Assembly (NCBI GenBank): GCA_020024055.1
Contig: JAHHUI010000001.1
Coordinates: forward strand, 1 to 44,902
Direction: 5' to 3'
DNA length: 44,902 nucleotides
DNA from: Spirochaetaceae bacterium
GTDB lineage: Bacteria; Spirochaetota; Spirochaetia; WRBN01
The notes beneath the pieces are model-generated. The model was not told the origin of the DNA. It saw only the letters and a list, made by a program, of their open reading frames with translations, and did no database searches. The position numbers and the translations under genes were made by a program. Positions 1 through 44,902 of the stretch are shown piece by piece (the first letter of the stretch is position 1; the number at the start of each line of letters is the position of its first letter).

Positions 1-686
1 GACCAGCTGCGCCCCCGATCGGCGGGATGATAGCCGCGCCAGGCCTCGTCTTGGGTATTCACCCCCGGGCCCGTTAAATCGGACAATCTGTATCTGCCTT
101 TCTCGTCCTCGTGCCGATAAAATTTGTTTAAATATTTTTCATCATATTCTTGATATTGTCGATTAAAATACATCTGCGCAGGATCTTTGGCATAAAATAG
201 AATACTGTCGGTAATGCGCCCAAAACGACAGGGGTCATTATGCGAAGAAGTCCTTTGCCAGATAATCTCATTTTGAAAATTCTTCTCGCCGAAGAGAATA
301 TCCAGTAATATTTTCAAATAATGGCTCATAGACGAATCACAATGCAGATACAGACTTCCGCTGCTTTTCAGCAGGGCATGTATATAATACAGCCGATGCG
401 CCATCATCGTCAGATAAGCCATATGCCCCGCCGGAAAAAATGACTGATTGGCCGCAAGATAATTGTATAAAACGGGATGAATCTTTTGTATCCGCGCTAA
501 TTCCCGCGTATAATCTTCACGGGCCCATTGATCGGAAAAAGCCTTTTTGCCTTGATACTGATAATCCGCCCCTGAATTAAAGGGCGGATCAATATAGATC
601 AGATCAATAAAAGGCCGGCGATGGGGCTTATCATGCAGCGGACGTAAAACAGACAAACAATCAGCATGAAAAATCTGATTAAACAT
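1..686 (-). CDS. Site-specific DNA methyltransferase (N4/N6 amino-MTase, PF01555-like), N-terminal part only; the 3' end lies beyond the left window edge
   Basis: My own minus-strand translation from the ATG at 684-686 gives MFNQIFHADCLSVLRPL..HRRPFIDLIYIDPPFNS..YLTMMAHRLYYIH..LYLHCD..IIWQRTSSHND..GRYRL..GPGVN..AWRGYHPADRGRSW. It is colinear with and clearly paralogous to ORF 698..2383. It is absent from the ORF track because it runs off the edge. Confidence 0.8.
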   Translation of the reverse strand, partial: MFNQIFHADCLSVLRPLHDKPHRRPFIDLIYIDPPFNSGADYQYQGKKAFSDQWAREDYTRELARIQKIHPVLYNYLAANQSFFPAGHMAYLTMMAHRLYYIHALLKSSGSLYLHCDSSMSHYLKILLDILFGEKNFQNEIIWQRTSSHNDPCRFGRITDSILFYAKDPAQMYFNRQYQEYDEKYLNKFYRHEDEKGRYRLSDLTGPGVNTQDEAWRGYHPADRGRSW

Positions 687-697
687 TTTCAGATATC

Positions 698-2356
698 TTA
701 TCCATAAGTCACGCCAATAAGAAATCCCAGCCATTGGGGATATTCTTTTTTAATAATTTTCTCTATTGTCAGGATATACAGTCTTGGTATGTCATATAAC
801 ACTCCCGGTATTTTAAAGACACCCTGCTGATCGCAATGCTTCAACATACCGCTGGTCACTTGATTTTCAAAACAAACAAAAATCCCTAAATCCGCTTTTT
901 GCGTATTCATTGTCGTCGTAAAACGTTCCAACATCGCGATGGTGGCACCGCTGCTGCTCCGCCCTCCTTTCACTTCAATAATACAAAATCTTTTAACCCC
1001 CATAAAATCAAGAGCAATATGCCCGTCAAATCCGCCATCGCCTGTCTTTTTTGTTTGATGGCCTTTTAACACATATTCGACAATCCATTGTTCAAAAAGA
1101 AACGGCTTCTCTTTAGCGAATTTTTCTGCCTGCGCCACATCCTGGGGAAAGCCGATTACTCTATATTTTGCTTCTAAAGGCTTCAATCTTTTCTGTTCAA
1201 CCAGGCCAATGGCCAAATGATTAATATCTACACCCAGCCATTTTCGTTTTAATCTTTCCGCGACAGCAACTGCCGTGCCGCATCCGCAGAAAAAGTCCGC
1301 CATAATTCCATCCGGGGGGCAAGAACTTTCAACAATACGCTCCAGCAGGGCTTCCGGCTTTTGCGTGGGATAACCCAGTTTTTCCTTGGCATGCGGACTG
1401 ATAGGGGGAATATCCGTCCAGATATTCTGCAGAGGCACCCCCTCCATGGTATCTAAATAACGCTTAAATCGCGGCACCCCTTTGCCGGAAATTTCAATAA
1501 GGCCATGTTCATAAAGCAAATCTAATTTTTCAACAGTTGTCAGACTTTGTCTTTTCTCTTCCCCGATAATTTTCCTTAGAGCTTCTTTGGAAACAGACCA
1601 GCTGCGCCCCCGATCGGCGGGATGATAGCCGCGCCAGGCCTCGTCTTGGGCATTCACCCCGGGGCCCGTTAAATTATCTAATGTATATCTGCCTTTCTCG
1701 TCCTCGTGCCGATAAAATTTATCCAGATATTCCTGGCTATAAGGCGTATACAGCGTCTTAAAGTACATATTTTTCTTATTTTTGCTGTAAAAAAAGAGCG
1801 TATCACTTATTCTTCCAAAACGATCGGGGTCATTATGCGAAGAAGTTCTTTGCCAGATAATCTGATTTTGATAATTATCCAGCCCAAAAATAATATCCAG
1901 AATAATTTTTAAATAATGACTCATCGTATCATCACAATGCAGATAAAAACTTCCCGAATCTTTCAACAGCTTGTGCATATAATAAATACGATGCGCCATC
2001 ATCGTCAGATAAGACATTTGGCTGTCTGTAAAAATGGCTCTATTGCAGGTTAAAAAATTGTATAAGGCTAAATTAGAAAATCCGCGCATTTCTTCCAATT
2101 CCTGCGCGATTTCCACATTTGACCAGGTATCTGAAAATGCCTCTTTCAGCGCCGTGGTTTTAGCGCTGTCTTCTTTATTCTTTAATAAATCATCAAAAAG
2201 CAGATTATAATTTTTCTTAGAATTAAAGGGCGGATCAATATAGATCAGATCAATAAAAGGCCGGCGATGCTCTTTTCCCAAAAGCTTCAATATATTTAAG
2301 TTATCACCATAATAAAGCGTACTTTGAAAATTGGAATTGCTATCTTCGGTCATCAT
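698..2356 (-). CDS. DNA methyltransferase (beta-class N6-A/N4-C) fused to a C-terminal Mrr-type PD-(D/E)xK restriction-endonuclease-like domain
   Basis: Motif IV (IDPPFNS) lies N-terminal to YPTQKPEALLERI and to motif I (FFCGCGTAVAVA), which is the beta-class order. The C-terminal ~150 aa contain TGDGGFDGHI...IIEVKGG...GIFVCF, resembling the Mrr catalytic core. The track start at 2383 overlaps the metG stop by 17 nt. The ATG-ATG at 2351-2356, 10 nt after the metG stop, is the more likely start. Confidence 0.85.
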   Translation of the reverse strand: MMTEDSNSNFQSTLYYGDNLNILKLLGKEHRRPFIDLIYIDPPFNSKKNYNLLFDDLLKNKEDSAKTTALKEAFSDTWSNVEIAQELEEMRGFSNLALYNFLTCNRAIFTDSQMSYLTMMAHRIYYMHKLLKDSGSFYLHCDDTMSHYLKIILDIIFGLDNYQNQIIWQRTSSHNDPDRFGRISDTLFFYSKNKKNMYFKTLYTPYSQEYLDKFYRHEDEKGRYTLDNLTGPGVNAQDEAWRGYHPADRGRSWSVSKEALRKIIGEEKRQSLTTVEKLDLLYEHGLIEISGKGVPRFKRYLDTMEGVPLQNIWTDIPPISPHAKEKLGYPTQKPEALLERIVESSCPPDGIMADFFCGCGTAVAVAERLKRKWLGVDINHLAIGLVEQKRLKPLEAKYRVIGFPQDVAQAEKFAKEKPFLFEQWIVEYVLKGHQTKKTGDGGFDGHIALDFMGVKRFCIIEVKGGRSSSGATIAMLERFTTTMNTQKADLGIFVCFENQVTSGMLKHCDQQGVFKIPGVLYDIPRLYILTIEKIIKKEYPQWLGFLIGVTYG

Positions 2357-2366
2357 TTTCTCATTA

Positions 2367-5968
<3,602 letters not shown>

Positions 5969-5987
5969 TCCTTTAATAAATATAGTC

Positions 5988-6019
5988 AGAGCCGCTCATT
6001 CAGAGCGGCTCTTTTTTTG
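5988..6019 (+). terminator. Rho-independent terminator after eno
   Basis: A 10-bp stem (AGAGCCGCTC / GAGCGGCTCT), loop ATTCA, followed by T7. Confidence 0.85.
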
Positions 6020-6047
6020 TTTGTGAAAAACCTTGACATTACCCCCC
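5999..6047 (+). repeat. 49-nt block identical to 6556..6604 (3' half of the terminator plus the promoter -35 region)
   Basis: ttcagagcggctctttttttgtttgtgaaaaaccttgacattacccccc is present at both positions, by direct reading. Confidence 0.9.
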
Positions 6048-6061
6048 TCCCCGGGTATTCT
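6033..6061 (+). promoter_or_regulatory. Poly-C-spacer promoter copy P1 (TTGACA-17 nt-TATTCT)
   Basis: TTGACA at 6033-6038, spacer ttaCCCCCCtCCCCggg, TATTCT at 6056-6061. The GGAGG RBS and ATG of the lipoprotein gene follow ~30 nt downstream. Confidence 0.7.
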
Positions 6062-6090
6062 GTTTCCCAATGTAAAAACGGAGGATATAT

Positions 6091-6525
6091 ATGAGAAATT
6101 TTAAATCTTTATGCGCCGCTCTTATTTTCACTCTGCTGGCGGCCGCATGTTCAGCACCGGGAGCAAGCAACCCTCAGGCGAATCCCATCAAAATTACCGC
6201 GTTGAATGACACCATATGGTCTTATCATTATAAGGATAAGCAACAGAGAAGTTCATATTTTGTCATCACCTTTAAAGTCCAGGGCAATTCATACTTTGTC
6301 GGCTCAGCGTCAGCAGACACTTTGGAACTTGCGGTATCTCAGGCTTCAACAAACACAACCAAAGCAACCTATGACCCCAAAAAACCGGGTGAGATTCTTT
6401 TGAAGCGTCCTAGCGGAGATGAAATTTTTCGCCCATTAAATCAGAACGAAGCCGAATTAATCAGCCAAAAGCCCGGCACTCCGCAGGAATACAAAACTAT
6501 TAAAATGACTCTTTATAAGAAATAA
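6091..6525 (+). CDS. Small lipoprotein, family A (paralog of 7824..8234)
   Basis: Signal peptide with lipobox LLAAC|S, a GGAGG RBS, and about half-identical to the 7824 gene (ITALN-T-WSY, YFVI-FK, GEILL-RP-GDEIFRP, EAELI). Confidence 0.85.
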   Translation: MRNFKSLCAALIFTLLAAACSAPGASNPQANPIKITALNDTIWSYHYKDKQQRSSYFVITFKVQGNSYFVGSASADTLELAVSQASTNTTKATYDPKKPGEILLKRPSGDEIFRPLNQNEAELISQKPGTPQEYKTIKMTLYKK

Positions 6526-6546
6526 TCCTTCATTGTGATTATACTC

Positions 6547-6575
6547 AGCCGCTCGTTCAGAGCGGCTCTTTTTTT
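6547..6575 (+). terminator. Rho-independent terminator after lipoprotein gene 6091..6525
   Basis: Stem AGCCGCTC / GAGCGGCT, loop GTTCA, then T7. It is part of the repeated cassette. Confidence 0.8.
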
Positions 6576-6604
6576 GTTTGTGAAAAACCTTGACATTACC
6601 CCCC
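6556..6604 (+). repeat. 49-nt block identical to 5999..6047
   Basis: Direct comparison by eye; see the partner feature. Confidence 0.9.
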
Positions 6605-6617
6605 CCCCTGGTAGAAT
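6590..6617 (+). promoter_or_regulatory. Poly-C-spacer promoter copy P2 (TTGACA-16 nt-TAGAAT) with an uninterrupted C10 tract
   Basis: TTGACA at 6590-6595, spacer tta + C10 (6599-6608) + tgg, TAGAAT at 6612-6617. Confidence 0.7.
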
Positions 6618-6663
6618 CCTTTTGGAGTAAGACTTATTGTGTATACAATTTAAGGAGGAAAAT

Positions 6664-7206
6664 ATGGGAATTATATCAACACGCAAGAAAACTCTCATTG
6701 CTATTACTTTTGCCTTATTACTCTCGGGCAAAGCATTTGCCGGTTTTGGTGTGGGCATTAAAGCGGGCGGAGATTTAGGCAATTATAATTATTGGCGTGT
6801 AGGCGCCACCATGGGCATTGGCGAGATGCAAGGAAAACCCTTTATCATTGATGTTCTTTTTCACGGGCAAAATGGTGCACTTTTGATCAAGCCAACTTTC
6901 GACTGGCATGCATTAACACTGAACATGTCTATCATACAGCTATATATGGGTCTGGGTATTGGCACAGAATTTCTTGTCAAGGCAGCCTCATGGAGGATTG
7001 ATGATCCATTTGGCTTCGTTTTGTCGGCGCGCATTCCTCTTGGGCTCAAGATCTTCTTAAAGCCAGTAGAGCTGTTTGCAGAAGTGACACCGCAGCTTGG
7101 CTGGGAACATGTCAGCATAACTGATCTATATTACGGACAGCGTATCAGTTCTAACGGCTTCTACTGGAGCATCGGGCTGCATGCAGGTGCAAGAGTCTGG
7201 TTTTAA
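6664..7206 (+). CDS. Small outer-membrane beta-barrel protein (OmpW/OmpA-beta-barrel-like; family not resolved)
   Basis: AAGGAGG RBS before the ATG at 6664, signal peptide ending AFA|GF, alternating hydrophobic beta-strand pattern, and a C-terminal aromatic residue (..GARVWF). Confidence 0.65.
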   Translation: MGIISTRKKTLIAITFALLLSGKAFAGFGVGIKAGGDLGNYNYWRVGATMGIGEMQGKPFIIDVLFHGQNGALLIKPTFDWHALTLNMSIIQLYMGLGIGTEFLVKAASWRIDDPFGFVLSARIPLGLKIFLKPVELFAEVTPQLGWEHVSITDLYYGQRISSNGFYWSIGLHAGARVWF

Positions 7207-7219
7207 CAATTCATCAGTC

Positions 7220-7244
7220 AGCCGCTTTAAAAAAGCGGCTTTTT
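7220..7244 (+). terminator. Rho-independent terminator after 6664..7206
   Basis: Stem AGCCGCT(TT) / (AA)AGCGGCT followed by TTTT. Confidence 0.65.
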
Positions 7245-7245
7245 A

Positions 7246-7689
7246 TCACAAGCATTTCTCCACTAATAAATCTTCATCCTGCACATTTTTGCGAACAAAA
7301 GTATAACAATTTGTTTTCTCGTTCAGGGAAAAAGCAACATAAACAAAATCCTGATTCACCAGATGATCATTCCTGCAGCTATGTCTTTTCCTGACATAAT
7401 TATCTTCCAGAAAATTATTCAAAATTCCAATGAAAATATTTTTAAAGCTTAACAGATCACCACCGGTTGTTGCATCAATAATGATCTCAGCGATATTATT
7501 CTCATCCCTAAAATTGAAATCTGCCAGACCAAAGTCTGAGTATACACAAGTGATGCCATAAATTATACCTAAAAGTACACCGCGTGTTTTTTCTGCATCT
7601 AGATAGGAAAAATTTTTACCCACATCAATATTTAAAACGAGCTTAGACAATATAGTAACCTCTCCTTGCAAATAAAGATTTGTTCTCAT
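7246..7689 (-). CDS. Hypothetical cytoplasmic protein (147 aa) with no recognisable motif
   Basis: An uninterrupted ORF with no signal peptide, AT-rich. It is the only minus-strand gene inside the lipoprotein island. Confidence 0.5.
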   Translation of the reverse strand: MRTNLYLQGEVTILSKLVLNIDVGKNFSYLDAEKTRGVLLGIIYGITCVYSDFGLADFNFRDENNIAEIIIDATTGGDLLSFKNIFIGILNNFLEDNYVRKRHSCRNDHLVNQDFVYVAFSLNEKTNCYTFVRKNVQDEDLLVEKCL

Positions 7690-7767
7690 CTAATTTACAG
7701 CCATGAATGGAATCTACGTAAAAAAATTAATTTGGCAGCAGAATTCTTTTGGGGTTTCTGAAAAGCC

Positions 7768-7796
7768 TTGACATCATCCCCTCCCCCGGGTAGAAT
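7768..7796 (+). promoter_or_regulatory. Poly-C-spacer promoter copy P3 (TTGACA-17 nt-TAGAAT)
   Basis: TTGACA at 7768-7773, spacer tcatCCCCtCCCCCggg, TAGAAT at 7791-7796. Confidence 0.7.
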
Positions 7797-7823
7797 ACTC
7801 CAAATCTAATTTTTGGAGGTATT

Positions 7824-8234
7824 ATGAAAAAGAATTTGTCAATTTTACTGGGCCTTCTCTTTGTTTTTCTTCTCGCAGCCTGTTCCGTGCCGGATGCCCA
7901 TGGACGCACACCCATCAAAATTACTGCATTGAATGAAACTGTATGGTCTTATCTTCAACAGGATGGCACATATTTTGTCATTGCATTTAAAGGCTCAGGC
8001 ACTTCATATCATGTTGGCTCATCTTCATCCAATAACTTGTCTGCTGCAGCAACTCAAGCTTTAACAAGTGCAAATAACAAAACAACCTATGACTCCAAAA
8101 ATCCAGGTGAGATTCTTTTGCATCGTCCTGGCGGAGATGAGATTTTTCGCCCTGTTGATCAGCGTGAAGCTGAATTAATCAACAAATCCCCCAGCAGTCC
8201 CAAGCCAGTTATTAAAATGACACGCTATAAATAA
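7824..8234 (+). CDS. Small lipoprotein, family A
   Basis: Lipobox LLAAC|S, a GGAGG RBS, and paralogy to 6091..6525. Confidence 0.85.
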   Translation: MKKNLSILLGLLFVFLLAACSVPDAHGRTPIKITALNETVWSYLQQDGTYFVIAFKGSGTSYHVGSSSSNNLSAAATQALTSANNKTTYDSKNPGEILLHRPGGDEIFRPVDQREAELINKSPSSPKPVIKMTRYK

Positions 8235-8255
8235 ATTTTCGTTAAAATTCTGTTG

Positions 8256-8296
8256 CAGCCACTTTCCTTTCCAGAGGCGAAATGTGGCTGTTTTTT
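8256..8296 (+). terminator. Rho-independent terminator after 7824..8234
   Basis: Stem CAGCCAC...GTGGCTG followed by T6. Confidence 0.65.
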
Positions 8297-8310
8297 GTTT
8301 TTCAAAGTTA

Positions 8311-8334
8311 TTGACATCACCCCCCTGCCAGAAT
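8311..8334 (+). promoter_or_regulatory. Poly-C-spacer promoter copy P4, apparently crippled (spacer ~12 nt)
   Basis: TTGACA at 8311-8316, tcaCCCCCCtgc, CAGAAT. Aligned to P3, it lacks ~5 nt (cccggg/ta region) just before the -10. Confidence 0.5.
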
Positions 8335-8361
8335 ACTCCAAATACAATTTTGGGAGGTATT

Positions 8362-8763
8362 ATGAAAAAGAATTTATCAATTTCATTGGGACTTTTTCTC
8401 GTTTTTTTCTCACAGCCTGTTCTGTACCAGACGGCCACGGGCGCACACCCATAAAATTAGCGCATTGAACGAAACTGTATGGTCTTATCTTGAACAGAAT
8501 GGTACATATTTTGTCATTGCATTTAAAGACTCAGGCACTTCATACTTTGCCGGCTCATTTTCATCCAATAACTTGTCTGCTGCAGCAATTCAAGCTTTAG
8601 CAAGTGTAAATAACAAAACAACTTATAACCCAAAAAACCTGGAGAAATCTCTTTTTCAATACAAGGGACACAAAGACTCTTCCGTCCAATCAGCGAAACT
8701 GAAGCCGAATTTTCCACTTCAGGCCCAAATAGCAAAACAATTATTATGAAACGTATCAAGTAG
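8362..8763 (+). pseudogene. Frameshifted copy of the family A lipoprotein gene
   Basis: Colinear with 7824..8234 at the nucleotide level and very similar in the central part. At least 3 frame changes are needed: MKKNLSISLGLFLVFF / LTACSVPDGHGRTPIK / ALNETVWSYLEQNGTYFVIAFK.. / PKKPGEISF..RLFRPISETEAEF..IIMKRIK. The breaks sit at or near T7, A4 and A6 runs. Confidence 0.8.
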
Positions 8764-8784
8764 TTATTTGCGTTCTATCATCAG

Positions 8785-8824
8785 AGCCGCTTCTTTTCAG
8801 CAGAAAGATGCGGCTGTTTTTTTT
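8785..8824 (+). terminator. Rho-independent terminator after the family A pseudogene
   Basis: Imperfect extended hairpin AGCCGC-ttcttt...aaag-at-GCGGCT followed by T8. Confidence 0.6.
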
Positions 8825-9024
8825 CTTTTTTGAAAAACTCCCGGCATGAAAAATGCTCAGTCATCAGAAAAATTTAAACTCAGAAGTCTTTCTTAAATAT
8901 TGAATCTTTATTTTTTTGTAAAAAAGAAATTATACAAGCCAAACATAATTTTTTCTTTTAAATATTTTCTCCTTGCGTGAAAATACCTATTTTTATCTCC
9001 AACAAGAAAAAAGGAGGTCAGGAA

Positions 9025-9522
9025 ATGTTTTATCCCAGGACTTTTTCTCATATTGGCCTAAGTGTGCCCAATATTTATGAGGCGATGGAATTCTATTCTT
9101 CTGTGATGGGCTGGTATATTACAATGCCGGTGACGACAACCAAAGAGGAACATCGCACACCGATGTCTTGCATGTATCAGGAACTCTTTGGCCTTGGCTA
9201 TAAAGAATTTAAAATTGCTCATCTTTCTACAGGAGACCGTATAGGCATTGAATTGTTTGAATTTCCAGACAATGATGGACGTCGCAAGCCCTTTATGCCA
9301 CATAAAACAGGTGTTTTCCACTATTGCGTTCAAGACCCCGATGTGGAAGGCCTGGTACAGCGAATATTGAAAGCCGGAGGCAAACAGCGCTCAGCCATCA
9401 CATATTATTATCCTGAAAAGTCTCCCTATCGTATGGTCTACATGGAAGATCCATTTGGCAATGTGGTGGAGATTTATTCACATCCTTATGACATTCATTA
9501 TACATCAAAAATCTATCATTAA
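9025..9522 (+). CDS. VOC family protein (glyoxalase / bleomycin-resistance / dioxygenase fold)
   Basis: FSHIGLSVPNIYEAMEFY..GW, IGIELFEF, and a second module FHYCVQDPDVEGLVQRILKAGG...DPFGNVVEIY. The start is set at the ATG at 9025, preceded by AAGGAGG. Confidence 0.7.
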   Translation: MFYPRTFSHIGLSVPNIYEAMEFYSSVMGWYITMPVTTTKEEHRTPMSCMYQELFGLGYKEFKIAHLSTGDRIGIELFEFPDNDGRRKPFMPHKTGVFHYCVQDPDVEGLVQRILKAGGKQRSAITYYYPEKSPYRMVYMEDPFGNVVEIYSHPYDIHYTSKIYH

Positions 9523-9533
9523 TGGAGCTAAAA

Positions 9534-10010
9534 ATGCTTAATTATCTGAGGATTTTTTGGCTTTGACAGGCCTCTGGTGGTTTTTGTCTCTTGTTCTTCG
9601 CCCACATCGACAGGCGCCAAAGGAGGCGATGGAAATACTGGCGGAGTGACCCCCGCCGGACCCTGATGAAAACCCTGAGGAACCGGACATCCCTGATCAT
9701 CCCTTTATTAATGTGGATTCCCTGAACAATACTACATGGATAGGAATAAATGCTGCCGCAGGCGGAACCTGGGTGGCAGTGAAATTCGTGAAAACAGGCG
9801 ACAAAACCCTGGATGCTTATTTTGGGGAAGGCAATGACCAAGGCCTGGCCAATCAAAGATTTGACCAAGCCGGCCAACACCAAATCAGACCCCAATAATA
9901 ATTCGCTTTCTTTTGACAAATACAAATTTGACTTCAAAAGTGAATCACGATCAATTCTTACATCAGGAAAAAAGACCATTTCTGATAATTTGGACAAAAC
10001 CAATCAATAA
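9534..10010 (+). pseudogene. Frameshifted lipoprotein gene (family B, LN-T-W..V-F motif)
   Basis: Reading three frames gives MLNYLRIF / ..LVVFVSC|SSPTSTGAKGGDGNTGGVTP / PDPDENPEEPDIPDHPFINVDSLNNTTWIGINAAAGGTWVAVKFVKTGDKTLDAYFGEGNDQG / ..KDLTKPANTKSDPNNNSLSFDKYKFDF..KTNQ*. The breaks are near a T6 run and a C5 run. Confidence 0.6.
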
Positions 10011-10020
10011 GCCATTTTAT

Positions 10021-10045
10021 ACCTGCCTTAAAGGCGGGTTTTTTA
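10021..10045 (+). terminator. Rho-independent terminator after 9534..10010
   Basis: Stem ACCTGCC / GGCGGGT (one G-U pair), a short loop, then T6. Confidence 0.65.
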
Positions 10046-10064
10046 AATTTTTTTGTCAAAAAAC

Positions 10065-10092
10065 TTGACAAAATCCCCCCTCCCCCTAATAT
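10065..10092 (+). promoter_or_regulatory. Poly-C-spacer promoter copy P5 (TTGACA-16 nt-TAATAT) with no ORF behind it
   Basis: TTGACA at 10065-10070, spacer aaatCCCCCCtCCCCC, TAATAT at 10087-10092. No RBS + ATG follows within the distance seen at P1-P4. Confidence 0.55.
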
Positions 10093-10098
10093 AAAATC

Positions 10099-10377
10099 AG
10101 TCCAATAACCTGAATTAGGTTATTTTGTTGTGTGATATTTTACCCATTCCAGTTAAGTTTTTAATTATGTATTTTTTTTTGCCCCAAGCAAGAGTTCCTA
10201 CGCCAAACCATACATATTAAAATACATAAAAATATCAGACAACCCATATTTTAGGGATTGTATATTCTCATATGAGTTTTGCTGTTTGATAAATAGCTGA
10301 CTCCTCTGATTCCTGATTACATGAGATATACAATTCCCGGCTTTCTGCACCCGGGCTTTCATGCCCGGGTGTTTTTT
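10099..10377 (+). ncRNA. Candidate ~280-nt non-coding transcript, or a fully decayed gene relic, between promoter P5 and a strong terminator
   Basis: Bounded by P5 and a terminator. The longest plus-strand ATG ORFs I found are 17 and 29 codons, without an RBS. It has a 5' hairpin AATAACCT-gaatt-AGGTTATT (10104-10124) and an internal T9 run (10172-10180). Confidence 0.25.
10348..10377 (+). terminator. Rho-independent terminator
   Basis: Perfect 9-bp GC-rich stem CACCCGGGC / GCCCGGGTG, loop TTTCAT, then T6. Confidence 0.85.
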
Positions 10378-10396
10378 CTTATCTACCACTTATTTC

Positions 10397-10425
10397 TTGA
10401 CATTCTATAGCAAACTATGTAGATT
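10397..10425 (+). promoter_or_regulatory. Candidate sigma70 promoter (TTGACA-17 nt-TAGATT), without a poly-C spacer
   Basis: TTGACA at 10397-10402 and TAGATT at 10420-10425. A GGAGG RBS and the ATG at 10462 lie downstream. Confidence 0.6.
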
Positions 10426-10461
10426 CCATCACAATTTATTGATAGACGGAGGATAATACCA

Positions 10462-10854
10462 ATGTTGAAGTATGCCAAAATTTTATGCTGACTATCCTTG
10501 CTATGCTATCTGCCTGTAAAGAGCTCCTCAGCGTAATCATAACCAAACCACAATGCCAGAATATTCTGAAATTTCATCTTCTGTACCAACAGACCCTAAT
10601 AATCTTAATGGAGTGGTATGAGAAGGAAAAACGGATTATGGCTTGTATGTAGTGAGTTTTTTAAAAAAATTACTGATACCAGCGTAGTCTATTATACAGG
10701 GTTGTCTGAAAATCTGGCAATGGCCAGAGCCTATGCCTTTATGTCATATCCCCAGCACACAGAAATTAAAAGTGACACTGTGATTGTTATATTTATGTAT
10801 GGGCAATTTGTTTACGATTTTCGCATTATCAACGAAAATGAAAAGCACAAATAG
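10462..10854 (+). pseudogene. Frameshifted lipoprotein gene (family B-like)
   Basis: MLKYAKIL / MLTILAMLSAC|KE (lipobox) / ..PTDPNNLNGVVWEGKTDYGLYVVSF / KKITDTSVVYYTGLSENLAMARAYAF...INENEKHK*. At least 3 frames are needed. Only the last segment appears in the ORF track (10618..10854). Confidence 0.55.
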
Positions 10855-10963
10855 TTGGGGTTTATGAACTTTCCTATTCCGCTGAAAAGAATGCAATAAT
10901 TCAATATTTACACCCTTTCTTGCTTGATAAAAGGAAGGGTAGTAAAGCCTTCTTTTGATTAAT

Positions 10964-11860
10964 TTACACGTCAATATTCCATAAAGTCTTGGACAAAATA
11001 CCAATAATGAAACTGACCCCAGCCACACCCAAACTGATCACAGCCATTTCCAGGAATCTGGGCCACAAGGGTGTGCTCTGCACCACAGCCATATAATAAT
11101 TAAACATGAGGATAATCAGCAGCACGGCGCACACCACCATGGCCAGCGCAAGATAGACCTGATGCGGCATCAGGATATAAGGTGCAATGAGCAGCAAAAC
11201 AACAATAATATAGGCAGCCCCGGTAAAAACGCTTGCCGTGATGGCATCTGGCCGGCCTTCCGATTTCAAAGACAAATATTCACTGGCAGCCATAGACAGC
11301 GAAGCAGCCACTCCTGTAATAAAACCGGTGATGGCAATCAGTTTAGCATCCTGATAGGCAAAAGTGAAACCGGCCAAGCTGCCTATCATCTCCACCAGGG
11401 CATCATTCAGACCCAAGACAATAGAACCGACAAAACGCAGAGCTTCTCTGTCCACCAGGCTGAGAATCTCGCTTTCATGCCTATGTTCATCCTGCATAAT
11501 CACCAGCTCCACTTCGGGAATCACAGGGGCCAGCAAGGCAAGATTTTTTTCCGTGAAAAGTGCATCTGCCCTTTTCTCCATCCATTTCAGCATGAAAACA
11601 TAACCCACAATAAAAGTGAACAGTGAACCAAAAAACACGGCGAAATAATTAGGGGCCACATCTTGTCCAGAATATTTTTTCCAAATATTGTAATGTTTAA
11701 GCTCTTCTTCCGCGATGCCCAAAATCATGTCCCGATTTTCTTTTTTTCTGCGCGCTTTTTTTGCAACGGCTAAATATAAATAGCGCTCTGTAATTTCCAT
11801 GCGCTGAAATTTGATCAAGCATTTCATCTGCTGCTTTGAAAATTGTGTTTCCGCTGCCAT
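10964..11860 (-). CDS. VIT1/CCC1-family iron/manganese transporter with N-terminal ferritin-like (rubrerythrin-type) domain
   Basis: EELKHYNIW and DEHRHESE ferritin-like pairs, then GLNDALVEMIGSLAGF and several TM helices. The start is set at M26 (ATG 11858-11860), downstream of the rlmE stop. Confidence 0.75.
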   Translation of the reverse strand: MAAETQFSKQQMKCLIKFQRMEITERYLYLAVAKKARRKKENRDMILGIAEEELKHYNIWKKYSGQDVAPNYFAVFFGSLFTFIVGYVFMLKWMEKRADALFTEKNLALLAPVIPEVELVIMQDEHRHESEILSLVDREALRFVGSIVLGLNDALVEMIGSLAGFTFAYQDAKLIAITGFITGVAASLSMAASEYLSLKSEGRPDAITASVFTGAAYIIVVLLLIAPYILMPHQVYLALAMVVCAVLLIILMFNYYMAVVQSTPLWPRFLEMAVISLGVAGVSFIIGILSKTLWNIDV

Positions 11861-11885
11861 ATTTTCACCCCCATTTTTATTGAAA

Positions 11886-12470
11886 TTACTTTTTATTATA
11901 TTGTAATGCAACAATATAAAATTCCATTGATTCATTGCGTATGGCTTTGGGACGCACAGCTTTCACCTGATGAAAATACTGCCCCAGCTGCGCCATAAAT
12001 TCTCTTTCATCTCCATGTTCAAAAATTTTGGCCATGAAATGTCCGCCGTTGGACAGCAATTTTTGCGCAATGGCCCAAGCCTGCCGCACCAAGGCCAGGC
12101 TACGCGCACAGTCTGTCAGCCTGTCTCCTGTGGTCGAAGGGGCTGCATCGCTGACGACGAGGGCAAACGGACCACAGGGCTGAATCCTCTCTAAAACAGC
12201 TTTTTGTGTAAAATCACCTTGAATTTCCAGGATATGCGGATGGCTGATTTCCAATTTTTTTAAATCACAAGAGACCACATCACATTGACATTTTTTGGCC
12301 AGATATAAACTGAAGCCGCCCGGGGCGGCTCCTAAATCAAGCACTTTATCTCCTGATTTTACAAGAGGATACTTTTGCAGTATCTCTTCTAATTTGAAGA
12401 CACTTCGGGCAGGATATCCTTGCTTTTTCGCCAAGGCCGCCCAGTGATCATTCTGGCTGCGCTTAGCCAT
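11886..12470 (-). CDS. rlmE: 23S rRNA (uridine-2'-O)-methyltransferase RlmE/FtsJ
   Basis: RSVFKLEEI, VLDLGAAPGGFS, and VVSDAAP..TG. Confidence 0.85.
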   Translation of the reverse strand: MAKRSQNDHWAALAKKQGYPARSVFKLEEILQKYPLVKSGDKVLDLGAAPGGFSLYLAKKCQCDVVSCDLKKLEISHPHILEIQGDFTQKAVLERIQPCGPFALVVSDAAPSTTGDRLTDCARSLALVRQAWAIAQKLLSNGGHFMAKIFEHGDEREFMAQLGQYFHQVKAVRPKAIRNESMEFYIVALQYNKK

Positions 12471-13767
12471 GAATCATCTTCCGTATATGCAAAATTGCTG
12501 CCCCGACATCGGCGGCTGGAATATTTTCCCGGCTGGCAAGATCGCGCAGAATAAATCCTTCTTTTTCTTTATAAAAGACACCCACACGCGCACCCAAACT
12601 TTGCGCATAGCGAAATTGCTGATCCAGTTTTTTATCATCGGGGAAACAGGCTACTTTGATACCCCGGGCCTGTAAGGCCAGCTGAAGCCGACGCTGGCTT
12701 TGCATATCCTGTGCATATATCAATACCACATCTGCAGCCGATATCTGGGGCAAAGCCCCCTGTATTTCTTCCAGGGCAGCCAGCAGTCGATCCAGGCCGA
12801 CACTGCCGCCGATGCCAGAGATTTCCTCATTGCTGTACAGGCCCACTAAATTATCATATCGCCCGCCCGAACACACGCTGCCGATTTCACTCATATCTTC
12901 TAAAAATGTCTCGAAAACAATGCCTGTGTAATAGTCCAGACCACGCGTGATGCAAGGATCTAAAAGATAAAAACCACCCAGTCCTAAGGCATTCAGCTGC
13001 TCAAAGATCTGCTTTAAATCGCCCAGCGCCGGTGTATCCACTCTCTGCTCTTCAAACAGGGTCTGCAAATGCTGCAGGGCCTGTTCGCTATTGCCCTGGG
13101 GTTGAACAAATCGCCACAGCAGATCAGCATGATTGGGAAGTATAGTGGCTAATTCACTTTGAGTTTTTTCCTTGCCCACTTTATGAATCTTGTCCAGAAT
13201 GCCTAAAACAGGCAAATATTGAGCCTCAAGATTCCAATGAGAAAGCAAATCCTTCAGCAGGCGCCGATGATTGATGTGGATTTTAAATTTCTGCACGCCC
13301 AAAGAGCGCAAAGCTGCCTGGGCCACCAGCAAAACATCTAAATCAGCCTGAATATTATGGCTGCCGACAATATCAAAATCACATTGATAAAATTCACGAT
13401 AGCGGCCTTTCTGGGGGTTTTCGCCTCGCCAGGCTTTGCCTATATGATAACGCCGAAAAGGCAGCCCAACCTCATGGCGATGCATGGCCAAAAAACGTGC
13501 AAAGGGTACTGTTAAATCAAAGCGCATAGCCACATCGCGCCCGCCGGCATCTTCAAAACGAAAAATCTGTTTTTCTGTTTCCCCGGCGCTTTTGCTCAGC
13601 AATACATCTGTATATTCCAATGTCGGGGTATCAATAGACTGATACCCAAAAAGCTGGAACACATCCTGCAAAGTCCGCATGGCTTTTTCTCTTTGACATG
13701 CCGGCTGGGGTAAAATATCACGAAAGCCTTTCACCAGCCTGGCCTTGGTTTGCCGTTTATCCGCCAC
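12463..13767 (-). CDS. hisS: Histidine--tRNA ligase
   Basis: Class II aaRS motifs: GFRDILP, RYHIGKAWRGENPQKGRYREFYQCDFD, CSGGRYDNLV, and a C-terminal anticodon-binding domain. Confidence 0.93.
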   Translation of the reverse strand: MADKRQTKARLVKGFRDILPQPACQREKAMRTLQDVFQLFGYQSIDTPTLEYTDVLLSKSAGETEKQIFRFEDAGGRDVAMRFDLTVPFARFLAMHRHEVGLPFRRYHIGKAWRGENPQKGRYREFYQCDFDIVGSHNIQADLDVLLVAQAALRSLGVQKFKIHINHRRLLKDLLSHWNLEAQYLPVLGILDKIHKVGKEKTQSELATILPNHADLLWRFVQPQGNSEQALQHLQTLFEEQRVDTPALGDLKQIFEQLNALGLGGFYLLDPCITRGLDYYTGIVFETFLEDMSEIGSVCSGGRYDNLVGLYSNEEISGIGGSVGLDRLLAALEEIQGALPQISAADVVLIYAQDMQSQRRLQLALQARGIKVACFPDDKKLDQQFRYAQSLGARVGVFYKEKEGFILRDLASRENIPAADVGAAILHIRKMIHG

Positions 13768-13817
13768 AGGCGCCCCCTCTTTTTGCCATTGATGGGAAAA
13801 TTATATCATAAATATAT

Positions 13818-14840
13818 TTAAGAATCTTTATCATCCAGAAAATCAACAAAAAAGTCACGCACAGCCTCGGGGGTAGATGTGGTGAAAAACCCTGCCGCCT
13901 TGGCATGGCCGCCACCCCCAAAATGCCCAGCCAGTCGACCCACATCCACATCATTCCTGCTGCGCAGCCCCACACTATAGCCATCATCCTTACGGCGCAT
14001 AATCATCACCACTTCCACATTTTCCACACTTAACAAGAGGCGATAAATGCTGGCAGCGTCACGATCAATAGATGCATCCCAATTCCCTTCCACAATCATA
14101 ATCAGACGATTTTGTGCATAAGCCTGGCACCCGGCAATCAGTTTTCCCGTATATTGACGGCTGGCCAGACTAAAACGGCCCTCCATTTTTTCATACAGCT
14201 GCTCGATAGAAATGCCGCAGGCCAGCATTTCACCCACATCATTCATATAGGGCGCTGCCTTGGGCGAAAGATGGCGAAAAAAACCCGTATCTGCACAAAA
14301 GCCCAGCATCAGCCATTCCACTTCTTCTTTTGTGGGAACATGATTCATAGATTTCATCAGACGATAGATAAGCAATGTTGCCGCAGGAGACTGCGCATCA
14401 ATATAGCCAGAGAGGCTACCCTCTTCCACACAGGCATGATGATCAATCGCCACACAGGCACAGGGCATATTGCCAAAACCCGTGCGCGACAAAGAGGCAC
14501 AGTCTACTAAAATGACACCTGCATCGTCACGATTCAAGCGATCTAAAGGCACATGGGATTGAAATAAAGGTTCCAGGTGGCGCACATCATTGCGCGAAAA
14601 TGGCCCCCAAGACGAGAGCACAACATCTTTTCCTAAACGTTTGAGAAATGAAGCAAGTGCCAGCTGAGAACATAAACAGTCTAAATCAGGGCCTTCATGG
14701 CCTATCACACAAAAAAATTGACGTGTATTGATAAAATCAATAACACGTCCACATTCTTTAGAAAACAAATTGCTTCTTTTCCTTTTTATCCTTGCTGGGA
14801 AAATCATTGTCCCAATAGCGCTCACCCACCGGTGCTCCAT
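13818..14840 (-). CDS. DHH/DHHA1 phosphoesterase (NrnA-like oligoribonuclease / pAp phosphatase); start uncertain
   Basis: HEGPDLDCLCS, VAIDHHAC, and the DHHA1 motif GGGGHAKAAG. The track start overlaps the upstream gene by 83 nt, so an in-frame TTG near 14767-14769 or the ATG at 14807 is possible. Confidence 0.8.
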   Translation of the reverse strand: MEHRWVSAIGTMIFPARIKRKRSNLFSKECGRVIDFINTRQFFCVIGHEGPDLDCLCSQLALASFLKRLGKDVVLSSWGPFSRNDVRHLEPLFQSHVPLDRLNRDDAGVILVDCASLSRTGFGNMPCACVAIDHHACVEEGSLSGYIDAQSPAATLLIYRLMKSMNHVPTKEEVEWLMLGFCADTGFFRHLSPKAAPYMNDVGEMLACGISIEQLYEKMEGRFSLASRQYTGKLIAGCQAYAQNRLIMIVEGNWDASIDRDAASIYRLLLSVENVEVVMIMRRKDDGYSVGLRSRNDVDVGRLAGHFGGGGHAKAAGFFTTSTPEAVRDFFVDFLDDKDS

Positions 14841-15192
14841 AAGCGGGCAAGAGACCGTCTTTATTCAAGGTAATATCAATGCGCTTAATCTCGCCGTTCT
14901 TATAGAAAACAGACATCGTCGGGTTTTGCGGGCCGTTCACAAAATAAACAGATCCTGTTGTATTCCCTTCAAACCATGAATAGGGAAGAAATGCGCGGCG
15001 GCGCTGCCCATCCTGGCGAATATAATACACCACATATCCCTTTTTATGTTTACGCATATCATCGATATATGCAGTCTTCACATAGTATCTGTCTATTGTT
15101 TTAGGCTGGCTTTGATTATTCTGATTTTCCTGTGCAGAAATAGATGCAACACAGGCTAAAATCAACATAGATAACAGGATTAATTTTTTCAT
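14758..15192 (-). CDS. Secreted hypothetical protein
   Basis: The start is set at MKKLILLSMLILACVASISA|Q (ATG 15190-15192), which has a clear signal peptide. No known motif was recognised. Confidence 0.55.
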   Translation of the reverse strand: MKKLILLSMLILACVASISAQENQNNQSQPKTIDRYYVKTAYIDDMRKHKKGYVVYYIRQDGQRRRAFLPYSWFEGNTTGSVYFVNGPQNPTMSVFYKNGEIKRIDITLNKDGLLPAYGAPVGERYWDNDFPSKDKKEKKQFVF

Positions 15193-15398
15193 GGCACACA
15201 TCATATATACCCTTCGACATGCTGTCAATAAAATTTTACCTTTTTCATTCGGGCATATAATTATAAAGTCCAGCTGAATCATAACACAGATTTCCTCATT
15301 TTTTAATCAACCCTCTTGATTTTATATATCTAGGCAGGTAGAATCCACTTCTACGTGCTTTGGGGCATTATTAATTATTCTTTATAGGATAAGAAAAT

Positions 15399-16230
15399 AT
15401 GGTAAAAAAGTATTCATGTGTTTTTGTTTTGCCTGCCGCAATTTTCTCTTGTAAGTCCCCCTGCGGCAAAAAATATTGAGGTAGAACCCGATATATATAC
15501 TCAAGCCTATGTGGATAAGCATTTTCCGAGCTGGGATGTGGGCATAGTAGGATTTGAGGCAGAAAACGATTCTGTTTTCATTTCTCTTGTCGAGAAAAAA
15601 TATCTCGTTGAAACATTAGCGATCTTAAGAATATGAGTGAACACACACAAATTTGAAGAAAGGGCGATCAATTTGGCATGGGCAATTGACGGCACGATGT
15701 ACCCGTACACAAAGACAAGTCCCAGACTCCCGGCGGCCAATGGAACATCACCGATCAAATGCAGAGGCTTGATAAATATAGGGTTTGCATACGGTGAAGA
15801 GGATCGGCTATGACCTATGGATACATAAGAAAGCCTCTACGCAGCCTGTGCAGAACGCTTCTTCCGATCACGTGGTCTACTCTTATATGGATGTGACGAA
15901 TGACTATAAGATCGGGCAAAAGATCTGGCTGCACAATAAAGATTGGTCTAACGGCCAGCGGGGCAACAGGTCTTCCTAAGGACTATATTTCACGAGGCTA
16001 TGCATAACCTGGGATACCAGCACAACGGAAATCAGACTGGAAACTATAGACGCGATAACGTGCCGCACGTCTATAGTGAGAAAATGATGTCCCTTTATAA
16101 TACTCCCGAGGTTATGCAAAAATATGCTACTCAAATCAAGAAAATGAAAGCATTTTACTTGAAAAAGTATCAGTCGGTGATCACCGCTCCTATATTGTCA
16201 ATGCGGGATGGCCTGGCGATTGGCGCGTAG
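15399..16230 (+). pseudogene. Fragmented lipoprotein metzincin-type zinc metallopeptidase
   Basis: MVKKYSCVFVLPAAIFSC|K lipobox, then at least 3 frameshifts plus one in-frame TGA (15634-15636). The last fragment carries an exact HExxHxxGxxH motif (HEAMHNLGYQH) and a downstream Met-rich SEKMMSLY. The ORF track shows it as three separate short ORFs. Confidence 0.6.
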
Positions 16231-16338
16231 GCATGCCGAGAATAACACATTGAATCTGAAAGACTGTAAAACAACAGAGGTATTAATTTGAGCCCCTTGT
16301 GGGGGATTTTTATGAGCTTTTTTTGTAAATAGATCCCT

Positions 16339-17370
16339 TCATTTCTTTTGATTTTGTTGTAAATACCATCGCACTGTTTTTCTCAGGCCGCTTTTTAAAT
16401 CCTCCTGCGGCTGCCAGTTCAGTGTCGATGTCAATTTTGTATGATCAATCGCATAGCGTAGATCATGCCCGGGGCGATCGGCCACAAATGTCAGCAAATC
16501 CTGATAGCTGCCTTCTTTCCTTGGCCGAAGATTATCCAGCAAAGAACAAATAGTACGTGCCAGTGTCAAATTATCCAGCTCTTGATCCCCGCCAATATTA
16601 TAACTTTCGCCCATTTGGCCCTTCATAAAAATTGTCTCGATTGCACGGCAATGATCTTCCACATACAGCCAGTCGCGCACATTGGTTCCTGTTCCATAAA
16701 CAGGTATGCTCTGATTGGCCGTGGCCGTGCGGATAATGGTGGGGATAAATTTTTCCTGATGCTGCTTGGGCCCATAATTATTTGAACAATTTGAACGCAA
16801 AGTTGGCAGGCCATATGTGTGATGATAAGAGCGCACGAATAAATCTGCCGATGCCTTTGACGCAGAATAGGGTGAATTGGGCAAATAGGGGCTTTCTTCG
16901 GTGAAAAAACCCTCTTTACCCAAAGTACCATAAGTTTCGTCGGTGGAAATCTGATAAAAGCAGGCCTGCTCCTTACCCTTCTTCATGCGATGCGGAGCCT
17001 CCATCCATGCCTCTCGCGCGCATTCCAAAAGATTGAATGCGCCCCCTACATTGGTGCGAAGGAAAACCGAAGGCCCAGAAATGGAATTATCCACATGAGA
17101 CTCTGCGGCGAAATGGATCACGCTGTCAATGTCATAGCGCTGAAAAAGCTGTTGCATATGGGCCATATCATTAATATCAGCTTTCTCAAAAATATAATTG
17201 GGCGCATCCTTAACCTCATCCAAATAAGATAAATCAGACGCATAAGTCAAATTATCCACATTAATCACACGTATATGCGCATGGCGCGGAACAAAATAAC
17301 ACAGAAAATTGGCTCCGATGAAGCCGGCCCCCCCAGTCACTAAGAGATTTTTGCGAATGCCTGCTGACAT
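16339..17370 (-). CDS. rfbB: dTDP-glucose 4,6-dehydratase
   Basis: VTGGAGFIG, YSASKA (YxxxK), and ADRPGHDLRYAID. The start is set at the ATG at 17368-17370, preceded by AGGGGG. Confidence 0.9.
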   Translation of the reverse strand: MSAGIRKNLLVTGGAGFIGANFLCYFVPRHAHIRVINVDNLTYASDLSYLDEVKDAPNYIFEKADINDMAHMQQLFQRYDIDSVIHFAAESHVDNSISGPSVFLRTNVGGAFNLLECAREAWMEAPHRMKKGKEQACFYQISTDETYGTLGKEGFFTEESPYLPNSPYSASKASADLFVRSYHHTYGLPTLRSNCSNNYGPKQHQEKFIPTIIRTATANQSIPVYGTGTNVRDWLYVEDHCRAIETIFMKGQMGESYNIGGDQELDNLTLARTICSLLDNLRPRKEGSYQDLLTFVADRPGHDLRYAIDHTKLTSTLNWQPQEDLKSGLRKTVRWYLQQNQKK

Positions 17371-18197
17371 GAGATCACCCCCTGCATCCAATGATGTAAA
17401 TCTATACCAAATGTTTTCTTTACCTTATCTTTCGACAAAACACTTAAAGGCGGACGTTTTGCCTTTGTGGGATATTCTTCGCTACGGATGGGATGCACGC
17501 GGCAGCTGAATCCCTCCTGCTGCATAATGGCCCAGGCAAAATCGTACCACGAAGCCACCCCTTCATCGCCCAGATGATACACGCCACTGTGCTGCGGGCC
17601 AAACCGGGGCAAAATCTGCAGAACATATTCCACCAAATGCGGTGCATATGTGGGTGTGCCTATTTGATCATAGACAACATTGAGATCAGACTTCTGGGCA
17701 CCCAGGGCACGCATTGTGGCATAAAAATTGTGCCCCACAAATGAATAGAGCCAAGATGTGCGGCAGATAAGGCAATTTGCCCCGCTTTCCATCAATGCCT
17801 GCTCGCCTTGCAGTTTCGTCTTTCCATACACACTCAGCGGCTGGGCAATGTCCTCCTCGCCATAAGGGGCACAGGTATTTCCTGAAAAAACATAATCCGT
17901 GGAAAAATGCACCCCTGTAATGCCCAAGTCAGCACATATCTCGCCTAAATTTTTCGCCCCCTGAACATTCACAGCATATGCTGCTTTTTTCTCATCTTCT
18001 GCCTTTTCCACATTCGTATAGGCTGCACAGTTAATTACAGCTGTGGCCCCAGACTGCCTGACCAAAGAGCGCAAAAGCGACAAATTCAAAATATCTGCTT
18101 CTTTTTCAGCGGGGGCAAAAAAAGATATTGCCCTTTTTTGCAGGGCTTCTATGAATAATTGACCTAATTGTCCTTGTGTTCCCAATATGAAATACAT
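17340..18197 (-). CDS. rfbD: dTDP-4-dehydrorhamnose reductase
   Basis: ILGTQGQLG, AAYTNVEKAE, YGKTKLQGE, and RPPLSVL. The start is set at M22 (ATG 18195-18197). Confidence 0.85.
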   Translation of the reverse strand: MYFILGTQGQLGQLFIEALQKRAISFFAPAEKEADILNLSLLRSLVRQSGATAVINCAAYTNVEKAEDEKKAAYAVNVQGAKNLGEICADLGITGVHFSTDYVFSGNTCAPYGEEDIAQPLSVYGKTKLQGEQALMESGANCLICRTSWLYSFVGHNFYATMRALGAQKSDLNVVYDQIGTPTYAPHLVEYVLQILPRFGPQHSGVYHLGDEGVASWYDFAWAIMQQEGFSCRVHPIRSEEYPTKAKRPPLSVLSKDKVKKTFGIDLHHWMQGVISCQQAFAKIS

Positions 18198-18277
18198 AAA
18201 GTTTTCTCTTGCCCAAAGTATAGCAGGAGAGACAAAGAATTGTAAATAAAGGCCAGACATATTCCGATGCAGAAATT

Positions 18278-18616
18278 ATGACAATCTTTGAGAAAATGCT
18301 GAACAAAGAAATCCCAGCAAATATACTCTTTGAAGACGAAAATGTGCTGGCTATTCATGATATTGACCCCCAGGCGCCCGAGCATATTTTGCTCATTCCC
18401 AAAGAAACCGCCGCCGGGCTGAATGACATTGAAAATTGGAGCGACGAACAGGCCGGACGCTATTTAAAAACCGTAGTGAAAACAGCCAAACTTTTGGGCG
18501 TTGACAAAAGCGGATATCGCCTGGTGATCAATTCCGGACGCCATGGTGGGCAGACCGTGCCTTATTTACACATGCATATTTTGGCCGGGCGCCGCATGAA
18601 TTGGCCCCCAGGATAA
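18278..18616 (+). CDS. HIT family (Hint-like) nucleotide hydrolase
   Basis: The histidine triad HLHMHILAG and the typical N-terminus CIFEKM-like IFEKMLNKEIPA. Confidence 0.85.
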   Translation: MTIFEKMLNKEIPANILFEDENVLAIHDIDPQAPEHILLIPKETAAGLNDIENWSDEQAGRYLKTVVKTAKLLGVDKSGYRLVINSGRHGGQTVPYLHMHILAGRRMNWPPG

Positions 18617-18628
18617 AACTGATATAAC

Positions 18629-19555
18629 TTAGAAAAATTTCCTGATTTTCAAGGTCAGCATCATCAGAGTGGAAATAGCGGCAGAGATTCCGGCAATCAG
18701 CCAGAATGACAACGGATTTTCGCCATAAGGCACCGGCAATGCCACATTCATGCCAAAGAAACTGGCCACCACTGTGGGCATCATTAAAACCAAAGAAATC
18801 ACCGTCAGTCGCTTCATTGCCTGATTCACATTATTATTGGTCACGCTGGAAAATGCCGCAGCCATGCTGTGCAAAATATTCAGATAAATCTCACTGATTT
18901 CCACCGCCTCGCGCATTTCAATTGCCACATCATCCAATAATTCTTTTTCTTTTGCGCTCCAGCTCCAATTAGGCGATTTTTGAATTTTTTCCAGCAAAAT
19001 TTCATTGCTGCGCAGCGATGTTTTAAAATAATGCAAAGACTTCTCAATACGCATCAGATTCACCACTTCCTGATTGTGCACCGGGCCGTCCAGCTGCATC
19101 TCCAAATTGTCGGCAATATTCTTCAGCTCTTTCAAATAGCGCAGATATTCCATGCCCGCATGCAGCAGGATATTGAGCACAAAACAGGATAAATTAGGCG
19201 CATATAATATATCCCTGTTAAATATAGCCTGATCGAACATAGCAATATGCTCTTTGCAGACAGTGATGATAATGCCCGCATCATCCAGCAGAAAAGAGGA
19301 AAATGTGAGTGTGGTGTGTGTAAAATCCTTGCCCGGATGTGCATAAGGCAAACGCATAATCACCAGGCGGCCTTTAGTTGTTGTCAGGGTCTCATTGCGC
19401 GCCAGCTCGTCAGGGTCCATCGCATCAATAATCAAAGAGATTTCCAAATGATATCGCCCCGAGAGAAAGTTTACCTCTTCCAGGCTGGGATTCACCACAC
19501 GAACCCATGTATAATTGCGCGCGTCGCCAACGATTTCTTTTTCTTGAAATATCAT
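18629..19555 (-). CDS. corA: CorA-family magnesium/cobalt transporter
   Basis: A GMN motif (FFGMNV) between two C-terminal TM helices. The start is set at the ATG that forms an ATGA overlap with the upstream stop. Confidence 0.8.
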   Translation of the reverse strand: MIFQEKEIVGDARNYTWVRVVNPSLEEVNFLSGRYHLEISLIIDAMDPDELARNETLTTTKGRLVIMRLPYAHPGKDFTHTTLTFSSFLLDDAGIIITVCKEHIAMFDQAIFNRDILYAPNLSCFVLNILLHAGMEYLRYLKELKNIADNLEMQLDGPVHNQEVVNLMRIEKSLHYFKTSLRSNEILLEKIQKSPNWSWSAKEKELLDDVAIEMREAVEISEIYLNILHSMAAAFSSVTNNNVNQAMKRLTVISLVLMMPTVVASFFGMNVALPVPYGENPLSFWLIAGISAAISTLMMLTLKIRKFF

Positions 19556-20670
19556 TCTTTGCCTCCGCTGCCTTCGGCCCAGCCCTGCAAAAGCCGCTCG
19601 TAATAGATACGCCACACAGGTGGCAATGATTTTAATGTGCGCATATCATCAGAGCGAATAATCAGGCGCCCCAGCTGAGGATGAAGATAATTACTCAAAG
19701 GCATTGCTTCAACAACAAAACGCTGATCCCCGTCTGTATACCAATACCAGGAAAGACGATAAAGCAATGAATGCCCGCTGGATGCCAAGATTAAATCTTC
19801 TTCACTACCCTGCACATCCCACACCTCATCTGTCAGCAAGGTACCATTATTATGAATAATCAACCTGTCCTGATAAAATTCCACTCTCTGTTTGTATTGG
19901 GCACGATGATGATTCCACACAATATCTGCCCCTGCGTCGATGAGATCACGCAAGGCCTTTTGCCAGGGCTCGCTTGCTTCAAGCTGTGCATCCCCGCCAT
20001 GATAAGAGACAATCACCAGATCAGCCTGAGTACGCAGGGTTTTGATATAGGATAACAGACGACTCCATTCGCTTTGGCTGTGAAAATCAACCGTATTAAT
20101 AAATGAAAATGCTTCATTCTTTTGCAGGTCTGCGGCAGCAAGCTGCACAAAAGACAAAAGCGCAATATTTTTGTTCTTGCGCGAGAAAATTGTGGCCTTT
20201 ACGGCATCCAAAGCATTCTCTTTCAGGCCGCTGTAACGAATCCAGGGAAAACGCTGCCAGAGCATCTTCCAGCTTTCTTTTGTTTGCTGTAAACCTAAGA
20301 GGCCCTGTTGAGCCACATCTAAATTGGCCAGGCTGAATACATCAAAGCCCGCATTCACCATCGCTTCAATCTGGCTTGGGTGTGCATTGGCGGGTTTTCT
20401 GCGGGAACCCTGATTGGTTACAGGGCTGTTCAAGTCTAAAAAGCTGGCATCGTCGCCATGCAAAAGAGGGACTAAATCTTGATATAAAAAAGAATTGGTC
20501 TTCTCAAGAGGGCTGCGTGCATTCTCTTCATCGCTCATATAAGCATCGCCGGCAAAGCTGAGCACCAACGTGGCAACAGGCTCACGCTGGGTAAATTCCT
20601 GCCCATATACAGAAACCGCAGAGATTAAAAATAAAAACAAACACACTCTGGCGAGAGTCTGCATAAACAT
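19552..20670 (-). CDS. CapA/PGA_cap-family metallophosphatase-like protein, secreted
   Basis: A signal peptide, plus LSFAGDAYM, VSYHGG and IVWNHH, which resemble the CapA capsule-biosynthesis family. Confidence 0.6.
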   Translation of the reverse strand: MFMQTLARVCLFLFLISAVSVYGQEFTQREPVATLVLSFAGDAYMSDEENARSPLEKTNSFLYQDLVPLLHGDDASFLDLNSPVTNQGSRRKPANAHPSQIEAMVNAGFDVFSLANLDVAQQGLLGLQQTKESWKMLWQRFPWIRYSGLKENALDAVKATIFSRKNKNIALLSFVQLAAADLQKNEAFSFINTVDFHSQSEWSRLLSYIKTLRTQADLVIVSYHGGDAQLEASEPWQKALRDLIDAGADIVWNHHRAQYKQRVEFYQDRLIIHNNGTLLTDEVWDVQGSEEDLILASSGHSLLYRLSWYWYTDGDQRFVVEAMPLSNYLHPQLGRLIIRSDDMRTLKSLPPVWRIYYERLLQGWAEGSGGKE

Positions 20671-20726
20671 GGGCAGGAACCTCCATACCGGGGAAAATGA
20701 AGAAAAATCTTTAAATACACACCCCT

Positions 20727-21092
20727 TTAGAATACATGGCTGGCAAATTTTTGCCTTTCGCCGGCGATTTTACAGTTAATACACATTACAGCTTCGGGAA
20801 TCGCTTCTAAGCGCTCTTTGTCAATCATATTTCCGCATTTCACGCAAATACCATAATTTCCGCCTTCAATACGTGCCAAGGCTGCATCCACGCGGGCCAA
20901 TGCCTGTGCACTTTGTGCCCCCAGGGCTTCAATAATTCTTTTGTCCAAATCACTCGCGGCAACATCAGCAGGATCGGCAGTATCAAGATCAGTCATCGTT
21001 GATTGAAAATCCGCGTTTTCCGTCAGGAGATTTTGAATAATTTCTTGTTTGGCAGCCAGCAGCTTCTCTTTTGCCTGAGCATACAGATCCAT
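20727..21092 (-). CDS. DksA/TraR-family C4 zinc-finger protein
   Basis: An N-terminal coiled coil and CVKCGNMI..(17)..CINC. Confidence 0.75.
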   Translation of the reverse strand: MDLYAQAKEKLLAAKQEIIQNLLTENADFQSTMTDLDTADPADVAASDLDKRIIEALGAQSAQALARVDAALARIEGGNYGICVKCGNMIDKERLEAIPEAVMCINCKIAGERQKFASHVF

Positions 21093-21366
21093 ACCTAGCT
21101 TCCTCCATCATGCCATATCAGCTGTCCAATGAAAAAGACATCCGCACCGAATGCCAAATATCACCGGGGCTTTCAAAAACCACGTGATTTTAACATACCT
21201 TATCTTGAATGTGCAATAATTTTTTGTACTGATTTTTACTTAAGAACAAATTAATTTCACTTTCTTCACTCAGACATGAAGATTATTTTTATCATGCTCT
21301 TGATTTTACCGGCCAAAACTGCGAAACTTAAATGATGATCTTTTCTTTGCACAGCAAGAGATAATA

Positions 21367-22560
21367 ATGAATATCGCATTTTTCACAGACACATACCTGC
21401 CCGACAAAAACGGTGTAGCCACATCGGTCTCTCAGTTGAAATCAGAGCTGGAGGCCCTGGGGAATAACATATATATATATACCGTGAAGCATGCCGATCA
21501 AAAAGAAAATGAATTTCGTATCATGCGCTGGCCATCGGTCACTGTGATGCGCAATGTGCCAGAATCACGCATTGCTTTTACAAACCCGGCCACGATTGCG
21601 GCCTATTTAATACGCGATCAAGTTGACATTGTGCACACACACAGCGAATTTTCTTTGGGGCTCACGGGGCGTTTTGTCAGCAAAATGCTTAATATTCCCC
21701 ATGTGCACACTGTGCACACGATGTGGGCCGATTATCGGCATTACATCCTGAACGGACGCATGCTTTCCAACAGGCAAATCGGCTCGCTTTTTCGTGCCTT
21801 TGTGCGCCCCTGCACAGCTATTGTCGCGCCTTCAAACAAGGCATTTTTCTATCTTAAAAGCATTGGCATTCATCCCTATCATGTAAACAACGGACTGAGC
21901 ATTGAAGAATTTATCAATCGATGTTCTTCGGAAAAACAGCAGGCTATCAAGGAAAAACTGGGCCTGACCAGAGAAGATTTCACTATTCTTTTCGTTGGGC
22001 GAATCTCTGATGAAAAACGTGTCTTAGAATTATATGATGTCATTAGTGCGGCCATGAAGCAGCAAAACAATATCAAGGCCATTTTCATCGGGCGCGGCGA
22101 CAAGGCCGCCGTGATTGAAGAAAAAATCAAAAAAAACAATCAAGAGGGCCAATTCATCCTGACAGGCGCCATGCCCTACGAAGAAATTGCCAATTACTAT
22201 GCTGTGTGCCAGGCCTACTGCACAGTCTCCACATCTGAGGTGCAGCCTATGACCGTGATTGAGGCGATGACCATGGCCCTGCCCATTGTGGTGCACAGGG
22301 ATCATGCCTTTGATAATTTGATTGAACATGGCAAAAACGGATATATTGGCGAAAATGACGATGAAGTGAGAGACTATTTAATTCAGCTGGCGGCAAATCG
22401 AGAGCAGGCCCATACAATGGGGCATCAAAGCCAAATTCTTTCAGAGCATTTCACCAGTGAAATACAGGCAAAAAATATGCTTAAATTATATAACAAGGTC
22501 GTAGCCATGGGGCGTCCCCATTTTGGTTTTCATCCGGTATTGGAGAAACAAGACTCATGA
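21367..22560 (+). CDS. Glycosyltransferase family 4, resembling diacylglycerol glycolipid synthases
   Basis: MNIAFFTDTYLPDKNGVATSV N-terminus and the EX7E motif EVQPMTVIEAM. The acceptor specificity is inferred only. Confidence 0.8.
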   Translation: MNIAFFTDTYLPDKNGVATSVSQLKSELEALGNNIYIYTVKHADQKENEFRIMRWPSVTVMRNVPESRIAFTNPATIAAYLIRDQVDIVHTHSEFSLGLTGRFVSKMLNIPHVHTVHTMWADYRHYILNGRMLSNRQIGSLFRAFVRPCTAIVAPSNKAFFYLKSIGIHPYHVNNGLSIEEFINRCSSEKQQAIKEKLGLTREDFTILFVGRISDEKRVLELYDVISAAMKQQNNIKAIFIGRGDKAAVIEEKIKKNNQEGQFILTGAMPYEEIANYYAVCQAYCTVSTSEVQPMTVIEAMTMALPIVVHRDHAFDNLIEHGKNGYIGENDDEVRDYLIQLAANREQAHTMGHQSQILSEHFTSEIQAKNMLKLYNKVVAMGRPHFGFHPVLEKQDS

Positions 22561-23264
22561 GTCTGCCCTTTACGCTGGATGTGGAGCGCGTGTATCAGTC
22601 TCTTCAGGATAAAGATGTTCTGAAAGGAATCACATTTTCACGCAGCCACCCTGGGGTCACTGTGCTTCTGGGCGAAAACGGCGTGGGAAAAAGTGTACTG
22701 CTGCGCGCCATTGCCGGCATCTCGCTGCCTCAATACGGACAGATAACCCTGCGCGTGGGCGTGCATCAATACAACACGGCGCTGGATACTCAAGCACGCA
22801 CATATATCGGGTATCAAAGCGAGTATCTGGCCTATTGGCCTGATTACACTGTGTGGGAAATGCTGCAATTTGCACTGGCTGTGAAAAAACCGCAGGAGGA
22901 AACTCATGCACAGAAAATTATTGAACAGTTTCGCCTTCAGGAAGTGGTGAATGTGCCTTTGCGTCGTTTGTCTTTTGGCTATCAGCGCAGACTCTCTGTC
23001 GCCATCAGCATGATAGGAAATCCTAAAATTTTGCTTTTAGACGAACCCACTAATGGCCTGGATCCTGCCGAAACTGAATTTTTTCTTGAGCATATACAAA
23101 AAACAGCACAGACAAGCTGTATTATTTTGGCCAGCCACAGACTGGAAGAAGCACATACCCTGCAGGCAGAGGTTTTATTATTGAAACAAGGCCAATTATG
23201 TTATGATGGACCTTGCCCGAATCAATTAAAAGAGTGGTATCATGAACAGCACATGGATTCTTAA
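22557..23264 (+). CDS. ABC transporter ATP-binding protein (GldA-like)
   Basis: Walker A GENGVGKS, signature LSFGYQRRL, Walker B ILLLDEP. There is an ATGA overlap with the GT4 stop. Confidence 0.85.
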   Translation: MSLPFTLDVERVYQSLQDKDVLKGITFSRSHPGVTVLLGENGVGKSVLLRAIAGISLPQYGQITLRVGVHQYNTALDTQARTYIGYQSEYLAYWPDYTVWEMLQFALAVKKPQEETHAQKIIEQFRLQEVVNVPLRRLSFGYQRRLSVAISMIGNPKILLLDEPTNGLDPAETEFFLEHIQKTAQTSCIILASHRLEEAHTLQAEVLLLKQGQLCYDGPCPNQLKEWYHEQHMDS

Positions 23265-25323
23265 AACATTGTATAAACATGAAACATACCGCCTGGTGCG
23301 CCACAGCCGCCTGATACTGTTTTTATATCCATTGCTCATGCTGGTCAGCGCGCTAATTTTTCTCACCATCTTTGCCTATCCGCTCACGCCGATGGCCTCG
23401 CCACTTGTTTTTTTCGACTTGATCAGCCTCATGCAGTTTTTTATTCTTCCCTATGTGGCAATGTTGGGATTTTCCCAGGAGAGAACCCTACGCACGCATT
23501 GGACATTGCTGTCTTGGCCCATTAAATCATCGCAGATTATCTACGCAAAATTCCTGGCTTGGATGCGCATTCCCATGTGTTCGCTCTTATTATGTGCTTT
23601 TTGGCTGATCGCAGGAACCACATGGTATAGCTATGACCCGGGGCTAATCTTGGCAGGCATTGTGCAGGTGATGCTGACAGCAAGCTTGACTTTGGCCCTG
23701 ACGATGTATTTTTCCACTCGGCTGCTGCGCAGCAGCTGGCATGCGGTTTTCATCACGCAGGGATGCCTGTTGGCCTGGCTGTTCTGCGACTTTTTGCTGC
23801 GCAAATGGCAGATTTTAGGCAATGTCACTGCTCTTCTGCAGGTGTTCACTTATGGATATTACACAGCAGGATTTCAGAAAGGCCTGTTGACCTCGGGAAT
23901 GATGACATTCTTTTTGGGCATCACAATTTTTCTGCTTCGCAAAAGCTGGAAAGCCGTGGAGGTGTATCGCGGTCAGGACGAAACTCATGCGCGTCTTATC
24001 TTACCTGTTTTATGGGTATTGACGCTTTTTTTCCCCATGCGCATGGATATTTCCCTGCAGGGAATGTCGCGCCTGCATTCTTTCACACACAAAATGCTGT
24101 TTCAGGTGCATGATCCACTGTATATCACCTATTATTATTCTGACAAGCATAAATTCAATAAAGATATTCTCTCTGTGCAAGAACAGCTGCATTTATATAG
24201 CCAGGCGAATTCATGGGTGGTGTTGCGTAACAAGCCCCTTAAAGACATAAAAGATGCGCAGACGCAAGGTCTTTATGATCAAAATGGTTTGTTTGCAGGG
24301 GTGCTGATTGAATATCTGGACAAAGCGGCCCTGATACCTTTGCTGCTGGATGCAGATGAAGTGGAATATCAGGTCACCAGCAAGCTGTATCAAATCCTTT
24401 ACGGGCGCAGGCGGCTGCTGGTGCGTGCGGGCATTATGCAGAATATTTCAGATTATTCTCTGTTTATCCAGGCGCTTTCGCGGCATTTCGACGTGGAAAC
24501 ATGGACAGGAAACATCATGCCGGCGGCAGATGGGGCCATGATTTTCTCTGCATCAGGATTGAATAATTCCATGGCTTCGCAGCTTTTTGCCGCCAGAGAA
24601 CAGGGCATGGGGATGTTTATCGGATACAGCGGCGTGGGTATTCCTCCCCAGGAAAACAAAACTCCCATACGCTATCGTGCATTGCCGGCATCTTCTTATT
24701 TTGATAATCTGGGTATCCGTGCGGGTTCTGATTTGATCTTAGACCCCGAAGGCTTCTATTTTTCGGGCCAAAGCCTTGATGGCAATTTGATTCAGCAAAT
24801 ATATCCGGCCTGGACAAAAGGATTTGGAAGCAAAAATCTGCTTTGGCGCATGGTGCTGCCAATTTTCAGCGTGCCGCTGTGGCCCGACGACACATGGACG
24901 CCCCTGCTGTTCACCTCTCCGGCAGTCGGACTTCAGGAAGGCATCATAGACATTAACCCCATCAGTCTGCAGAAAAAAGAGCTGCCCCCTGTGGGCGGGC
25001 CATATATTGTGATTGCTGAAAAACAAGACTCTGTTCCGCTGATTGTCGCCGGCAGCGAAACTATATTCTCTGATATTGCCCCCACTTTGCAGAATTACAT
25101 TGCCGGGGAACTGTTGGCCTGGAAATTGGTGGGCCTGGAAGAAATGGCTGATTTGAAACTGTATAAACTCAGAAATGTTCTGATGAAGCGTCCTTACTCG
25201 CCTATTTTAGATACCGGACGATTTATTCTGCAGGTGCTTATTTTTGTGCTGGCCAATATTGCCTTTATTATTTTCTGTATTGCCAGGAGGCGCGGATGGT
25301 ATACAAAAGCAGCTTCCCGCTGA
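23242..25323 (+). CDS. Fusion of an ABC-2 type permease (GldF-like) with a GldG-like ABC auxiliary domain
   Basis: The N-terminal ~240 aa have ~6 TM helices. There is a large extracytoplasmic domain and a terminal TM anchor (VLIFVLANIAFIIFCI), as in GldG / ABC_transp_aux proteins. Recognised by architecture, not by alignment. Confidence 0.55.
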   Translation: MNSTWILKTLYKHETYRLVRHSRLILFLYPLLMLVSALIFLTIFAYPLTPMASPLVFFDLISLMQFFILPYVAMLGFSQERTLRTHWTLLSWPIKSSQIIYAKFLAWMRIPMCSLLLCAFWLIAGTTWYSYDPGLILAGIVQVMLTASLTLALTMYFSTRLLRSSWHAVFITQGCLLAWLFCDFLLRKWQILGNVTALLQVFTYGYYTAGFQKGLLTSGMMTFFLGITIFLLRKSWKAVEVYRGQDETHARLILPVLWVLTLFFPMRMDISLQGMSRLHSFTHKMLFQVHDPLYITYYYSDKHKFNKDILSVQEQLHLYSQANSWVVLRNKPLKDIKDAQTQGLYDQNGLFAGVLIEYLDKAALIPLLLDADEVEYQVTSKLYQILYGRRRLLVRAGIMQNISDYSLFIQALSRHFDVETWTGNIMPAADGAMIFSASGLNNSMASQLFAAREQGMGMFIGYSGVGIPPQENKTPIRYRALPASSYFDNLGIRAGSDLILDPEGFYFSGQSLDGNLIQQIYPAWTKGFGSKNLLWRMVLPIFSVPLWPDDTWTPLLFTSPAVGLQEGIIDINPISLQKKELPPVGGPYIVIAEKQDSVPLIVAGSETIFSDIAPTLQNYIAGELLAWKLVGLEEMADLKLYKLRNVLMKRPYSPILDTGRFILQVLIFVLANIAFIIFCIARRRGWYTKAASR

Positions 25324-25823
25324 TGATTTATGCTCTGCTCTTGGTCTTAGGGGTGGTGCAGCAGAGGGGAAATCACTTACACAAAACTCAGCTGGAAATG
25401 CCGGCAGAGCATTGGGACAGCGTGGAATGGACGCAAGGCGCCCATAGTCTTTTATGGCAATATTTGCCCATACATGGGGGCACCTGGGTGTTGAATGTCG
25501 GGCAAAATGGCCTGGCAGTGAAAACAGATCAGAAAAAATTCGCCTATGTGCTCGATCGCTTGTCGAAGAAAATCCCCCTGGAGCTTATTGTCTATCAGCG
25601 CCTAAGCGATCAGCAACTGATTCCTTATGGACTCTCTGCAGATTTAACAACACATATTGTTTTTCGATCCGGATATAAAACATATTCTTTAGATATTGGA
25701 AATCGCACCCCCGCCGGCAATGATGTTTATATCATGAAAGACCAGCGCATTTATAAAGCAGATCTAGGATTTATCTTCAAGCTGATAGAACATGTTGAGC
25801 CCGAGGAGCCACAGAAATCATAA
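25296..25823 (+). CDS. DUF4340-like protein (the usual partner of GldG-type systems)
   Basis: An N-terminal TM anchor, a PYGL..(D)..V segment and ..DIGN..P.....VY.., typical of DUF4340. It overlaps the upstream gene by 28 nt. Confidence 0.4.
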   Translation: MVYKSSFPLMIYALLLVLGVVQQRGNHLHKTQLEMPAEHWDSVEWTQGAHSLLWQYLPIHGGTWVLNVGQNGLAVKTDQKKFAYVLDRLSKKIPLELIVYQRLSDQQLIPYGLSADLTTHIVFRSGYKTYSLDIGNRTPAGNDVYIMKDQRIYKADLGFIFKLIEHVEPEEPQKS

Positions 25824-25847
25824 TAAAAATGAAATTATAAAAAATCT

Positions 25848-25876
25848 TTGACACGAGTAGTATTTAAACATATAAT
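25848..25876 (+). promoter_or_regulatory. Perfect consensus sigma70 promoter (TTGACA-17 nt-TATAAT)
   Basis: TTGACA at 25848-25853, a 17-nt spacer, and TATAAT at 25871-25876, 22 nt before the ATG at 25899. Confidence 0.75.
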
Positions 25877-25898
25877 GGCATATTGGAGAAAAGTTTCA

Positions 25899-28800
25899 AT
25901 GAAGAATTATATCTATGAAACAGAGGGTGCTTTAGGTTATCATATTACATCTTCAAAATTTCCAGAACCATACACACAACGAGGATTGCGTTCATTTCAC
26001 ATGCGCAGAAAAGTGCGCCAGCGATACGGCTTGTCAGACACAATTTTTGGCTTGCATGGCAATGTTATCCTGATGAATCATACACATGTGCACGATTTTA
26101 TCACGCGTGCCAATTCCAAGCGTTCTGAAAAACAAGCGTTTAAAATAGGTGAAATCAATGCTATCGGTCTCATAGACGAATTATGGCATTACATTGTGGC
26201 ATTATATGCCCGCAAAGAACATCGCCTGTGGAGCCGTGCCCTGGACTATGTACAAAAAAAAATCTCGCCTGATGATTTGAAAAAACTTTTGATAGATTTC
26301 GTCGACGACTTTCCCCCCAGCAGCCTGCTGAGCGGGAAAAAAACCAGCCGGGAATATCTGGAATCCCGTGACAATAATGAATCTATCATGGAAATAGAAA
26401 CAGAAGAATTATTACTCGTCTATCTGGCGAATAATAATCCTGCTTTCAAGCCATACCTGCATCTCTTTGAAGATGTTGTATTAATGAAAAACCCTGTCTA
26501 TGAAGAATTGATTTCCTTGCTCAAAGAATTTTTCAGCCAGCTGAGCCCTGTGGATCAAAGCGGCGAAACCCTGTACGAGGCGCTTTATTTGCCTATTGCG
26601 CATTTTCCGAATGACCTGAGCAAGCAGGTGGCCTATATTGTAGACCGTTTTGGCCTGATCTTAACACCATTGATGAATCAGCGGATGATTGCCGCTCTGG
26701 ATTTACTGCGCGAAAAACATAATGTAGAAGAAAATAATCAAAACGAAACTGAAACCGCTGAACAGATTGAAAAAAATTCCCTGGAAAATCAGCACAGCAT
26801 GATAGATGTGGTGATGGTGTGGAAAAATGTATTCATCTGGCTATATCAGCTGGGCAAAGAATACGGCATGAATATCCGCACCTTTGCAGAAATTCCCGAC
26901 CAGGAAATTGCACGCCTGGCCGAGACAGGAATAAATACACTTTGGCTAACAGGTATTTGGGAGCGCAGCTATGCCAGCCAGAAAATACGTAAAACCATGG
27001 GTCTGGATAGTCATTACGGCAGTGTGAACAGCCTGTATGATTATCAAATCGCCCGGCAGCTGGGTGGATGGGTTGGGCTGCAAAATCTTAAAGATCGCCT
27101 GCATATGCGCAATATTCGCTTGGCCACGTCGATGATTCCCTCGCATGTGGGCATTGACAGCAAAATGGTGATAGAAAGACCTGATCTTTTCCTGCAAAGA
27201 CGCCTGGCCCCCCTGGCCACGTACACTTATAAATCAGACAATCTTTCCACAAATACAGCCGTGGAAATCTATCTTGAAGATCATTATTATAAGGGTGACA
27301 ATGAAGCAGTCGTATTTAAGCGCGTGCAGGCCGTGAGCGGCCATACAACTTATATCTATCACGGCAATGACGGCAGCGGGCCCCAGCCCGACACGGCACA
27401 ATGGGATTTTTGCAGCAGCGAAGCGCGCGAGATGATTATCAATCAAATTATAGAAACTGCAAAAGTTTTCAACATTCTGCACATGGACGACGCGTATCTC
27501 TTGGTGAAGCGCCATATTCAGCGCCTGTGGTTTCCCCTGACAGAGCATAAGGGTATTCCCTCTCGCAATGACTACAACATCAGCGTGAAAGAATTTGACG
27601 CATTGATTCCCAATGAATTCTGGCGCGATGTATCTGACCGTCTGGCAAAAGAAGTGCCACAGGCCATTCTTTTAGCCCAGGCACCCGATATGATGGAACA
27701 TATTTTTGTTCGTTCTCTGGGGCTGCATCGTGTCTATAACACAGCATTCATGAACATGCTTCGCGATGAAAAAAATGCCCAGTATCGAGAGAATATAAAA
27801 AAAATCCTTGCCTCGGATCCTGAATTCCTGAGCCGATTGATCAATTTTATGAGCGATGCCGATTATGATTCAGCATTCACTCAATTTGGCAAGGGAGACA
27901 AATACTTTGGCATCTGTGTGTTGATGTGCACATTGCCTGGCCTACCTATATTTGCACATGGACAAATACGCGGATTTTCTGAAAAATATGACACGCAAAT
28001 GACGCGCCCTGTTCAAATTGAAAATGATGATGAAGAAGTGATGAGCCGGCATCGACAGGAAATCTTCCCTCTTCTGCATAAACGCTATCGCTTTGCCGGA
28101 ATCAATCAATGGCGCCTGTATGATGCGCATGATAAAGAAGGCAAGCAGCTGGAAAATATTTTTGCCTATAGCAATGCCATTGGCCTGGAACGCAGCTTGG
28201 TTTTATTTAACAACTCGGCCGAAAATGCCAGTGGCTATATACGCCAAAGTGCGCCTTTCCAGGTGACATATTCAGGGCAGAAAGAAACTATTACACAGCA
28301 TCTAGGTGAAGCAATTTCTTTGCACAATGAGAAAAGATATTTCCTGCTGGCGCGCGAACATCATGATGGCCTGTGGTATCTGCGCGAGTGTGAAACTTTA
28401 TTCAAAGAAGGATTCCATTTCGATTTAAAGCCTTATCAATATCAGGTTTTTTGGGAAATACGCGAGATTTTCGACCATGACGGACTGGTGCAGACACTTT
28501 ATGAAGAAACAGAGTCTCAAGGCATTGAAGACTTTGAATTGGCTCTACAAGAGCTGCGCCTGCGTCCTTTGTATCAAAGTCTTCAGCATATACTGAATCC
28601 CAAAGGCGGCTCGATCAGCAAATTACTGACTTTGCTGTATGGACAGGAAGATGAAGTGAAAATTATGGCCAGCCTGCATACAGACTGTGAGATGACATTG
28701 ATTATGCTCAAGGCATTATGGCGCGTAGATGTGAAAATTCAGCCTTATATGCAGCATGCAGAACGCCATTTCAAGGCTTTTTACAATTTGCTGATGCTGA

Positions 28801-29420
28801 TGGTGGACGAAGAATTCTGGCAGAATTTGCTTTCCAAGCGTTTTGCCTATGGTCCATTCCTCAGCACTTGGATTTCCATTAAAATCCTTGCCTATTGGCG
28901 CTATATAGGCATTGGCCCGGATAATAATCAGCTGACGCATTTAGACCTGATGAATGACTGGCTTTTAGACAGACAAATGTCTTATATCTGGACCTATCGC
29001 GGCTGGGGCAATTATTGGTCTTATGACAAATACCTGCGGGCTTTGGTGGATATTCCTATCTGGGACGGAAAACAGCCCTGGCGACAATATCTGGAAAGTC
29101 TTTTCCAAATTCCCGAATTTAGAAATGCATGCGGTATTAATGAACTTAGCGGCACAACATGGTATCATCAGGAAGACTTTACCACCCTCATGGATCTGCT
29201 TTTTCTTATTCTATATTATGAAAAAGTGGTGCATACAACACGCACCAGCATTGATATCATTCCCCGTTTACAGGAAGGGTATGAACAGATTGAATTAGCC
29301 AGTAAAATCTCAGATTTCCAGCTCTCGCATATGCTTTCCACATTGTCTCATGACGGGCCTACCAGTCTTTCATCAAGAATTAAGCAATCCCTCTTGACCT
29401 CGAAGAAAAAAACTCCGTAG
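25899..29420 (+). CDS. Large (1173 aa) alpha-amylase-superfamily (GH13-like) protein
   Basis: GINTLWLTGIWERS, IPSHVGIDS, ILHMDDAYLL, LGLHRVYNTAFMNMLRDEKNAQYR, and LPGLPIFAHGQIRGFSEKYD. The start is moved to the ATG at 25899 because the track start (TTG 25848) is itself the -35 hexamer. Confidence 0.5.
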   Translation: MKNYIYETEGALGYHITSSKFPEPYTQRGLRSFHMRRKVRQRYGLSDTIFGLHGNVILMNHTHVHDFITRANSKRSEKQAFKIGEINAIGLIDELWHYIVALYARKEHRLWSRALDYVQKKISPDDLKKLLIDFVDDFPPSSLLSGKKTSREYLESRDNNESIMEIETEELLLVYLANNNPAFKPYLHLFEDVVLMKNPVYEELISLLKEFFSQLSPVDQSGETLYEALYLPIAHFPNDLSKQVAYIVDRFGLILTPLMNQRMIAALDLLREKHNVEENNQNETETAEQIEKNSLENQHSMIDVVMVWKNVFIWLYQLGKEYGMNIRTFAEIPDQEIARLAETGINTLWLTGIWERSYASQKIRKTMGLDSHYGSVNSLYDYQIARQLGGWVGLQNLKDRLHMRNIRLATSMIPSHVGIDSKMVIERPDLFLQRRLAPLATYTYKSDNLSTNTAVEIYLEDHYYKGDNEAVVFKRVQAVSGHTTYIYHGNDGSGPQPDTAQWDFCSSEAREMIINQIIETAKVFNILHMDDAYLLVKRHIQRLWFPLTEHKGIPSRNDYNISVKEFDALIPNEFWRDVSDRLAKEVPQAILLAQAPDMMEHIFVRSLGLHRVYNTAFMNMLRDEKNAQYRENIKKILASDPEFLSRLINFMSDADYDSAFTQFGKGDKYFGICVLMCTLPGLPIFAHGQIRGFSEKYDTQMTRPVQIENDDEEVMSRHRQEIFPLLHKRYRFAGINQWRLYDAHDKEGKQLENIFAYSNAIGLERSLVLFNNSAENASGYIRQSAPFQVTYSGQKETITQHLGEAISLHNEKRYFLLAREHHDGLWYLRECETLFKEGFHFDLKPYQYQVFWEIREIFDHDGLVQTLYEETESQGIEDFELALQELRLRPLYQSLQHILNPKGGSISKLLTLLYGQEDEVKIMASLHTDCEMTLIMLKALWRVDVKIQPYMQHAERHFKAFYNLLMLMVDEEFWQNLLSKRFAYGPFLSTWISIKILAYWRYIGIGPDNNQLTHLDLMNDWLLDRQMSYIWTYRGWGNYWSYDKYLRALVDIPIWDGKQPWRQYLESLFQIPEFRNACGINELSGTTWYHQEDFTTLMDLLFLILYYEKVVHTTRTSIDIIPRLQEGYEQIELASKISDFQLSHMLSTLSHDGPTSLSSRIKQSLLTSKKKTP

Positions 29421-29429
29421 AATGTCGTT

Positions 29430-32201
29430 ATGATCACAAAATTAGCCACACTGATTTTCGGTAGCAAATATCAACGTGATATCCGCGCACTATTACCTAT
29501 TCTACGCAAGGTGAATGCTAAAGAACAATGGGCATTATCCTTAAAAAAAGAAGATTTTCCGCGGTATACACAAGAGTTTCGTGATCGCCTAAGCCAGGGT
29601 GAAACTTTAGATGATTTATTGCCCGAGGCTTTTGCCCTGGCCAGAGAAGCCTGTCGGCGCGTGCTGGGCGAACGCCCTTATGATGTGCAGATCCTCGGCG
29701 GTATTGTCCTGCATCAGGGGCGCATCACAGAAATGAAAACCGGTGAAGGTAAAACATTGACCAGCGTGACAGCAGCCTATCTGAATGCCCTGAGCGGGAA
29801 AGGTGTTCATATTGTCACTGTGAACGACTATTTGGCTGAACGTGACAGCCAATGGATGGGCCGTGTGCATGAATATTTGGGCTTGAGTGTGGGAGCTATT
29901 CTCAGCGATATGGACAGTGCCCAGCGCCAAAAATCTTATCAATGTGATATCACCTATGGCACAAATAACGAATTAGGTTTTGATTATCTGCGTGACAATA
30001 TGCGATGGGACAGCGAAGATCAATGTCAAAGAGGCCATCATTTTGCCATTGTTGACGAAATTGACAGCATCCTTATTGATGAAGCGCGTACGCCCCTGAT
30101 TATATCGGGCCCCGTGGAAGAAGACACCAGCCGCATTGCCACGATCAACGGCCTGGCTAAATTCCTGAAAGAAGTGGAAAAAGACCCTAAAACAGGGCAT
30201 TATCCCGTGGATGATCCTTTGGTGAAAACCGTGCATAAAGGGGATTATAAACTGGATGAAAAAAATAAAAATGTGCATTTGACCGACGAGGGTTTAAACA
30301 ATATTGAACGCCTGTTGCAGCAAAAAAACCTGATTCAGGGTTCTTTGTTTGATGAAGAAAATTTTGAATTTACACACTATTTTATACAGGCATTGAAGGC
30401 ACATTATCTTTTCCATATTGATGTCAGCTATGTGGTGCAGGACGACCAGGTGCAAATTGTTGACGAATTCACCGGGCGTATCTTGCATGGCCGGCGCTAT
30501 TCAGACGGCCTGCATCAGGCCATCGAAGCCAAAGAAGGTATTCAAGTGGCCAAGCGCAATGTCACCCTGGCTACCATCACTTTCCAGAATTTTTTCCGCA
30601 TGTACACCAAGCTTTCGGGAATGACAGGCACAGCTGACACAGAAGCACAGGAATTTGCGAAAATCTATAATTTAGATGTTGTGGTGATCCCCTCTAATCG
30701 GCCCGTGGCACGCAATGATATGCACGATGAAATCTATCTTAATGAGGCATTTAAATACAATTCCATTGTGGAAGAGATTGCCCATCATCACAAGCGCGGC
30801 CAGCCAATTCTTGTGGGCACAGTCAGCGTTGAACGCAGTGAAAAGATCAGCGCGCTGCTGACCAAAAAAGGGATTCGCCATGAAGTATTAAATGCCAAAA
30901 ATCATGCGCGTGAGGCTTCTATCATTGCCGAGGCAGGCGCCAAAGGCGCAGTGACCATTGCCACCAATATGGCCGGACGCGGTACAGATATCAAGCTGGG
31001 TGGCAACCCGGAAACGCGCGCACGCAAACGATGCGGAAGCTCTGCCAGCGAAGAAGAATATGTGAAAGTCTTGGCAGAGGAAATGAGCAAATGGCAAAAG
31101 CATTATGAAGAGGTGTGTGCCTTGGGCGGTTTATATGTGATTGGAACAGAACGCCATGAATCCCGCCGCATTGACAATCAGCTGCGCGGACGTTCAGGTC
31201 GCCAGGGCGACCCAGGAGCCACAAAGTTTTACATCAGCCTGGAAGACGATCTCATGCGCCTATTCGGGGGAGACCGTTTCCGCAATATGATGGCACGCCT
31301 GGGCATGGACAGCGGCGAGGCGTTGCAGCACCCCTGGGTGTCAAAATCTATTGAGCGTGCCCAGAAACGTGTGGAAGAGCGCAATTATGAAATCCGTAAA
31401 CATCTCTTGGAATATGATGATGTTTTGAACAAACAACGTACCTATTTCTATGAACTGCGCAATAGTATTTTAACCGACAATAATCTGCTTGAACGCCTGC
31501 TGAACACAGGATATCAATTATTGGATGAGATTCTCGATGAATATGAGATCTTCCTGCGTAAAGCAAATACAATGACAGAAGCCGACAATTTTTTATTGGA
31601 TCGACTGAATGAACAATTAGGCTTTATCCCCGACGATCGAGAAAGCTTTTTAGGCCAAGACCGCCAAAATCGCTATGACATTGTTGCAAAATATATGGCC
31701 AATAATTTACAGGAAAAGGCCAATATGATCGGCAGCGAGAATTTCAATCAATTCCTGCGCTTTGAATATTTGCGATTATTAGACGATCGCTGGCAGAATC
31801 ACCTGGAGATGATGGAATCTTTACGTGAATCTGTGACATTGCGGCATTATGCCCAGAAAAACCCCTTGGTAGAATATAAAATTGAAGGATTCGCTTTATT
31901 CGATGAATTCATTGATAAAATCCCTGTGACATTAGCGGCAAAGATTTTCAGGATTCAAGTGCGCACAGCACCCAGCCATGAAAGTAATAGAGAAAGAAAA
32001 AATTCCAAAGCATCTCATGAAAGCTTGAATAATTTAGATGTGATGAAAATAAACAACCGCCAAATGAAAAAAGGCGAAAGACAGGAAGCCACTGGCACGG
32101 GCATTCAAATTCGCAGAACAAGTGAAAAGATAGGCCGCAATGATCCCTGCCCCTGTGGAAGCGGGAAAAAATATAAATATTGCCATGGCAAAGATCAGTG
32201 A
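29430..32201 (+). CDS. secA: Preprotein translocase ATPase SecA
   Basis: [37 protein letters not shown], and the C-terminal zinc site [14 protein letters not shown]. Confidence 0.97.
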
Positions 32202-32206
32202 GCAGA

Positions 32207-33118
32207 TTAATTAGTTTCTAGGGCCTGATTATTTTTTTCCACCCAGATATTTAATTCTGTGTTTTGCTCTAAATCGTTGGCAGAACAATAAATACGACTG
32301 CCCTCTTGCCCAACCAGCACAAGCACACGAGAAAGAATATTCACCTCGCGCACATGCCATTTCTGATCGTTCAATACAACAACACTGCCCAGTTTGGGCA
32401 AAGTCTTTTTTTCCTCAACGTATTGTTGATGTTCATATGCCAAGCAACAAAATAAACGCCCGCAAGGCCCTGATAATTTTGATGAATTAGGTGAGTGTGA
32501 TTGCTCTTTCAGCATTTTCATAGAAATATTGCCAGTATCACGGCCAATACTTCGACAGCAAAACTCTCGCCCGCAAACAGCCAACCCACCAAGAATACGA
32601 GTCTCTTCTCTTGTATTAATTTGCCACAGCTCTATGCGATATTGAAGACTGAGCGCCAAGTCTTTAACCAGATTACGAAAGTCCACCCGTTCTTCGGCTG
32701 TGAAGAGAAAAATAATTTTAGTTTCATCCAGCAAGACATGTGATGAAACTAATTTCATATCTAAATTTTTATGTTGTGCTAATATTTTCTGAAAAATTTT
32801 CCCAGCTTTTACTGACTCTTTTTGCAGTTTTTCAGCTTTTTTAATATCATCATTTGTTGCACATTGCATAATATCAATAAAATCATACTGGCAATATCGC
32901 GAGTTCCTGGCACCAATAACCCTTAAAAGATCCAGGCCTTGAGGCATCTTACACACAACAAAAGTATCAACCTCTAATGGAGTTTTCTCATAAAATCCCT
33001 GAAAAAGCTGCTTTGAAAAATCTGAACGTAATATATAAAAATGGCCTTTTTCTGCATTTGGCCCTTCACTATGCTTTCCACAGCAATGAGAACAACCATT
33101 ACAATTTGTTTTTTCCAA
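32207..33118 (-). CDS. PSP1 domain protein (YaaT/RicT-like)
   Basis: IIFLFTAEERVDFRNLVKDLA...IELWQI..R..GGLAVCGREFCC...GPCGRLFCCLAYE. Confidence 0.9.
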   Translation of the reverse strand: MEKTNCNGCSHCCGKHSEGPNAEKGHFYILRSDFSKQLFQGFYEKTPLEVDTFVVCKMPQGLDLLRVIGARNSRYCQYDFIDIMQCATNDDIKKAEKLQKESVKAGKIFQKILAQHKNLDMKLVSSHVLLDETKIIFLFTAEERVDFRNLVKDLALSLQYRIELWQINTREETRILGGLAVCGREFCCRSIGRDTGNISMKMLKEQSHSPNSSKLSGPCGRLFCCLAYEHQQYVEEKKTLPKLGSVVVLNDQKWHVREVNILSRVLVLVGQEGSRIYCSANDLEQNTELNIWVEKNNQALETN

Positions 33119-33132
33119 CTTTTAATAAAACC

Positions 33133-33645
33133 TCATCGTCTATAATCAATTAACAAACCACGTATCTCATCTATTCTCTCCAAAATAGAAAATGCTTCTG
33201 ACTGCTCACTAAGCACCGCACGAGCCAATCGCTCTAAGCGTTCATCGACAACTTGTATAAGTGAATACTCTCTTTGCAGCATTGTGCGTGGGTTGACAGC
33301 ACCTTTTATGTGTATATGTTTATAAGCATTTTTTAGAACCATATCTAGAAAGTGCCTGACGGCTTTTTTATAATCCATCAATTTTCGTAAGCCATGATCT
33401 TTTTTTAGCTCTTCACCTATCATAAAAACAGTATCCAAAGCTTGTTCAAAACTTAGATCATCAATCTCAATTTTAGATTGGATTCCAATTTGCTCTTCCA
33501 GTTGGGCAGTATGATTAGCCTGTTGAAGAATATTAGAAAAAGAGGTGCTGGAAGGTAATTTAGATTTTTTAGAAGATAATCCTTTATTTTTTTCTTTAAC
33601 AGGCGAAAGATGATGTTGTGATTGGAGAAGTGTAACAGGATCCAA
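33133..33645 (-). CDS. DUF327 (YaaR-like) protein
   Basis: YKKAVRHFL...REYSLIQVVDERLERL...IDEIRGLLIDY matches my memory of the YaaR family pattern. Confidence 0.6.
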   Translation of the reverse strand: MDPVTLLQSQHHLSPVKEKNKGLSSKKSKLPSSTSFSNILQQANHTAQLEEQIGIQSKIEIDDLSFEQALDTVFMIGEELKKDHGLRKLMDYKKAVRHFLDMVLKNAYKHIHIKGAVNPRTMLQREYSLIQVVDERLERLARAVLSEQSEAFSILERIDEIRGLLIDYRR

Positions 33646-33654
33646 AGTCGTGTT

Positions 33655-34077
33655 CTATCCCTTATCTTGCGATGAATTACTATGCCAATCAACAGTATAA
33701 ATAGAAGTTTCTAAATTATTATTCTTATTTTCTTCAGAAGGAGTGGGTATTACTTCACACAGGCCATGCAACACGGCACCGCTTTCCACCAACATCAACG
33801 GGGCTCTCACATTGCCAATAACAAATGCTGTAGAAAGAATCTCTAATACTTCGGAAGCATAAATATCGCCCACAACAGAACCGGCCACAATAATGACACG
33901 TGCTTTTATAGAACTTTTTACACGTCCACTTTTTCCAACAAGAACCTTGTCTGCGCGCCGGATAGAACCAACAAAATCGCCATCAATACGCACTAGACCA
34001 TCTAATTCCAGCTCTCCTGAGAATTTTGCACCCTCTCCAATAACGGAATTAACAACAGCGATCACTTCTCTGGCCAT
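33655..34077 (-). CDS. Bactofilin (polymer-forming cytoskeletal protein, DUF583)
   Basis: Repetitive beta-helix pattern: IGEGAKFSGELELDGLVRIDGDFVGSI..VLVGKSGRVKSSI..VIIVAGSVVGDI. Confidence 0.8.
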   Translation of the reverse strand: MAREVIAVVNSVIGEGAKFSGELELDGLVRIDGDFVGSIRRADKVLVGKSGRVKSSIKARVIIVAGSVVGDIYASEVLEILSTAFVIGNVRAPLMLVESGAVLHGLCEVIPTPSEENKNNNLETSIYTVDWHSNSSQDKG

Positions 34078-34096
34078 GATAGGCTCTCTCTTCCTT

Positions 34097-35104
34097 CTAT
34101 TTCTTGTAGCTTGCCTTCAGGTGACGATTTCCACCTTGGCTTACCATGGTAAGATAACGCATAGGATCAACCACTTCTGTGCCAATACGCACCTCAAAAT
34201 GCAAATGCGGCCCTGTTACACGCCCGCTGCTGCCCATATAGCCAATTAAATCGCCCTGGCCTAATTCCTGGCCAACTTTCACACTATATCTCTGCATATG
34301 TCCATACAGAGTGTAAAAACCATAACGATGACGTATCACCACATAAAAACCATAGCCATTAGGGTCATATTCAGCCTTCACTACAGTACCGCTGGCTGCC
34401 GCAACAATTGGTGTTCCCGGCGAAAAAGCAATATCCAAACCTGTGTGAAACTGCCATTCATACGTGAAGGGATCACGTGAAGGGCCAAAACGCTGTGTTA
34501 TATAGCCTGTCACCCCAGCGCCTAATGGCCAGCGTGTCGGCATATCTTTAAACATACCCTGCTGAGCTTCAAAATTACCATAAATGGTATTCAGTTCGGG
34601 CTCAATCTGATCTATGATTGATATCACTTCTTTTAATGTGGCACTTTCCTGGGGCAATGCACCCCCGCCCTGGTCCACAATACTTTTCTGAATGGAAGAC
34701 AAATCTCCTGTTGTCACTTCCACTGTTCCGCCGCCTTGGCCTAAATGACCTGAGACATCACTGACAATTTCCTGTAAAACTTCAGCACGACGCCTTAAAA
34801 GATCAATATCAGAACGAATTACAGCCATAGAAGCCTGGGCCTGCTGCAATTCTTTATCTGTTTGTTTCACCCAGCGATTTGCCTGAACCCAACCCAAGGA
34901 AAAGACAAATACACCTATCAAGAGACCTGCTAACAGGAATAATCCAATCCAAATGGACATTACAGAAACACGTAACTGCAAAACTTTGCTAACATCATGA
35001 GGTGTTACCATGATTGTCAGCTGGCGTTGTCCTTTGTCTAAGAGATCTTTAACCCAGCCACAGAATCCTGTTGCTTTTTTCACTCTACGCCGGTGTCTAT
35101 GCAT
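34097..35104 (-). CDS. M23 family (LytM-type) metallopeptidase with N-terminal TM anchor and coiled coil
   Basis: HTGLDIA (HxxxD), GHMQRYSV, and GSSGRVTGPHLHFEV (HxH). Confidence 0.9.
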   Translation of the reverse strand: MHRHRRRVKKATGFCGWVKDLLDKGQRQLTIMVTPHDVSKVLQLRVSVMSIWIGLFLLAGLLIGVFVFSLGWVQANRWVKQTDKELQQAQASMAVIRSDIDLLRRRAEVLQEIVSDVSGHLGQGGGTVEVTTGDLSSIQKSIVDQGGGALPQESATLKEVISIIDQIEPELNTIYGNFEAQQGMFKDMPTRWPLGAGVTGYITQRFGPSRDPFTYEWQFHTGLDIAFSPGTPIVAAASGTVVKAEYDPNGYGFYVVIRHRYGFYTLYGHMQRYSVKVGQELGQGDLIGYMGSSGRVTGPHLHFEVRIGTEVVDPMRYLTMVSQGGNRHLKASYKK

Positions 35105-35127
35105 ACACCCCCCATAAAAACGATACC

Positions 35128-35156
35128 ACTATAGCACAGAGACAGAAGATTGTCAA
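35128..35156 (-). promoter_or_regulatory. Near-consensus sigma70 promoter for the M23-bactofilin-DUF327-PSP1 operon (TTGACA-17 nt-TATAGT)
   Basis: On the minus strand: TTGACA (35156-35151), a 17-nt spacer, TATAGT (35133-35128). A G-rich RBS and the ATG at 35104 follow. Confidence 0.65.
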
Positions 35157-35246
35157 ATCCCTGGATATACTATACTAAAAACAAAATAATATCTCTTCAC
35201 TCTTCGGTAGTACTTTGTTTAAAGATAAATTGAATCTGGGAAATAG

Positions 35247-38144
35247 CTATAAGAATTTGCTTACAGGTTTGTCTATTAGTATTTTTTGCACAAAATATCC
35301 GTTTTCCAGCATCTTGCGCGACTTTAATTCCGTGCATCGATTGGATCGATTTGTGAAAAGTCGAATGGCCCTATTATGCGCCATGCGCTTGCGCTCTGGT
35401 TCATCACACAGCTGAGAATAATAATATAGATATAAATAAGAATATAAATCATCCGTATTGGCATTATCCATTTCACATAATTCTTCCAGCATAGGAAAAG
35501 AGATTTCTTTATCCCCGTTCAGGCCCAGCATATAGTAAAAAAATCCACGCGTCAGGCGTTCTTGCATATTGAAACCCAGATATCCTTTCTCCACATAGCC
35601 TTCAATCAGACTGTATCCGCTGAACCAGTCTTCATTATCTAGCTGTGGCATCACTTGATGAGACAAAGGAAAAAACTGCATTGCTTTTTGCACGGCGGCT
35701 AAGGCATTTTCAATTTGCCCGCTGATAAAATAAGCTTCGGCTAAATAATATTGGGCTTCAGCTCCCCCTAAAATTTTCAGCCGATTAATTGCCTCTTCTG
35801 TCTGATTCATATAGCTGTAGCATCGCCCGCGCCAGGCATTAATCACATCCCGCATCCATATATAGCCATAAGACAGACTGACACGTTCCAGTTTTTTCAA
35901 CTGGGCCAGGGCATCTTGATAATTGCCATATTCAAAACAAATACGGATATGGACAAAACGGAAAAAAGCCTCTTTTCTTCTAAATCCGTAAGCAATGCTA
36001 CGCTCGATTCCCTCGCTGACAGTCAGCAAGGCCTGATGCATGCTGCCATGAAGGAAATTTTCCAGACAGGCTAATTTCAAAGAAAGAACTATCAATTCTG
36101 CCCGGTCAACCTGCCGGCTGGACTCATTAGACAAATGACAATAATCAAAAGCCATGCGAAAACGTCTATTGAAAAATTCAATATATGACATTTCAATGAT
36201 AGAGCGGCATTCACCAGCCTTGTCACCCCAGCGCTGAAACAGGCTCACCACTTCTTTAATTTCCTGCGGCGCTGCGCTGGGATTTCCCAATGCTGTGTAA
36301 TAAATTTGGCAGTATAATAGCAGCCACACGGCCACAGGCTCTGCATTACGCGGGTGAAACTGAATAATACTGGCGATATGCTCCTGCAAATCCTGCATAT
36401 TTTCAGACTCATTACGCTGAACCCGATAGGCAAAATTATAAGTATCCAGCAGACGTTGCAGTCGCCCGGTGGCCACCTCGCTCAGTTCAATTTGCTTAAA
36501 ATATTGATAATTCAGCCAATTCACTAAATCTTTTGAACGTGTTTGCAGTCTTTCGGCCAATAAATGCTGCAAAACCTCTAACCCTTCATCAATGAGGCCT
36601 AATTTTTCCACCAGCTTGAACAAATAAGCCTGATTAATCGATTTTCGGCATTCTTCTTTAGAAAGAATTGTTCTTGCCAAATCCAGCTCGAGCTCAGCAA
36701 CCTGCTCTTCCATTGCTGAGGAAAGCATATTGCCAAAAACCTTGACAGTCAGCCAGGGTCGCGTGTTCAAATCACGCACCAAGCCCAGCTCGGCAAAAAC
36801 CTTACAGCGCTGCACAATCAGGGCACGCCAGTATTTCTCCTTTACAGTGGCATCCAAAATCCATTCATAGGGCACCATGCCATCGGCCACGGAAATAAGA
36901 TAAACAATGCGGCTGGAAAGCTCATCAAAGCCCTTGATCAGCCAATATAAAACCGGCGTCAGAGAAAATTCACCAAAATAATTCTGGCCATTTGTGGCAT
37001 AATTCCAATAGAACAAGAGCAAAGCCATGGGGTTTAAATCATTCAGTCGTGAGGAAGGAATGGCCAAGGCAGTCTCTTTGACAATAAACTCATGCGCAGA
37101 TTTATTGTCCAGAATAATCGCTGCCTCATCCATTTGAAGAATGCCACCCTCGTGCTTTTCAGTCAGATGTACTACAATCACGTTTTCCGAAATTGCTGCA
37201 GAAATGATATCTTTTAATAAATTACTGCCGTCATTGCCAAATCTTTTTGCCCCTTCCACAATCATCACGGGCATGCTCTCCGCCAAAATCTGACGATACA
37301 CAGGCAAATATAAACGGAAAAAAGCCAGCAAATCCTCGTGTTCATTATCACTTTTCACACGCACATCATGCTCATCAAACGCAGAAAGCCATTTCAGCAG
37401 GCGCAGCACCATAAAATCTTGACTGCCGGCATGGGCCTGCTGCACGGCAGAGAGTACATCAGGTGTCATAATGCGACGAAAAGGTAAATATTCATCAATA
37501 TAGCTGCCCTGGCTGCACAAATATAACAAAGGCAAATTTACTTTCTTCTTTGCAGTCTGCTCGAAAAGTCTTTGTATATTTTCAAAACCGCCATAGCCCA
37601 AAGGACTGATGACATGCAAGACCTGGCCCTGTCCGCGTGAGATGATGGCATCAAGCACCTCTTTAAGAGCCAAGCTGTTAAAAATACAATCTCTGACAAC
37701 AGGTTTTAATCCCTTTTGCAGATTAATCTTCTTAATGCGCTGCAAGGCGCCTTTTTCTTCTGTTCTGATTCGGCTGCCAAACATCTCAGCCAAAGAGGAG
37801 TCCAGCCAGGCGCAATTGTCTTTATCCACAAAATAGCGCCAAGGGCCCATATCAATATGATTTTCATTCTCACACACGCTGATAAACAGCGAATAGCCAT
37901 AGAGTGCGTCTTCTTTTTCCTTTAAAAAGGCTTGTAAGCCTTGTAAAGCCTGTAAACAAATATTGACTGATTCGACATGGTCTGAAGGCAGGACATAAGT
38001 GTACACATGCTGAGGGCCATTTGCCAAAGACAGACCAAAACCTTCAGCGATGTGATCCAGCTTATGGGAAAAATCTTCCATGAACTCACTTTCCACGCGT
38101 TTAAGCTGAGAACATCCGTTTAATGTGACAAAAATACAGTACAA
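35247..38144 (-). CDS. Large TPR-repeat protein with a STAND/cyclase-ATPase-TPR-like layout but a degenerate P-loop
   Basis: The C-terminal third is rich in TPR-like A/Y/L helical repeats (..AEAYFISGQIENALAAVQKAMQ..). The position expected for Walker A reads ISPLGYGGFEN, with no GK[ST]. An alternative start is M22 (ATG 38079-38081). Confidence 0.45.
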   Translation of the reverse strand: MYCIFVTLNGCSQLKRVESEFMEDFSHKLDHIAEGFGLSLANGPQHVYTYVLPSDHVESVNICLQALQGLQAFLKEKEDALYGYSLFISVCENENHIDMGPWRYFVDKDNCAWLDSSLAEMFGSRIRTEEKGALQRIKKINLQKGLKPVVRDCIFNSLALKEVLDAIISRGQGQVLHVISPLGYGGFENIQRLFEQTAKKKVNLPLLYLCSQGSYIDEYLPFRRIMTPDVLSAVQQAHAGSQDFMVLRLLKWLSAFDEHDVRVKSDNEHEDLLAFFRLYLPVYRQILAESMPVMIVEGAKRFGNDGSNLLKDIISAAISENVIVVHLTEKHEGGILQMDEAAIILDNKSAHEFIVKETALAIPSSRLNDLNPMALLLFYWNYATNGQNYFGEFSLTPVLYWLIKGFDELSSRIVYLISVADGMVPYEWILDATVKEKYWRALIVQRCKVFAELGLVRDLNTRPWLTVKVFGNMLSSAMEEQVAELELDLARTILSKEECRKSINQAYLFKLVEKLGLIDEGLEVLQHLLAERLQTRSKDLVNWLNYQYFKQIELSEVATGRLQRLLDTYNFAYRVQRNESENMQDLQEHIASIIQFHPRNAEPVAVWLLLYCQIYYTALGNPSAAPQEIKEVVSLFQRWGDKAGECRSIIEMSYIEFFNRRFRMAFDYCHLSNESSRQVDRAELIVLSLKLACLENFLHGSMHQALLTVSEGIERSIAYGFRRKEAFFRFVHIRICFEYGNYQDALAQLKKLERVSLSYGYIWMRDVINAWRGRCYSYMNQTEEAINRLKILGGAEAQYYLAEAYFISGQIENALAAVQKAMQFFPLSHQVMPQLDNEDWFSGYSLIEGYVEKGYLGFNMQERLTRGFFYYMLGLNGDKEISFPMLEELCEMDNANTDDLYSYLYLYYYSQLCDEPERKRMAHNRAIRLFTNRSNRCTELKSRKMLENGYFVQKILIDKPVSKFL

Positions 38145-38189
38145 ACCAATCCCCCATTAAATTATGGCCCCTAATTTATATCGGCGCTG

Positions 38190-38705
38190 CTAGAGCGGGT
38201 AATCAGCACTAAAAGCAAGGATTTTCCACTTTTGATCACTTTGCTGCACCATGGTCAGCAAAACAAGAGTCTTTTTTCCAAATCCGATCAGCTTGCCCTG
38301 GATTTGATACAAGTTTCGATTTTGAGGCTGGGCCACACCAATACGAAATGATGTAAAACTAAGATTATTTTTAAGCAGATCCTGCATATAGGCACGCAAA
38401 ACCTGTACTGAATCGGCAGCAATAAGGTCTAAGCGAATTTTGCCATCCATATAGGCATTCAGAAATTCATATGCGGCCACTGTGCGTGGATGAACAGACG
38501 TATCGAGCATGCCTAAATCTTCGTCCTGGGCCAAATGCGGATTATTCAAGCCCTCACCCAAAGCAAAAATCAGAGGTGTTCTTTCTTTAGAAAGAATCTC
38601 TTTTTCTTCCTCTGGAACCGGTGGCATTTGGGCAGCGACAAAGGAAATACGAGATATACAATATATAAAAATGAAAGAGAGTATATGTTTTTCTACATGC
38701 TTCAC
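38190..38705 (-). CDS. Secreted hypothetical protein (171 aa)
   Basis: A signal-peptide-like N-terminus (ILSFIFIYCISRISFVAAQ). It lies 45 nt upstream of the TPR gene on the same strand. Confidence 0.5.
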   Translation of the reverse strand: MKHVEKHILSFIFIYCISRISFVAAQMPPVPEEEKEILSKERTPLIFALGEGLNNPHLAQDEDLGMLDTSVHPRTVAAYEFLNAYMDGKIRLDLIAADSVQVLRAYMQDLLKNNLSFTSFRIGVAQPQNRNLYQIQGKLIGFGKKTLVLLTMVQQSDQKWKILAFSADYPL

Positions 38706-38902
38706 TTTTCAAAGTCTCTTGCTAAAGCTATAATAGATGTATCCTTGCAGCGTCAAGTACCCGTAGGGTTTATTATCTTTGTATACACAGGCATATTTTA
38801 TATCTTACACAGAAAATGTCATCAAAGATGCAAAGATAACGCCTAAAGCTGGAAGAAATGACAAGCACAGGGGAAAGTTTGAGCCGCAAAGGGGGACATT
38901 AA

Positions 38903-39661
38903 ATGATTAGAACTTTACCTAAAAATTTTCGATGGGTATTTTTTGGCGATTCTATCACAGATGCAAATCGCCTGATTTCTTTAAATCCGCAAAAAGCGAT
39001 GGGCCATGGCTATGCACTGATTGCCAGTGATTTGGTGAACAATCTGGCTCCTGAGATTTCATGCCAGCCTATCAATCGAGGCATATCGGGCAATCGCCTG
39101 CATGACCTTATCTTGCGTCTGGACAAAGATGTGATTGACGAGCAGCCGGATCTGGTGAGCATCTTGGTGGGAATTAACGATGTTCTGCGGGCTTTTGACC
39201 GCGATGAGCCTTCGCCTTTGGAACAATTCGGCCATGCCTATCGTGCGATGATCACTGAAATTCAAGGCCGCACAGGCGCAAAAATCATTCTGATGGAACC
39301 CTATCTTCTTTTGGTTCACCCAGAAAAACAAAGTGTGATGGTGGACGAATTGAAAGCCAAGCAAGACCTTATTGCAGAGATCGCACAGGAATTCAATCTG
39401 CCCTTCATTCACCTTCAGGAAAGATTCAACACATTGTGCAAATATCGCCAGGAAAATTTCTGGAGCGCCGATGGCATTCATCCCACACATTCAGGGCATA
39501 TGACCATTGCGCTGGAATTGATTAAGATTCTCATGGTGAAAGAATTCCAAAGCAGTGAGGATCAGATGAGCACACAGGCAACTGACAATAAAACACAACA
39601 GACTGAATCATCCCCTCAGGGCAAAGCAGCAGGCAAAAAGAAAAAGAAAAGAGAGTCTTAA
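38903..39661 (+). CDS. SGNH/GDSL hydrolase with a Lys-rich C-terminal tail
   Basis: Block I FFGDSITDA, block II-like GISGN, block III GINDV, block V DGIHPTHSGH. The tail is ..GKAAGKKKKKRES. Confidence 0.8.
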   Translation: MIRTLPKNFRWVFFGDSITDANRLISLNPQKAMGHGYALIASDLVNNLAPEISCQPINRGISGNRLHDLILRLDKDVIDEQPDLVSILVGINDVLRAFDRDEPSPLEQFGHAYRAMITEIQGRTGAKIILMEPYLLLVHPEKQSVMVDELKAKQDLIAEIAQEFNLPFIHLQERFNTLCKYRQENFWSADGIHPTHSGHMTIALELIKILMVKEFQSSEDQMSTQATDNKTQQTESSPQGKAAGKKKKKRES

Positions 39662-39667
39662 ACACAC

Positions 39668-42313
39668 ATGAAAAATCATGACATGCCCAAAAATTATGCA
39701 CCCAAAGAATTTGAGGAACGCATATATAAAAAATGGATGCAGCATCAGGCCTTTCGGCCGGAAATCATGAGCGACGGGCAGCCGTTTGTCATGGTGATTC
39801 CCCCGCCGAATGTCACCGGCGTGCTGCATATGGGGCATGGCCTGAACAACAGCCTGCAGGACATTCTTGCGCGCTATCATCGCATGAGCGGACGCGCCAC
39901 ACTGTGGCTTCCGGGCACAGACCATGCCGGCATTGCCACACAGCATGTGGTGGAGCGGGAATTGCATGCACAGGGCAAAGATCGCCATGACCTGGGCAGG
40001 GAAAAATTTATTGAAGAAACCTGGCGCGTGAAAGAACGGCATCATAAAGTGATTATTGAGCAGCTGAAAAAGATTGGCAGCAGCTGTGACTGGTCACGCG
40101 AGCGTTTCACCCTGGATGAAGGGCTTAGCGCTGCGGTGCGCCATGTTTTTGTCACCCTATATCAGCGTGATTTGCTGTATCAGGGCAAATATCTGGTGAA
40201 TTGGTGCACATGCTGCGGCACGGCATTGGCCGATGACGAAGTGGAATATCATGACGAAGAAGGATATTTATACCATCTGCGTTATATCCTGGAAGATGGC
40301 AGTGGCGAGCTGATCGTGGCCACCACACGACCGGAGACTATCTTTGGCGATGTGGCCGTGGCGGTGCACCCTGAAGACACGCGCTATGCACATCTGATTG
40401 GAAAAAAGCTGCGCCTGCCTCTGCAGGATCGCTGTGTACCTATTATCGCCGACAGCTATGTCGATCGTGAATTTGGCACGGCATGTCTGAAAATTACCCC
40501 TGCACATGATATTAACGACTATGAAATTGGCCAGCGGCACAATCTTCCCAGCATTAACATCATGAATGCCAACGGGCATTTAAACGAAGAAGTGCCGGCT
40601 CCCTGGCGCGGACTGCCTATTGGGCAGGCGCGCTCTTCTGTGGTGCAAGCCTTGGAAAGAGAAGGCCTGCTGACGGGCAAAACCCCACATCAAAACCGCG
40701 TGGGCTGCTGCTATCGCTGTGACACACCTATTCAGCCGTATTTGAGCAAGCAATGGTTTGTGCGGATGAAACCCATGGCGGAAAAGGCCCTTTGTGCCTG
40801 GCAAAGCGGAGAGATTCATTTCTATCCCAAGCGCTGGGAAAACACCTATCGGCACTGGCTGGAAAATATCCGCGACTGGTGTATCAGCCGTCAGCTTTGG
40901 TGGGGGCATCGCATTCCTGCCTGGCATTGTGCTTTCTGTGGAAAAATCAGCGTCAGTAAAGAAGATCTCACACAATGCAGCCATTGCGGGTCAACAGACA
41001 TTATCCAAGATCCGGATGTATTAGACACTTGGTTTTCCAGCTGGCTGTGGCCTTTTTCCACCATGGGCTGGCCCGAAAAAACAGATGATTTAAAAAAATA
41101 CTATCCGGGCAATACACTCGTCACCGCTTATGACATTATCTTTTTCTGGGTGGCGCGCATGATCATGGCCGGCTTGGAATTTACTGGTCGGGTACCTTTC
41201 CACGATATTTACATTACCCCCTTGGTGCGCGACAAACAGGGACGCAAAATGAGCAAAAGCCTGGGCAATGGAATTGATCCATTAGACATTGTGGACGAAT
41301 ATGGCGCCGATGCGCTGAAATTCACCATTGCCTATCTCAGCAGCCAGGGCCAAGACCTGCCCTTGGATCATGACAGTTTCAAGCTGGGCAGCAAATTCTG
41401 CAACAAAATCTGGAATGCCAGCCGTTATCTGCTGATGAATCTGGACAATATTCCTGTGCAGGAGAAAGCACGGTATAATGAATTGGATCATTGGATCCTC
41501 GCTCGATTGAACCTGGCAGCACGGCATATGTCTAAAGCCTTTGCCGAATATCGTTTTGATGATATGGGCCATGTGGTCTACGATTTCTTCTGGAATGATT
41601 TCTGTGACTGGTACATCGAAGCCAGCAAATTGGGCCTGTACAGCGACAATGCCCAGGAGCAAAGCCGCGCCCTGACTGCGGCACTGGCCATTATGAAAGA
41701 GACCTTGGCTTTGCTGCATCCATTCGTGCCATTTCTTAGTGAAGAAATCTACAGCAAAATACCCGGCTGTGCAGAAAGTCTGCTGATTTTACAGCCCTAT
41801 CCTGTCTATCATGAAAACCGGCATGAGCCTGAATTATTGCAGCAATTTGAGATTTTACAGCAGCTCATTTCAGGCATACGCACATTGCGCAGCGAAAATC
41901 AGATTACCCCAGAAAAACGTGTCAAGGTAACGATTGCTTTTGATAAGGACTTTTTGCATCAGGATTTTATCAAGAGCTGTTTTGCGCTGATTGTCAGCCT
42001 TGCACGCTGTGAATCTGTGGAAATATGGGCAGAAAATCACGCACCTGAACAAAGTCTCAGCTTTCATCTTGACGGCTGCCGTGCCTATATCCTGATGGCC
42101 GATCTGATTGACAAAGAAGCCGAGAAAGCAAAAACGCGCAAAGAAATTGAAAAGATGCGTGCATTGCTGGCGGGCGCAGAAGCTAAATTGGCCAATGAAA
42201 ATTTCCTTGCCAAAGCGGCTGAAAGCGCCGTGCAAAAAGAACATGCCAAAAAGCAGGAAGCCTTACATGCACTGGAGCGTTTGCAAATTTATTTGGATAA
42301 ACTGAATAATTAG
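39668..42313 (+). CDS. valS: Valine--tRNA ligase
   Basis: PPPNVTGVLHMGH (HIGH), the CP1 editing domain, KMSKSLGNG, and a C-terminal coiled coil. Confidence 0.97.
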   Translation: MKNHDMPKNYAPKEFEERIYKKWMQHQAFRPEIMSDGQPFVMVIPPPNVTGVLHMGHGLNNSLQDILARYHRMSGRATLWLPGTDHAGIATQHVVERELHAQGKDRHDLGREKFIEETWRVKERHHKVIIEQLKKIGSSCDWSRERFTLDEGLSAAVRHVFVTLYQRDLLYQGKYLVNWCTCCGTALADDEVEYHDEEGYLYHLRYILEDGSGELIVATTRPETIFGDVAVAVHPEDTRYAHLIGKKLRLPLQDRCVPIIADSYVDREFGTACLKITPAHDINDYEIGQRHNLPSINIMNANGHLNEEVPAPWRGLPIGQARSSVVQALEREGLLTGKTPHQNRVGCCYRCDTPIQPYLSKQWFVRMKPMAEKALCAWQSGEIHFYPKRWENTYRHWLENIRDWCISRQLWWGHRIPAWHCAFCGKISVSKEDLTQCSHCGSTDIIQDPDVLDTWFSSWLWPFSTMGWPEKTDDLKKYYPGNTLVTAYDIIFFWVARMIMAGLEFTGRVPFHDIYITPLVRDKQGRKMSKSLGNGIDPLDIVDEYGADALKFTIAYLSSQGQDLPLDHDSFKLGSKFCNKIWNASRYLLMNLDNIPVQEKARYNELDHWILARLNLAARHMSKAFAEYRFDDMGHVVYDFFWNDFCDWYIEASKLGLYSDNAQEQSRALTAALAIMKETLALLHPFVPFLSEEIYSKIPGCAESLLILQPYPVYHENRHEPELLQQFEILQQLISGIRTLRSENQITPEKRVKVTIAFDKDFLHQDFIKSCFALIVSLARCESVEIWAENHAPEQSLSFHLDGCRAYILMADLIDKEAEKAKTRKEIEKMRALLAGAEAKLANENFLAKAAESAVQKEHAKKQEALHALERLQIYLDKLNN

Positions 42314-43092
42314 CTTAATAAAACAAGACTCAAACCCATCACAATCATGCCCGAAGTTAAGCCCAGCATGGCTAAATGATAATGCCCGTATTCCTTTGCC
42401 GCGGGCAAAAGTTCATCCAGAGAAATATACACCATGATGCCTGCAATCGCAATGTTAATCTGCTGAAGCAAGACGGGCGTGAGCACAGGCATTAAAAGAA
42501 AATACGCCAGCAGGGCGCCAATAGGTTCTGTCATGCCCGAAAGAAAAGTCATCCACATGGCTTTTTTTCGATTATGTGTGGCTTCATAGACAGGAATATA
42601 CACCGCCATGCCCTCGGGAATATTATGAATAGCAATGGCAATAGAAATCATTAGACCAATTCTTGGATTTTCCAGCGAGCCAAGAAAAGTGACCATGCCT
42701 TCGGGGAAATTGTGCAAAGCAATGACAATCGTGGTGAGCATACCTGTACGCCAGAGCGATTTTGAAGGCCCGGTACGCCCTTCATTGTGCTGGCCTATAT
42801 CCGGCTCGCACAAATCCGGTATCAGGCGATTGACTGCAATCACCACCATAATACCAATAAGAAAAGAAATTAAAGCGCGCATTCCCCCTTTAAAAGAGCC
42901 AAAATACTCTATCAAAATGCTTTGTCCATTGGCAAATAATTCCACAAAAGAGACATAAATCATCACGCCGGCGGAAAACCCCAATGAGGCTGAAAGCCAT
43001 TTATGATCTCCCTTGCGGTATAATATGCTTAGAACACCGCCCAAGGTGGTGGCTAATCCAGCCGTGGCAGATAAAATAAGCGCGTATAGCAT
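42310..43092 (-). CDS. zupT: ZIP-family zinc transporter (ZupT-like)
   Basis: The duplicated HNFPEGM / HNIPEGM motifs and ~8 TM helices. Confidence 0.8.
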   Translation of the reverse strand: MLYALILSATAGLATTLGGVLSILYRKGDHKWLSASLGFSAGVMIYVSFVELFANGQSILIEYFGSFKGGMRALISFLIGIMVVIAVNRLIPDLCEPDIGQHNEGRTGPSKSLWRTGMLTTIVIALHNFPEGMVTFLGSLENPRIGLMISIAIAIHNIPEGMAVYIPVYEATHNRKKAMWMTFLSGMTEPIGALLAYFLLMPVLTPVLLQQINIAIAGIMVYISLDELLPAAKEYGHYHLAMLGLTSGMIVMGLSLVLLS

Positions 43093-43158
43093 AATGACTC
43101 ATAACTCCTTAACTCTTAAAGCGATTTTGTTCTTTACAATAATATATGGTAATGATTT

Positions 43159-44502
43159 ATGAACCAAAAACCGAAATCTGATTGTATGATTACCCTTAAA
43201 AGAACTGTTTTTTGCCTCATTTTAATCTTCGGCACAACTTTCACTTATGCGCAGGAAAATGATGAAGAAATAGATTTTATCAATACTCATGAGGAATTTG
43301 AAGATAATATTCCTATCCCTAATGCACCAGACACAGAAGCTGTGCCTGAGGACAGACATTTAACAGATAAACAGACAGTCTATACAGGCGTGCACGATGG
43401 ACTGGAAGACATGAATTTACATACTGAAGAGGTTAATGTTGAGGAGGCTTTGGTTTTACATCGGCAGGATGTACGCCTTTTGCCCAATAAAGACGGCAGC
43501 TTCGAGCTTTTCGTGCGCCATATCCCCGGAAGAGAATCTATTCTTATTACAGACAGCACAGCTGAACCAGACGGCCTGGCTGACAATTACACTTTGCGTG
43601 CTTATGACTGGCATGCTACCTATGGTGACGAACAGCGTATTCTAAACGGAAAAATACTTAAACGCGAGCCGCCGCTGTATTTTTTAATGGACAGCACGCC
43701 TGCTGAGATTCAGGGATTTGAAAAGGGCACTCAGTGGTTTCATATCCACCTGCCCAAAGCTGTGATGTTTGGCTATCCCTGGGGCCGCGAAGGGCAATTT
43801 GACATTGGCGCAGGCACCTGGATCAGCATACGCACATTCAACAAACGCTTTGCCGATTATTCGGGACCATATAAAGACAATCCATTTGTCATTACCAGCC
43901 GAGAAAAACCCAAACCCGTGGTAGAAAGAGAAAAACCCTTCCAGCAACTGGCCAAAGAAGGCAATGGGCAGTTTTTCCAGGCCAGAAATACACAGCATAT
44001 GCTGGACCGTATTGACGAGATCCTGGCCCAAAACACCGGGCAAGACCTGGATGTGGCCATTGTTCTAGACACCACGATCAGCATGAAAGAAGACCTGAAA
44101 GAAATTAAAAAGCAGCTGGCCCCAAAATTTGCTGCCTTTCAGCTTCAGCCCGAAAACAGACAAAAATCACAACGCCTGGCGATTGTCTTTTATCGTGATT
44201 ATCCGCCAGACAAGTATTTAACAAAAGAAATTGACTTCACCAACAATTTGGAACAATTCCAGGCCGTGCTGGATATTGAAGTGGCGGCAGGGGGCTATGA
44301 CACGCCCGAGGCTGTGTATGAAGGTATTGATGCGGCTATCCATCGCCTTTCATGGTATAATCCACGCCGTCTGATCATTCAAATCGGTGATGCGATACCA
44401 CACCCCATTCCGCGAAGGAATATCACGGCCAAAACAGTGGCGCGCGATGCAGAAAAAAATAATATTTCGGTGAATACCATTCTCTTGCCTAATAGAAAGT
44501 AA
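43159..44502 (+). CDS. Secreted protein with a C-terminal von Willebrand factor A-like domain
   Basis: A signal peptide (LILIFGTTFTYA|Q), an acidic linker, an unassigned middle domain, and C-terminal DVAIVLDTTISM (MIDAS-like DxTxS)..AIVFYRDY..GGYDTPEAVYEG..IIQIGDA. Confidence 0.55.
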   Translation: MNQKPKSDCMITLKRTVFCLILIFGTTFTYAQENDEEIDFINTHEEFEDNIPIPNAPDTEAVPEDRHLTDKQTVYTGVHDGLEDMNLHTEEVNVEEALVLHRQDVRLLPNKDGSFELFVRHIPGRESILITDSTAEPDGLADNYTLRAYDWHATYGDEQRILNGKILKREPPLYFLMDSTPAEIQGFEKGTQWFHIHLPKAVMFGYPWGREGQFDIGAGTWISIRTFNKRFADYSGPYKDNPFVITSREKPKPVVEREKPFQQLAKEGNGQFFQARNTQHMLDRIDEILAQNTGQDLDVAIVLDTTISMKEDLKEIKKQLAPKFAAFQLQPENRQKSQRLAIVFYRDYPPDKYLTKEIDFTNNLEQFQAVLDIEVAAGGYDTPEAVYEGIDAAIHRLSWYNPRRLIIQIGDAIPHPIPRRNITAKTVARDAEKNNISVNTILLPNRK

Positions 44503-44532
44503 ACCCCCTATAATGTGCCAAGGGGAAATATT

Positions 44533-44902
44533 ATGAGCAAGAATCACTTGTCTAATGTTTACACACAGGCGCAGAAAGCTCAGGCTTTGGCTTTCTGCGA
44601 AGAGTATAAACAATTTTTAAATCATGCCAAAACCGAACGCCTCGCCATTGCCTTGGCATTGCAAATGGCCCAAAAAGCCGGCTATGTCTCTATTGATGAA
44701 AAACAAAACCTGGTCAGCGGAGACAAAGTTTATTTCCTGAATCAGGGCAAAAATCTATGCCTGGTGCATATTGGACAGCAAACACTGACAAATGGTCTTT
44801 CCATCGTTGCTACGCATATAGACTCACCCTGTCTTGACCTCAAACCTCAGCCGATTTACGAAGATTGTGAACTGGCATTGCTGAAAACCCAGTATTACGG
44901 GG
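44533..44902 (+). CDS. M18-family aminopeptidase, N-terminal part (runs off the right edge)
   Basis: My own translation gives MSKNHLSNVY..FLNHAKTERLAI..GDKVYFLNQGKNLCLVHIG..IVATHIDSPCLDLKPQP..LLKTQYYG. It is not in the ORF track because it is open at the edge. Confidence 0.75.
   Translation, partial: MSKNHLSNVYTQAQKAQALAFCEEYKQFLNHAKTERLAIALALQMAQKAGYVSIDEKQNLVSGDKVYFLNQGKNLCLVHIGQQTLTNGLSIVATHIDSPCLDLKPQPIYEDCELALLKTQYYG

Follow-up and report, generated by a model that had tools for sequence, protein, structure and literature searches.

Five elements made of a TTGACA hexamer followed by a C-rich spacer (P1 to P5, starting at 6033, 6590, 7768, 8311 and 10065) lie on the + strand inside 4 kb of the 44,902-nt stretch of DNA analyzed in this work (the window). 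Their structure, and the comparison with the syntenic islands of related lineages, suggest that they are probably sigma-70-type promoters in which a poly-C tract placed between the two hexamers changes length by slipped-strand mispairing.

Structure and recurrence of the C-tract promoters

The five copies that an initial sequence-only reading had placed at these positions, with hexamer spacings of 17, 16, 17, 12 and 16 nt, were all confirmed from the sequence (Table 1); the interval given there for the third tract, 7778-7887, should read 7778-7787. The proposal of a common C-run-GGG-TAGAAT/TATTCT pattern holds for P1 and P3, and fails for P2 (TGG), for P4 (tgc and CAGAAT) and for P5, which has no GGG and has TAATAT as its -10 hexamer. 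A homopolymer of about 8 nt or more between the hexamers is found at P2 (C10 in a 16-nt spacer), the tracts of P1, P3 and P5 being T-interrupted, 10-12 nt long and embedded in 16-17-nt spacers, and P4, about 5 nt shorter than P3, being degenerate. A further element at 8831-8846, previously interpreted as a possible relic, is found, degenerate in the same way, in two other lineages; it is thus old and gives no information.

The C-rich spacers had been described as anomalous, and indeed the motif TTGACAN{2,4}CCCC occurs five times in the 44.9-kb window against 0.25 +/- 0.52 expected from 100 dinucleotide-preserving shuffles, none of which reached five matches. Elsewhere in the window there is no further TTGACA with a C-rich spacer, and none of the other TTGAC[AT] sites has more than six C among the first 17 spacer bases. 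The P2 tract (6599-6608) is also the only C/G run of at least 8 nt in the window, base composition predicting about 0.07 runs of nine or more C. Runs of this kind lie inside such promoter spacers in all cases, both in the window (1/1) and in the contigs L001 (4/4) and L115 (1/1) of related lineages. The recurrence within the window does not represent five independent events, since the 49-nt block reported as 100% identical between P1 and P2 (5999-6047 and 6556-6604), which is indeed exact, corresponds to a terminator-promoter cassette and points to shared ancestry.

Each C-tract promoter is preceded by an intrinsic terminator at 20-35 nt; four of the five match the sigma-70 consensus at 10-11 of 12 positions and are among the best of the region. 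P1 to P4 each precede a gene of their own (lipoprotein A, barrel B, lipoprotein D and the decayed paralogue E, respectively), whose start codon lies 28-46 nt downstream and is accompanied by a GGAGG-type Shine-Dalgarno sequence. The island, which is variable, is bounded by the enolase gene and by the VIT1/rlmE/hisS genes. The lipoprotein gene that follows the promoter at 10397-10425 is frameshifted in the window.

Table 1. Promoters, terminators and genes of the island (positions in the window)
Feature	Position	Strand	Description
Intrinsic terminator of enolase gene	5988..6012	+	10-bp stem then T run; 3' half within the 49-nt terminator-promoter cassette
P1	6033..6061	+	TTGACA 6033-6038, 17-nt spacer tta-C6TC4-ggg, TATTCT 6056-6061; T-interrupted tract 6042-6052
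Lipoprotein A, 144 aa	6091..6525	+	Signal peptide, lipobox LAAAC|S
Intrinsic terminator 3' of gene A	6547..6567	+	
P2	6590..6617	+	TTGACA 6590-6595, 16-nt spacer tta-C10-tgg, TAGAAT 6612-6617; extended -10 TG
Gene B, 180 aa	6664..7206	+	Signal peptide, predicted 8-stranded outer-membrane beta-barrel, C-terminal Phe
Intrinsic terminator 3' of gene B	7220..7240	+	
P3	7768..7796	+	TTGACA 7768-7773, 17-nt spacer tcat-C4TC5-ggg, TAGAAT 7791-7796; T-interrupted tract
Lipoprotein D, 136 aa	7824..8234	+	Lipobox LLAAC|S
Terminator 3' of gene D	8256..8296	+	Hairpin then T run, read from sequence
P4, degenerate	8311..8334	+	TTGACA 8311-8316, 12-nt spacer tca-C6-tgc, CAGAAT 8329-8334
Pseudogene E	8363..8749	+	Frameshifted paralogue of D
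Intrinsic terminator upstream of P5	10021..10039	+	
P5	10065..10092	+	TTGACA 10065-10070, 16-nt spacer aaat-C6TC5, TAATAT 10087-10092
Candidate structured ncRNA, or else a long leader	10093..10378	+	Ends in intrinsic terminator 10347-10372
Sigma-70-like promoter without C tract	10397..10425	+	TTGACA, 17 nt, TAGATT; upstream of next lipoprotein gene

Proposed mechanism and state of the system in this strain

According to the model that we propose, each promoter would serve an independent, terminator-bounded transcription unit, with the poly-C on the non-template strand. Slipped-strand mispairing in replication would lead to the gain or loss of C's, and the resulting shift of hexamer spacing around the 17-nt optimum would change promoter strength; the units might then be switched or tuned independently, giving mixed populations with varied combinations of A, D, B and a structured RNA. 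We infer that transcription starts at the predicted promoters, that expression depends on tract length and that the tracts vary often and reversibly. A TGn extended -10, which lessens the dependence on the -35 hexamer and on the spacer, is present at P2 and at several orthologues, and thus a graded effect may be found in place of an on/off one.

Part of the system is frozen or decayed in the strain from which the window comes. The T-interrupted tracts of P1, P3 and P5, with their 16-17-nt spacing, are probably stabilised near the optimum, and P4, with its 12-nt spacer, is a dead promoter in front of a gene that is dead too. P2 (C10, 16 nt), which precedes the barrel gene, should alone still be highly mutable. 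With three tracts interrupted and one promoter dead, high-frequency switching is likely at no more than one promoter (6590) in this strain.

Comparison with related lineages

In the syntenic islands of related lineages the corresponding promoters contain unbroken runs of C9-C11, and in the orthologous promoters of five lineages the C tract is kept and its length is not. One of these is a sister lineage (86-92% nucleotide identity in flanking genes), represented by contigs from three ENA metagenome assemblies, L001, L002 and L003, the first of which harbors five such promoters, four of them with C10. Alignments of the three contigs, covering 3750, 3132 and 2400 nt, contain 0 mismatches, and their gaps are confined to two tracts, at L001:8647 (C10 vs C9) and at L001:9048 (C10, C9 and C11); an A8 and a T7 run within this DNA are invariant. 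These differences are read from metagenome consensus contigs, in which homopolymer miscalls or PCR slippage are a possible source of length changes. Contigs that differ only in tract length support the slipped-strand phase variation of spacer length that had been suggested from the window, which by itself offers a single uninterrupted tract. One contig, L002, begins precisely with the first C of a tract, which hints weakly at a mixture of tract lengths within one population.

The comparison of the same loci in related genomes, which had been recommended as a check, gave a divided answer: among the five uninterrupted tracts comparable between near-identical contigs, two vary and three are invariant (C10 in both L107 and L108, C10 in both L001 and L003 at L001:11308, and C11 in both L115 and L116). 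The last two contigs represent two strains of another lineage that are separated by 32 SNPs and nevertheless agree in tract length; tract variation is therefore not universal. The barrel-gene promoter retains its tract in four lineages: the window and L107/L108 have C10 at a spacing of 16 nt, L001-L003 have C9-11 at 18-20 nt, and L115/L116 have C11 at 17 nt. Between L115 and the window, the region of the barrel gene itself is only about 74% identical.

Three of the four interrupted alleles have a spacing of exactly 17 nt (6033 and 7768 in the window, and L001:9942, which is invariant across three samples), the fourth being P5 of the window (16 nt). The sole independent contig of the window's strain, the Logan contig L105, spans interrupted tracts only and is identical there, P3 included. 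The host is probably spirochaete-like, as judged from precomputed Pfam TP_0437 matches of a gene in the syntenic neighbourhood and from the cheA-cheW/R-cheX-cheY cluster that a more distant relative carries.

Alternative explanations

A different history might be imagined, in which these are ordinary duplicated promoter cassettes, the C-rich spacer being the baggage of one ancestral terminator-promoter unit spread with the paralogues, and the few length differences, whether noise of assembly or sequencing or neutral drift, having no consequence for regulation. The identity of the P1/P2 block, the paralogy of A, D and E and the invariance of three of the five comparable tracts between samples fit this idea, and the TGn extended -10 that several copies possess could dampen the effect of altered spacing. 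We nevertheless consider it unlikely: about 9 kb of pairwise alignments are free of substitutions, all differences lying in two C9-C11 tracts, one of which has three lengths in three samples. Moreover, orthologous promoters keep uninterrupted tracts even where the identity of their genes has fallen to about 74%, long C/G runs are absent elsewhere in these loci, and spacer lengths of 15-20 nt cover the interval in which the strength of sigma-70 promoters is known to change strongly, as for tp0126 and porA (PMC7864442).

The sequence-only reading had also suggested an operator for one dedicated regulator; in a wider form of this idea, the C-rich element might equally be a special determinant of promoters that a dedicated sigma factor recognises, the island being the regulon. 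The same kind of element does occupy the same position in all units, and a CRP homologue of T. pallidum acts with poly-G tracts at the tprE/G/J promoters (PMC7864442). An operator would be expected to be a conserved motif of fixed length, usually symmetric and close to the gene of its regulator, but here C-richness alone is conserved: the tracts vary by copy and by lineage in length (9-11), in their interruptions and in the spacer bases that flank them, dyad or direct-repeat symmetry is absent, the hexamers are canonical sigma-70 ones and the island contains no regulator gene. We regard this explanation as very improbable, and slippage of the spacer tracts as the reading to be preferred.

The encoded proteins

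The idea of an array of surface-protein genes is in agreement with the predicted surface or envelope products of A, B and D; it does not extend to P4, which precedes a pseudogene, nor to P5, which precedes a candidate structured non-coding RNA. A and D carry signal peptides and lipoboxes and are paralogous (57% identity), and E shares 85.6% nucleotide identity with D. The family of lipoprotein A is very rare (2 clusters among 5.8 billion proteins). In a Pfam search of the island the sole significant match was a glyoxalase, with no significant family match for A, B, C and D.

A confident AF2 model (pLDDT 88.3) predicts that gene B encodes an 8-stranded outer-membrane beta-barrel. Its top matches in the PDB are all outer-membrane barrels, the best being OmpW (TM 0.62-0.64, 11-15% identity), and ten relatives were found among 1.84 billion representatives. 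Membership of the OmpW family by sequence was considered and rejected, as Pfam gave no hit at E <= 0.1; the resemblance is at the fold level only.

The candidate structured RNA downstream of P5

P5 has no protein gene downstream and no credible ORF exists in the 10093-10378 stretch. An alignment of three lineages that covers this region has a mean column identity of 94%. The region shows a predicted fold of -81.3 kcal/mol (z = -7.4) and four compensatory pairs, and matches no Rfam family. P5 thus appears to precede a conserved, strongly structured RNA of ~280 nt ending in a terminator, a candidate ncRNA or cis-acting leader. The P5 orthologues of L001 and L109 have an uninterrupted C10, and the L001 length recurs in L003. 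It is conceivable, and we put this forward only tentatively, that P5 drives an undescribed ~280-nt RNA, more conserved than the neighbouring genes, acting as a phase-variable riboregulator, perhaps of the surface-protein genes of the island, and that single C-to-T interruptions have repeatedly "locked" individual members of the array at the 17-nt optimum.

Similarity to known systems

The OmpW homologue tp0126 of T. pallidum has a poly-G between the -35 and -10 hexamers and is transcribed optimally at 17-nt spacing, and the N. meningitidis porA promoter works in the same way (PMC7864442). These systems share with the locus studied here a G/C homopolymer in a sigma-70 spacer before the gene of a small outer-membrane beta-barrel, which B is by model, with OmpW as the best TM match. 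However, here the coding strand carries poly-C instead of poly-G, homology of B to OmpW/TP0126 is not detectable in the sequence (Pfam gives no hit), and five tandem cassettes, known from sequence alone, are found in one island.

A similar arrangement is that of the M. hyorhinis vlp lipoprotein genes: each has its own near-identical promoter with a homopolymer tract and a separate transcript, and independent switching leads to combinatorial mosaics of the surface (PMC10502178, citing Citti and Wise 1995). The vlp tract is poly-A, the proteins are unrelated, the organism has no outer membrane, and Vlp proteins vary in size via coding repeats, a variation not seen here.

Strain-variable promoter poly-C is also a feature of Bordetella fim2/fim3/fimX, for in fim3 B. 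pertussis has C13, B. bronchiseptica has C22 and B. parapertussis has C6TC3 (PMC1891110), an interrupted form that recalls C10 vs C6TC4 here. Unlike the promoters of the island, in which no activator site is evident, those of fim need the activator BvgA and a "fim box", and they serve fimbrial subunit genes. The closest analogue of P5 and its candidate RNA is the H. pylori sRNA NikS (HPnc4160), in which a T stretch of variable length, located upstream of the -10, makes expression phase-variable and whose targets include outer-membrane proteins (PMC8322730). In NikS, as in the candidate proposed here, a homopolymer lies in the promoter of the RNA, but the two are not homologous in sequence or in structure (no Rfam match), and the present RNA is longer and could be a cis-acting leader.

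Biological significance

On the basis of the sequence comparisons, the locus appears to be a well-supported new instance of phase variation by a homopolymer in a promoter spacer. Slipped-strand control of promoters is a textbook mechanism, and the value of the locus therefore lies in the new instance rather than in a new principle. It represents an unannotated candidate contingency locus in an uncultured lineage, with lipoprotein and barrel families almost unique in public data, and it points to a candidate phase-variable structured RNA, this poly-C-driven RNA being the least ordinary part of the finding. The envelope proteins would vary stochastically and are thus probably exposed to host, phage or other selection. 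Finally, the uninterrupted, T-interrupted and deleted tracts would offer a natural allele series for studying the fixation or decay of phase-variable promoters.

Anatomy of the C-Rich Promoters and the Genes behind Them

Direct reading of the segment 5700-10400, together with a survey of all TTGAC[AT] sites of the two strands of the 44.9-kb window, gave five putative promoters, P1-P5, that combine TTGACA with a C-rich spacer; all lie in an island of surface-protein genes and all are on the plus strand. Their positions are those proposed by the sequence-only reading, and the exact anatomy also bears out the tract compositions and the spacings given there; the motif of GGG followed by TAGAAT or TATTCT does not fit P5, which has no GGG and a different -10 hexamer, nor P2, where TGG stands in place of GGG. 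No other TTGAC[AT] site on either strand of the window has more than six C in the first 17 spacer bases, and the pattern TTGACAN{2,4}CCCC matches five times, against 0.25 matches expected from shuffles. The single C/G run of at least 8 nt in the window is the C10 at 6599-6608, in the P2 spacer, the base composition of the window leading one to expect about 0.07 runs of at least nine C. An intrinsic terminator lies 20-35 nt before each of the five promoters, and the 49-nt block of identity shared by two terminator-promoter copies is exact (5999-6047 = 6556-6604). Start codons, each with a GGAGG-type ribosome-binding site, are found 28-46 nt 3' of P1-P4.

Promoters of the island and genes behind P1-P4 (window coordinates)
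Feature	Position	Strand	Spacer or gene product	Spacing	-10 hexamer
P1	TTGACA 6033	+	tta-C6TC4-ggg	17 nt	TATTCT
P2	TTGACA 6590	+	tta-C10-tgg	16 nt	TAGAAT
P3	TTGACA 7768	+	tcat-C4TC5-ggg	17 nt	TAGAAT
P4	TTGACA 8311	+	tca-C6-tgc	12 nt	CAGAAT
P5	TTGACA 10065	+	aaat-C6TC5	16 nt	TAATAT
Lipoprotein A	6091-6525	+	behind P1; signal peptide ending in L-A-A-C lipobox		
B	6664-7206	+	behind P2; signal peptide, C-terminal Phe		
Lipoprotein D	7824-8234	+	behind P3; signal peptide ending in L-A-A-C lipobox		
E	8363-8749	+	behind P4; frameshifted copy of D		

Two other candidates were rejected. The stretch 8831-8846, regarded earlier as a possible relic copy, is not an informative sixth copy, since other lineages keep it in the same degenerate form; a CCC..GGG hairpin within the spacer (6040-6057) is not conserved in the tgg and tga copies.

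The description of the island as an array of surface-protein genes stands for three of the five units, namely those of A, D (57% identical to A) and B, a predicted outer-membrane beta-barrel protein; it fails for P4, which precedes the frameshifted E, and for P5, which precedes no protein gene. At P4 the spacer has become shorter by about 5 nt and the -10 hexamer has lost its T; this promoter and gene E have decayed together. The AlphaFold model of B, based on an alignment with nine relatives, has a pLDDT of 88.3 and about eight long beta-strands, and all its top Foldseek matches in the PDB are outer-membrane beta-barrels, OmpW giving the highest TM-scores (0.62-0.64); a Pfam search revealed no sequence membership of B in the OmpW family. 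The model of A was too poor for use (pLDDT 51), and its Pfam search returned a sub-threshold DUF3592 match and nothing else. Both families are extremely rare, with two clusters among 5.8 billion proteins (A) and ten matches among 1.84 billion representatives (B); searches for exact copies of A and of the enolase encoded in the window returned no record. A 147-aa protein without family match is encoded between B and D (7246-7689, minus strand) and is also found in lineage 3 (134 aa, L108).

The Island in Related Lineages

A homologue of D (P0002) led to L001, a 320-kb ENA contig, and to the short contigs L002 and L003 from other samples, all of one sister lineage; further lineages were reached through cluster members of the window proteins. 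L001 shares with the window metS, enolase, the island, the glyoxalase gene, VIT1, rlmE and hisS, with 86-92% identity in the flanks; the gene set of its island differs, and it harbors five promoters built in the same way, of which four have an uninterrupted C10. The tracts of L107-L110 are C10 at the barrel promoter (16-nt spacing), C9 at the D promoter (15 nt) and C10 at the P5 orthologue; L114 (GCA_964262825.1) has one promoter (C9 at 15 nt). In L115 and L116 the island is down to the barrel gene only, preceded by TTGACA-attt-C11-gc-TAAAAT with 17-nt spacing. Since these two contigs keep the barrel gene alone with its tract, we regard this gene and its poly-C promoter as the core that the islands have in common; the tract persists even though nucleotide identity in the barrel gene region is down to about 74%. 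All C/G runs of at least 8 nt lie inside such spacers in L001 (4/4) and L115 (1/1). A search of JGI metagenomes for a P2-type promoter gave 0 matches.

The gene after the glyoxalase gene (9535-10010, plus strand) is split into several frames in the window; an intact 157-aa ORF is present in L109 (1083-1556), and no gene is called at this position in L001. The split gene is another sign of island decay or flux. The G9 and G8 runs of L114 (3375-3383 and 783-790), which read as C runs on the opposite strand, are parts of terminator-like hairpins behind the enolase gene and one other gene, and so belong to terminators and not to promoters. Within window positions 1-2300, where synteny with L001 places two paralogous N6/N4 DNA methyltransferase genes adjoining metS, the 20-mer gatcggcgggatgatagccg occurs twice after a C5 run (12-16 and 1607-1611).

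In a more distant relative (L111, L112) four paralogous genes, each for a product of about 200 aa, come after a B homologue with 50% identity; no poly-C spacer promoters were found there, and a poly-G tract lies just 3' of TAGAAT, upstream of the last paralogue (L111 13000-13009; L112 ~9538-9546), being G10 in L111 and G9 in L112, a difference that alters the called ORF (204 and 227 aa, respectively). A cheA-cheW/R-cheX-cheY cluster adjoins the 50%-identical B homologue; this cluster and the precomputed Pfam TP_0437 matches of a syntenic neighbour gene point to a probably spirochaete-like host. The other window proteins, scanned against NCBIfam and Pfam, matched generic families only.

Tract-Length Variation and Its Interpretation

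The alignments of L001 with L002 (3750 nt) and L003 (3132 nt), and of L002 with L003 (2400 nt), contain zero mismatches, the sole differences being gaps in two tracts: the one at L001:8647 is C10 or C9 among samples, and the one at L001:9048 is C10, C9 and C11 in three samples. The A8 and T7 runs of the same DNA are invariant, the interrupted promoter at L001:9942 (17-nt spacing) is identical in 3/3 samples, and the start of L002 coincides with the opening C of a third tract. Such a pattern is that which would be expected of slipped-strand contingency loci. However, three other tracts compared between contigs revealed no variation: two samples agree in having C10 at L001:11308, L107 and L108 share C10, and C11 is common to L115 and L116, which are 32 SNPs apart. 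Moreover, all tract lengths were read from consensus contigs, so that homopolymer error could contribute to the differences.

The spacings observed here, 15 to 20 nt, lie on both sides of the 17-nt optimum of sigma-70 promoters. Among the T-interrupted alleles, four in number, P1, P3 and L001:9942 are at exactly 17 nt and P5 is at 16 nt; the uninterrupted ones range over 15-20 nt. Slippage would shift each promoter into and out of optimal spacing, and a C-to-T change within the tract would stabilise the favourable state. A TGn extended -10 lessens the effect of a spacing change, and the one formed by the end of the P2 spacer (TGG), present also in several orthologues, may soften that of tract length. 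The alternative initially put forward, that the C-rich element is an operator for a dedicated regulator, is not supported, since the spacer conserves C-richness alone and the island has no regulator gene. Phase variation, on the other hand, is supported as a reading of the poly-C promoters by the comparative evidence from relatives; in the window's own strain most of the five copies look stabilised or dead. The one further contig available for this strain, a 2.3-kb Logan contig from SRR14298098 (L105), covers two interrupted or degenerate tracts and is identical to the window.

A Candidate Structured RNA behind P5

The stretch that follows P5 (10093-10378, plus strand, about 280 nt) has no credible ORF, the longest one being on the minus strand and, as we read the alignment, seemingly broken in L109, where 1 nt is deleted; a strong terminator (10347-10372) closes the stretch. 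A three-lineage alignment that spans it has a mean column identity of 94%, above that of the neighbouring genes. The predicted fold of 10099-10378 has an energy of -81.3 kcal/mol (z = -7.4 against shuffles), and of the 87 pairs of the consensus fold four are maintained by compensatory changes of both partners, whereas four are lost. No Rfam family was matched, the sole sub-threshold matches being terminator-like. The stretch is a candidate for a novel structured RNA, which may be an independent sRNA or form a long leader for the lipoprotein gene that lies downstream. The next promoter (TTGACA 10397 .. TAGATT), conserved and without C tract, serves this gene. When the candidate RNA was paired in silico with the 5' regions of genes of the island, the predicted duplexes were long hybrids interrupted by many loops and without clear significance, and no target is claimed.

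The lipoprotein gene itself (10397-10860, plus strand) is frameshifted in the window (ORFs split into 10485-10652 and 10618-10854), with an A4T4 run in place of A4T5 near 10487; it is intact in relatives, with 143-144 aa (L001 11696-12127; L109 2005-2439).

Comparison with Known Systems and Wider Occurrence

The poly-C spacers match the promoter design of T. pallidum tp0126 and N. meningitidis porA, where a G tract lies in the spacer and works best at 17-nt spacing (PMC7864442); B, as modelled, would be linked to TP0126 by fold and logic only, not by OmpW-family sequence. The Bordetella fim C-stretch resembles the window promoters also in its interrupted alleles, fim3 having C6TC3 in B. parapertussis against C13 and C22 in relatives (PMC1891110). 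The array layout of the lipoprotein units is that of the M. hyorhinis vlp cluster, in which each lipoprotein gene is switched on its own from a nearly identical promoter cassette (PMC10502178).

A promoter-pattern scan of genome contigs gave 101 scattered single matches in many phyla; in 28 of the 99 usable ones a TAnn[AT]T hexamer follows at a spacing of 16-18 nt, where 2.2 would be expected, which shows that putative promoters with poly-C spacers recur widely across phyla. Groups of similar TTGACA and poly-C promoters differing in length were observed in Variovorax (L007/L040/L071/L076), in L023/L069/L090/L104 (L023 and L069 titled Chthonomonadales) and in L047/L100/L103 (L047 titled Absconditabacterales), and one T-interrupted allele was seen among these groups (CCCCTCCCCCC versus C11). 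Both the design and the manner of its decay recur widely, in unrelated phyla.

The mechanism is a classical one, met here in a clean, unannotated instance. What most deserves further study is the structured candidate RNA driven by a poly-C promoter; its closest precedent is the sRNA NikS of H. pylori, whose promoter contains a T stretch of variable length (PMC8322730).
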